Assembly: GCF_006345805.1 (NCBI RefSeq)
Contig: NC_043002.1
Location: 89,404,001-89,468,000, forward strand
From: Octopus sinensis
Lineage: Eukaryota
Direction of reading: 5' to 3'
Length of the DNA: 64,000 nucleotides
The notes under the pieces were generated by a model. That model was not told where the DNA came from, searched no databases, and worked only from the letters and a program-made list of their open reading frames with translations. Both the position numbers and the translations under genes were made by a program. Shown in pieces: positions 1-64,000 of the stretch (positions are counted from its first letter, which is position 1; each line of letters begins with the position of its first letter).

Positions 1-135
1 TGCTGTCCCATAGGCCACTGAATCATTAAATACCTTAAATGCAACCTTTTTCTTCTTTCGTGTCTATAAGTGCCGGTAATCATGGACCTGTCACGTCGCA
101 CCCATGTTATTGCGACTATCTAACGGATGGTAAGA
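1..135 (+). promoter_or_regulatory. CpG-enriched segment ending in a strong 5' splice site (G|GTAAGA, 130-135); possible PGD promoter/first exon
   Basis: Non-repetitive sequence with several CpGs (cacgtcgc, tgcgac, acgg, tcgag) against a CpG-poor background, plus a consensus donor. The link to PGD is inference only. Confidence 0.35.
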
Positions 136-3100
136 CTATCGAGTATCTATCTTATTTATATTTCCCGGCTTCTCTCTCTGTTTCCCAGTTCAACTCGACT
201 ATAGAATTTGTAGGCATAGTACATATTATTTAGAGCGAAGTTAAGATGTTCATTCCTTTTACGAACGTTGTGAAAATCCTCAACCAAGAACCAGTTGACA
301 AACTGGTTCTTCTGGTTCTGTTTGATTACTACTTGCAAGGTATCTACAAATTAAGTGCATCGCAATCTTATTCAGAACATAGCAAACACTACATCCCAAA
401 GATTAGCCTTCAACCACCAATTCACTTCACCCTCTTACCCATACTCGTATTGTTTATTCACTCTGCTTTTCAACCACTTATGTATTACAATCGCCTCTGT
501 TCATCGAAGCAAGCTGGTATACCTACCAAAACACACTCGCCTCTCCTCCACTTATCTTTATAATCCTTGCTTCACTTTAACCACTTTTTCCCCCAATCCT
601 CTCAAAGTGTCACTCTTCCGGAATACTTTGTATATTAACCATCTTCCTTTCATTTCCTGTGGTCGCTGATGTTCTGTAACTCAAGATAAGCATTAACTAC
701 ATTTGTTTCACCAGTCTTTGGGGGTTTCTTTTACTTGTTTCAGTCATTTGACTGTGGACATGCTGGAGCACCGCCTTTAGTCGAGCAAATCGACCCCCCA
801 GGACGTATTCTTTGTAAGCCTAGTACTTATTCTATCGGTCACTTTTGCCGAACCGCGAAGTTACTGGGACATAAACACACCAGCATCGGTTGTCAAGCGA
901 TGTTGCGGAGACAAACATATACACGCACATACATATATATATATATACATATATACGACGGGGGTTCTTTCAGCTTCCGTCTACCAAATCTTAAGGCTTT
1001 ATCTGGCCTGAGGCTATAGTAGAAGACACTTGCCCAAGGTACCATACAGTGGGACTGAACCCGGAACCTTACGGTTAAACTGTGTGAATGAATGTGACCT
1101 GATGGATAGAATATTTGGATCACTATCATGAGGTTACGAGTTCAATTCCTGGACCAGGTGCCACATTGTACCCTTGAACAAACATTTCATTTCACATTGC
1201 TCTTGTAACCCTCTTTCCAGCTTTACATCATGGATGTTCCACTGAGGCAAAAGGCTGTCTATGTCTGTTTAATTACTAAAAAGCATGATACATGCTGTCA
1301 AGCCATACTCACTTGCAAGTGATGACTGGGTGTCCTAGGACAAAACCATTCAAATATACTTGGAAAATTACCCTAACATTAATCCCCACCAGAAAAGGAT
1401 GTTTGTCGATTATTTTTGATATCAACAAATTTTAAATTTTTGACAATGAAGTTTTACTGCAACCATGTCATTTTGGGTTCAGTCTCACTGTGTGGCACCT
1501 TGGATAAATGTCTTCTACAATAGCCCTGGACTAACTAGTACTTTGTGAGTGAATTTGGGAGATGGAAATTGTGTAGACGTCCGTCATATACTTATATATA
1601 TGTGTTTCTGTTGTCCTCTCACTGCTTGACAACTGATATTGGTTTATCTACACTCCTGCAACTTAGCAGTTTGGCCAAAAAAAAAAAAAAAAAAGACCAG
1701 GAGAATAAATATCAGACTTAAAGTTAGCACTGGGCTTAGCTTATTTGATCAACCCTACAAGGTGGTGTTTCAACTTGGCTACAGTACTGTGACTGAAAGG
1801 AGAAAAGGAGTATTGTCTTTAAAACCTGGTTTCACTGGATTTTAAATCTCATGATTGATTACTTTGTACTAAAAGTGCTGAGTATGTTGAGCTGATTAAA
1901 ATTTGCTGTGTGTGAATCTGCAGCAAGAAAAATAAATTAGCATATATATATATTTAGAATAATCCTTTACTTTTACAAATGTGTGTGTGGGTGGGAGTAT
2001 ATATATATATATATATATTATCAATTACATATACTTAACATATATGCTTTGTGTAATTACTGGTAGGCTGTGATTTGGTGTGGTAGAGAAAATTCTCTCA
2101 AAGTTCCAGGTGTTAAAAATTTATGGACTGGTGAGATAACCCACCTTCAATACCATCCAAGATTGATGGACATTGATGTATCACCATTTCTGTGGCTTAA
2201 ATATATATACAGATAGATAACTGTTTGTTTTTGTGTTCAGTTATAATAAAAACAATTTTACGTTAATCTGATGGGTTACTCTGTACTTTTGTAGAGTACA
2301 AATTTATTCTTATGCAAGAATGTTGAGTGACTTCGAGGTTTCTGCCAGCTAAGCCATTGTTGAACTGACAGTGGTAGCATAGCTGGGCAAAACTTTGAAG
2401 TCACTGTCAACATTCTTGTATAAGAATAGTGTATATATATATATATATATTATGAGGCTCAAAGGTATGTCATGTCTATGCCTTCTGCACACAATCTGTC
2501 CCTGACAAATCTTTCCTCCACAACTCATCTTCTTAATATCTACTCCTCTTTCTAATATCTTCTCTACCTCTGTTCACCACCCACTGCATTCCTCTCTATC
2601 TGCCACTCTCCTCAATTTACTTACCTACCCATTCACCCTGTCATGTATCTCCTCTCCAGCTAGACACCTGTTTCTGTCCCTCTATCATATTTTAATCCCT
2701 CCTCACTTGGCACAAAACCATCTCCCTCAATACTACTCTCTGCTCAATTGAGGGTCTTGTGAGTTACTTGATGACCTCATAGCACCAATGCTATATAAAA
2801 AGCACCTAGTACACTTTGTAAAGTGGTTGGTGGTAGGAAGGGCATCCAGCTGTAGAAATTATGGCAAAGACATTGGAACTTGGAGCACTCTTCTGGCTTT
2901 CCAACTTCTGTGGAACCTCCCAACCTATCCCGGTATGGAAAAATGATGTTAAATGGTGATGATGATAATGATGACACACACATACACATACTGATAAGCT
3001 TCAGCATTTTATAACCAATTAAAATCTTTAATCATATTCAGTTATGGTTTTTCACTTTTAGTTGAGTAAAACAGTCAAGTTTTCTGGTATGACAGATAAC

Positions 3101-5307
3101 ATTGTCAATTCATTTAAAGAAGATACTTGTTTGATATTTGTATCTTTACAATAACTAAATCATTCATGCTAAAGTAATCTGTATTTAGATTTTAGTGGAA
3201 GGTATTTAGGTACAGCACTTTGCATTGTTAGTTCAATTCTGTAAGGTCAACTTTACATTTCATCTTTCTAGAGTTTAAAAAAAATAAGCACCTGTCTAGT
3301 ACTGGGGTGGGTTATTCAGATTTGTTTGTTAGTTCATTTGTTTACACAATGTTTAAACCATTAATATATGCACACACTCATCATCATTTAATGTCCGCTT
3401 TCCATGCTAGCATGGGTTGGACGATTTTGACTGAGGGCTGGTGAACCAGATGGCTGCACCAGGCTTGATTTGGCAGAGTTTCTACAGCTGGGTGCTTTTT
3501 ATGTGCCACCAGCACAACCAGTTAGGCGGTACTGGCAACAACCTCGCTCGAATCCTTTTACACATGCCACCAGAACAGGTGCCAGTAAGGCGACATTGGT
3601 AACGATCATGCTCGAATGGTGCCCTTTTACGTGCCACTGGCACGGAAGCCAGTTGGCTGCTCTGGCAACGATCACACTCAGATTGTGCTCTTGGCACCCT
3701 ACTAGCACGGGCACAAGTGCCAGTAAGGCGACACTGATAACGATCACGCTCGAATAGTGCCCTTTGAGTTCCACTGGCACTGAAGCCAGTTAGGGTAACG
3801 ATAACATGTCACTAGAAATAGTAACTCTCCTTATCACATCATACTATCTTTAAAAGGGAATGTAATTCTAGATATTTAAAGATAAGATTATTATGATTGC
3901 AATACTTCTGATTATAGATCTGCTTCATCAGAGTCAGTGACTTTCTGATCACATCCAGAGCTGTGACCTCTTCATGCAGAGAAGTAGCAGCTCAACTTGG
4001 AGAGATACCCTGATCTCCAGTCTATGTACCCTGTTGAGCAACATTACTCCAGAGATACTTTTCAGCTGCTTGTATTTGCAATAGTACCCTTTTGGTCATT
4101 ACCCAGCATTCATGACCGCAGGTGTGAATTACCACAAAATCTAAATTGAAGATAGCATTTTAAACTTTTCTACTAACCTCTCCTTTTCTGAGTGTTGAAT
4201 CTGGTCAATAGATAAAATATTCCTGTAGGGTGGTCAACTACTGGAAATATTAAAATGTTGGAGGAGATGCCTTGTAGTATTTGTTCTAGTTTTTCATGTT
4301 CTGAGTTCACATACAACCTTCTTGGGTGGTAGACTTAACCCATTAACATGTAAACTGGCCATATCCAACCCAAATACTCATTTTCTACTAGCCGTCTCTG
4401 ACCACTCACCTTACTATTTCATTTTAAAGATAAACAATTACATCATCAAAATCTTGAAGCTGTGAGATAATGCATGATTAATTCAAACCAATATGAGTAA
4501 TTAAGCATTGCATTTGTCAGAGTAATCTGAATGCTAAAGAGTTAATCTGTTGCCTGGCTTTAACTCTTCACTACCTGGTCTTTAGTGTAGTCCACTCCAT
4601 TGCAAACATTAGGACCAGGTCTTCAGTGTGAAGATGTCTTCTTTGCACCAGTTGTGAATGTCTTGTAAAGAGTCATGGACTCTGCCTTTCCAACTAAAAA
4701 AGAAAAAAATCTTTTAGATGCATTATCTGAGGGCATGTAAAGAAAAAGATTTTGAAGATCTGGATGGGAGTAGCAGTTTAATGGTTTCTATTATCTTACC
4801 ATGGGATAATTGTAAGTCAGTAAATCAAGTTCAGTGAAACAGTAATCCATTATATAGAACCCAATATTATCTGCTGTAAATTATACCTGCATGGGTTTAC
4901 AGCTAAGAAGCTTGAGCTATTCAAAATAAATGTTTATCAGAGTTGACCAGCTACAACTCCAAACATTTCTATAGATACAAACAATGGCATTAAAGTAGTT
5001 TTGATAAGCTTGATAGATAAATATACATAAGGGAGTGGCTTCTAGCTTTGTTACTTTTAGGCACGCCATTTGTAAACAACACTACATATTGTTAATGGAG
5101 TTTATAAAACAAAAGAGAGAGAGAGAGATTATGGTACTTGTTTAATCTTGTCTCTGATCAAAGCTTTTGTAGTTATGACCATCCCATCTTCCAGAGTCAC
5201 ATTATCCAGTGTATTCTTTTAAGTATGATTTTAGGGAGATTTCTCTGCTATTTCTAGCAGGTCCAGTAACTGCATACAGGCCGCATTGTTTGCTTGCATT
5301 AATTCTA

Positions 5308-6545
5308 TCAGGCTGAGTAAAAAGTAAGCAGTGTTTTGAACTATGAAGAATTTGTACGGGATTTTTGCTGTTTTGATTTTTTTTGCAATTGTCTGATAAT
5401 ACAAACATTGACTTGCCCAAATTAAAATTGATATTTTTTTCACCGTTTTACAATAATTTGAAATGGAGCTGTCAAAGTGCAATATTTGAGCAATTTTGCT
5501 ATTCAACTTACAAGGATGTAAAGCAGCTGAAACTGCTCGCGATATCAACGAAATGTTTCATGAAGAAATGACCAGTGAGTGGTCAGCTTGAAAATGGTTT
5601 AAAAGATTTTGCAGTGGAGATCTGAGCCTTGAAAACTGAGCATAATGGCTGTCCAGCTGTCATTGATGATGGTCAATTAAAGACTGTCATTGAGAAAGAT
5701 CCATGTAAAACCAATCGAGAACTTGCAAAAGAACTTCAAGTTAGCTAGAAAACTGCCTGCAACCATTTGCATGTGATTGGAAAATCAAAAAAGCTCAACA
5801 AATGGGTACCACATGATTTGAATGAAAATCAGAAAATGTGCAGGTATGAAATTTGCTTGTCACTTGTCTGTAACCAGACCAATCCATTTCTTGACCATAT
5901 TGTAACTTGTGATGAAAAGCGGATTCTGTACAATAAAAAAAAAAAAGTTCTTTGCAGTGGTTGGACCAGAATGAAGAACCGAAAACCTTCCCTAAACCCA
6001 AGCTCTTCAAAAAGAAGGTCATGGTGACTGTTTGGTGGTGTACTGCTGGACTCATCCACTATAACTTCTTAAAACCCAGAAAAACCATTACTGCAGAAAC
6101 CTATTGCCATGGAATTGCCAAAATGAACACAAAACTGCTGCTCCGTCTCAGACTGGTCAACAGAAGAGGCCAATCATTCTTCATGACAATGTTCAATGAC
6201 ACGTTTCACTAATGACGTTCCAGATGTTGAGGGAACTTGGCTACAAAGTTCTTTTCCACCCAGCTTATTCTCCAGACCTTTCCCCTATCTACTACCACTT
6301 TTTCAAGCACTTTGATGGTTTCCTGTGAGAGAAGTTCAAAAATCAAACTGATGCTGAAAGTGCGTTCAAAGAGTTCATCAGCTCCAGAACTCTAGTAGAT
6401 TTTTATGGTACCAGAATAAACAAACTTGGCAAAAATGTGTTGATTGTAATTATACTGACTTTGCTGAATAAAATTTCCACATTGTTGAAATATATTGTGA
6501 CAAATTTCATGTTTCAAAATGTTGCTTACTTTTTACTCAGCCTGA
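5308..6545 (+). mobile_element. Full-length degenerate mariner transposon (1238 bp)
   Basis: 23-bp perfect TIR TCAGGCTGAGTAAAAAGTAAGCA at both ends, flanked by TA. Broken transposase from ATG 5463 with WVPHDL, IVTCDEK, KKVMVTVWW, HDN and YSPDLSP motifs; stops and frameshifts. Confidence 0.93.
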
Positions 6546-6559
6546 TAGTTTTAAAGTGT

Positions 6560-6856
6560 TATATATATATATTTATATATGATGAACAAATGAACAGAAG
6601 TAGGTAGCACTCAACATATAGTTGAAGATGTATTTAATGAGTAAATGATGTAAGGTTAGTCAATCTTGTCAGAAAAATATCTTTTTACAACCTACGAAGC
6701 TGCTTGTGTTTTATTTATATATATATCTACGTATGCATTGAGCGAGAGACCCCCTTTGGTCATAAATGACCATGAGACTGCACCTAGAAAGTTCCTCAGT
6801 CTGGGAACTGAACTCACAACTGTAAGCCCAATGCTGTAACCAGTGAGCCATACACC

Positions 6857-6902
<46 letters not shown>

Positions 6903-7432
6903 ATATATAATATATATATATAAGGTGTATGGCTCACTGGTTACAGCATTGGGCTTACAGTTGTGAGTTCAGTTCCCAGACTGAGCTGCATGCTGTGTTC
7001 TTAAGCAAAACTCTTTATTTCATGTTGCTTCATTTCACTCAGCTGTAGAAATGAGTTGTGACATCACTGGTGCCAAGCTGTATTGGCGTTTGTCTATCCC
7101 TTGGGCAACATCAATAGTGTGGAGTGGGGAGACTGGTATGCATGGGCAATTGGCAGACTTCCACAAACAACCTTGCCCAGGCTTGTGTCTCAGAGAGGAA
7201 CTTTCTAGGTGCAGTCTCATGGTCATTTATGACCAAAGGGGGTCTCTCGCTCAATGCATATGTAGATATATATATAAATAAAACACAAGCAGCTTCGTAG
7301 GTTGTAAAAAGATATTTTTCTGACAAGATTGACTAACCTTACATCATTTACTCATTAAATACATCTTCAACTATATGTTGAGTGCTACCTACTTCTGTTC
7401 ATTTGTTCATCATATATAAATATATATATATA
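6560..7432. repeat. Fold-back inverted duplication centred on (TA)n
   Basis: 6560-6858 is the reverse complement of 6922-6985 joined to 7195-7432. Confidence 0.93.
6922..7250 (+). mobile_element. tRNA-headed SINE (tail fragment also at ~52280-52335)
   Basis: TGGCTCACTGG / GAGTTCAGTTCC boxes; tail GACCAAAGGGGGTCTC. Confidence 0.6.
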
Positions 7433-8554
7433 TATCATATGTGCTGTACTATTTGCGTGACAAGTTTTTACAGCTGGATGTTCTTCCTGCCACCAACCCC
7501 CACCTGTTTCTTTTGTGTGACATTTAAAAAGTAAATTTAATTTAAAGGGAAAAGCTGTCATTATGTTAACTAGACGGTTTATATTTACAGCTAGAGCATA
7601 TTATATTTCAGTGACATATATTCCAAGTTTGCTCTGCATACCCTTCGAAAATGGGAAACTCATTATAAATATTAATCTTTACTCATTTATTCAATCACAA
7701 ATCTTAATGGAAAACTTTTGTTATACCCCTTAAAATTTGGTGGCATTGGGTGTGGCTACAACCACCATTTGACACTGCTATAGTTGATCATTATTATATA
7801 TATCTAATATTTTTATGTTGGAGTAAGGTCAATGAGGCTCATCCTCCAGTACCAGCCATTTTCTCATCCATTAACTACATCAGTTAGATCAGTACTCAAC
7901 CCATTCATGTTTCTTTCATCAACATCTCTAGTCTACTCATGAATCACCTAATTCTACCATATTCACGTCACCAGTTCTCAGTTGGCCACAATTATTTATT
8001 ACTTCATAAGTTTCTCTTCAATAACACTGGATTGCTTACAATTTACCTTATATTTGTTAAAACCTTATCCACCAGGTTTACGATTTAATTTATTCGTAGA
8101 GCCTTCATTTTTGACATCAAGACAAAATCAAACTGGTTAAATCACACCCATTTCTCTTTGGAGCATGTGTTTTAAAGCTGTCTGCTACTTAAAATCAACT
8201 GTAGGATTGGTAGCTATTTCTAAATAGAGAGTAAATTAATGCAAACAGACTACATTCCATGTCTTTCATGCTATCTGTGACCTGTCTTAATACAAGGCAT
8301 TTATGCAGTCACAGCAATCCTTATTTGTTCCTTAAAATAATCATTATCCAAATGTTAAACACGCACACACTCACACACAAAATGTACCTAACATGAAGAG
8401 ATTGATTGTATAGGGACAAAAATTCTTAACAATATTTTTAATCCTTCCAGTTTATTTTAGTAAAAACGTCATTTCTAATTTGAATGAAGCCTATACCAAA
8501 GTTTACAGTTCTTGCTTCTTTATGATTCATTTTATTATATACAAACAATGCTAC

Positions 8555-9187
8555 ATGGTCAGTGACTACTGAGGACATGCGAAGGCTTGAAAGAAATGAA
8601 GCTTGTATGCACCACTAGATGGGTAATATCCAGTGTGCATATACAACAGAGTGTAAGTGATTTGAGAGAAAAACTGGGTATGTGAGGCATTAGATATAGT
8701 GTACAAAAGAGAAGACTGTACTGTTACAGTAACATGATGCATATAAATGAAGTTAGATGCATCAAGAAGTGGCGATTTCTAATAGTGGAAGGGGTAGACC
8801 CAGGAAGACAAGAGATGAAGTAGTGAGAAAGGATCTTAAAACATTGGGCCTCACAGAGCAGATGACAAGGGACTGTGACTTCTGGCAGTTTGCTGTGCTT
8901 AAGACACATCAAGCCAAGTAAAATTTTGATTGTCTTTGAGCAATCCTAATCTTGTGAGCTTGGTGTTGGTGCCACATAAAAAGCACCTGTGCTGGTGCCA
9001 TGTAAAAGTGCCTATGTTGTACGAAAGCACCCAGTACACTCTGTAAAGGGGTTGGCATTAGGAAGGGTATCCAGCTATAGAAACCATGCTGAAATACATA
9101 GAGCCCAGGTAGCTCTTCAACTGGCCAACTCCTGTCAAACCATCCAACCCATGCCAGCATGGAAAACAGACATTGAATGATGATGAT
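8555..9187 (+). mobile_element. 5'-truncated RTE-type LINE 3' end
   Basis: Relic WSVTTEDMRRLERNEA...GRPRKT..EVVRKDLKTLGL followed by the 3' UTR shared with the abundant (GAT)n-tailed repeats. Confidence 0.8.
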
Positions 9188-9764
9188 ATATAATTTTTGT
9201 CTTAGGTGGAAGAGAAAGGTTTAGTTTGTTGTTTCAGTAATTTGTGTGTTTGCATGTGTAAAGTTGAAAAAGAATGATGATTCATATTATTTATATAAGA
9301 GTGCATGTGTGGTTAGAAGTACCAGCAAGTAATACATTCATAAACAGAAAGGAAAATGTTCTGGGACTTCTGATATAATAACATTTTATCGGTTGTCAAG
9401 GTGTTTGAATAGTTTTGACAGCTTACTTTTGAGGTGGGAAAGTTATACTATATAACCAACAAGTTTTGTTATGATGGAAGAATTAGAAAACTAATTAAAA
9501 ATTGATAGAGAGATGTGTTGAATTAAGTTAAATATTAGACTAGTTCAATTGCTGAAGTGTTTAAGTTGGAAATAAAATGCACATTTGTGAATTCAAGTTG
9601 TCAGATATTTATTATCAACATATATTGTTTTTTTTTTTGTTTTTTTTTTAATCAGCTGGTAACTTTAACAAACTTCAGGCATCCTAGCACCCATGTTTAT
9701 CCCTGTTTTAGAATTAGTACACTGTGTCTTTGCATGTTGTGTGTCTAAAATTAATCACCATCAT

Positions 9765-10255
9765 TGTTCAACCATGGTCAAGACAATGGAATTTACTATG
9801 CTACGCCAGACTTCACAGTCCATCATAGCATTACAGAGGTCCTGTTGCTGGATGCCTGTATCCCTGGAGATTACATCAGGGTAGGAGAGTGTGCGCCCTC
9901 TGGTATCGCGAGTAGATGGCTTCCAGAGGAGAAGAGTATAAATTGCCTCGTTTTCAGCTCTACAACAATGTCCAGCAAACTGGACTCTCCTACCTTTTAC
10001 AAGAGATGATACTGGTAGTAGTTTCCCATATATTTGTACTTTGGTTGGATGATACTTCTACGAGAGATTTTGAGCTCTCATAAGGAGGCGAGTGTAAGTT
10101 CCATCCAACCGCCTCTCAAGCTTCTTTGATAACGTCCAGGTTTCTGAGCCATATAGTAGAATTGGTTCGACTGTGGCTTTGAAGATTTCAAGTTTGAAAT
10201 CTCTACTTAGATTGGCAACAGGAAGGGCATCTAGCTTTAAAAATGCCCGAGATAA
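9765..10255 (-). mobile_element. RTE-like LINE relic (different family)
   Basis: LSRDFKLEIFKATVEPILLYGSETWTLSKKLERRLDGTYTRLLMRAQNLS, continuing with frameshifts to a GAT-type tail. Confidence 0.82.
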
Positions 10256-10765
10256 ACTCTGTAATGTATGAAAAAAGAAACAAAAAGAAGACGTAAAATG
10301 CTGAAGAATAAACTTATTCATATAATCTGAAAATGTCATCATATTAATGAAAGAAGCAAATGAAAACAATTCTTTAATAATCACATGATTTATTATATTC
10401 AGAAGTATTTTTTGTAAAAAAAACAAAAGAAACAAAGAAAATAAAGAATTTCTAATTATTATTATTGGAACAATTAATTTGTCTGATTGTTCCTTGAGAA
10501 GTGGTAGTGGAAGCCATTTCACTGCACAAACTGAAACAGCCAGGGCTATCTAGCAGAGGATGAACCCTATAAGCATATGAGGCAGACTAAAAATATAAAT
10601 GTTTATTATTAAATATAAAAAATTTGATTACCGATTCATTGCAGAAATGCGAATTTCATATATGGAATTCAGTCAATGGTTACTATTTTCATGTTGACAG
10701 GCACAGTTTTTAACTAAAAAAACTCAATGTTTATATTAAATACACTTGCTGTGAGTTCAGCTCTG

Positions 10766-11175
10766 GGATCTTTTCGGTTTGAACGGCAGTTTTTAACATA
10801 ATTTCTAGGTAACTAAAAAATTGTGAACTTTGTATACTGGTAGAATGTATTTATAAAACATCTTTTTCTCTTGTTTTTATTGAGAAAATTCTATAGTTTG
10901 TGAGATATTTGTTTTTTTTTTCTTCAATTTCTGCAATTTCAACCAATCACTGATGTCTGTTGAGGTAAAAAACATTCTGTGCCGTATGAATATGTCCCTC
11001 GTTTAAGAAACAGATTGGGTTTATTTACATTTGTGAAGAAAAAAAGATATGCTTCCCCCCACTCCTAACCCTAAAACAGATTGAAATGCAATAGATCGAT
11101 ACTAGGGTTATAATTATGGGTGACAATTTCATATGACACCGCTAGAAAAAACTGCCATTCAAACCAAAGGGATCC
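10766..11175. mobile_element. MITE with GGATC...GATCC termini and 8-bp TSD (Merlin-like), copy 1
   Basis: ~30-bp TIRs; TSD CAGCTCTG at 10758-10765 and 11176-11183. Confidence 0.85.
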
Positions 11176-11684
11176 CAGCTCTGTAATGCATCAAATAAAG
11201 GTATAATTCATTCTGCCTCTTCACCAGTGTTACAGTGCATCAGTGTGCTATCCTCTTATGATTGAGATACATTTTTGTTTCATGTGACTATATAAAATTG
11301 TAATAATGAAAGTGTGTGTATGTATTTTGTATATGTAAGGTGGTGAGCTGACAGAATCGTTAGCACTGCAAACAATGTCTATGTTCTGTCAAAATTCTGC
11401 TGAGGTCAACTTTGCCTTTCATCTTTTCAGAGTTGATAAAATAAATACCAGCCTTGTACTGGGATTGATATATTTGATTAGACCTCTTGTCCAAAATTTC
11501 AAACCTTATGCCTATAGCAGAAAAGTAGAAAGGGATTGTGTAACTGTATACAAAATATGTGTTTGTATCTCTCACATAATTTTTTTTTTATTTAGGGAGA
11601 GTTTACGAAAAAAACAAAAGACGAAGACAGGTGGTGTACAAAACAAATAGGTGTATTAGTATAATGCTCAGGAATAGAATAAGT

Positions 11685-11720
11685 CTTTTACGTTTCGAGC
11701 CTACGCTCTTCTACAGAAAG
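11685..11720 (-). ncRNA. Hammerhead-like fold with CUGUAGA core in a pLTR-like repeat (~11600-11770)
   Basis: CUUU-CUGUAGA-A-GAGC(GUAG)GCUC-GAAACGU-A-AAAG. Confidence 0.6.
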
Positions 11721-13494
11721 GGACACAGAAAAAATGTGTGTAGTGGCTAACGATCTATCATGGCGACTTATTTTATTTATGTTTATTTACATGCATACCT
11801 TGGTATAACTCAACATCTATTTGTTCCTATATATATACAAGTCAATTAAATTCTGGCATTGTGAGGTTTTTACAGTTATTTTTGTTGTTTGTTTATATTT
11901 GAAATTTATAAATAGTTTGAAAGTTCTAATATATACAAAGATAAACAAATTGTGAAAATCCAGCAATGCTGGAATTTAATTGACTTGTATTTTCTGTACA
12001 TAATTTTGTGCATTTATGACTGAAGTATGAGCAGCATTGCATCTGTGTGTGTAATTATAATAAAGTTGCTTATTAATTAGTTTGGAGCAGGTAACTTTTA
12101 TTGAAAGAAAGGAATTATTTACAGTCTACCCTGTGTAGAAAATTCTTATAAATTCCAAATTTGATTATTTTTTATATCAAAATGAGGTTTTTAGGGATAC
12201 AGTAGAAGACACTTTCCCAAGGTACCACTTAGCGGGACCGAACCTGGAACCATGTGATTGGGGAGCAATCTTACCACACAGCCACGCCTGAACCCATAGA
12301 ATATTCCATGAGAAATCTCTGCAAATGCACAAGAAAAAAAGATACAAAAATAAGGACAATAGTTCTAATTGTCATGAAAGAAGAAAAATACCTATCAAGA
12401 ATAGTATCTTCAACTTGTTTCAGTCACTTGACTGTTGCCATGCTGGGGCACCATCTAGAAGGGTTCTGTCAAACAAATCAATCCCAGGACTTTTTTTTTA
12501 AAGCTTAGTATTTATTCTGTCGTTCTTTTTTGCTGAACTACTAAATTACAAAGATGTAAACACACCAACACCAGTTGTCATTTTGTGGTGGGGGATAAAC
12601 ACACACACATATAAATATGTATACATGACAGGCATCTTTCAGTTTCTATCTACCAAATACACTCACAAGGCTTTTAGTTGTCCCGAGGCTATAGAAGACA
12701 CTTGCCCAAGGTGTTGTGGAGTGGGACTTAACCCAGAACCATGTGGTTGGGAAGCAAGCTTCATACCATGCAGCCACTCCTGTGCCTATGCTATATAATC
12801 TGCAAATACCATGAGATTTAAAATCTCTAGTTATTTCCTAAATAAAATGTTTATAGAGGTGTATATTATTTTATCTAAAAAAACAAAGACCTTCCCAACT
12901 ATCCAACTAGTTATAATTAATGTCCTTAATCCTGTTCATAAGTTTCTTTCAACAGGGAAACAGGGGTACAATTACCACTTTTCTATAATAAAGTACTTTC
13001 ACAGCATACAGGATTTTCCTGGTTTGAGGTGTAAACATCAAACAGGACATAAGATAAAAAGGTCAATCCTGTTTCCTGCGATGAGAGACACTTAAAAAAG
13101 AAACATCTATTAGTAAAAAAAAAATGTGTTGTTTAAAAAGTCAGCAAAATCAGATAGAAAGCAAATGTTGATATGAAAATAAGTTGATGCTCCATGCAAG
13201 GCGAGGCATGAATAGTTTAGCTAGAAGATATTTATAACAGAAGACCTTAACATTGCAAGGTGTGTAAAATTTTCACAAAAAAAAAAAAAAAATTTACAAC
13301 TTCATGTATGTAATCTACATTTGTGTGTGTATGTATGCACATACATACATATACACACACACACACCAGTTTGCTGACAGGTTTTCAAAATAGGTCATTC
13401 AACGGTTAATATATAAATGGATTAATAATTCTCATGAAATAAGAATTTAGAGATATATTCAGTTGGATAATTCTAAATATATTACTGTAACCAT

Positions 13495-13500
13495 ATATAC

Positions 13501-13568
<68 letters not shown>

Positions 13569-13583
13569 GCATACATGTATATA

Positions 13584-13626
<43 letters not shown>

Positions 13627-13647
13627 GCATACATGTATATATGTGTA

Positions 13648-13692
<45 letters not shown>

Positions 13693-13740
13693 TTGGAAAT
13701 GGATGTGTGGTGTTTAATTAAATAATATATATATATATGT
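13495..13740. repeat. Compound (GT)n(AT)n(AC)n microsatellite; similar at 14407-14562, 38841-38888, 46470-46532, 53470-53795
   Basis: Direct reading of dinucleotide runs. Confidence 0.95.
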
Positions 13741-13769
13741 ATCTGTCTGTCTATCTACTTTGAAATGAG

Positions 13770-14330
13770 GAGTAGACAGCAGCAGCACTGACAACATGCA
13801 CCCATGGAGATACATCAGGTGTACCAGGAATTCTCTCAAGCATCATGTTTCCAACCATAGGTCCTCCTTTAGACTTCCAGAAAAGAGATACGTAACATCA
13901 CTGGCCAGCCATGTCTGGCAACTAAGAGATGATGGGATCCTATACTCAATCTCATGGAAAATCCTCAAGACCCCAGTCCCCAACATCGACGGGACAAGGT
14001 GTTGCAAGTTATGCATAGCTGAATGCATGAGAATCCTAAAAGATTCGCTTGAACCAGGTAACATCCTTAACTCCAGAATGGAAATTTTCGGGCCATTGTT
14101 TACATTTTAGGAAATTCGTGTTAGCCTTTTGGGTCCTGCAAGATGGTGGCAAAGCCGGAAGTTGATAGCCAATGGAAAAGGGAAATAATCCCCTATTGTT
14201 TACTTTTGTAGCGAGGCCTTTGCCCCTCCATATTTTGAAGAGGTCTTAGGCCTACAGGTTTTGGGGTCTGATGATATGCTATAAAGTTAAACCCTTTATG
14301 GACGGGAAACCTAGTGTAATCCTATAAACC
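13770..14330 (+). mobile_element. Penelope-like element relic: GIY-YIG C-terminus plus downstream pLTR
   Basis: ORF 13796-14110 YI..T...K...NHRSSF...TSLASHVWQLRD....SISWKIL....RCCKLCIAE..RIL...ILNSRME; hammerhead-like motif follows. Confidence 0.75.
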
Positions 14331-14406
14331 AGCCATCCCCATTTTTAATATATACTGCTCTACATCTTAGAGTGTGTTTCTGATCCAGATTTGTTTTCTA
14401 CAAATG

Positions 14407-14455
<49 letters not shown>

Positions 14456-14519
14456 TTATATGTGTGTATATACATACATGTATATATGTGTATGCATGTA
14501 TACATATAATGTCTATACA

Positions 14520-14563
<44 letters not shown>

Positions 14564-16099
14564 CTATAGCCATCTATGTATCAAACTTGATGCAGGCCAG
14601 CTATTGCACTACTTGTCCAAGATATAACATCCCTTATGGACTCCCTGTGATAAAAAACAACAATAACTATCAGAGAGACAAATTAACATTTGGCCTTCAA
14701 GAGCATCAGCTGCATTTTGGTCTTTTTGACCCTGTGTATATACATTACTTATGATACACAGATAGATATTTTGATTATACACTATCTTTTTATCATTTAG
14801 GCAGCGATTTGCAACATCAGTGAATGTTTAATTTTTTTTCTTATATCAGAGACGACAAGTTCTTGTCTGATCATGTGACTTATTTTATTTGGGGATTGAT
14901 AAAATAATACCGGTTGAACACTGGGGTTGGTGTAATCAATGTCCACTCCCCTCAAAATTGCTGGCCTTGTGCCAGAATTAGAAAGAATATTAAGATTAGC
15001 TTTGTTTGATTTTATAGAAAACTATTTAAATAGCTTATTGTTGTGCCTGGAAGGGATCATTAGGCCAACAATAAATACATGCACTGGTTGTGTTTCACTT
15101 CTTTTATTATTAATAATAATAAAAGAAGTGAAACAGTTCTAGTTCATGTGTTTATTATTAGCATAATGACCCTTTCAAGATTGAACAAAAGCTGTTTAAA
15201 TAGCTTTACTGTAAAATCAAATAGAATGCTATTTGTTGTTCGATGCAAGTTTTTTTTTTCTGATAAGGTTTTGTGCATCCTGTCGCATTTCTTTTGTTTC
15301 ATTGTCATCATAGTAATGACTAGGAAGTCCTTAGATATATCACTTAACTTTGCACTCTGCTAAAGTGGATTAAAATCTGTGTGTATAACTCTCTTTCTCC
15401 CCCCTCCCCCATGTGTTTTGTCAATCATTAATCTCCATACCAAAGTGTGAAGAATCATGATTTTTCTTGGGAAGACACTGCAGTAACTTCCCATTGCCTT
15501 CTTCCAGTTTATTTACATTTTCACTCCACTAATCTACTCTCCTGAACTATCCTTGAGGCACGGGGCCTATTTAAATCCATTAGGCAAGGGAACTTGTTCA
15601 TGTGTTATCAAGACATGTTCACACATTGATGGACCTATGTGACACATATCTAGGGAATAGGCCTTCCCCGAGTCCTGTATGCCTCAGTTACAAGATGTTC
15701 TGCTATTTGACCATTGACTGGGGATCTTGACAGGTACTACCACTCCATGATAGATAATACCTGAGAGTAATGATGACTGAGTGATAAGTCTTCAGCTGGA
15801 CCCTCATCACAGGATGCAATTCAATGCCTTAAGCAGAATATTAAAATCTATACCAGTGATTTATGTATGAATGGCTTGACTATATTTGCATACACACACA
15901 CACACATGTATCAGCATTCCCATGTTGATATGTATTGGTCAGTTCAACAGCAGATGGCTGTGCCAAACCCCCATATTTGCTTTGATATGGTTTGCTGATG
16001 CTCTTCTGAATGCCAACCATTTTACAGTGTGCTAGATATCTTTTGCATGGCCTCAGCACCCCCCCCCTCTCTCTCTCTCTCTATACACACACATGTATA

Positions 16100-17218
16100 T
16101 GAGGTCTCATCAATAAGTATCTGGATTGGTGCTACAGAAACAAAACTAAAACATGTACCAATTTAACATTTAATCTCCTTCAAAGTAGTCCCCTGCAGAA
16201 GTCACACACTTAATCCAGCACTGTTTCCATTGATGGAAGCATTCCTGGAACTCATTTTCTGAGATAATCAGCATCTGCCTTGTCACATTCAGTTTCATTT
16301 TCCTCAACATTCTGAAATCTTCCTTTCAAGCGGGATTTGATTTTTTTGGAAAGAGGAAAACATCACAAGGGGCAAGATCTGGGGAATACAGTGGCTGTCG
16401 GACTTGGAGACTGCTGTGCCTAACCAAAAACTGATGCGCAAACTGTGCTGAATGGACAGGTGTGTTGTCAGCTGAAAGCAGTTTTGGCAGAGACTTCGCA
16501 GACACAAGTCTCATACTCAAATCTTCTGTGATAATGGACTGAACTGAACCATAACTAATCTGCACATCCTCTGATAACTCACAAATGGTGATTTGATGAT
16601 TTTCCTCTCACAGCTGCAGGCACATCTGAAATGTTTTTCTCAGTTTTGCTGGTTGCAGGTCTGTAAATGTCAATAGTGGCAAACATTCATTTGTCACTAT
16701 TGACATTTTATTTGCTTGTACACTTCTCTCCATAAACTTTCTACAACTTTGCATAGGCCTATGAGCAGGTGTTGACAAGCTTTTGGCAAAATTTGATGCA
16801 GATTCTCTGCTCAACTTTCTCTGTCATGGTGAATGTAATGATCACATGCTACACACGTTCCTTCCAAGCACTGCTGTAAACAGCAGAAGTGAGCTACGGC
16901 ATTAAAACTTAGTGCAAGGTCAATCTGTGCCAAGCAGCTTCACTCTGTGTACTTTAGCTGCGTTACTATTTCAATGCCCCACTTACCCAAGTTTGCACAC
17001 AAACGCAGACACACATATACACCTGTACATACATATATATACACGCATACATATACGCACTATGTTGTCCTTATAAGAATATATTTTAAAACTGGAACTG
17101 AGTTGCTATAATAGAAGCAAATAAGAGTACAAGGTCAATCCGTACCAAGTGGCTTCACTCTGCATGCTTTAGCTTTGTTACTATGGTAACAGTCCAGATT
17201 CTTATTGATCAGACCACA
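16100..17218 (-). mobile_element. Second mariner family, internally deleted
   Basis: Imperfect ~30-bp TIRs (TGAGGTCTCATCAATAAGTATCTGGATT vs TGTGGTCTGATCAATAAGAATCTGGACT). Minus-strand relic MTEKVEQRICIKFCQKL... and PLYSPDLAPCDVFLFPK. Subterminal block duplicated (16914-16972 vs 17129-17190). Confidence 0.85.
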
Positions 17219-19055
17219 TGTACGTACGTATACACACACACACACACACACGTGGTGTGTGTGTTTACTTACCAATGCAATAGAATATACATCATTCAGT
17301 AAAAGGTATACCAGATAAAGTACTGGTGTAGTTATGAATAATTAATTGAAATCTCTGCAAATAGTGCTCCACTTTTGCCACAATATGTATAGTTTACATA
17401 AGAACCACTGAATCTACTTTTATGTCGCCTGAGTCATGACCATTTATAGCAATGTCTATTGTACTCAGTCTTTACATTTTTTCTGAAAAGGTATTCTTGC
17501 CTTTACAGCCAACATATAAGACACTCCCTATCTTTCATTTTGTGAAGTCTTATTGCCATAGCAGCAGCAGCAGTAGTAGTAGTACTACAAGGATATGTAG
17601 TTGTAGAAGTAATAGTACAAGGAAGCATTGTAATAGAAGTAGTACTACAGGGAAATAAAAGTAGTGGTGGTGGTGGTGGCGGCGGCGGCAATAAAAGGAG
17701 CTTAAATATATTTAGCATTTTATCGTCCAACCCATGCCTGCATGGAAGGCAAACGTTCAATGATGACTATGATTTTCCAGATGAGGTTTTTAGGGCTGTA
17801 GCAGAAGACACTTGCCCAAGGTGCCATTTAGTGGGACTGAATTTGGAACCATGTTGTTTGGAAGCAATCTCCTTATCACACAACCATGCCTCCTGCACCT
17901 GTAGAATATTTCCTTGAGAAATCTCAGCCAATGCATAACAAAAAGAAAGGATAAAATTAATGATAATAATGAATCCTAATCTTCATGAAAGAAGAAAAAT
18001 ACCTATCAAAAATAGTATCTTTTACTTGTTTCAATCACTTGACTGTGGCCATGCTGGGGCACCACCTTGAAGGGTTCTAGTTGAATAAATCGATCCCAGG
18101 ACTTGTTTTTTTAAAGCCTTGTACTTATTCTACTGGTCTCTTTCGCTGAACCACTAAGTTATGGAGACGTAAACACACCAACACCGGTGGCAGGGGACAC
18201 ACACGCGTAGATATTTACATACATGTAGTATATATCTAGTAGGTCACAAGAATAGTAGTAGTGGTGGTGGTGATGGTAGAAGTTGTATGATAAAGGAGTT
18301 TTTAAATACATTTAGCATTTTCCACTTCTCTGTGTTTTAACATTCTGCTAAGTCACATTATTATTAATCTGAAATTGACAATCTTTTGTTTCTTTTGAAA
18401 GAAAGAACCGGAAAAGCAAGGCTATGATTGAAACCAGTAGAAAATAACACATACAAATAACTTTTTATTGATATATCTTTTAATGAATTCTATTTATTTT
18501 GCTTTTCTCTCTAGCCATTCTAAGGTTAGACAGCAGTGTTTAGGCTATGCATCACTTATGAGGTCTGATACAACTAAAACATGCTTGGAGTCTCAATTTG
18601 AAATTCTATAATTGTCTCCCTTGTCTTTTTTTTATTAGAATTAATAATCAACTTTTTTTTGTTTTCACTACAAGTGTAAATTTTTTTTCTCACTCCATTA
18701 AATATCTTATCATCCACTCTGCCAATTATTTTTTCATGCAGCAGTTGATCCTGTGAATATTTTTTCCCTTGGTCATTCTTTTAAGTCAATACCCCACTCA
18801 ATGTCCATTTACTAAAACCCCATATCTCTCTTTGGTCACTCTTAGACCATGATTCATTAATGATTGAAACCTGTCCACTAGTTGTCATTGTGTTACCAAA
18901 GATCAAACTCACTCCACATTATGTTCTGTTATTACTTTCATTCCAAGGCTGTTTCTCCTTGCCTCTCTTGATTAGAACTAATAATTAGGGTAAAAGATTT
19001 TTTCTCATTACAGGTGTAATTTTAATTAATTAAATATTTTGGCTTACTTCTTTAA

Positions 19056-19257
19056 TCCTTTAGCATTTAAAACAGCCAAATCTGGCTCAAATATTCTACT
19101 TGTTCTATGTTCAAACCAGCCAGGTCTGGCCTCTCACACATATCCGACAATGTCATTCTTAAAAATAATCACATCCTCAAAATCTCAAAGCTACAAGATA
19201 ATGCATGATCAATTCAAAACAATGTAAATTTGATCAAATATTCTGAATGCCAAAGGG
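19056..19257. mobile_element. piggyBac-like MITE (TTAA TSD); related copies at 4339-4541, ~23690-23907, ~59085-59250
   Basis: TTAA|TCCTTTAGCATT ... AATGCCAAAGGG|TTAA. Confidence 0.7.
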
Positions 19258-19479
19258 TTAAATATGTTAGTGTCCACTGTAATATTAGAGGGCACATGGC
19301 CTAGTGGTCGTTACACTCATGATTGCAAGATTGTAGTTTCAATTCCTGGACTGAGTGGTTCATTGTATTTTTGGAAAAGATGCTTCCTCTCATGTTGTTC
19401 ATGTTCCTCTCACATACCAACCACTCTCTTCAGTTGTAATGTATCAGCTAGATGGTGGTGTAGCCCTTTTTCATGGCTG

Positions 19480-21247
19480 CTGACAACAGGATTGCTTACC
19501 CTACAGGCGTCCAGCAAAGTGACCCTCTGACTCCACTCCTTTTTGTGTTGGCTGTCGATGATGTTGCCCAATCAATTTATCCACCCTTCAATGTCTGGTA
19601 CCAGGATGATGTGACCCTGGGTGTCTTGGTTGAGCCTATAGTTGGGTATCTTCAGCAGGTCATCCCAGCCCTTAAAGATTCTTGGATTTGAGATCAACTC
19701 CTCCAATCAGAGATGATAAATGTGAGCTGTGGTGAGATTGAATTCCAAGATGCTGTACTCAATATCCAGACTGTCTTGATGAGGGCTTGGCTGATGCCAA
19801 GGAATGTTGTCTGTATAGCTCCGCAATTCTCCCGAAAACCATAACAGAGTGTCTGGAGACCAAGCTTGTGGACTTAACTAATCTAGGATAACTGAGAGAT
19901 TGCACCTCAATGACACATCTGGCGATCACCCTTTTGAGGAGTTGCTTTGCCCTGCCTAAGCTCCTTTTCTTGCTACTCAGTGTGCTATGTTATCCTCTCA
20001 TAGATTGCTTCAGTGCAGTCGTTGCCAGCATCCAGTGCTGTGCTGAACTGATCTGCAATGTTTTGACAGCACTGGCTGGCATCAGGCTAAATACCTGTTC
20101 AGTGACTTTGGCATCCATTCCGCATTGGATCTGATTCTGCTGGCCTATCTGTCCTTGATCTCCTCCAGTCTCATGCTCATCAATGCAGTACTCTGTGGGA
20201 TGGCTGAACCTGATATGGCTTGGAAACTGGACTCGGCTCTCACTAATTGGACTGTTGAAGACCTTACCATCCCCTAGAATACAGATGTCTAACACAATTG
20301 GGATGATACCAAATCCAAATCTATCTTCATTCAGATTGAGACATCCTAAGACTAATCCTGCCTTGCCTACCTCCATTCGGTTTCACAGCCAAACAGTGGT
20401 ACATAGGTTAAGACAGTGCCCTCTTCATCAACCAGTACTCTCTTCTTGATAATGAGTGCATTCATAACTGAGTGGCCCAGCACCTCAATCTCCACATGTG
20501 TGAGCTGCACAAATGCTATCATGGGGCTGTAGTCAATGAATTGGGCCTGCATCTATTTTTCTACAGCCAAAGTGCAGGCCAGTTCCCCTAATACAACACT
20601 GTGAATGACATAATTAGAAGTGTCCTCAATGCGGCTGGTTTCCTGTCACAACTGGAGCCAATAGGTCTTGACCACATAGATGATAAGTGCTCTGATACTA
20701 TAACCCTCTTCCCATACAAGGATGGGGTAAATCCATAGTCTGGGGCACAATGTGCATTGGCTGCAAACCCAGGCATCACTGCTCGTAATGCAGAGAAGTC
20801 AAATAGATACAGGAATCTGATTGGCTGTGTGTTTGTTTGTCCTGGTTGCCATTGAGACCTCAAGTGTTCTCAGACCCTGCACTGCTGATTTTCTCCACAA
20901 AACCAGGATAACTGCAACTCATCTGAGAAATGAGCCCTACAAAGTGGGATGGCTGTTGCAGTGAGCATCATTGGCTATTCTCTGTGGCAAGGCCTTTGCA
21001 ATTATGTCTGCGAGGCTTGGGCAAACATACCATTTGGCCTAGGGTATACTACCTGTTAATTTCTTCCCTCCTGTCTTTTGCTGCTTAATTCCCTGCTTTT
21101 TTTTTCTTTGTTTCCTCCTTGGGGTAGTTCTATTTTTTTTTGTTTTGTTGTTGGTAATTTGGTCTTTTATACATTTGATGTTTATTTTTTTTTTTTTTCT
21201 TCTTGTAAAAGTAGGTCAATAAATAAACAGATGATTAAACAAAAAAA
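19480..21247 (+). mobile_element. CRE-clade non-LTR retrotransposon relic (RT + restriction-like endonuclease)
   Basis: GVQQSDPLTPLLF..WYQDD (RT), LLRSCFALPKL, NTVNDIIRSVL..LEPIGL..D..SD..TL.PY (REL), AIET and C-terminal SLAI..G; followed by a T-rich 3' UTR, AATAAA and an A run. Confidence 0.75.
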
Positions 21248-22926
21248 GACTGGTGAAAGCATTGTACATGTTATCTAGTCATGCTCACTTGCATGGCTAA
21301 CTGTACTGTACTTTAATATCTGTGTTAGATTTCAGTTTGACAGTCATTCTGCTTTTCGGTTTTAAGACATCACAAGTGAATCAGAAAGCAAGTGTTGCAA
21401 ATACTTACTAGAATGGTTTGGTTGGTTTTCTATAATGTACCCAAATATTTTGATAATTCATAAGCTTAATTTTGAGAAACCTGCTTGGAATTTAAGGTTA
21501 ACTACATTCAACACTACTTGTTTCATAACGATGTATTATAGATTTACATGTATTATAAAAACAGCTCTGTGTTTGTGTGTGCATGCCGCTCAATAGACAA
21601 ATTACTGCATAAGATAAAGATTTAGGATTAAGCCTTTACCATTCAGATTTTTTTTATCAGATGTATTGCTTATTTATTCACATTGCTTAATTAATCACAC
21701 ATCTTGTAGCTCCAAGATTTTAACAGTGTGTTTGTATGTTTTTAGAATGACATTGTAGGGTAGGTATCAGAAGTTGGATCAGGTCAGTTTTAGCATAAAA
21801 TGCATAGAATATTTGGGCTGGTTTTGGCCAGTTTAAATGCTAATGGGTTAAATAGATACTCAAATAAGGTAGCTTCCAAGAGATGATGGTGGAGGTGGCA
21901 GCAATGATAATGGTGATGAACATAATTTTCATCTCTTCCCCTCTCAATTACCACAGTTTTTCTGTAGCTAGATTGCAATTTTTAAAAAAATAATTTTATT
22001 TGTAACAGAAATGAATTCTATGCATTCCTTATTTTGTGCTATAAAAAAGTGGTTTGTTGGAACAATTATTGAATGAATTAACAAGAAATGCGTTTTCTCT
22101 ACATTAAATTGCATTTGTTTAACTCTGTCAATTCTGGGTAAGAATAAGAACACCTCTCTTGTTTACAGGAGATGTGGGTTTGCATCCCAGGGGCAACCTT
22201 TTATCAAAAGAGTTTTTTAACCCAATATTGACATGCTATTGTTTATAGCTTTATTTGCTTCAATATTCACCATTCCAAAAAAGAATTCTGGGTAAGCTGA
22301 ACTATGATTCAAAGGCAATCCAACCATGACGATAATTTTTTATATATTTTTCAAACACATTGTACTTAGTATTACTTTAGTCAATGTGATGTAAAAGGCA
22401 CTCATGCCAGTGACAAATAAATGGCACCCGTACAGGTGACAGGAACCTGTGCCAGTGATACTTGGAAGGCACTCATGTTGGTAACACTTGAAATGCACTC
22501 TTGCCGGTGACACGTGGAAGGCACACTGTACACTCTATAAAGTGGTTGGCATTAGGAAGGGCATCCAGCCATAGAAACCAAGTCAAAACTGACAAATGCA
22601 ACCTGATGCAGCTCTCCAGTTTATCAGCTCCTGTCAAGCCATCTAGCTCCTGCAAAGAAAATGGATGTTAAATGAAGATTACATTGGTCAATGTGCCCTT
22701 TCCTTTTAAGGTGGTAGGTATGATGTGAGGGAGATTTGGCTACTGTTTTTCTTTTTACCAGGTGGAATAACCATGTTTTATTCTTTCATTGATTTGTATA
22801 TAATAAATGATTATGTAAAATATAAATACCTTTTCTTCATTAGCCTAGTCAAATGAAAAAGGAGGAGGAAATTTGAAATACAATCTTATTCTTATAATTT
22901 TAATATATATTTAATTCATTTTACAG

Positions 22927-23002
22927 AGCAGACATTGCTTTGATTGGCCTAGCCGTGATGGGTCAAAACCTTATTCTTAACATGAATGATAATGGATATG
23001 TG
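22927..23002 (+). CDS. PGD: PGD exon 2 ([26 protein letters not shown])
   Basis: ttttacag|A...GTG|gtgagt; 76 bp, starts phase 2; Rossmann GLAVMG motif. Confidence 0.96.
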
Positions 23003-24125
23003 GTGAGTATATTTTCACTAGATTTACTGAATATCCAGTTTTTTGAATAAATTGCATAAATTTTATCAAAGAATGTTTCATTATGCTGAAAACCTTAAGA
23101 CAATTTTTTTAGCTGAGGATGGGTTGCTGTTTATGTAAGTGGGCGGTGTTAAGACATCTCAAGTTGAATTTTTGCATGTTGGTAGGTAGGGAGTTGATTT
23201 CAGGATTTCTGTTCTGTTGAAGAAGTAAATAGTTTAATAAAGCATCTGCGGGGTGGTTGGTGTTAGGACGGGCATCCAGCTGAAAAACCCTGCCAAAGCA
23301 GACATAATAGCCTGGGGTAGTTTTCTTATTTCTTTATTGCCCACAAGGGACTAAACACAGAGGGGACAAACAAAGACAGACAAAGGGATTAAGTTGATTA
23401 GATCGACCCCAGTGCGTAACTGGTACTTAATTTATTGACCTGGAAAGGATAAAAGGCAAAGTCAACCTCGGCAGAATTTGAACTCAGAACGTAATGGTAG
23501 ACGAAATACTGCTAAGCATTTCGCCCAGCGTGCTAACGTTTCTGCCAGCTCGCTGCCTTATAGCCTAGGGTAGTTTTCTAATGGGCTGGCTCCTGTCAAC
23601 CATCTTACCCATGCATGCATGGAAGATAGATGTTAAACAATAATGATAATGAGGGATGAGAGCAGTAGGAGTAGTGTCAAAACAGATGTTTTAATCTGGC
23701 CATATCCAGCCCAAATATTCTACCTGTTTTATGTTCAAACTAGTCAGATCCCACCTCTCATACCTACCCTACAAAGTCATTTTGATAATATGCAATCACA
23801 TCATTGAAATTTTGAAATTTCAATGCTACAGGATGATAAATGATTAGTTGAAAACAATGAGAATAAATAAACATTACATTTGACACAGTAATATGAATGC
23901 TAAAGGGCTAAGGGCCTTTTGATGGGAATAAAAACACCTGACATGTTTACAGGAGACATGGGTTTTGCATCTCACTAGCAGCCTTTGACTCTTTTTATCG
24001 AAAGAGTTTTTTAATCCAGTATTGGCATGCTATTGTTTATAGCTTTCTCTGCTTCAAGATTTACCATTTCAAAAAAGAAATTATTTTGTGTTCTTGATGT
24101 TTCTAAATTTTTGCAATGTCAACAA

Positions 24126-24159
<34 letters not shown>

Positions 24160-27100
24160 TCGTGCACTTGCACACACTCACATGCACACAACCTTCCTTG
24201 TGCCATTGGATCAACAAATGACACCAGGTGACTTCCATTCCAAGCACTCTACTTATGGATTTTCCTGGAAGCTATAAAGATGGTTTCATATTGCCTTCCT
24301 TCTGGCTATTTCTTACAAGACACGAGTGAATAAAACAGGATGCATTGGTAAGTGAAGTACGTTGTAGGTTAGGTGTGAGAGGCCAGATATGATCAGTTTG
24401 AAGATAAGACAAGTAGAATATTTGGATTGGATATGGCCAGTTTAAAAGCTAAAGAGTTTATTAATTGAAGATAATCAGGTAGCTGGCTTTTTCATTGAGA
24501 TAGCCTATGAGTAGTAGAAGTTTAATAAAATGTCATATATAAAGGAAAAGGAACTCAATTGGAATTACTTTGATTTTCAGGAATGAATTCTGTAATGGAT
24601 GTTCTCAGGAGTGGTTCCTACAGGCCTAAGTAGAATCATTTAGCAATAAGAGTTTCAAATCTAAAAAATAAATAAAATGAAAATAGTCTTTGCTACATTA
24701 TATACATTTGACAGATATTTGTCCTTATCTTGTTTGTTGTTAACACATTTCAGCTGATATACTCTCCAGCCTTCATCAGGTATCTTGGGGAAATTTTGAA
24801 CCTGGATTCTCATTCCTAAGGTATTTTGCAATGTTGTTCTTGTTGTTATTATTATTCAGGTCACTGCCTGGAATTGAACTCAGAATCTTAGGGTTAAGAG
24901 CGCGGGCTACTAACCCCAAGATTCTGAGTTTGATTCCAGGCAGTGACCTAATAATAATATCGAAAAATACCTTAGGAATGAGAACCCAGGTCCGAAATTT
25001 CCCCAAGACACCTGATGAAGGCTGGAGGGTATATCAGTCGAAACGTTGTGTTAACAACAAACAAGATGAGGACAAATATCCGTCAAATGCAAATAATGTA
25101 CATAATTCTTCATCTCTTAAATATAGAACTGTATAATCTTTGCTAGTATAGCAGATGGGAAGGGGCTAAAATCATGGTATTAAAAATTCTTATATCTCCA
25201 ACAATGAACAAGAAACTGTTTATTAATATTTATTGAAATTTTTGAACGTAATCAGAGGAATAGTTGATATTAATCGTCATCATTTAACGTCTGCTGTCCA
25301 TGCTGGTATGGAAGCACCTCAGTTAGGGAAATATAGCTATAGATTTGAGTTAGTTTTTTTTATTAACCAAATATTTAATGCTTTCCTTTTTTTTATACTA
25401 GGTGTGTGCTTTTAACAGAACTGTATCAAAGGTTACTCATTTTTTGGAAAATGAAGCAAAAGGTACTAAAGTCATTGGTGCAACTTCACTTGAAGATATG
25501 GTGTCCAAATTGAAGAAACCTCGCCGAGTTATGATGTTGGTGAAAGCAGGCCAAGCAGTTGATGATTTTATTGATAAATTAGTAAGTTACTTTTAATTAA
25601 ATTTTTATTAATTTCAATTAAATTTCATTTTTACTGGTTAAATATTTATAATCGTGTGTTGACAATTTGTTAGAAAAAAAAAATTCTTACTACAAGATCC
25701 TGTTATCATAAAGCAAATCTTTACTCTACTGATTCTGTAATTTTGTTCTTTATTGGTTCGTAATGATTTTTCATTGTATATTAACAGCAATCTTTAAGTT
25801 CATTTTAAATAATGTAATGAATAATTAAGTAATTACTAGTAATTAATACAAGTAATTAAAAAATTTCATCAAGAGGGTACCTGTTTGTATGAAACATCTC
25901 CCTATTATACAATATCTGATTGCATTTAACACACAATCAAGACCGAATTTAATAATCTACTAAATAAAGACATTTTTTAAAACAATAATTTTCAAATTCT
26001 TAATTATTCATTGACTTGACTTGAGCAGCGTTCACCCGGGGTGGGTTGAGCTGGCTTCATTCATCCTCAATGCTGCATCTCTCACAGCATTGAGGGTGAA
26101 TGCTGCTCAAGTCAAGTCAATGAATAATTAAGAACTTGAAAATTTAAGAAGAATTTTCATGATAGGATCTTTATGGTTGTTATGAAAGAATATATCATCA
26201 TCATCGTTTAATGTCCGCTTTCCATGTTGGCATGGGTTGGACGGTTTGACTGAGGACTGGTGAGCCAGATGGCTGCACTAATATATCAAAATAGCTAGAA
26301 CCATTTTCATATCCACAGGTGCAGGTATGGCTGTGTAGATAAGAAGTTTGCTTTCCAACCCTATGGTCTTGGGGTTTAGTTCCACTGCATGGCACCTTGG
26401 GCAAGAGTCTTCTATAATAGCCCTGAGCTAACCAAAGCCATGTGAGTGAATTTGATAGATAAAAACTGGAAGAAGCCTGTCATATGTTTGTGTGTGTACT
26501 CTTGTCTTGACATCACATGAGAATTGTAAATGAGCATCACTGCCATTTAAGCAATACTGTTTGTTTCTAGTCTTTCATCAAAAACATGTCTGATCTTGGG
26601 GGAATGTTACTTTGCTTGGAAACAAATGAGGGATGGTGGAAGGAAGGGCGTCCAGCCACAGAAAATCTGCCTCAATAAGTTCCATCCACAGAAAAGTGAA
26701 TGTTAAATGATTTTCTATGGATTTTACATGGATTTTACATGGATCAGGTTCAGTTTGTTGAAGCAAATTTTCTACAGCCTGATTCTCTTCCTATCACCAA
26801 CTCTCACCTGTTTCCAAATCAAGTAAATATTTCTCCTGGACTTCTAAAAAGGATCAGCACTCATTGTAGCTGGACATGTTTTCTCAGATCATAAACAAAC
26901 AACACCACTTCTATAACAGTGACATTTGCTTACAATTAACATGCAATGTCAAAACAAGGAGAAACACACAAACATATTTGCTCTTACACACACGTGTGTG
27001 TGTGTGTGGTGTGTGTGTGTGTATGTATATATATATATATCATCATCATCATCATCATTGTTTAACGTCTGCTTTCCATGCTAGCATGGGTTGGACGATT

Positions 27101-30100
27101 TTGACTGAGGGCTGGCAACCAGATGGCTGCACCAGGCTCCAGTCTTGATCTGGCAGTTTCTACAGCTGGATGCCCTTCTTAACGCCAACCACTCCGAGAG
27201 TGTAGTGGGTGCTTTTTTACGTGCTACCGGCCCAGGGGCCAGTCAGGTGGTGCTGGCAATGACCTCGCTTGAATCTTTTACACGTGCCACCAGCACAGGT
27301 GCCAGTGAAGCGACGTTGGTAACGATCACGCTCGCATGGTGCCCTTGTACATGCCACGGGTACGGAAGCCAGTTGGCTGCTCTGGCAACGATCACGATCG
27401 GATATATACCCAATGTGCTTTTTCCAGTTTCCATCTACCAAATCCCCTCACAAAAGTTTGATTGACCCACAGCTATTATAGTATACTTCCAAGGTGCCAT
27501 GCAGTGGGATTGAAGCCATTTGGTTGGGAAGTGGAACTTTTTAATGACATAGCCATGCCTGCACCAAGAATATTAATGTTAAATCAATCAGTATTACAAT
27601 TACCATTGTCTGCAATATATTTTTAATTTAAATACAAGAGAAAATATGTTTTAACCAGTAGGTCTACATTGACTCGCAATTTCTAAAATATTGTTGTATT
27701 CAATGTGTGTCTGGAAACATTGCAAGAAGAAAATATGACAACTGTTTTTTCTTAATGTTATCATAGGTGCCCCTGCTTGAGAAAGGTGATATCATTATAG
27801 ATGGTGGAAACTCAGAGTATCAGGACACAACTGTAAGTTAGATTTTGTTTTAAGTCAAACTGTTTTATAATATTTACAAATCTAATTAGGAAAAAATTAT
27901 TTTACCTAAATAACTTTTGGAAAACTCTCATTTCTTCCTATCTTACATGCACACGCATACACTTGTACATATATTTACATACATGTTGTTTGTTCCTTCT
28001 CGAGCCATGCCTGGCTCATAAGGGCCGGTTTCTTGTTTTTTTTTTTTCTGATCTGAGGATAAAACTTGGGTGTATCTTTATGATCCTGAAACAAACTTTC
28101 AGTCCATGTATTGGCAAACATCTCACCTATTCTCCAAGGCTCGAGGAGTTTAAAAGCCAGTGATTGACACAGAAAGTCATGCTGACTTTTTTTCTGGAAT
28201 GAAAGACATTATTCTCATTGATTTTCTGAAACTTGGCTGTACTGTAAACATAGCAGACTGAGTGCAGATATGAGCAGCATATGGGAACAGGCATTAAGGA
28301 AGAATAGAAAAATATTAGATTTATAAACCCTAAAATTCACTCCATAATTGCCCACGGGCATATGGCATAGTGCTTAAGAGTGCGGGCTACTAACCCCAAG
28401 ATTCCAAGTTCGATTCCAAGCAGTGACCTGAACAATGATAATAATGATAACATACCTTAGGAATGAGAACCCAGGTTTGAAATTTCCCCAAGACACCTGA
28501 TGAAGGCTGGAGGGTATATCAGCCAAAATGTTGTGTTAACAACAAACAAGATATATATTTACACTATCCATTAAGAGGAAGAGACTGGCTAAGAATCTGA
28601 AAGTGATCTATGTTCACTATGACGATGCATGATCACATATATCTTTGGTAGGGCTGATCAGTGATCACCCATCCACCATACAACTTATAACTAGCTCCCT
28701 CTGCTTTTTGCCTGATTTTATAGCACAAAATGAAAGTGGCAGTGAAGAAATGGATAGAACAATGTACAGCTGAATATTTTCAAAGAAGATTCAAGAATGG
28801 TACAAATGCTCACTTGTAATGTGACTCTTTATATATCTTTAAATAAAGGAAGAGTTACTTGGCCAACATGTACAATTTGAATAGCTTATTGTCATCATCA
28901 TCATCGTTTAACGTCCGCTTTCCATGCTAGCATGGGTTGGGTGAATGACTGAGGGTTGGCGAACCAGATGGCTGCACCAGGCTTCAATCTTGATCTGGCA
29001 GAGTTTCTACAGCTGGATGCCCTTCCTAACTCCAACCACTCTAAGAGTGTAGTGGATGCTTTTACGTGCCACCGGCACGGAGCCAGTCAGGCGGTACTCA
29101 CAATGACCTCGCTTGAATCTTTTACACATGCCACCGGCACAGGTGCCAGTAAGGCGATGCTGGTAACGATCACGCTCGAAGGGTGTCTTTTACGTGTCAC
29201 CAGCACAGAGGCCAGATAGCCACTCTGACAGCGATCACGCTCGGGTGGTGCTCTTAATACCCTGCTAGCACGGGGCTCGAGTGCCATAAGGCGACGCTGG
29301 TAACGATCATGCTCAAATGGTGCCTTTTAAGTGCCACTGGCACAGAAGCCGGTTAGCCGCTCTGTCAATGATCACACTCGTATGGTGCTCTTTGCAGTTA
29401 ATAAAAAATGTTATCATCACTTTTGCATTAATTTCGGTACAACCCTTGTGTATATAGATGTGCATGTGTGTATGCACATACATGATGTGGTAGTCTTTTG
29501 AAAGACAGTCGTACGATTTCTTGCTGAACAACCTGCACAAATAATTTGTTTATAGCGATGAAATGTTTGTGTTGTATATTCGTTCACTCCCTCCATATAA
29601 TCAACATTACCTGAACAGGTGCATAGTGTACCATACATCATATTTTAACATGATCACAGCGCAATACAAAATGAAGTGTTTTACTCATGAACACAATGCA
29701 TCACCTGGTCCTGAAATTTAACCCACACTCTAACAATAATGAGCACAACAACCTAACTGCGAGGTTGTGTGCCTTCATATACATATATACATGTATCTTT
29801 TTCTTTTTCTTAGCGTCGTTGCAAAAGTTTGGAAGCTCAAGGTCTCTTGTACATAGGAACTGGTGTTAGTGGCGGTGAAGAAGGTGCACGTCATGGTCCC
29901 TCTATAATGCCTGGAGGATCTCCTGCAGCTTGGTGAGTTTATTATCCAGTTTTCTTGTAGCCTTATTTCAGTATCATTTCAAAACAATCGCTTTACATAT
30001 ATAATAACTTTCTTAAATACAGTTCTATATTTAAGAGATGAAGAATTATGTACATTATGTACGTAATTTACATTATTTACATTTGACAGATATTTGTCCT

Positions 30101-33100
30101 CATCTTGTTTGTTGTTAACACAACGTTTTGGCTGATATACCCTCCAGACTTCATTAGGTGTCTTGGGGAAATTTCGAACCTGGGTTCTCATTCCTAAGGT
30201 ATTTTTACGATGTTGTTATTATTATTATTATTATAATGCAGCTGTGGTAGGTTATACAAAGGCAAAACTTGCCGCCCCCTCAAAATAAGTGTAGAAGAAT
30301 ATCACAAAGCTGTGACACGAGGAGATATTGATAAATCGAGTATAGCTGATCATGAATGGAAAAATAGAGACCACCTCCCCCTGTGGGATGAAGTTAAAAT
30401 AATAGACAGAGAACACCACTGGAAAATATGAAATCTCAAAGAAGCAGCACATATGCTAGGATACAACAACCTCTTAAACAGACCAAGTACAGATATGAGC
30501 AGCATATGGGAACAGGTATTAAGGAAGGATAGAAAAATATTAGATTTATAAGCCCTAAAATTCACTCCATAATTGCTCATGGGCAAATGGCATAGTGGTT
30601 AAGAGTGTGGGCTACTAACCCCAAGATTCCAAGTTTGATTCCAAGCAGTGACCTGAACAATAATAATAATAATAATAACATCGAAAAAATACCTTAGGAA
30701 TGAGAACCCAGGTTTGAAATTTCCTCAAGACACCTGATGAAGGCTGAAGGGTATATCAGCCGAAATGTGTTAACAACAAACAAGATGAGGATAAATATCC
30801 GTCAAATGTAAATAATGAACTTCCTTAAATATTGTGTATAAAATGTTTTTCGTTAAATCTATTGTGTAATTTTCAAAATATATTGACTTTCTATGATTTG
30901 TCTTTTCTTCCTTATAGGCCACATGTGAAGGATATTTTTCAATCTATATCTGCCAAAGCTAACAATGAACCTTGCTGTAACTGGGTAAGCTTTTATTCTT
31001 TTTCATTATTTTAATTGATTTTATTAATTCAAACTGGTGTTATAAACGGGTTTCCAGTTCTAGAAACCATGCCAAAACAGACATTAGAGCTTGACATAGT
31101 CTTGTAACTTGCTGGCTACTGTCAAACCATCTAGCCCATTATTTACATTCGACGGATGTTTGTCCGCATCTTGTTTGTTGTTAACACAACGTTTCGGCTG
31201 ATATACCTTCCAGCCTTCATCAGGTGTCTTGGGGAAATTTCGAACCTGGGTTCTCATTCCTAAGGTATTTTTACGATGTTGTTATTATTATTATTATTAT
31301 AATGCAGCTGTGGTAGGTTATACAAAGGCAAAACTTGCCGCCCCCTCAAAATAAGTGTAGAAGAATATCACAAAGCTGTGACACGAGGAGATATTGATAA
31401 ATCGAGTATAGCTGATCATGAATGGAAAAATAGAGACCACCTCCCCCTGTGGGATGAAGTTAAAATAATAGACAGAGAACACCACTGGAAAATATGAAAT
31501 CTCAAAGAAGCAGCACATATGCTAGGATACAACAACCTCTTAAACAGACCAAGTACAGATATGAGCAGCATATGGGAACAGGTATTAAGGAAGGATAGAA
31601 AAATATTAGATTTATAAGCCCTAAAATTCACTCCATAATTGCTCATGGGCAAATGGCATAGTGGTTAAGAGTGTGGGCTACTAACCCCAAGATTCCAAGT
31701 TTGATTCCAAGCAGTGACCTGAACAATAATAATAATAATAATAATAACATCGAAAAAATACCTTAGGAATGAGAACCCAGGTTTGAAATTTCCTCAAGAC
31801 ACCTGATGAAGGCTGAAGGGTATATCAGCCGAAATGTGTTAACAACAAACAAGATGAGGATAAATATCCGTCAAATGTAAATAATGTAAATAATGAACTT
31901 CCTTAAATATTGTGTATAAAATGTTTTTCGTTAAATCTATTGTGTAATTTTCAAAATATATTGACTTTCTATGATTTGTCTTTTCTTCCTTATAAGGCCA
32001 CATGTGAAGGATATTTTTCAATCTATATCTGCCAAAGCTAACAATGAACCTTGCTGTAACTGGGTAAGCTTTTATTCTTTTTCATTATTTTAATTGATTT
32101 TATTAATTCAAACTGGTGTTATAAACGGGTTTCCAGTTCTAGAAACCATGCCAAAACAGACATTAGAGCTTGACATAGTCTTGTAACTTGCTGGCTACTG
32201 TCAAACCATCTAGCCCATTATTTACATTCGACGGATGTTTGTCCGCATCTTGTTTGTTGTTAACACAACGTTTCGGCTGATATACCTTCCAGCCTTCATC
32301 AGGTGTCTTGGGGAAATTTCAAACCTGGGTTCTCATTCCTAAGGTATTTTTCGATGTTATTATTATTGTTCAGGTCACTGCTTGGAATCAAACTCGGAAT
32401 CTTGGGGTTAGTAGCCCACTCTCTTAACCACTACGCCATATGCCCGTGGGTTAAGAGAGTGGGCTACCAACCCTAAGATTCCGAGTTCGATTCCAAGCAG
32501 TGACCTGAATGCTAACAATAATAATGATAATAATAATAATAATAACAAAAAATGTTAGGAATGAGAACCCAGGTTCGAAATTTTCCCAAGACACCTGAAG
32601 AAGGCTGGAGGGTCTATCAGCCGGAACGTTGTGTTAACAACAAACAAGATGAAGACAAATATCCATTGAATGTAAATAATGTACATAATTCCTCATCTCT
32701 TAAATATAGAATTGTATCATCTAGCCCATGTCAGCATGGAAAGCAAATACTAAATGATGGTGATGATGATGATACCATGATAAAATGTGGCTAGTACACA
32801 CTATCAAGTGAACATGTAAGGGCCTCCATCCATAAAAACTAAACCAAAAGTGAAATATACAAGTGTGATATATCTTCCAACTCATGTTGGAAAAAGTATC
32901 TCAATAAAATTAGACTTGGAACATGGTGACCTATCCAACCCATACCAGCATGGAAAGTGAACCTTATACATCCTGTGATTATATAAGTTCTGGTGTTTAG
33001 CTGTCATAAAGCCAAATGCAGAGTCAGTGAAAATACAATATCCATTGTACAGCAAACAAAATAACTTTAATTTATTTTGGAATTAAACTTACTTGATGTG

Positions 33101-36100
33101 AGTTTAGAAAAATATCTAATGAATATGAAAATGTTTGGATACTGAATTCCATAAGATAAGCAATGTGAATATGAGAGACAAGTTCAGCCAAACTAAGGAA
33201 ATGGTTGTATGTTTAACCTTTTCGTTACTGTATTTATTTTGTGATGCTCTGTGTTTCTTTCAGTTACTCTAAATATAACAAAGGATTTAGTAAAATAACT
33301 TAGTTATCATTCAGCTAGTGTTAGGAACATAAATTATGACTAAGGTTTGGTGGAAGATTTTAATTCAGAACTTTTGAAAACAAGACATTTGTACTCAGAG
33401 CCAGAGCCGGTTTCAGCCAGGTTGGTAACAAAAGGGTTAAAAGCATCCATCATTGTTTGCAAGAGGGATTTATAAATGAACTGAGGATAGTTAAAAATTA
33501 TCATCATTTAACGTCTGTTTTCCACGCTGGCATGGGTTGGACGGTTTGGTTTAAGTTGGCCAGCTGAAGACCTGTCCAGGCTTCATGTCTTTTGGCATGT
33601 TTTCTATGGCTGAATGCCCTTCATAACACCAATCACTTTACAGAGTGTAGTGGGTGCTTTTACACAGCACCAGCATGAGTGCTTTTTATGTGGCACCAGT
33701 ACTCATGAGCCTGCAGGATTAGGCTTGCTCAGCTGAAGAGGTACGCAGGGGACATGCCTGTGTGTAAGGGCAACCACAATTTTGCTTAGCTTGACATGTC
33801 ATCCCCATTGTGAGGCCCAACATCTGAATATCATTTCTCACTACTTCGTCCCATATAAAAATGTGCAAATTCAGTCAGTTTGTGTCACTACAGAAAAATG
33901 CTTGTTAAACTGATGTGAGTAGTACAAGGCTTAAACCAGGTACTCTGATTTAACATGGCTGTTTACTCCTAAATCACTAATCTATTCATTTGATATCTAA
34001 TTTGCTATTTGTTGTTTGAATTCTAAAAGAATCATGAGGGTCATAAAACTAACATTAAAATATGGTATGCTAGTCTTTAAAAAGAAATGTGACTGTATAA
34101 TTCTTATGCTTGTTTTTAGATGAATCAATTTTTTTATTTAAAGGTTGGAGAAGAGGGTGCAGGCCATTTTGTAAAGATGGTACATAATGGTATAGAATAT
34201 GGAGATATGCAACTAATTTGTGAAGCATACCATTTGCTGAAGGATGTACTAGAATTGTCTCCAGCAGAAATGGCACAGGTTTGTTTGAATTTCTTTACTT
34301 AATGAAAACAGTAATTATCCATTCTTAATTCCGTATGATATCAAGATGACAAGAAAATTCTTATTGTTTTGTTATGGTTTCTTCGATCATTGTTAGAATA
34401 AAGAACACAGTTACACAGAATAAGGAACACAGGCGCAGGAGTGGCTGTGTGGTAAGTAGCTTGCTAACCAACCACATGGTTCCGGGTTCAGTCCCACTGC
34501 ATGGCATCTTGGGCAAGTGTCTTCTGCTATAGCCCCGGGCCGACCAATGCCTTGTGAGTGGATTTGGAAGACGGAAACTGTAAGAAGCCTGTCGTATATA
34601 TGTATATGTATGTGTGTCTGTGTTTGTCCCCCTAGCATTGCTTGACAACCGATGCTGGTGTGTTTACGTCCCCGTCACTTAGCGGTTCGGCAAAAGAGAA
34701 TAAGTACTGGGCTTACAAAGAATAAGTCCCGGGGTCGATTTGCTCGACTAAAGGTGGTGCTCCAGCATGGCCGCAGTCAAATGACTGAAACAAGTAAAAG
34801 AATAAAAGAGTAAAGAGTTGATATTAACTTTTTTTAATGTGGGATCCTGTTCATAACGATGTACTTACAGTATATATTTTTATCGTTTCTTTTCGTACAT
34901 CCAACATATTTGATTTAGTAAGGTGTTGCAAAGTTCAGCTGCGTACCTTTTAATTCCAGATCCACCCTTCTGAATTCTGACAGATTTTGCAATGAGAGGC
35001 CATCAGTTTACAGAAGTCACATGCTCTGTGTGGCTAAAATGGCTAATAGTTGACTGGGAGAGAAGTTTTGTGGATTCTCACTGAAAATTGAATTCCTGAC
35101 TGTATCTTCCTCCTTAATACATTATTTGAACGGCTGCTACAAGCCATTTCCTAAAGATTGCCTTTCATCTTTTTGTAGTGGTCACTCAGTATCCCATACT
35201 ATAATGACGTAGACCGTAGTTTTTAACAGCACCATTATCATTATTTAACATCCACTTGTCCATGCTTGCATGAGTCCAATGGAATTTGCTGAGGCAAATT
35301 TTCTATGGTGAGATTCCCTTCCGGTTGCTAACCCTCACCTGTTTCCCAAGCAAGGTAATATTTCTCCATGACCAGGCATATTTACCATGGAAGACTAGAA
35401 ATAAACAGCATCATTTGCTTGACAGTGATGCTTCTTTACAAATATCTCATGATGTCAAGACAAAGGTATACACAAACACATACATGCATGTACAGTGAGC
35501 TTCTTCCAGTTTCCGTCTACCAAATTCACTCATATATTGGGAGAAAATCTGAAACATTAGACAGTGAGATGGAAAGATGTCAAAATCATGATTTTCTAAA
35601 GAACTTTAATAGCATAAATGAAGTAAGCTAAATAATTAGATCTGTCTTTAAGCCCAAATGCAATTGTTGACTTAATTTGATGATAATCAAATAAAATTAC
35701 AGCATATATTTTTGTGTATGCCATTTTCTGTTGGACTTATATTACCTGTTCTGGCCAGCCTCTATCTTGGTTATATGATTACAAGAAAAATCATTTATGA
35801 AGTCATTTACTCTCTCTCTCTCTCTCTCTCTCTCTAATCCTGCCTCTTTCTGCTGTATCATCATTACTATTTGCTGCTCTTCACCCCCATGCTGGGCTGA
35901 CTGAACACTAAAAGTTGATCTCTATATATATATAAAGACATTTCGTCTGTGTTACATATTTACAAAATTTCATGCTTATTTTCCTTTAATTTAATGAAGC
36001 TATTGCTCATTTATTTTTTCTTATTCAGGCATCACTAAATATTTTGTTTCTATATCAATAATTCAAGAGAAAATACACTAAAACTGTTTCCCCGTGGGTT

Positions 36101-38839
36101 TTTCTTCGTTTGTACCCAGATATGAATTAGCATTGCTCACAAAACATTTCTATATTATACAAGGTTTCCCCTCTTTTGCTGATAATAGTTATTCTTTATG
36201 GTGCTATGTAGTTAGTTGATCCAAGCCATTGAAAGTAAAATGTATTAATACAAACACATAACTATAATTTGGCAGTTGTTAGAGCATCAGATAGAATGTC
36301 TTGCAACGTTTGGTGCAGTTCTCTGTGCTCCAAGCTCAAATTCCGCTGAAATCAACTTGGTCTATAATCCTTTCAGAGGTTTATAATTAAAAAAGACCCC
36401 AAAATAGTGGATTCATAGATCTGTTAGAACATCAGATCTGATTCCTTGCAGTACTTGCTCCAGCTCTTTGTATTCTGTGTTCAAATCCTGTCATTTAATT
36501 TGTCACTCAGTTTTACACAACTATGAAGCACTTTAGTAAAGTCTACTTTGTTGCAAACATTTTGGATCAGATTTCTGGTTTGAGAATATCTTCCTCTCTT
36601 TTATTAATCTTGGAGCCCTGTAAAGTATCGTAGGAGTTACCTTTCCTGGCTAAAATATAAGGTCAGACAGTAAGTTTAGAATGCTAGAATTTTTTTGATT
36701 TCTTTATTTTTTGTGAAATTTATAATTTATGGAATTTTATTAAAACAAATACAAATTGTCATTAAAGGTTTTTGATGACTGGAATAAAGAAGAACTGAAT
36801 TCCTATTTGATTGAGATCACTCGAGACATTTTAAAGTACAAGGAAAATGGTGAATTTTTACTTGGAAACATCAGTGATGCTGCTGGTCAGGTAAAAGATT
36901 TCCATTTAATTTTTTTTTTTTATGATGATTTACATGGCTATGGTTGAGTTGATTTATTTAATATTGCAGTAGAGTACAGTAACTTGATCATCTACTCAAT
37001 ACTACTGTGCTTGAAATACTTATTTAATATCGTTGTTCATTAAATATCTGCTTGATATCATTGTACATTAAATATCTATATAATATCACCATACTCCAAA
37101 TATCTACAGTAAATCCTCGAGTATAGTCTGCCCTTGAGTATAATATGCAGGAGATTTTTAGGGGGCTGTACCTCTGAAAAACCTAAACCTTGTGTATAAT
37201 ACACACCCCTTCTCTAACTTGAGTCATGTGTAATTCAGCCAACAGCACCTGGTCGAACAAACACTTCTGTGTATGTGTAATACAATAATGGTGATGTTTT
37301 TAACTGTTATATAGGAATGTAAATATGTTTGCAAATTGTTTTTGTTACATGTTATTCTGTGTTCTGAATACTTTTATTTTAATAAATGTTGCTTACTGCA
37401 AGTTATGGATGATTATTTTATGACTTCATTGCTTTCAGGCTTAGCTTAAGGTATTTTTGCACCTGACATCACAAAATGTGTCTGAATAAACATTGCCGGA
37501 CAGCAAATAGACTCCGACATTGCTTAGAAAATATTTTTCATTTTTAACCTTGTATATAGTACGCACTAGGGATTTTGACCTTTAAATTTTGGGGGAAAAA
37601 ATGCGGATTATACTCAAGGATTTAAGGTACTCTACATAATTACCATCCACAATTATCAATTCTGTCATCACTTCTGTTATTGTTCTATGTATCACATAAA
37701 TTTATAAATTTGTATCTATTTTTGTCATGTACATCAGGTTTTTTTTTTTAATTATTTTGTAGAAAGGAACAGGAAAATGGACTGCAATATCTGCTCTGCA
37801 ATATGGAACTCCAGTTTCTTTGATTGGTAAGCATAATACATAGACAATTGTATTGTAAATCTGATTTCTAATCATGAGCGCCAACCAAAAACAAACGTAA
37901 CATAAACTGCAACATAGAAAACCAGCCAACTTTGCTGCATCTGTCATATGTTCTTGCTGCACTATATATGACTGGATACTCTTCCTGTCATCAACTACAT
38001 TATAGCATGGGCTGTCTCTTATCTTTTACTTGTTTCAATCATTGGACCAAGGCCATGCTGGGGCACTGCCTTGAAGTTTTAGCTGAAAAAATCAGCTTCC
38101 ATACATTTTTTTAAACCTGGTACTTATTCTATTAATCACTTTTGCCAAATCGCTAGGTTATGAGGAAGTAAACAAATCAACGCCAGTTGTCAAGCGGTGC
38201 TGGGAGTCAAACACAGCTGCAAAGATATTCACAATAAATAAATATATATATATATATATATATATGGTGCTATGTCTTTTTGCCCGATGTCACTTTGTCA
38301 AATGTTTTTTGTCTGATGATTTTTTTGTACAATGAAAAATCTTGTCAATAAAATTCTCATTGATTATTTGATTTTGATGTTCACCTTGTTTTCTAAAAAG
38401 TTTATTTAAAATTGGTCAGAAAATCATGAGACAAAAAGACGAGGACAAAGTGACATTGGATGAAAAGTCAGGTCATATCTCTATATATATATATAAACGG
38501 CAAAATGTCTGTCTGTGTGTGCGTATCCTTTATACAAAACCACAATTTAGAGGGCTCGCACTTTCTATGGTCATTCTAAACCATCCAAGGGTGGTCGTGC
38601 ACATCTTTACATTTCCCCAGTCACCCTGCAAAGCCATAAAAAAATCAATAGAAGTGACTTTTTTATGAATTTTCTATCCAAAACCCAATCAAAATGCCTG
38701 AAACTTGATACGCCAATTGAATGCCAGCTAGCTGTATGTGATTGGTTGGAGATTTGGACAGTACTCGCGTGTATGTGTGCACACAGCTGTATATGCATGC
38801 ACTAGCACTATGACCCGGCGTTTCTGGGTCATAGTGCTA

Positions 38840-38892
<53 letters not shown>

Positions 38893-41800
38893 ATCCAAAC
38901 ATGAAAACACAAAGAGAAAACACAACAACACGAGGACGTGGAACAAGTATAGTATTATTGGACGCTCAGGAAAGAAGGAAAGAAAGAGGGTTTAACATTT
39001 CGAGCAGAGCTCTTCGCCAGAAACATAGGAAAAGGAAAGACCCAAAGAAGGGAAGACGGAGGGGAAAAAATCACCAACGGTACACTCGCGGTCACATTTT
39101 GAATATATATATGTGATGGGCTTCTTTCAATTCCTGTCCACCAAATCCATTCACAAAACTTTGCCCAGCCTGAAGCTATAGTAGAAGACTCTCATCCAAC
39201 AGGCCACACTGGGGGACTGTGTGGCTAGGAAGCAAACTTCTTACTACACGGCATGCTTGTGCCTATATGTATATTTTCATGCCACTGCTCTAGAGAGGGT
39301 ATCTGCAGTGTGGTTAAAGAGTCCTCTCTACTCTGTATTAGTATTTTTATTCAGAGTGGCTGTCCTCTCAGACAAGTTGTCTGTGCTGAGGCTTACGGAG
39401 TTCATACCTCTTCTCTCTTCAATGTGGCTTCTACAATTAATATGAAGAATGCCTTTCCTGTCACCAACCATGTCACTGCATGATCTGGTTACACTCCACC
39501 TTGTCTGACTAAGCTCCCTTATGGAAAGGATGATTTTTTTTCTTGTGGTAGTCTAAGGCTATCTTCATAGCAGTAGGTAGGAGCTGCAGTATTAAGGTAC
39601 CAAGAGGTAATCATTATGGAGCCTAATGGTTGCTGAACTAATATTGACAGAATAAGTGGTGGGAATGAAGAGAGGAATACAAACTATATGGTCAAACATG
39701 CATCACCATCTCCTGTCTGCTTGAATATGCATACATTGCAAAATTGTAAGTGAGAGAGTGGGGAGGAAGATGATAATGATTTTTTTTAGGGAAGGGAGAT
39801 AATCAATTACTGCGATCATTGATCCCTGCCCCCATCTAGTATTCAGCTGATACTTATTTTATCAAACCCAAAAGGATGAAAGGCAAAGTTAACCATATCA
39901 GGATCTGAACTCAGACCAAGAATAGTAAGAAGAAATGCCACTAAACGTTTTTTATTTATTTATTTGTTTACATGCTAACCATTCTGCCTGTTTGCTGTCT
40001 TAATAAAAATAATAATAACAAGAGCATTCAGAGAGCACAAACCTCTGTCAAGCCAACATCAATATCCTCTCAACAATTAACCAGAGATGAATTTTAAAAT
40101 GATAATATCTGAAATAAACTCTACTGCTCTCACAAATGAGAATATTAAAAATGAATCTAACTGCTCTCAAAGATTAAGTAAAAAAAACTGGAAAAATAAT
40201 CTAGAATCCTTGTTCAGTACCTGATCGATCCCAATGGTGGTCATGGAATCTGAAGGAGGCTGTGGAAAATTTAGTAACAGTAATAAATAGTTTATCCTTA
40301 TTTAATACAAGCCAAAGTTAACAAATTCACCATTCAAAATAGTTACAGCCTAAAAGGAGATAATTGAGAAAGACTTCAAAGTTAATATACGATCGTAATC
40401 ATGTAAAGTAAATGTAACAAAAAATAATCCAGAATCCTTGTCCAATACCGGATTGATCCCCAAATCTAATCAGTTTGTGTCAGTCACGAGGCCAAACATC
40501 CTTGAAAGTTTCATATAAATCCATCCTGTGGTTCTTGAGATATCTTGTCAATGGACAAACAAACGCAACTGAAAACAATGACTCCACCTTTGCTAAGGTG
40601 GAGGTAATAGCACAATTTTTTGCTACTAAGGAGCATATAATTCTGTTATTATTAAGGTGGTGAGTTGGCAGAATCGTTAGCATGCTGGACAAAATGCTTA
40701 GAAGCATTTTGTTCTGAGTTCAAATTCCACTGAGGTTAACTTTAACTTTCATCCTTTCAGGGTTGATAAATTAAATACCAGTGAAACACTGAGGTTGATG
40801 TAATTGTCTGGTCCCCTCCCACAAAATTCCAGGCCTTGTGCTTTTAGTAGAAAGGATTATTATTAATATTATTGTGGTGAACAGAATCTTTACTCCAGAC
40901 AAAATGCTTAGTGGCATTTCGTCTGTCTTTATGTTCTGAGTTCAAATTCCACTAAGGTTAACTTTGCCTTTTGTCCCTTTTGGGGTTGATAAAATAAGTA
41001 GCAGTTGATGTCTGGGGTCAGTGTTATTAGCTTACTCCATCCCCTTGAACTTGCTGGCCTTGTGCCAAAATTTGAAACCATTATTATTATTACTATTAAG
41101 GTGGCAAGCTGCCAGAATTGTTAGCATGCCTGGTGAAATGCTTAGCGGCATTTCGTCCATCTTTACCTTCTGAGTTCAAATTCCGCTGAAGTCAAATTTG
41201 TCTTTCTTTCGGAGTCGATAAAATGAGTACCAGTTGAATACTGGGGTTGATGGTAATCAACTTACTGTCTTTACCAAACTTGCTGGCCTCGTGCCAAAAT
41301 TCGAAATTATTATTATTTGAGGTTGAATTTTTGAATGTTTCAAAAAAACATTTTGCAGGAGAGGCTGTTTTTGCTCGGTGTCTTTCTGCATTGCAATCTG
41401 AGAGAGTGGAAGCTAGCAAGTTGCTAAGTGGTCCTAAAGCATCAAAGTTTACAGGTGATAAAAAGAAGTTTATTACTGATATAAAACTGGTAAGTTATTT
41501 TGGCTTTGTATTGCTGTTTATTTTACAAGTCTTTTTATTTATTTTTTTTATATTGATAAATCTGTATGGTAGATCTTAAGAATTGATTTATTTCTGCTCA
41601 TCCTACCCTCACTTACTGAAAAGTTCTTGGCTTTAAAAGTAGCACAACAAATTTGGTTGGAGGCCCAACCTTCCAAGTTCTTTTACAGGGCTTAGAAAAA
41701 CTGAAGGACTGCTGCAATAAGTATGTGAATCTGAGAGGGGAATATCTATATATATAAAACTGTAGTTGTGTGAGTGTCTGTCCCCTTCGATTTAGATTCC

Positions 41801-44800
41801 TAACTCCTCCCACATTTTGCGGTGCAGTTTAACCAAATTCGGGTATCTTATAGTCGTGATTAATATCGAGCCCGTCTGGTTATTAGCGCGCGTCTACGAT
41901 GAGTCTATGATTTTAAAAATAATTTAACATCATTTTTTATTCCATTTTAATGCATAATTTTTCGTGTGTCGATGGCGGCGGAGTTGGCATCCATGCTCAA
42001 ACACCTGCACCTGTGTTTGCTTCTCCCCCTTCTTCCCTCCCTCGTGAAGCTATGGGGAAGGGAGTTTAAGGAAATCAACGTCGTAATGCGTTGTCAAGGA
42101 GACCAGCGTTCTTTTAGAACAACAACTTCATGACTTGAAGACACCAAAACAGAAATGGCTAAGAAAGCCCGAATTGGCATCTATAAGGGAAGTAACTCTC
42201 TAAAAATGCTTATATAGTTATTTCCCTTACAAACCCGAGCAACGCCGGGCGATACTGCTAGTGTTTAATAAAATCATAATTAATGGATCCTTTTGCATTT
42301 TCTTTTACCCAAAGCCAGAAACTTTCCAACACCCCTTAATATTAACTGATGGTAACATGAAGTATACATCATTTATTATGAAATGTTCAGATGAACAGTA
42401 ATTTTTTTTTCCTTAGATATATATAAAAAAAACACCTATAATCGCACATACAAATAGTTAAGATTCTAAATTAAAACTTTCTCTTGTTATAAGGCTCTTT
42501 TTAGTCAATGTTGGCATTGTATCTGCATTTGCATACACAAGTCTGGGCAACGTTTGTTTGTGGAAGACTGAAAGTTACCCATGCATGCAAATTTCCCTTT
42601 TTCACACAACATTGTCCAAAAGAGAGCTCCCCCATCCTTACACACATAACCTTAGGGCCAATACAGCTTAGAACCAGTGCTCTCATAGGCTTCCCACCAA
42701 AAGTGCAAAGAGCTAGAACAGATACTGTCAGATGTTTCTTCTGATGCTCTAACAGTTCTACCAATCCACTTTTCTGGATTTGTACCTGTTTATTGACCCC
42801 CCCCCCCCCCAAAAAAAAGAATGGCAGGCAAAGTTAACATGGCAGGATTTGAATACAGAACACAAAAATCCAAAGCAATTTACCAGGATGCATTCTATTC
42901 AATGTCCTTAACGACTCTGTCAATTCTTTGCATTTCTCTAAAACTTCCCCTGAAGTTTTAGTTTTATAACCTACTGTTTGACTTTCTTGTCAGTGTAGGA
43001 AGGTGACTAGGTGTTCCACTTGACAAACATTGCACTGATAGTATTAATACACACATTACATTGCTGATATGATACTATATTTAACTGCTGATAACAATAA
43101 TATTTCTCTTATCTTAAACTGATTGGCTACATAAATTAGCTATGGATTCTTGTTTAACTGAACATAGTACTTTCAATCACAAACTTGGATCTTCTTTTCA
43201 TTCTTGGATTGGAATTAAACTTTTGTTACCTGCTTTGTATTTTAGCTACTTCTATTTGTAAAATATAAAATTATAATTGAAGGGATAAAAATCTAATATT
43301 GAACTAAATAATTATAGTTTATAGGAGACCCTATGTTATATGTAAGTATAGCAATTTGACCATAATGATTGCTGCAAGCAATCTACGTGGTTCAGAAGTT
43401 TGTTTCTGCTTTCAATTTCATTGCACAAAACAAGTAAATATCTTCTATTATAGCCTCAAGTTGACCTGAGCCCTGTGAGGCAAATTTGGTAGATAAAAAC
43501 TGTATGGAAGCCCAGTAGCAGGTCTGTTCTTATCTTTGGGTGGTAGACTTAATCCATCATTCAGTTTAATACAACTTAGTCCTTGGGTACCTTTAGCAGG
43601 ATCTACTTTGTTTAGGTATTTGAACTACATCTCTTAATTTGAGGATATTAAGTTCTTAAATTCCTCACCATTAAAAGAGTCATGGATGCAACCCTTTTCT
43701 CTTGTGACTGTCATAAAAAATTATGATAGTCATTTCAAATATTGACTGTTTTTGAACTTTGACCTGGCTCTCAGTATGTTTGTGATTTTAATACGCTTGA
43801 TTGTTCATTGGTCAATAAACATAAATCAATATTTGTATGAAATGATAGTTCAACATTTGAATTGTTTTTTGCATATCTGTTCTACAACTCTTGGTTAATA
43901 CTGTCCTTACTTCAAAGAAACTGAATAAATATTAGTTGAGGTTTAGAAAACTGATCCCAAAATAAAAGTGACAACTAGAGAGAGGAATCATCATCATCAT
44001 CGTTTAGCGTCCGCTTTCCATGCTAGCATGGGTTGGACGGTTCAACTGGGGTCTAGGAAGCCAAAAGGCTGCACCAGGCCCAGTCTGATCTGGCAGTGTT
44101 TCTACAGCTGGTTGCCCTTCTTAACGCCAACCACTCTGTGAGTGTAGTGGGTGCTTTTTACGTGCCAGACGAGGCTGGCGAACGGCCACGATCGGATGGT
44201 GCTTTTTACGTGCCATAATTAGGTAAAAATATTTCTGTAAAAGGGAATATGACATTCCATATTCATATATGATCTAAATTGTTACCATAAATCAAATAAA
44301 TGATTAGGAAAAACAAATGCTACTGTACAGTTTTTGGAAGTTTTGTTTTATTTTTTAAAAGTGCTTTGTTTATTATTCAAATATTGTTGTGTATAACCTT
44401 TGAGATATGCACATTTATTTTATACTTGAAATTTTCTCTGGTTTGCAGGCATTATATGCATCCAAAATTGTATCATATGCTCAAGGATTCATGCTAATGC
44501 GGGAAGCTGCCAAGAGTCTTGGTTGGAATCTAAATTATGGATCGATTGCACTTATGTGGAGAGGTGGCTGCATTATTCGTAGGTAAATAAATACCCACCT
44601 TTTCTATCTCTGGGTTATATCTAACTGCTTATTATGTATTAGTTACAGATATTAAATATTTTTTTTTTTTTTAGAATAAGCTCCAAATACATATACAAAA
44701 TGATATATACTGATCTTTAGGAACTGAATTTGAAAATAAAAGTTAAAGTCCTACACAAATATTAATGTGGGCATATTTAGTCTAGCTGTAAATCTTGTTT

Positions 44801-46469
44801 TGTGGCTAATTGCCCCCCTAGCCAAAGAGCAAACATATAGTCAACAGTTACAGGATTGTAATTTCACTTGTTGGATTCTTTATAATATTAATAAAGTTAC
44901 AAACTCCCTTTCTTTATTCAGTACCCAATTCATTCAACCATATTATTTCTACTACTATCTAAATACTAAATGTGTTACAGGACCAAATAAAATAGGTTTA
45001 TTATGTTTAATGAATACTGATGAGAAAACTAGTTAAGTTTTTTTAATTTTTTTATTATAAGCACAGGAGTGGCTGTGTGCTAAGTAGCTTGCTTACCAAC
45101 CACATGGTTCAAGGTTCAGTCCCACTGCATGGCACCTTGGGCAAGTGTCTTCTACTATAGCCTCGGGCCGACCAAAGCCTTGTGAGTGAATTTGGTAGAC
45201 AGAAACTGAAAGAAGCCCGTCGTATATATGTATATATATATATGTATGTGTGTGTTTGTATGTCTGTGTTTGTCCCCCCAACATCGCTTGATAACCGATG
45301 CTGGTGTGTTTACATCCCCGTAACTTAGCGGTTCAGCAAAAGGGACCAATAGAATAAGTACTGGGCTTACAAAGAATAAGTCCTGGGGTCGATTTGCTCA
45401 ACTAAAGGCGGTGCTCCAGCATGGCTACAGTCACATGACTGAAACAAGTAAAAGAGAGTAAAGAGTATTCTACTTGTAATATAATTTCCTTGCTGATAAA
45501 ATGAATTATCTTGCTTTCATTTTGTACTACTTCAAACGCATATGTCTACATTTCATTTAGCCCCAGTCTAATATATTTATGTTCCATTGGCGATTCATTG
45601 AATTCTTGGACAAGAAATGAAATCCTGTTGTGCAATCTGTTATTATTCCCATGGAAAATTGCAATCTATCTATTTGATAGCATTTTCTATTCTGAATGTG
45701 CAGAGTGTCAGCTGACAGACAAGATAGATAAAGTATACTGAACATCTGGTTGAAATATACATTGTGGGGTTGCACTTCATGTACTGAGTGTAGTTACTTG
45801 TTCAGCAGCAAATATGTTACAACTGGAAAGTAAACACTAATTGGAGAGTGTTAAGCAATGCTTAAAACATGATGGTAAAATGTTAGATATGATAATAGAT
45901 AAATCAAAAATGCATTGTAAAGCTTCAAACCATTCTAAATCTATTACATGATCTCTTTACAAAGTACACTGCTTCACTTGTATTTCAATTTATTTGCATC
46001 AGTTTCACTGGCTGACAGAATGTACTCTTCTGACTTCATATTGCTATTACACATCCAGACATCTTGACTGCATCTCCATAAAAAGTGCCTTGACTGATTG
46101 GCATGAAGTCACCTGCATGCTCTAACTTCTGGTTTACAGATGTGCTATCTTCACCCAACCCACTTTTCATCAACATTGTCATCCCATTCCATAACCCTGC
46201 TCTTTCCTTCCAGAATGTCAGCCCTCTTGGATTCCCTTCCTATCACTATCAACTAAAAGTTCTTTTAATGTATTTAATATCTAATTTCTCTTAAATATTT
46301 AATAGGTGCAGGAGTGACTGTGTGGTAAGTAGCTTGCTTACCAACCACATGGTTCCGGGTTCAGTCCCACTGCGTGGCACCTTGGGCAAGTGTCTTCTAC
46401 AATAGCTTCAGGCCGCCGACCAAAGCCTTGTGAGCGGATTTGGTAGACGGAAACTGAAAGAAGCCCGTC

Positions 46470-46533
<64 letters not shown>

Positions 46534-49500
46534 TTGTCCACCCCCAGCATCGTTTGACAACCAATGCTGGTGTGTTTACGTCCCCGTAACTTAGCGGTTC
46601 GGCAAAAAGAGACTGATAGAATAAGTACTAGGCTTACAAAGAATAAGTCCTGGGGTCGATGTGTTCAACTAGAGGCGGTGCTCCAGCATGGCTGCAGTCA
46701 AATGACTGAAGCAAGTAAAAGAGTAGGAAAATTAAGTGGGCTCATGAGAGTCATGGACACAGCCAACTACGTCTACATCAATCTAATACAAAAATAAACT
46801 ATTATAATTTACAGTAGTTTACGTCAGCAACATTTCAAAAGCTTTCATTTACATATGGTGGGGTGAAAAAATCATGTAAAACAATGTCAAAACTTAAAAT
46901 ATTAATCACCAGAAGTTAACCTGAAAATAAAACTACAGTTAAATTATATTTGTATAGTGAACTATATTATCAATAAAAATCATTATTTTAAAATTGTTGT
47001 TATAAAATTAAAACTGCATGAATAATCAATTAGCTGTGAAGTGAAAAAGATTTTTCAATGAGTTAGAAATGGAGAAACATGCAATATTTGTAAAATGGAT
47101 TTTAAAAACTAGATGATTAGTTGAGCAAATGAAAAGCTGTAATATTTAAGTTCAACTCTTGAATACAATCAGGTCAGTTTTTTAGTGTTTTCATATCATT
47201 GTGTAAATTTATTAACTATAAAAATCGTTTTGAATAATTGAATTAATATTTCTTTTACTACTTACCAAACTTGAGTTATCTATATTTATAAATTAATTTT
47301 TTTTTATTTGAAACATTGTTAGAAGTAGAGGTTAAAAAAAGAACCTTAATAACCATAAAACATGTCCCTTTTCATTTGTAGTGTTTTCCTTGGAAATATT
47401 AAAGATGCTTTTGATAAAAACCCAAAACTTAAAAGTTTACTGTTAGATGATTTCTTCAAATCAGCTATTTCCAAATGTCAGGTAAGAAAATAATTTGTGA
47501 ATTAATAAAAAATATTACAGTATTGTCTCTGTAATCAAGAGGTTAGATGTGCAGGATAAGCTAGCATCACTTTGGTGCAACTCCATGGATTGTTCTGCTG
47601 TCTCCCTAGAACAGTAGAACAGTCATGCCAGAGACCCAATTGCATTTTCATCTTCATTCATAGCTACCATTAATTGCACAGTATGAAATGCTACATTCCA
47701 ACATACTATTCTATGCGTGTCGATACCTCTATCTCCCTCATCATCATCATCATCATCATCGTTTAATGTCCGCTTTCCATGCTAGCATGGGTTGGACGTA
47801 TGACTGAGGGCTGGCGAACCAGATGGCTGCACCAGGCTTGAATCTTGATCTGGCAGAGTTTCTACAGCTGGATGCCCTTCCTAACGCCAACCACTCCGAG
47901 AGTGTAGTGGGTGCCTTTACGTGCCCCCCGGCACGGGGCCTGTCAGGCAGCACTGGCAACGACCTCGCTCGAATCTTTTACACATGCCACCAGCGCAGGT
48001 GCCAGTAAGGCGATGCTGGTAACGATCATGCTCGAATGGTGTTTTTTTTTGCCACCGGCACAGAGGCCGGATAGCCGCTCTGGCAACGATCTCGTTCGGA
48101 TGGTGCTCTTAATACCCTACTAGCATGGGGCTCGAGTGCCAGTAGTGCGACGCTGGTAACGATCACAACATATATATATATCTATATATATATATATATT
48201 TATTTATATACACACACACACACACAAATCCACTTAGTATAGTACATTCTATGTAGTGGTTGCTAATAGGAAGGACATTCAGCTGAAGAAACCAAGCCAG
48301 AAATGGAACGTATGAGTAAGACATTGTTCTCTGACCCATCAGAGGGCAGTAACTCTATATAAGAGCTGAGTCCACATTGTGATGACTTGCCCGTCCACCA
48401 TACCAGCATGGCAAGCCAACAGAAAATGATTTGTGTTCGCGCGTGTGCATATGTATAAGTACTCTTTCTTTTTTTTAAATCAGCATCTCCAAAATTCTTT
48501 CTTTGGTAATTTACCTGCTACCTGCTTCTCTTTGCTGTTGCTACTAGTGATATCAAAACTTGCATTTTCTTTTCTTATTTTTTTCTTTGTAAAGCTGTTT
48601 GGTTCGTATCTCATAATGCAAAAACCATATTTAGGAACTAAACTTTATTCTATCTTCTATTTCTGATGAACATTATGCATTCCTGCAACATATAGTTTTA
48701 TAAATATTTATCTTTTTGTTAATTTATATCAATAATTGCCTTCCTATTAATTTTTTTTTTTTAAATAGCACATAGGCATAGGTGTAATATTAAGAAGTTT
48801 ACTTCAAGCCACTAGGTATTGAGTTCAATCCCACTGCATGACCCTCTGTTGACCAAAGTCAGTGCATTTGGTTGACAAAAATTAGAAGCCCACTTATATA
48901 TATGGATGAGGAGTTGTGTTTACAGTCAGGCTTCTCTTTCTCCTTAGATCACCACTAGAACACTTTCATCTCTCTCTCTCTCTCCTACTTTAATACATTT
49001 GTAGAAAAGATGTCTCTTATAATGATATCAGAGTGAAGTAGGTTTAATGAAGTGAACTATATCATTACCTCATATAAAACTGGTATAGTGTAGAGAAGAC
49101 TTGGAAGAGAATTACTCTGATATTGGCATGGTCTGACAACAGTTAAGTCAGCAGTAATAAGGGCCTCCAGTCTTACACAAACAAAACAATTATTCAAACA
49201 CTGGACTGTTCAGGATTAATTTTCAGATGTATTGATTTATCAAAACCATGCTACATAGGGAAAACAGATGTAATTTTAATGATAATAAGAGTCCTTTCTA
49301 CTAAAGGCACAAGGCCTGAAATTTGCAGGGAGGAGACTAGTCTATTACATCAACCCTACTGTTTCGCTGGTACTTAATTTATTGACTCCGAAAGGATGAG
49401 ATGACCTTGGTGGAATTTGAACTCAGAGCATAGCGACCGGTGAAATACCACTAAGCATTTTGTCCAGCATGCTAATGATTCTGCCAGCTTACCACCTTTC

Positions 49501-51929
49501 TAACAATAACTTAGCAGACTTTGTGGTTTAACAATAAATTTTTGGTGAAGTTAATTTGTAACCCTTTATTGATATCATCATCATCATTGTTTAACGTCTG
49601 CTTTCCATGCTAGCAAGGGTTGCACGATTTTGACTGAGGGCTGGTGAACCAGATGGTTGCACCAGTCTCCAATCTTGATTTGGCAGAGTTTCTACAGCTG
49701 GATGCCCTTCCTAATGCCAACCACTCCGAGAGTGTAGTGGGTGCTTTTTACGTGCCATATCTAGTTAGAATCATTTCACTTCTCATTCTAAATGAGAGGT
49801 AATATTTATCCCCATTTAGAAGTGGGTGTTCTGTTGGAACAAACTATTCTGTGGTAGTTACCATGAGAGAAACTTTCACATTGGCTTTTGGTGCAAATGC
49901 ACTCTTGCTTATATTGTTATATTTTTTTTAAGTGGGGATAAATATCACCTCTCAGTGTTGATGTTGCCTCTGTTGCTAATAAACACTTTCTTGATGTTTT
50001 TGTTAGTGGCATGAATGTCACAATTACTATAACTTTTAAGTCTGTAGTAAATGAAATTATTGATTATATGAATGTTAATTTTCTTAATATTTTTCTTATA
50101 TAATTTACAGGATTCTTGGCGTCACGTAATCAGTGTAGCTGTTACATCTGGAATTCCAACACCAGCTTTCAGCTCAGCGTTAGCCTTTTATGATGGCTAC
50201 AGGACTTCACATCTGCCTGCAAATTTACTTCAGGTTAGTTCAGCATGATTTTTAAAAAAATTTTTTTATATAGTACAATATTGATTTTCTTATGTCAAGG
50301 AATAAAGCTATTTTTCAGAGAAGTTAATATGTAGTGAGTTACTGGTAATTATTTATTGGCACTGGAAGAATGAAAACTTTGACATTATTTCTACTCAAGA
50401 TGTAGGCAGATAAAATTTAATACCATTATACATTTAATCTGATGTTCAATTACTTGCTGTTGTATCCCATAGCATTAGTGTATCATGTATATTAGGCTTG
50501 TTGCTGTGACTTTGAAGAGGAGGTTTCAAGTAACTAACTTTGCAGTTGATGTCAATACCATTTGCCTATATTTTGAACTATTTTCTATTATAAATGTAGT
50601 AGTGATGGGGGTGGGGTTCAATTTATATTCCTAATATCCTTATAAAGATATTTACATAACAAAACCTAATTTATTCTCCTTTAAAAACACTATTGCTGTC
50701 AAAACCCTCCTGTGTATCCTTTCCATCACTGTAGTAACTATGCAAAGAAATGGGTCTTAAATTAAAACTGAAACTAGTATCTGAAACAGTATATAAATTG
50801 ATACCTCTAGCAAATGTGGTTAGGTCATTTACAAATGTCTGATCTTATAGCAGGTTATGAGTGATAATATTTGCATATACAAAATCAGGAAATGAACTGT
50901 TGTGTCACTTGATCACAGTATGTGTATGTGTGCAGTTACTAATGGCAGCAAGTGGGTTATTAATGTATAGGAAGCCGACTTAATTGAGCATTCAGTCTGT
51001 GAATGGTGCAACAGAGTAGTTTGCCCAATATTGACAATGGTTTTATTGATATCAAAAGAAATAACAATGTTTCCATTTCACTGCTTAAGAGCAAGAGACA
51101 ACTAATGTATGATGCAGGAGAACAAGTCTCTTTTAGATCTGGCTCTATGGGGAGTGTACTGATGGTCCCAGGAGAAAGTAAAATAATCAATGTAATGAAC
51201 TGAGGTGGTGCTTTACAACTATTACCATCTCTTCAGATGTGTTAGGAGTGATGGCAATTGGTCAGTAATTAGCAGTGTCAAACAGAATACCTGTACAGAA
51301 TGAGAGATTATCATGGTTATATATAGAGTTAGTCCCCTATTGTGAAAAAAAAAAAAAAAAATTACGGTGCACTATTTGATGTTAACATAAGGAACCCTCC
51401 TTCAATTGGTTGCTTTATTGGGTTCAGTGAAAATAATTTTCACATAGTGGTGTGAGGTTTTTTTTCTTTGTATATGTGTGCAATGGAGATAAAAATGAAG
51501 TAGTGTTATTGGAGATGAGTACTAAAACAAAATAGTACTTGGAAACTATTTTGTTTTAAGAATGACAGATAGTTGGGTAATACTACGACATTAATAGTCT
51601 CTTGGTAACGGACCAGAAAACCCAACTGCATTTGTAAGATAAGGAAGTTTGAAGGTTATTTTTGGGTTTTGAAATAATTGTCTTACAGACGAGGTGGTAA
51701 CTTTTATGCACTGCTGATAGTATTAAAATCCAAATATGAAATATAACTGGTATTTCAGAATTGGGATTCAGATTGTGTATGCTTGTATATTTTTTTATTT
51801 AAATTTCAGGCTCAGCGTGACTACTTTGGTGCTCACACATATGAACTACGTAACAATCTTGGACATTTTGTTCATACAAATTGGACAGGATCTGGTGGGC
51901 AAGTATCTTCAACTACGTATCAAGCTTAA
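22927..51929 (+). CDS. PGD: 6-phosphogluconate dehydrogenase, decarboxylating (spliced CDS, exons 2-14; first coding exon not located)
   Basis: Joining GT-AG exons 22927-23002, 25402-25581, 27767-27832, 29814-29932, 30918-30984 (or 31997-32063), 34144-34278, 36768-36890, 37763-37826, 41359-41489, 44449-44582, 47382-47481, 50111-50233 and 51810-51929 gives one open frame of ~478 aa, [19 protein letters not shown]...[11 protein letters not shown]. It contains [57 protein letters not shown] and QRDYFGAH, and all splice phases are compatible. Confidence 0.98.
23327..23559 (-). mobile_element. SINE family S3 with 20-bp TSD; others at 11340-11530, 40655-41310 (3 tandem, +), 39830-39990, 49285-49500, 63515-63740 (-)
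   Basis: TSD ATAGCCT(G/A)GGGTAGTTTTCT at 23307-23326 and 23560-23579; body has GAGTTCAAAT B box and GCCTTTCATCCTTTCGGGGTCGATAAA domain. Confidence 0.85.
24700..25135. mobile_element. Head-to-head inverted pair of family A pLTRs
   Basis: - copy ~24705-24893 joins the + copy ~24890-25135 at GGTT microhomology. Confidence 0.85.
25007..25052 (+). ncRNA. Minimal type I hammerhead ribozyme motif, intact core, sense to PGD
   Basis: GACAC-CUGAUGA-A-GGCUG(10 nt)CAGUC-GAA-ACGU-U-GUGUU: stems I and II pair, palindromic ACGU stem III, GUU cleavage triplet. Confidence 0.8.
25402..25581 (+). CDS. PGD: PGD exon 3 (VCAFNRT...DDFIDKL)
   Basis: tactag|GTG...TTA|gtaagt; 180 bp. Confidence 0.97.
25989..26142. 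repeat. Nested inverted repeat (49-bp outer arms, inner hairpin)
   Basis: 25989-26037 vs 26094-26142 with 2 mismatches; inner CCTCAATGCTG/CAGCATTGAGG. Confidence 0.85.
27767..27832 (+). CDS. PGD: PGD exon 4 ([22 protein letters not shown])
   Basis: tcatag|GTG...ACT|gtaagt; 66 bp. Confidence 0.97.
28055..28255 (+). mobile_element. Mariner transposase catalytic-domain fragment
   Basis: Translates in pieces to [19 protein letters not shown]...KVMLTFFW...IILIDFL. Confidence 0.7.
29814..29932 (+). CDS. PGD: PGD exon 5 ([40 protein letters not shown])
   Basis: ttcttag|CGT...TG|gtgagt; 119 bp, ends phase 2. Confidence 0.97.
30237..30820 (+). mobile_element. Penelope-like family A: GIY-YIG ORF end, tRNA-like module, (AAT)n, pLTR; duplicate at 31303-31895, shorter copy at ~28255-28552
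   Basis: 30237-30551 reads [35 protein letters not shown]...[28 protein letters not shown] (one internal stop); preceded by an inverted pLTR fragment at ~30045-30230. Confidence 0.85.
30918..30984 (+). CDS. PGD: PGD exon 6, copy a ([23 protein letters not shown])
   Basis: cttatag|G CCA...TGG|gtaagc; 67 bp. Confidence 0.93.
31183..31228 (-). ncRNA. Minimal type I hammerhead ribozyme motif, intact core
   Basis: Reverse complement GACAC-CUGAUGA-A-GGCUG(GAAGGUAUAU)CAGCC-GAAACGU-U-GUGUU. Confidence 0.82.
31997..32063 (+). CDS. PGD: PGD exon 6, copy b (duplicate, identical coding sequence)
   Basis: cttataag|G CCA...TGG|gtaagc; differs from copy a only by one extra A in the acceptor (AAG vs TAG). 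Confidence 0.8.
32218..32712. mobile_element. Head-to-head inverted pair of family A pLTRs
   Basis: - copy 32218-32450 (complete tRNA-like head 32373-32445) abuts the + copy ~32446-32712. Confidence 0.85.
32262..32307 (-). ncRNA. Minimal type I hammerhead ribozyme motif, intact core
   Basis: Identical to 31183-31228. Confidence 0.82.
33217..33436. mobile_element. piggyBac-like MITE, second family
   Basis: TTAA|CCTTTTCGTTAC ... GTAACAAAAGGG|TTAA. Confidence 0.7.
34144..34278 (+). CDS. PGD: PGD exon 7 ([29 protein letters not shown]...EMAQ; catalytic Lys/Glu)
   Basis: tttaaag|GTT...CAG|gtttgt; 135 bp. Confidence 0.97.
34432..34817 (+). mobile_element. tRNA-derived SINE family S1, full length; others at 45061-45466, 46305-46724, 56108-56380, 56470-56845, 26320-26575, 1458-1760 (+) and 733-1076, 12408-12790, 18020-18190, 38020-38215, 39113-39262 (-)
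   Basis: A box TGGCTGTGTGG, B-box-like GGTTCAGTCCC, TGGGCAAG core, internal microsatellite, (AAGAGT)-like tail; at least 12 homologous copies visible. Confidence 0.88.
36768..36890 (+). CDS. PGD: PGD exon 8 ([18 protein letters not shown]...DAAGQ)
   Basis: attaaag|GTT...CAG|gtaaaa; 123 bp. Confidence 0.96.
37107..37627. mobile_element. pogo/Tigger-type MITE
   Basis: TA|CAGTAAATCCTCGAGTATAGTCTGC ... GCGGATTATACTCAAGGATTTAAGG|TA imperfect TIRs. Confidence 0.75.
37763..37826 (+). CDS. PGD: PGD exon 9 ([22 protein letters not shown])
   Basis: tttgtag|AAA...G|gtaagc; 64 bp. Confidence 0.97.
38478..38840 (+). mobile_element. Non-autonomous Helitron, second family
   Basis: A|TCTCTATATAT start; 15-bp perfect hairpin 38802-38816/38826-38840 ending CTAG|T. 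Confidence 0.82.
38990..39024 (-). ncRNA. Degenerate hammerhead-like fold in a pLTR-like repeat (~38890-39110)
   Basis: GUUU-CUGGCGA-A-GAGC(UCU)GCUC-GAAAUGU-U-AAAC. Confidence 0.5.
40012..40608 (+). mobile_element. Probable Helentron/HINE-like non-autonomous element
   Basis: 3' hairpin CTCCACCTT-TGCT-AAGGTGGAG (40582-40603) resembling the 5' subterminal ACCTCTGTCAAG; internal repeat of AAAAAATAATC(C/T)AGAATCCTTGT. Confidence 0.45.
41359..41489 (+). CDS. PGD: PGD exon 10 ([12 protein letters not shown]...ITDIKL)
   Basis: ttgcag|GA GAG...CTG|gtaagt; 131 bp. Confidence 0.97.
41745..42261 (+). mobile_element. Non-autonomous Helitron
   Basis: A|TCTATATATATAAAA start, subterminal hairpin CCCGAGCAACGCCGGG (42234-42249), CTAG|T end, no TSD. 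Confidence 0.88.
44449..44582 (+). CDS. PGD: PGD exon 11 ([14 protein letters not shown]...WRGGCIIR-S)
   Basis: ttgcag|GCA...AG|gtaaat; 134 bp. Confidence 0.97.
47382..47481 (+). CDS. PGD: PGD exon 12 ([11 protein letters not shown]...SKCQ)
   Basis: tttgtag|T GTT...CAG|gtaaga; 100 bp. Confidence 0.96.
47738..48166 (-). repeat. RTE-tail repeat family with internal ~60-bp tandem subrepeats; others at 3378-3795, 27041-27401, 28892-29392, 43988-44216, 49577-49757, 33500-33700 (-) and 60752-60947, 2790-2975, 22400-22680 (+)
   Basis: Shared (CAT)n-TTTAA(C/T)GTCCGCTTTCCATGCTAGCATGGGTTGG end, matching the 3' UTR of the RTE relic at 8555-9187. Confidence 0.85.
50111..50233 (+). CDS. PGD: PGD exon 13 ([30 protein letters not shown]...ANLLQ)
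   Basis: tttacag|GAT...CAG|gttagt; 123 bp. Confidence 0.97.
51810..51929 (+). CDS. PGD: PGD exon 14, terminal ([12 protein letters not shown]...STTYQA*)
   Basis: tttcag|GCT...GCT TAA; 120 bp. Confidence 0.97.
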   Translation, partial: AQRDYFGAHTYELRNNLGHFVHTNWTGSGGQVSSTTYQA

Positions 51930-52018
51930 TGCTTGGGATTGTTATATTTTCATTATAATAAACAAACATCTTCAAAGTGAACTTAACTTTGTTATACCAA
52001 TATTAAATGCAATTTAGA

Positions 52019-52024
52019 AATAAA
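52019..52024 (+). terminator. Candidate PGD polyadenylation signal AATAAA (second at 52098-52103)
   Basis: First AATAAA 90 nt after the stop codon; cleavage site not determinable from sequence. Confidence 0.5.
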
Positions 52025-53763
52025 GGTTTCAGTTTCTTGCTTTGCTCATTAGCTATTAGAAATACATGTTTAACAATATATATATTTATACATTAAAAAT
52101 AAAACATTATTATTTTTGAAAAATAGATACTTTTTTTTAATATACTTTAAACTGAACTTCAGAGGAACTTGGTTTTAAATTTATTTTTTATCAAGCTCGT
52201 CATATTTGTCAAAAGATCTTTTTAAATAGCTTAAACCATGACTTCAATTAGTTTGAACATATCATCCGAATTGAAATGGGAGGGTAACTTTCTAGGTGCA
52301 ATCCCATGGTCTGCGTCGTGACCAAAGGGGGTCTCAGTAGTATTATTATCATTTAATGATTAATTTGTTGCTATAACATAATAAAGCTAAACAATCAACA
52401 AATAAGTTTTACTTTCTTGCTATGAATGATATTAACTAAAGTGTGTAGAAAGTGCAATATTGAATAAGTAAGTAAAGGCTTTGGCTGCAGAAGATCTGAA
52501 ACATTGAGTTCAGTCAATTAGGTATGTAGAGTAAACTTACAAGAAATGGTGAATTAAGAAAATATGCTGGCATCAAAGGCATGTTTTATATCAAAGTTAA
52601 TTGTTGCTTCCTGCTTGTAGGCTCAATAGGCCTGGTATGTAAACAACTGAGAGTACAAGCCTCTCCACAGAAATGATACAACTTTGTCATACATTTAGCC
52701 TTCCCTGCCACTCCAGTTGTCACTAGGACATTTTCAACTGAGTGAGCAGAAGCAACATGAAATTAAGTGTTTTGCTCAAGTACATAACACACCCCTTAGT
52801 CCAGGAGTCAAACCAATGATCTCCAAACCACTAGGAGCTGGGACAATACAGATATAGATATGTAACAAGAATGTATGATGTGAGCTACATGAAAAAAATG
52901 ATATATAACTAAAGTGAAATGTATCTGCAGCAGAGACAGATCAAAGATAATTATAGAGTGAAACAGTGATGAAACTTATGAAGCTTACATCTCAGATTCA
53001 GAAATTAAATGACAACTAGAATAAATCTTGTACAGTATGTCTGAAAAACAAGAACCATCGCAGACAAAAAAGATATCAAATAATACATTAACAGTTACCC
53101 AAGAACTTACCTAAAGCCATGTTCCTAGCATTTTCACTTACGGTTTTTTTGTATGTATGCAATTCAAAATACATGAATCAAGTATTATTGGTTTTAATAC
53201 TTTTATTACAAAAAACATTTTTTTTTTATTATTATTAAAAGAGACTGATTAAATGATAGTTAACAAAACTGTATAAAATATTTTTAATATTTTTCTCAGT
53301 GTTTTAAAGGAAATTAGAATGTAAATAAATCAGATATAATGTTAGAATTTTATGATGTAACCACATGATTTAAAAAAAATATTAAACAAATAATATTGCT
53401 ATAAATAAATAGACAATTATCAATAAATATATAAGTGATTTTCTGATTGTGCAACAAGTGTTCTTACACACATATATATATATGTGTGTGTGTATACACA
53501 TATATACACATGCTATATATATATACACACACACACACACACATATATATATACATACATATATACACACATTATATAGATTTATATGTGTATATATAAG
53601 ATATATACAAATAAACACATGCATATATATACATACACACACATATACACATACATTAATGATTACATATACACATACATAAACATACATATATATATAT
53701 ACACATATACAGATTACGTACATACACATATTTACATACGCACATAAACACATTACACATACA

Positions 53764-53794
<31 letters not shown>

Positions 53795-53899
53795 GCTGGC
53801 CCTCAAAATAATTTTCTTTTCAATGCCATGATTTCCTAAAATGAAATCTCAAATAGAACAGAATTTGATATTACATGCATATGCGTGTGATTTGTAGTC

Positions 53900-55013
53900 T
53901 GTTGGGCAATGAGAAAGCTTAGGTATAAACAGTTGGCCTGTGAGGTGTGTTTAAGCCAAGAATGAGGGTGCTTAAAGTAGGGTCAGGATCAGCAGTGAGC
54001 TCAATGAAGAATTTAGTGTACAGGTAAGTGTCTTTCTTAGTCCTCTCCCTCTGTCCTCAGACCTCGTCTCTTCAACCTAAAAGCTGAGGTGATCAGATAT
54101 TAGATGCTCTCGGAACATCTGTTGAAGAACTGCAGAAATTCATAACCTGGAAGAGTGGGGTCTGAGTTAAAAGGCTTGAAGGTGAATATGGCCAAGACTA
54201 AGGTAACATTTAGTAACAGGAGCCAACAAAGTCCAATAGCATCTAAGAAATGTTTTTTTTTTGTTTGTTTGTTTTCTTTGCATGCAATTAATGCAAAAAG
54301 ATGTGTCATCTCTAGCGGATAGATTGGCAGGGAAGTAAAATTTTAAGCGCTTCAGATGCTAACAGTATGACCAATGATGGAAGATAAGGACAGGGGCAGA
54401 CTGAGTGGAAGAGGATTGTAAGGTCTGTTAACTAAGTGTTACCAATGTTTCAAATGGATCTGGAGACAGTATGATTCAAGGTAAAAAAAAAAAAAATAAG
54501 GGTCTGAAAGAAGCTTAGAAAACTGCCGCCTCTGATGGAAATAAAATATTTCTCTACCTATGAAAGGCAGACTCTATAAAGCATGTGTCAGAAATGGTAT
54601 GCTTGTATGGCAGTGAATGCAGAGGATCTGTAGCAATTGGTTAAGGAAGGAATTGAGTATGACCTGCTTGATGTGCAATAGTTATTGACATAAAATGTTG
54701 GACATGAGTGGGTTGAGAAAGCAACTGGGCATCAAAGGCATTGGTCGATGTGGGCAGAAAAAAGAGAGAACTATGCTGGTATGGACATTTAATGCTGACG
54801 GATGATGCATGCAGGATGAAAATGGACTGTGAGTTGATGGTGGAAAATACCCGCAGTAGAGGTAGACCAAGGAAGACTTGGGAAGAAGTAGTTAGATCAA
54901 ACCTGAGAATGTTGAGCCTCACAGATGAGATGACATAATATCGAGACCCAGAAAAAGATGTTGTATTGCAGATCCATCCAACCCATGCCAGCATGGGAAA
55001 AATAGATTTTAAA
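53900..55013 (+). mobile_element. RTE LINE relic between the two gene 3' ends
   Basis: GLKVNMAKTK, LYGSE and LCWYGHLM..SRGRPRKTWEEVV motifs plus the family 3' tail. Confidence 0.78.
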
Positions 55014-55362
55014 ATGAATATGAAATAATACTTACTTTCCTTTCTTAAAGTAAGTGCTTAACACTTATTTAATTCCACATAATGTGAAAGATGTAACATA
55101 AAGGGTTTTAAAAAAATGATTGGATACTGGAGGAATGTTTCATGAAAAAAAAATCATAGTGATGGGGAAAATTAAATTCAAGAAAATGGCCATTTTTTTT
55201 CGTAATAGTAAATAAAAAGATCAGAATCATAAAGAGACTGACTGTAAAATAATGGATTTTTGCCTTTTTTTCCACCTCAAAATGTTTTCGTTCAAGTCTA
55301 TATTTAATATTGGACCATAGTTATACATAAATTACATAACTGATTATTATCTTAGAAATCCC

Positions 55363-55544
55363 TTAGGCTTTGAATATATGCACTGCACGTACTACGTACT
55401 GTCGGCATATTGGACATTCATTAAGTTTACGGCCACACTGGGTGCAGGACACCATATGACCACACTCCAAAAGGACACAGTCTATTGGGGAATCCATGCA
55501 AATCTTGCACATTTCATCATCATTTAAAACTGGAGAATCTGGGT
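55363..55544 (-). CDS. RNF34: RNF34-like terminal exon: RING finger to stop
   Basis: ttttcag|AC CCA...GCC TAA; 182 bp; C-x2-C...C-x-H...C-x2-C...C-x2-C pattern; absent from the ORF track. Confidence 0.95.
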
Positions 55545-58500
55545 CTGAAAAATATAATGATTTACAAAAAGAGTTAATGAACTGAAATGAAATATTTAGG
55601 TAACAGCAAAAAGATTATTAAAGAATATTTCTGTTTAGCTTCAATAAGAAAATAGAAAAGTATTTAAAAAAGCAATTGTAAAATAAATCTTTGGAAATAA
55701 AGTAAATATTATGCAGTTTAAGAGGTGAAGAGAGCCTTATTTTCAAGAAAAGGAACACAGAGGGTAATAAGCAGCAATCAGTTTTAGAAGCATCCATAAA
55801 CTTTAGGTTCATCTTCAAAAGTTATAACATGGAAAAAAATGAAAGCAAAGAAGTTTTGAAGCAGAAATGACAGCAAACTAAGGATTAGCTTGGAAATGTG
55901 TTAAAGAATACAACAAACATGAAAATTTATAAAGAGTAAAGATAGAAGAACAGACCATAAAATGGAAAGCTGGAATTATAATGCTAATTATGAAATAATA
56001 TAAAACTTCAGGAAGCAGTCTGTAGGAATGTTTACAATTTGCATGGAGCTCAGCTTCAAATGGAGATGTCACCTTTTGTAACTGAGTAGCAAACTATCAC
56101 ATCTGTTGACAGGTATAGCTGTGTGGTAAGCAGTTTGCTTCCCAACCACATGGTTCTAGTTTCATTCCCACACATGGCACCTTAGGCAAGTGCCTTCTAC
56201 AATAGCCTTGAGCCAACCAAAGCTTTTAGGGTGGATGGAAACTGAAAGAAGTCTTTCATATATTATATGTGTATTTGTGTTTGTCACACCAGCACTGTGT
56301 GACAACTAGTGTTGGTTTGTTTGTGTCCCTGTAACTTAGCAGTTCAGCAAAGGAGACTGTCAGGATAAGTTCCAGCTCTAATGATTCAACCAGCTTGCTG
56401 GTATGCTCAAATACTCTGTAATTTTCCACCTATAATATATGTGCCATATATATATTGATAAAAACGTCTGTGCAAGCATGGTTATGTAGTTAAGAAGTTT
56501 GCTTTGCAACCATGTGGTTTCGGGTTCAGTCCCACAGCACAGCACCTTGGGCAAGTATCTTCTACTACAGTCTCGGGCAAACCAATGCCATGTGAGTGGA
56601 TTTGGTAAACAGAAACTGTGTGGAAGCCCATCATGTGTGTGTGTGTGTGTGTGTGTGTTTGCGTATCTTTGCGTTTGTTACCCCACCTACAACCACTTGA
56701 CAACCAGTGTTGTTGTGTTAACTTAGCAGTTCAACAAAAGAGACTGACAGACTAAGTACCAGACTTAAATAAGCGCTGGGGTCGATTTGTCTGACTAAAC
56801 CTAGCTACATGGTACTCAAGCATGGGCACAATCCAATAACTGAAATAGGTAAAAGATAATTCATCATACATGAATTGATGAAGAAAAATATCTTCACACA
56901 CAGCCAACCACCTATTTCAGACAAAGACAAAGCACTGATGGGTATTCATTCTTTTTTAAAACTTATTTTCATTTCTAAAAGTATATATACAGTTTTATAC
57001 ATACACACACATACATACATACATACATATATATTACAAAATACCGGAGTAAACACATAAATGTGAAACAAGGTGGGAAAAAAGAGTACTCATATACCAG
57101 TGGTAGAGTAATATACTTTATTTAAAGCAGCAGAAAATTCAACAAAACCTGTTACTCTGAGTTTCACGTTTCCATTCATCGGACAGTTTTTGCTAGATGT
57201 CCGACGAACGGCAATGTGAAACTCAGAGTAACAGGTTTTGTTGAATTTTCTCCTGCTTTAAATAAAGTATATTACAAAATATAAAGTTATATCTTGAGTG
57301 ACAACAACGCTCAAGATATACAACGGACTGGAAATAGAAGTGCTCTAATGAGCTGTATACACTTTTTTATCTGAGGGGAGGCAATGCGAGCAACAACCAC
57401 AGGAATATCACAAAATCCACAGAAGGACCAAAGACATACAAATCTTCATATACTCATTTATATCTATAAAGCCCGACATTTAAGAATTTAGTAATATATA
57501 AATATATCATATAAAAATATAAATTATGCATATAACACCTTGAATTTACGCTTAAAACATTTAGTATAATGTAGTATACTAAATGTTTTAAGCATAATTT
57601 ATATTTTTATATGATATATTTATATATTACTAAATTTTTAAATGTCGGGCTTTATAGATATAAATGAGTATATGAAGATTTGTATGTGTTTGGTCTTTCT
57701 GTGGATTTTGTGATGTTCCTGTGGTTGTTGCTCGCATTGCCTCCCCTCAGATAAAAAAAAGTGTGTATATATATATATATATATATACACAATTTCAAAT
57801 CCCACAAATTTATAGAATAAAATCCACATATAATATTCAGTCATAAAAAGTTATAAAAAAAATTTATCTGTAATTACCTTTTTTCTGTTGTCTCTGAGCT
57901 TCCCATAATCTCCGAACTCTGTCTAAAAGTTCCCATTTTTCTACACACCCCTTATAGTCAACAAAATGAAACGAAAGTATTTCTTTTAATTCTTTGACAG
58001 TCAAGTTAGCAACTGCTTCTATATTGTCAATGGTGTTAAGATTAATATATGCAGGTTTGGACGGTGAAAAACATGGCAGGCTGGAACTCTGCAACAAAAA
58101 TTTAAATGATTATGTATCTATGTTTGATTGATTTAGCTAACAGATTTTAATAAAAAAATACAACAGGTAAGAAATAATAAAACAAGTTCATATATGTTAC
58201 ATGAACATATACTGGGAATTAATTTAGATAATATTAAGAAACAGATGTTTCTTAATATTTTCTGGAGCAAGGAAATCTGGGGCCTCAGGCCACTTGTGTG
58301 GCTTTGTAGCTAATAAAGAAATATATATGCTCTAATTTGTGTATTGAGTTCTAATTAACCTGTTTGTACCACCAAAACTATACATGTACACGTTTTTATG
58401 GGAAGGTGTAGGGGAAATATTACCTTGCATGGAAACAAACAAAGGTCAGTAGTAGAAAAATCTTTCTCAAATAAGTTTCATCTGACCCATGCAAGCATGG

Positions 58501-61500
58501 AAGAGTGGATGTAAAAACAAAGACGATGAAATGTATGGTATAATATAAATACAGAGTAACTGGAGCTGGAATAGTTTTACTCATTCACAGCTCAACTACA
58601 ACTGAACAACAACAACAATATAAGCAAAGTTAGAATTTTAAAGAGTTGCAGTTTTCATTTACCAATCTGAAGAAGACCTTTGACAGAGTACCACATTCTA
58701 CAAAGGGGTGCTGAAAAGTTACTGACTTTAGGTAAAAGAAACTACAGTAGAATCAATAAATTATGATTTTATTGAACTCATTCCCCTCTCAAATTCACAC
58801 ACTTATTGCAGTGGTCCTTCAGTTTTTCTAAGCCCAGTAAAAGAACCCGTAAGGTTGGGTCTCCAACCAGGCCTTTCACAACACCCTTAAAGCCACAAAC
58901 TTTTCAGCAGCCCCTTGTATTGTCTGATGGTCTTTAAGAAAAATAGGTGTAAATGACAGGCTTGTGAGAGTTAGCAATAAGCTTAGTGAAGAATTTATTG
59001 TACAAGTCGATGTCCACCAAGAATTAGTTCTCCGCCCACTCTGTTTATGATAATTCTCTAGGATGTAACAGAAGACAGAAAAGTTTAACCACTTAGCATT
59101 CAGATGATTCTGTCAAATGTAATGCTTATTTATTCACATTGTTTTGAATTAATCATGCAGACTGGCATAGTAAGGTAGGTGTAAGAGGCTAGATCTGGCT
59201 GCTTTGAACATTAAATGGATAAAATATTTGGGCCAGTTTAAATAGCGGTTTACAGGAATTCTTGTATACTGATGACCTAGTTTCTATAGGTTTGTTGAAG
59301 AATTAGTGAAGAAATTTCAGATATGGAAACAAAACATAAAATCACAAGACTTCAAAGTAAACTTAGTAAAAACTGAAGTTTTAATATAAAAAAAGAGATA
59401 AGACAGGAACTGGCTACCATAAGAAATGTCTACTCAACATGCGGAAAAGGGGCAAGTAGAAAGCCCTTATCTTTCTAATGCTTTGAGAGGTCCCATATAA
59501 GTGGAAGTTGTTGACAGTTTCTGTTATCTGACTTTATGAAAAATGGCAGAGCATGCTCTGAGAACATAATGACAAGATTAAGAACAAGATGAAAAAAGTT
59601 AAGGGAGCTATTACTTCTGCTGACAACAAAGAGCTTCTCTCTTTGAGTGGAAGGCAGATTGTATAATGCTAGTGTATAAAGTGCAACATTGCATGGTAGC
59701 AAGACAGGGGGAAATGTGTAGAGTTTAGAAAGTAAGTGCGCTCTATTAGATATGTAATGTTAGCATTCATGAACAAGGCACAGGGTAATTTGTGAGAAAA
59801 ACTGGGTTTATAACAGGAAACAGATGCAAGAGAGATGATCATGTTGGTACAGAGACATAATGTGTATAGAGGAGGAAAGTTGGGTAAATAAGTTTCAGGA
59901 GATCTAAATAAAACACATGTAGCAGGAGAAGACCAAGGAAGACATGAGCGGAAGTGGTGGAAGCTCCTCCCATGATTCAAAACTTCACAAAGGAGGTAAC
60001 ATAGCAAGAGGCAAAATGCTGTGTCGGGAAGTATTCATACAACCCATACAAGTACAAAAATTTGTATGTAAAAATGACAATGATATTATTGGTTGGTTGT
60101 TCCTTCTTGAGCCATGCCTGGCTCATAAGGGCTGGTTTCTTGGCGTATAGGTTCCCCACCTGGATGGGACGCCAGTCTGTCGCAGGTGAGCTGCAAGATG
60201 CAGGAGGAAAGACTGAGAGAAAGTTGTGGCGAAAGAGTCAGCAGAAGTTTCGCCATTACCTTCTGCCAGAGCTGCATGGAGCTTAGGTGTTTCGCTCATA
60301 AACACACACATCGCCCAGTCTGAGATTCGAACCTGCAATCCCTTGACCGCGAGTCCGCTGCTCTAACCACTAGGCCATGTGCCTCCACGTAATGATATTA
60401 TTAGCCTTACTCTAAAACACGAAGCTCTAATAAACAAGGATTACCATTTCTCATTTAAGTTGAGTCAAATCAGTCTTCACTCAAACTAGAATAAGTCTGA
60501 AGATTCAGTTTCTTTTTCTTTTTGGAAAGATACAACAGTAATTTCTCATTACCTTCTGTTAGTTTATTTTTACAGTTTACTCTGCAAATCTTCTGCTCTC
60601 CCAAGCTTATCCTTGAGACACAGTGCCTTTGTAATCCTTAGGCACGAGGGCTGGTTCACTTGACACCAGGATATGTCTACACACTAATGGGCCTATGTGA
60701 TATATGTCTAAAGACCATCTTGTAGGCCTTAGCCAAGGACCATCTCACCTGTCTGGCACCTGTGCGGGTGGCACGTAAAAAGCACCCACTACACTCGTGG
60801 AGTGGTTGGCGTTAGGAAGGGCATCCAGCCGTAGAAACACTGCCAGATCAGATTGGGCCTGATGCAGCCTTCTGGCTTCACAGACCCCAGTTGAACCATC
60901 TAACCCATGCTAGCATGGAAAACGGACGCTAAATGATGATGATGATCATTTATCACCCCATTCTTATTCTGGCTACATTTTCAGTACATCTACCTCCACT
61001 TCTAATTAGATTACCTGAATAACAAAAACTATCAGTTGCTTTTAACGAAGCCACCAAACATTTGAAGTTTATTCTGAATGCATTCTTACTAATTACTCTT
61101 ATGCAACTGTACTGCTAAATCTACCCTCACATGATCTCTCTTTTACCGGAAAGTGTTCCCTTACTATGGAAGCACTCCGTCGGTTACGACGATGAGGGTT
61201 CCGGTTGATCCGAATCAACGGAACAGCCTGCACATGAAATTAACGTGTAAGTGGCTGAGCACTCCACAGACACGTGCACCCTTAACGTAGTTCTCGGGGA
61301 TTTTTTCAGCGTGACACAGAGAGTGACAAGGCCAGCCCCTTGAAATACAGGTACAACAGAAACAGGAAGTAAGAGTGAGAGAAAGTTGTGGTGAAAGAGT
61401 ACATCAGGGATCACCACCATCCCCTGCCGGAGCCTCGTGGAGCTTTTTAGGTGTTTTCGCTCAATAAACACTCACAACGCCCGGCCGGTCTGGGAATTGA

Positions 61501-63349
61501 AACCGCAATCCTATGACCGCGAGCCCGCTGCCCTAACCACTGGGCCATTGTACTGCTAATCATTAGATCCTCTTTCCCTGGCAGCTCATTTCTGATGTTC
61601 GTCATTCTCTTTTAACATTGACTTTTTCTATGTCCAGCCATTACAGTCTCTCTTTCTTACCAATATAATGAAAAACCCATTACCTGTGCAGTATCGTTGG
61701 TTGATCTTAATGGCAATCGACTTCCCTGACTGTTATCCCAAGATTGTGTTATCAATGTAGCGCTACTACTTAATCCTTCACTGGTGTGATTGTTACGACT
61801 GTGTGATGTGTAGATATGCATGCTGCCTCCCTCTTGCGATTCTTCCTCGGCAGAATCTTCAACTCCATTAGAAGAGATTCGAGGATGAACGCGCCCTTCA
61901 TCTGATTCCATATCAAGCTACAAACACAAAAAAAAAATTCAATGTTAAATAATTTAATAGAAGAAAGAAATGCAGTTGTAGTATTATGAAGATAATTCTG
62001 GAAGGAGAGGAGAGAAATGTGAATGTGTTGTAGTGAAGATAAACCAATGAGAGAAATGTGGCTGTGTTCTATAAGGAAAGTCAGGCAGAAGAGAGTAAGA
62101 CTAACACTCATTTCCGTTATAGAGATGTTAAGCATTTTTGGTTCAAAATGACAACATTTATGAAAATATCAAGAATATTGAACAGTTCATTATCATCATC
62201 ATCATCGATTAACATCTTTTTGATAATGAAACTTCAACACATTTTTAAATTTAGAAGATATAAACCCTATCGACTACTATTCATAAACATTTCACGGATC
62301 TTTTTGGTTTGAACGGCAGTTTTTTCTAGTGGTTTCATATGAAATTGTCACTCATAATTATGACCCTAGTATCGATCTATTGCATTTCAATCTCTTTTAG
62401 GGTTAAGAGTGGGGGGAAGGGTATCTTTTTTTTTCTTCACAAATATAAATAAACCCAATCTGTTTCTTAAATAAGGGACATATTCATACGGCACAGAATG
62501 TTATTTACCTCAATAGATGTCAGTGATTGGTTGAAATTGCAGAAATTGAAGAAAAAAAAACAACAAATATCTTACAAACTATAGAATTTTCTCAATAAAA
62601 CCAAGAGAAAAAGATGTTTTATAAACACATTCTACCAGTATACGAAGTTTAAAATTATTTAGTTACCTAGAAATTATGTTAAAAACTGCCGTTCAAACTG
62701 AAAAGATCCCATTTCACAAGTTGATTTACAATCATTAAAGTCTACAAATTTAGTTTACAGTGATTATGATTCTAACTAAAAGAATTCTCATTCCATTCAC
62801 CTTACCTTTCATTACTTGTGTTGTGTCAACCCCCACCCCAGGCTCCAAACTAATCACTTTCTCAGAACATCAGCACTTGGAATTTCCTTCCTGCTTCATA
62901 TCTTTCCCTCAAGTGTTGGTTTACAAAGGTTCAAGAACATTAATGGCATCAATCTCACTTGCCTAGGAGAGGGCCTGTGAAGGCCACAGGCACTACTGCC
63001 TCATCTAGGCCCAACAAGTAAAAAGTCAAGAGCAATTAATCTTAAAACACAGTAAAATACTTACTTGATATCGGAAGTATGTGTGTGGTGGCTGGTAAGT
63101 TTCCTGACCAAAATGACACACAAGTAATTCAACCAAATCATATTTTTCAGTACAGGTGTTTGTAGATATGTTTTTCTTATTGAGAAACACTTGTAAATCT
63201 TTGATTTTCCACTGCATCAAATCACTGCGAGTAAAATTTCCAGAAGCTAAAATCTGACACTTATGACACTGCCGAACAGGCTGTATATTGTTCCATTGTC
63301 GCTGGCAGCAAGACGAGCAGAAATATCGACCACAGTGGCAACAGGTTTT
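55363..63349 (-). CDS. RNF34: RNF34/RFFL (CARP)-like E3 ubiquitin ligase, FYVE-like + SAP + SAP + C3HC4 RING; 5' exon(s) beyond window end
   Basis: Phase-compatible exons 63349-63065, 61917-61684, 58088-57878 and 55544-55363 encode [69 protein letters not shown] and [48 protein letters not shown]. The symbol reflects probable co-orthology to vertebrate RNF34/RFFL. Confidence 0.93.
57148..57235. ncRNA. Inverted pair of hammerhead-like folds with CCGANGA core
   Basis: - strand 57148-57186 and + strand 57198-57235; stems I-III pair, GNRA stem II loops, U4 replaced by C in both. Confidence 0.6.
57358..57764. repeat. Fold-back inverted duplication
   Basis: 57358-57529 plus 57550-57568 are inverted relative to 57575-57764; 6-nt spacer. 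Confidence 0.93.
57878..58088 (-). CDS. RNF34: RNF34-like exon: SAP2
   Basis: ttgcag|AGT...AAA G|gtaatt; 211 bp, ends phase 1. Confidence 0.92.
58701..58917. mobile_element. Mariner-type MITE
   Basis: TA|CAAAGGGGTGCTGAAAAGTT ... AACTTTTCAGCAGCCCCTTG|TA. Confidence 0.8.
58960..59960 (+). mobile_element. RTE LINE RT-domain relic interrupted by a MITE fragment
   Basis: Degenerate VQVDVHQ..VL.PL and FLYTDDLV (YADD-like) motifs. Confidence 0.6.
60091..60390 (-). mobile_element. tRNA-Arg-like SINE with 12-bp TSD; related head at 61165-61550
   Basis: TGGCCTAGTGG A box, GGTTCGAATC B box; TSD AATGATATTATT at 60079-60090 and 60391-60402. Confidence 0.85.
61684..61917 (-). CDS. RNF34: RNF34-like exon: acidic/Ser-rich linker (LDMESDEG...DTAQ)
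   Basis: tttgtag|CTT...CAG|gtaatg; 234 bp open, phase 0-0, fits between flanking exons; low sequence conservation. Confidence 0.8.
62296..62709. mobile_element. Same Merlin-like MITE family, copy 2 (opposite orientation)
   Basis: TSD CATTTCAC at 62288-62295 and 62710-62717; internally the reverse complement of copy 1. Confidence 0.85.
63065..63349 (-). CDS. RNF34: RNF34-like exon: second half of FYVE-like zinc finger and SAP1
   Basis: aatgtag|AAA ACC TGT TGC...CAA|gtaagt on - strand; 285 bp, phase 0-0. Confidence 0.92.
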
Positions 63350-63426
63350 CTACATTAAAATGAATTGACACCATAATTAATTATCAGCAGGTAACATTGA
63401 AACATAAAACCAACAAATTAAAATCA

Positions 63427-64000
63427 TCTCTATATATATAAACGGCAAAATGTCTGTGTGTGTGTCCTTTATACAAATCCACAATTTTTCAGTTAGAGGG
63501 CTCGCACTTTCTATTTCTTTTTTGCCCACAAGGGGCTAAACTTAGAGATGACAGACAAATGGATTAAGTCGATTATATCGAACCCAGTGCATAACTGGTA
63601 CTTATTTAATCGACCCCGAAAAGATGAAAGGCAAAGTCGACCTCGGCGGAATTTGAACTCAGAACGTAACGGTAGACGAAATACTACTAAGCATTTCGCC
63701 CAGCATGCTAATGTTTCTGCCAGCTCACCGCCTTCAGTAGTCGCACTTTCTATGGTCATTCAAAACCGTCCAAGGGTGGTCGTGCACATCTTTACATTTT
63801 CTCAGTCACCACGCAAAGCCATTAAAAAATTAATAGAAGTGACTTTTTTGTGAATTTTCTATCCAAAACCCAATCAAAATGCCTGAAACTTGATACGCCA
63901 ATTGAATGCCAGCTAGCTGTATGTGATTGGTCAGAGATTTGGACAGTACTCGCATGTATGTGTGCAAGCACACAGCTGTATATGCATGCACTAGCACTAT
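63427..64000 (+). mobile_element. Second copy of the 38478 Helitron, interrupted by a SINE and cut by the window end
   Basis: Colinear with 38478-38810; SINE inserted at 63515-63740 with a 13-bp TSD. Confidence 0.82.

Follow-up and report, generated by a model that had tools for sequence, protein, structure and literature searches.

PGD exon 6 occurs twice in tandem in the Octopus sinensis assembly, with a hybrid Penelope-like repeat at the junction: a probable young, repeat-mediated event

The Octopus sinensis assembly carries exon 6 of the PGD gene twice, which raises the question of whether the pair reflects a recent duplication, an assembly artifact or a splicing device. The window, that is, the whole 64-kb stretch of O. 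sinensis chromosome CM016864.1 that was analyzed, carries PGD exons 2-14. Exon 1 (MSQQK) sits 487 bp upstream, outside the window, and the numbering of the duplicated exon as exon 6 is therefore right. The spliced PGD model shows 100% identity to O. sinensis XP_029637234.1/XP_029637235.1 and matches the Pfam families NAD_binding_2 and 6PGD; on sequence grounds, the exons can be firmly assigned to PGD. The earlier note had reported that the 67-nt exon is present twice with identical coding sequence and donors, and that the second copy uses an AAG acceptor, as do exons 7 and 8. Both observations were confirmed, the acceptor being read directly from the sequence as TATAAG in copy b versus TATAG in copy a. 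The codon begun by the final TG of exon 5 takes its third base from the start of exon 6. The exons concerned are as follows.

29814-29932, plus strand: PGD exon 5, ending in TG
30918-30984, plus strand: exon 6a, 67 nt; the acceptor is TATAG, the ancestral form, and the donor GTAAGC
31997-32063, plus strand: exon 6b, 67 nt, identical in sequence to 6a and with the same GTAAGC donor
34144-34278, plus strand: exon 7, with an AAG acceptor, encoding the start of the 6PGD C-terminal domain

The duplicated units lie head to tail, with 30071-31136 (1066 bp) matching 31137-32215 (1079 bp), and are followed by a partial third unit at 32216-32370. These are the only long near-identical direct repeats in the 64-kb window. 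Outside the repeat designated R (described below), the copies differ by three indels and by no substitution in 1066 aligned bases, which upholds the claim that indels alone separate them. When polarized with the sister species, all three prove to be derived insertions in copy b (+3, +9 and +1), two of them in the retroelement-derived stretch Vb.

31725-31727, plus strand: derived 3-bp insertion in the (AAT)n of Vb
31874-31882, plus strand: derived 9-bp insertion in Vb, a tandem repeat of TGTAAATAA
31994, plus strand: derived insertion of one A in copy b, changing the acceptor from TAG to AAG

Three antisense repeats mark the unit boundaries, and the middle one lies where the two units meet.

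30020-30236, minus strand: R1, antisense 3' region of a Penelope-like element in intron 5, ending in an (ATT)n run
31137-31302, minus strand: R2, the hybrid repeat at the duplication junction, as established by comparison with R1 and R3
32216-32448, minus strand: R3, antisense element copy in intron 6, the putative downstream exchange partner

The part of R1 involved in the duplication begins at 30071. R1 and R3 are ~92% identical over ~150 bp and share 20 identical bases at the switch. R2 is R3-type over 31137-31221 and R1-type from 31242 onward, with a 20-bp switch interval at 31222-31241. Its 8 mismatches with R1 all fall within 31150-31221, none lying further right; against R3 there is no difference as far as 31241, after which the two differ at 31242, 31273 (a gap), 31281 and 31290. 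The R1-type markers are a G at 31242, an additional A at 31273 and a G at 31281. The middle repeat is chimeric, as had been proposed, with one clean switch from R3-type to R1-type across the interval. We polarized the states of the hybrid sites with two outgroups, O. vulgaris and O. bimaculoides. The R1/R3 differences are older than the O. sinensis/O. vulgaris split at 6 of the 8 left-hand and 2 of the 3 right-hand hybrid-defining sites. In O. vulgaris, the orthologues of R1 and R3 already differ at most of the diagnostic sites, and the R2 of O. sinensis is therefore a real hybrid of R1 and R3.

The same unit contains further remnants of the element on the sense strand.

30237-30550, plus strand: remnant of the C-terminal GIY-YIG endonuclease domain of a Penelope-like element ORF, copy a, with one internal stop
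31303-31616, plus strand: GIY-YIG ORF remnant, copy b, identical to copy a
30578-30841, plus strand: Va, sense element 3' region complementary to R1, R2 and R3 and comprising a tRNA-like stretch, (AAT)n and a tail
31644-31898, plus strand: Vb, the duplicate of Va, with two derived insertions
32449-32714, plus strand: Vc, a sense copy lying head to head with R3

Searches of the ORF remnant against Pfam and PDB sequences gave no meaningful match. A profile built from its relatives found long proteins in which RVT_1 lies upstream of the matched C-terminal domain, one of them with a weak PF01541 GIY-YIG match. To judge from these relationships, the repeats involved in the duplication derive from the 3' part of a Penelope-like retroelement, of which the window holds only the truncated tail. 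Minus-strand hammerhead-like motifs at 31183-31228 and 32262-32307 fit the published descriptor (PMC4209133) by eye and by pattern search; the minimal motif in R3 (32262-32307, minus strand) is intact, and that in R1 is mutated. Rfam searches at gathering and permissive thresholds returned no family, hammerhead included, nor did ARAGORN call a tRNA within the tRNA-like stretch. The term pLTR, under which the repeat was first described, is a reasonable one in view of the RVT_1 and GIY-YIG relatives and the hammerhead-like motif (PMC4209133).

Several features agree with published accounts of Penelope-like elements (PMC4209133; PMC8557442), including the C-terminal GIY-YIG remnant with longer relatives that carry an upstream reverse transcriptase, and the occurrence of truncated copies as inverted pairs. 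The candidate motif CUGAUGA-A-GGCUG...CAGCC-GAA-ACGU-U resembles Penelope hammerheads (PMC4209133; PMC8557442) in the extra base between positions 9 and 10.1, the G10.1-C11.1 pair and the palindromic helix III. Unlike the elements described, the PGD locus has 5'-truncated copies only and a tRNA-like stretch between the ORF end and the tail, and unlike the hammerheads described, its motif is unscored by Rfam models and the sense-strand copies of the motif are mutated.

Neither O. vulgaris nor O. bimaculoides has the duplication, exon 6 being single in each. Orthologues of R1 and R3 lie around the single exon at 31664-31816 and 32730-32880 in the O. vulgaris locus (L004) and at 27401-27559 and 28731-28890 in the O. 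bimaculoides locus (L003). Same-orientation homologous repeats thus flank the exon 6 segment in the unduplicated state, and their spacing in O. vulgaris, 1066 bp, is the same as the length of the duplicated unit. The suggestion that the hybrid repeat is a scar of unequal exchange is strengthened by this result, since R1 and R3 each have a counterpart at the orthologous position in both sister species.

Sequence divergence between O. sinensis and O. vulgaris is 2.46%, whereas the two copies show 0 substitutions across 1066 bp. From this contrast and a species split at 2.5 My (PMC10700109), we place the upper bound on the age of the duplication near 0.3 My. A three-way alignment of 22 kb of flanking sequence contains 41 lineage-specific indels in O. 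sinensis versus 49 in O. vulgaris. General indel noise was considered as a source of the indel-only differences and rejected, there being no O. sinensis excess in these counts. Under the ordinary mutation spectrum of the O. sinensis lineage, three indels without a substitution are expected with a probability of (41/275)^3, or ~0.003. The combination of three indels and no substitutions fits neither haplotypes nor that spectrum.

We conclude that the second exon 6 probably arose by a very young (< ~0.3 My) repeat-mediated duplication, possibly present as a polymorphic allele. Exchange between the same-orientation Penelope-like 3' regions R1, in intron 5, and R3, in intron 6, would duplicate ~1.07 kb. 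Unequal crossing-over could account for the exchange, and so, equally, could replication that returned from R3 to R1 by template switching; by either route, a hybrid R2 and a duplicate exon 6 would result. Synthesis during break-induced replication is error-prone, and the insertions in copy b would fit error-prone synthesis of the re-copied unit. The duplication is most likely a lineage-specific, perhaps polymorphic or heterozygous, structural variant that is neutral to mildly harmful, and the exon 6 pair is probably not an evolved splicing device.

The chief alternative, unlikely yet deserving serious weight, is that the animal has one exon 6 and that the second unit and its three insertions were introduced as the PacBio plus Hi-C data were assembled or polished, or as gaps were handled. 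The single copy in both sister species is what an artifact would predict, and a set of differences made up only of indels, all of them insertions in one copy, looks more like consensus noise than evolution. Duplicated BUSCO genes account for 5.2% in the O. sinensis assembly versus 0.4-0.5% in the sister assemblies, a tenfold higher share (PMC10700109). The hybrid junction was also found in no independent data: look-ups in public assemblies of a junction-specific 57-aa ORF, the exon-6a ORF and a copy-b-specific 40-aa ORF returned nothing on record, and a metagenome scan for a unique intron stretch gave no match.

An artifact would nevertheless have to join the sequence in exact register inside short, diverged repeats, and long-read overlappers would not be expected to join on such matches; R1 and R3, moreover, retain their own orthologous states, unblended. 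The earlier note had cautioned that the join of a misassembly would likewise fall within a repeat. That caution is weaker than stated, as the 20 shared bases are presumably far below what long-read joining needs and no gap is nearby. False duplications are reportedly found typically at gaps or contig ends, according to a study of such assembly errors. No N run occurs in the 64-kb window or within 30 kb on either side of the duplication, and duplication at a scaffold gap was rejected on this ground. The window contains no second duplication of this kind either, and the assembly appears locally sound. In addition, haplotype-type substitutions between the copies are absent, O. sinensis-specific indels are not in excess in the flanks, and slippage insertions of 3 bp and 9 bp are atypical of single-base consensus errors.

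If the young duplication is present in the animal, its effect depends on splicing. Inclusion of both 6a and 6b yields the reading frame GCC ACA TGT ... AGC TAA, where the sequence runs through TGTAACTGG at the end of 6a directly into GCCACATGTG at the start of 6b. The stop at 32039-32041 falls 15 codons into 6b and upstream of eight further exons, and the computed frame agrees with the claim that double inclusion truncates PGD. Such mRNAs should be removed by nonsense-mediated decay. As the exons are identical, the 6a-only and 6b-only proteins are identical as well, and the allele therefore yields no new protein; because double-inclusion mRNAs are frameshifted, functional PGD would require that one copy be left out of the mRNA. 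The default in human out-of-frame exon duplications is to splice in both identical exons. Were this also the case in the octopus, a fixed duplication would cripple an essential enzyme, and the allele would consequently have to be uncommon, confined to heterozygotes or subject to efficient skipping. If real, the change from T to A at position -3 of the 6b acceptor would favor 6a. RefSeq "isoforms" X1 and X2 have an identical 483-aa sequence, and the gene table breaks exactly at the 6a end and the 6b start, which is consistent with one model per exon 6 copy, and the two models could stem purely from RNA-seq reads mapping equally to both copies. A protein search with the exon 5, 6a and frameshifted 6b peptide retrieved no octopus-derived fragment of any kind and is hence uninformative.

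There is a slim chance that O. sinensis carries the duplication as a real, fixed feature and that competing RNA pairings enforce a one-of-two exon choice from birth. A long, transposon-derived inverted-repeat arm is part of the duplicated unit, which would give the pre-mRNA three forward and three reverse arms. All nine arm pairings are predicted to be stable (-218 to -252 kcal/mol versus -48 for shuffled controls), some enclosing 6a alone and others 6b alone: R1:Vb with Va:R2 would enclose only 6a, and R2:Vc with Vb:R3 only 6b. Such a choice, if true, would offer a natural snapshot, < ~0.3 My old and with the scar intact, of the proposed route to mutually exclusive splicing in which duplication creates competing structures.

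These pairings would also favor a regulated device, either a mutually exclusive pair enforced by decay or RNA structure or a poison exon 6b that tunes PGD output, which we regard as comparably improbable. With exons of 67 nt, inclusion of both breaks the frame, which is among the known routes to exclusivity (PMC6071210), and the 6b acceptor is weakened to AAG. AAG acceptors, however, function normally at PGD exons 7 and 8, and the nearest-neighbor pairings R1:Va, R2:Vb and R3:Vc expose both exons. The copies resemble a mutually exclusive pair in equal length and phase and in the penalty on double inclusion, but not in encoding distinct peptides, so that the choice leaves the protein unchanged; they resemble a poison exon in placing a premature stop before later junctions, but not in conservation, the pair being absent from O. 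vulgaris and O. bimaculoides. With no substitution between the copies, there has also been too little time for selection. The exon duplication, hybrid scar and double-inclusion stop of the earlier note stand, whereas nascent mutually exclusive or poison-exon splicing, one of its alternatives, has gained no support, given the same peptide from both copies, sister species without the pair and an event this young. Least probable of all is an older duplication, arising soon after the O. vulgaris split, with copies kept identical by gene conversion, for although the duplication is O. sinensis-specific and near-identical tandem copies are good gene conversion substrates, conversion would also be inclined to remove the three indels and to blur the sharply defined R1/R2/R3 markers, all of which are intact, and recent origin explains the 0 substitutions over 1066 bp more simply.

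If real, the young repeat-mediated duplication is a tidy, well-dated case of dispersed intronic retroelement copies duplicating an exon, with the two parent repeats, the hybrid between them and a pair of outgroup genomes all at hand, in a housekeeping gene in which double inclusion is clearly harmful. It would serve as a natural test of how the spliceosome handles two identical adjacent exons and of whether a re-copied unit bears the slippage errors of error-prone repair synthesis. If the second copy is an artifact, it is a caution for annotation, as RefSeq lists two identical-protein "isoforms" for the PGD locus.

Mutually exclusive exons arise by tandem exon duplication (Kondrashov and Koonin, 2001, as cited within PMC6071210). 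The PGD pair shares with such origins adjacent homologous exons of equal length and phase and a length that is not a multiple of three (PMC6071210), and stem-loop arms duplicated with the exon to give competing pairings (Ivanov and Pervouchine, 2018, PMC6071210). Unlike those origins (PMC6071210), the PGD exons are identical, with no isoform diversity and no conservation, and the event is younger than the species. The locus resembles false assembly duplications in its near-identical extra copy, in an assembly with excess duplicated genes and in single-copy sister genomes. It is unlike them in lying away from a gap or contig end, in lacking haplotype-type substitutions and in being a tandem duplication of just 1.07 kb, in register within a diverged repeat. 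Repeat-mediated (Alu/Alu-type) intragenic tandem duplications are known in humans, for example of BRCA1 exon 13 and of DMD and LDLR exons. In common with these, the PGD locus has same-orientation retroelements in the flanking introns, a head-to-tail arrangement, a unit equal to the repeat spacing, a hybrid repeat with short identity at the join, and an out-of-frame exon that produces a premature stop if doubled. It differs in that the octopus repeats are ~150-bp Penelope-like 3' parts rather than primate Alus, that the event lies in a reference assembly rather than a patient, and that one copy has three small insertions. Read in this way, the duplication is of a known type, repeat-mediated exon duplication; real or artifactual, it implies no new protein function or mechanism.

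The window is identical to positions 89,404,001-89,468,000 of chromosome CM016864.1 in assembly GCA_006345805.1. A 6-phosphogluconate dehydrogenase probe picked out 13 coding exons of PGD on its plus strand, whose GT-AG boundaries were placed by hand. The first coding exon (MSQQK) was found 487 bp upstream of the window, so the earlier note was right to number the duplicated exon 6. With either copy of that exon, the spliced product is 478 aa, shares 100% identity with the annotated O. sinensis PGD protein (XP_029637234.1 and XP_029637235.1, 483 aa), and has Pfam matches to NAD_binding_2 (residues 2-169) and 6PGD (176-464). PGD is neighbored on the minus strand by Sec62 upstream and an RNF34-like gene downstream. 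Sec62 adjoins PGD in each of the three species' fetched loci; the RNF34-like gene does so in O. vulgaris, whose fetched locus reaches that far.

The window has the following tandem arrangement:

30071-31136, first tandem unit (copy a)
31137-32215, second tandem unit (copy b)
32216-32370, partial third unit, directly after the second
30918-30984, plus strand, exon 6a, 67 nt
31997-32063, plus strand, exon 6b, 67 nt
31137-31302, hybrid repeat R2
31725-31727, copy b, three additional bases in an (AAT)n run
31874-31882, copy b, nine additional bases, a tandem repeat of TGTAAATAA
31994, copy b, one additional A, acceptor TATAAG in place of TATAG

As the earlier note had described, exon 6 is present twice with the same coding sequence and donor, the copies are set apart by indels alone (0 substitutions and three gaps over 1066 aligned bases, from the switch point to the same point in the next repeat), and the copy b acceptor is AAG, as in PGD exons 7 and 8. 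No other long near-identical direct repeats were found in the 64-kb window.

R1 (intron 5), R2 (junction) and R3 (intron 6) are antisense 3' parts of a Penelope-like element. R2 differs from R1 at eight sites, all within 31150-31221, and nowhere beyond; it matches R3 through 31241, after which the two disagree at 31242, 31273 (a one-base gap), 31281 and 31290. The outgroup loci, from O. vulgaris (GCA_951406725.2) and O. bimaculoides (GCA_001194135.2), each contain a single exon 6 between R1 and R3 orthologues, which are spaced 1066 bp apart in O. vulgaris. In a seven-sequence alignment, O. vulgaris has the same R1-versus-R3 difference at six of the eight left-hand sites, and also at two of the three right-hand sites (31242, G/A; 31273, extra A), so these shared marker differences are older than the duplication. 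Judged from the R1/R3 comparison and the outgroup marker states, R2 is a true recombinant, R3 on the left and R1 on the right, with one switch within the 20 identical bases at 31222-31241, which upholds the chimeric middle repeat proposed in the earlier note.

In the duplicated unit, 26 of 1059 aligned sites (2.46%) distinguish O. sinensis from O. vulgaris. With a split at 2.5 My (quoted in PMC10700109), about 9 substitutions per My are expected between two copies over 1066 bp; since none was seen, the duplication would be younger than roughly 0.3 My (95% bound). Where copy b has its 9-bp and 1-bp insertions, copy a shows the O. vulgaris and O. bimaculoides state; in the (AAT)n run it has the O. 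bimaculoides length, and the O. vulgaris run is shorter still. The three insertions in copy b are therefore derived. A three-way alignment of the flanks (21,989 columns) assigns 234 substitutions, 18 insertions and 23 deletions to the O. sinensis lineage, and 282, 26 and 23 to that of O. vulgaris. Under the O. sinensis spectrum, an indel-only difference is unlikely: three indels with zero substitutions have a probability of (41/275)^3, about 0.003, or (18/252)^3, about 0.0004, for insertions only. An assembly generally noisy for indels has left no sign in the flanks (18 + 23 versus 26 + 23 in O. vulgaris). The pattern may reflect consensus errors limited to the duplication, within which reads cannot be placed unambiguously, or slippage during putative error-prone synthesis of the re-copied unit; such synthesis with slippage is known for break-induced replication. 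With both explanations remaining, the AAG acceptor of 6b is only putative.

The indel-only difference, the single exon 6 in both sister genomes and the share of duplicated BUSCO genes in the O. sinensis assembly (5.2%, versus 0.5% and 0.4% in the sister assemblies; PMC10700109) speak for an assembly artefact, which we nonetheless regard as the less likely reading: the join falls in exact register inside repeats of ~150 bp that are ~92% identical and agree over just 20 bases at the switch, R1 and R3 each retain the states of their orthologues, the copy differences are not haplotype-like, and no gap lies nearby, the 64-kb window being free of N runs. We lean, with modest confidence, toward a real duplication. 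Look-ups of junction-specific and copy-specific ORFs in public assemblies gave no relevant match, and a metagenome pattern scan returned nothing relevant. The peptide expected from double inclusion, searched against proteins, likewise gave nothing relevant; with zero octopus-derived fragments among the matches, that search has no bearing either way.

When 6a is joined to 6b, the reading frame changes and a TAA arises at 32039-32041, ahead of exon 7 and after 15 codons of 6b. An mRNA lacking both copies is out of frame as well. A functional PGD mRNA requires exactly one copy, and either yields the same protein; the expectations that joint inclusion creates a stop before the later exons and that one copy has to be skipped are both borne out by the computed frames. 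Since the exons and their signals are identical, both would be recognised by default, and the resulting premature stop, followed by eight exon junctions, would make the transcript a candidate for nonsense-mediated decay, of which a premature stop ahead of downstream junctions is a standard target. The -3 T-to-A change would weaken the 6b acceptor somewhat, yet AAG functions at exons 7 and 8. RefSeq isoforms X1 and X2 have identical protein sequences, and the public gene table divides the locus into two neighbouring 'genes', each with the 483-aa product, exactly at the 6a end (30984) and 6b start (31997). This suggests one gene model per exon 6 copy, weakly so because RNA-seq reads cannot discriminate 6a from 6b.

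Long complementary arms were triplicated by the duplication, three forward and three reverse (30066-32714), with sense arms Va, Vb and Vc complementary to R1, R2 and R3. The inverted repeats around the two exons are 104-169 nt, and very high stability is predicted for each of the nine forward-by-reverse pairings (-218 to -252 kcal/mol, versus -48 for shuffled controls). In these models Va:R2 would enclose 6a in a 380-nt loop and Vb:R3 would enclose 6b in a 390-nt loop, some pairing sets falling around 6a alone and others around 6b alone. The predicted competing pairings share the geometry proposed in PMC6071210. Structure-driven exclusivity of 6a and 6b is given a low probability because the modeled nearest-neighbour hairpins leave both exons exposed. 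An inverted pair also surrounds the single exon 6 of O. vulgaris and O. bimaculoides. In an octopus, duplexes of this length within introns could attract RNA editing or back-splicing.

Each unit consists of an antisense arm (R), a 314-bp ORF remnant with one stop, and a sense arm (V) in which a tRNA-like stretch is followed by (AAT)n and a tail. Element features in the window are:

31183-31228 (R2), minus strand, hammerhead-like motif, apparently intact
32262-32307 (R3), minus strand, hammerhead-like motif, apparently intact
30117-30162 (R1), minus strand, degenerate hammerhead-like copy
30729-30777, plus strand, degenerate hammerhead-like copy
31798-31846, plus strand, degenerate hammerhead-like copy
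about 32590-32640, plus strand, degenerate hammerhead-like copy
30578-30660, 31644-31726 and 32366-32509, tRNA-like stretch between the element ORF end and the (AAT)n tail
24694-25131, 28254-28580 and 32216-32714, further truncated element copies in PGD introns

The ORF remnant had no direct Pfam or PDB match. A profile built from its relatives matched 3872 proteins; in the long ones RVT_1 precedes the C-terminal domain that was matched, and one of these has a weak GIY-YIG match. Endonuclease-positive Penelope-like elements are described (PMC8557442) as combining reverse transcriptase with a C-terminal GIY-YIG endonuclease. The R2 and R3 motifs, antisense to PGD, read GACAC-CUGAUGA-A-GGCUG...CAGCC-GAA-ACGU-U/GUGUU, with an extra base between 9 and 10.1, a G10.1-C11.1 pair and a palindromic helix III, the same three features described for minimal hammerheads in Penelope-like element repeats (PMC4209133). 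Core or helix III mutations occur in the R1 motif and every sense-strand copy in PGD, and Rfam models gave no score for the hammerhead-like motifs of the transposon arms. Given the RVT_1/GIY-YIG relatives and the hammerhead-like features, the earlier label "pLTR" is reasonable, the window containing only truncated element tails.

ARAGORN called no tRNA in the tRNA-like stretch; short copies with this stretch look SINE-like, with a tail common to the Penelope-like element. The element copies at 24694-25131 and 32216-32714 form head-to-head inverted pairs, an arrangement typical of Penelope-like insertions. About 845 bp at 27962-28805, including one element copy, are missing at position 30436 of the O. 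vulgaris locus (L004), probably through deletion or assembly loss in O. vulgaris, since O. bimaculoides has sequence of similar length there. Between its R1 orthologue and ORF remnant, the O. bimaculoides locus (L003) has ~273 extra bases (27560-27832) that are absent in O. sinensis and O. vulgaris.

A conserved poison exon does not fit the single exon 6 of O. vulgaris and O. bimaculoides, and the pair lacks the key property of functional mutually exclusive exons because 6a and 6b do not differ. The nearest parallels are intragenic exon duplications mediated by repeats, with a hybrid repeat left at the join; human disease genes offer well-documented Alu examples. PGD displays the three sequence-level hallmarks examined, namely flanking direct repeats, a unit length equal to the repeat spacing, and a single-switch hybrid. 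We conclude that the PGD exon 6 case is most likely an instance of this already known type of duplication.
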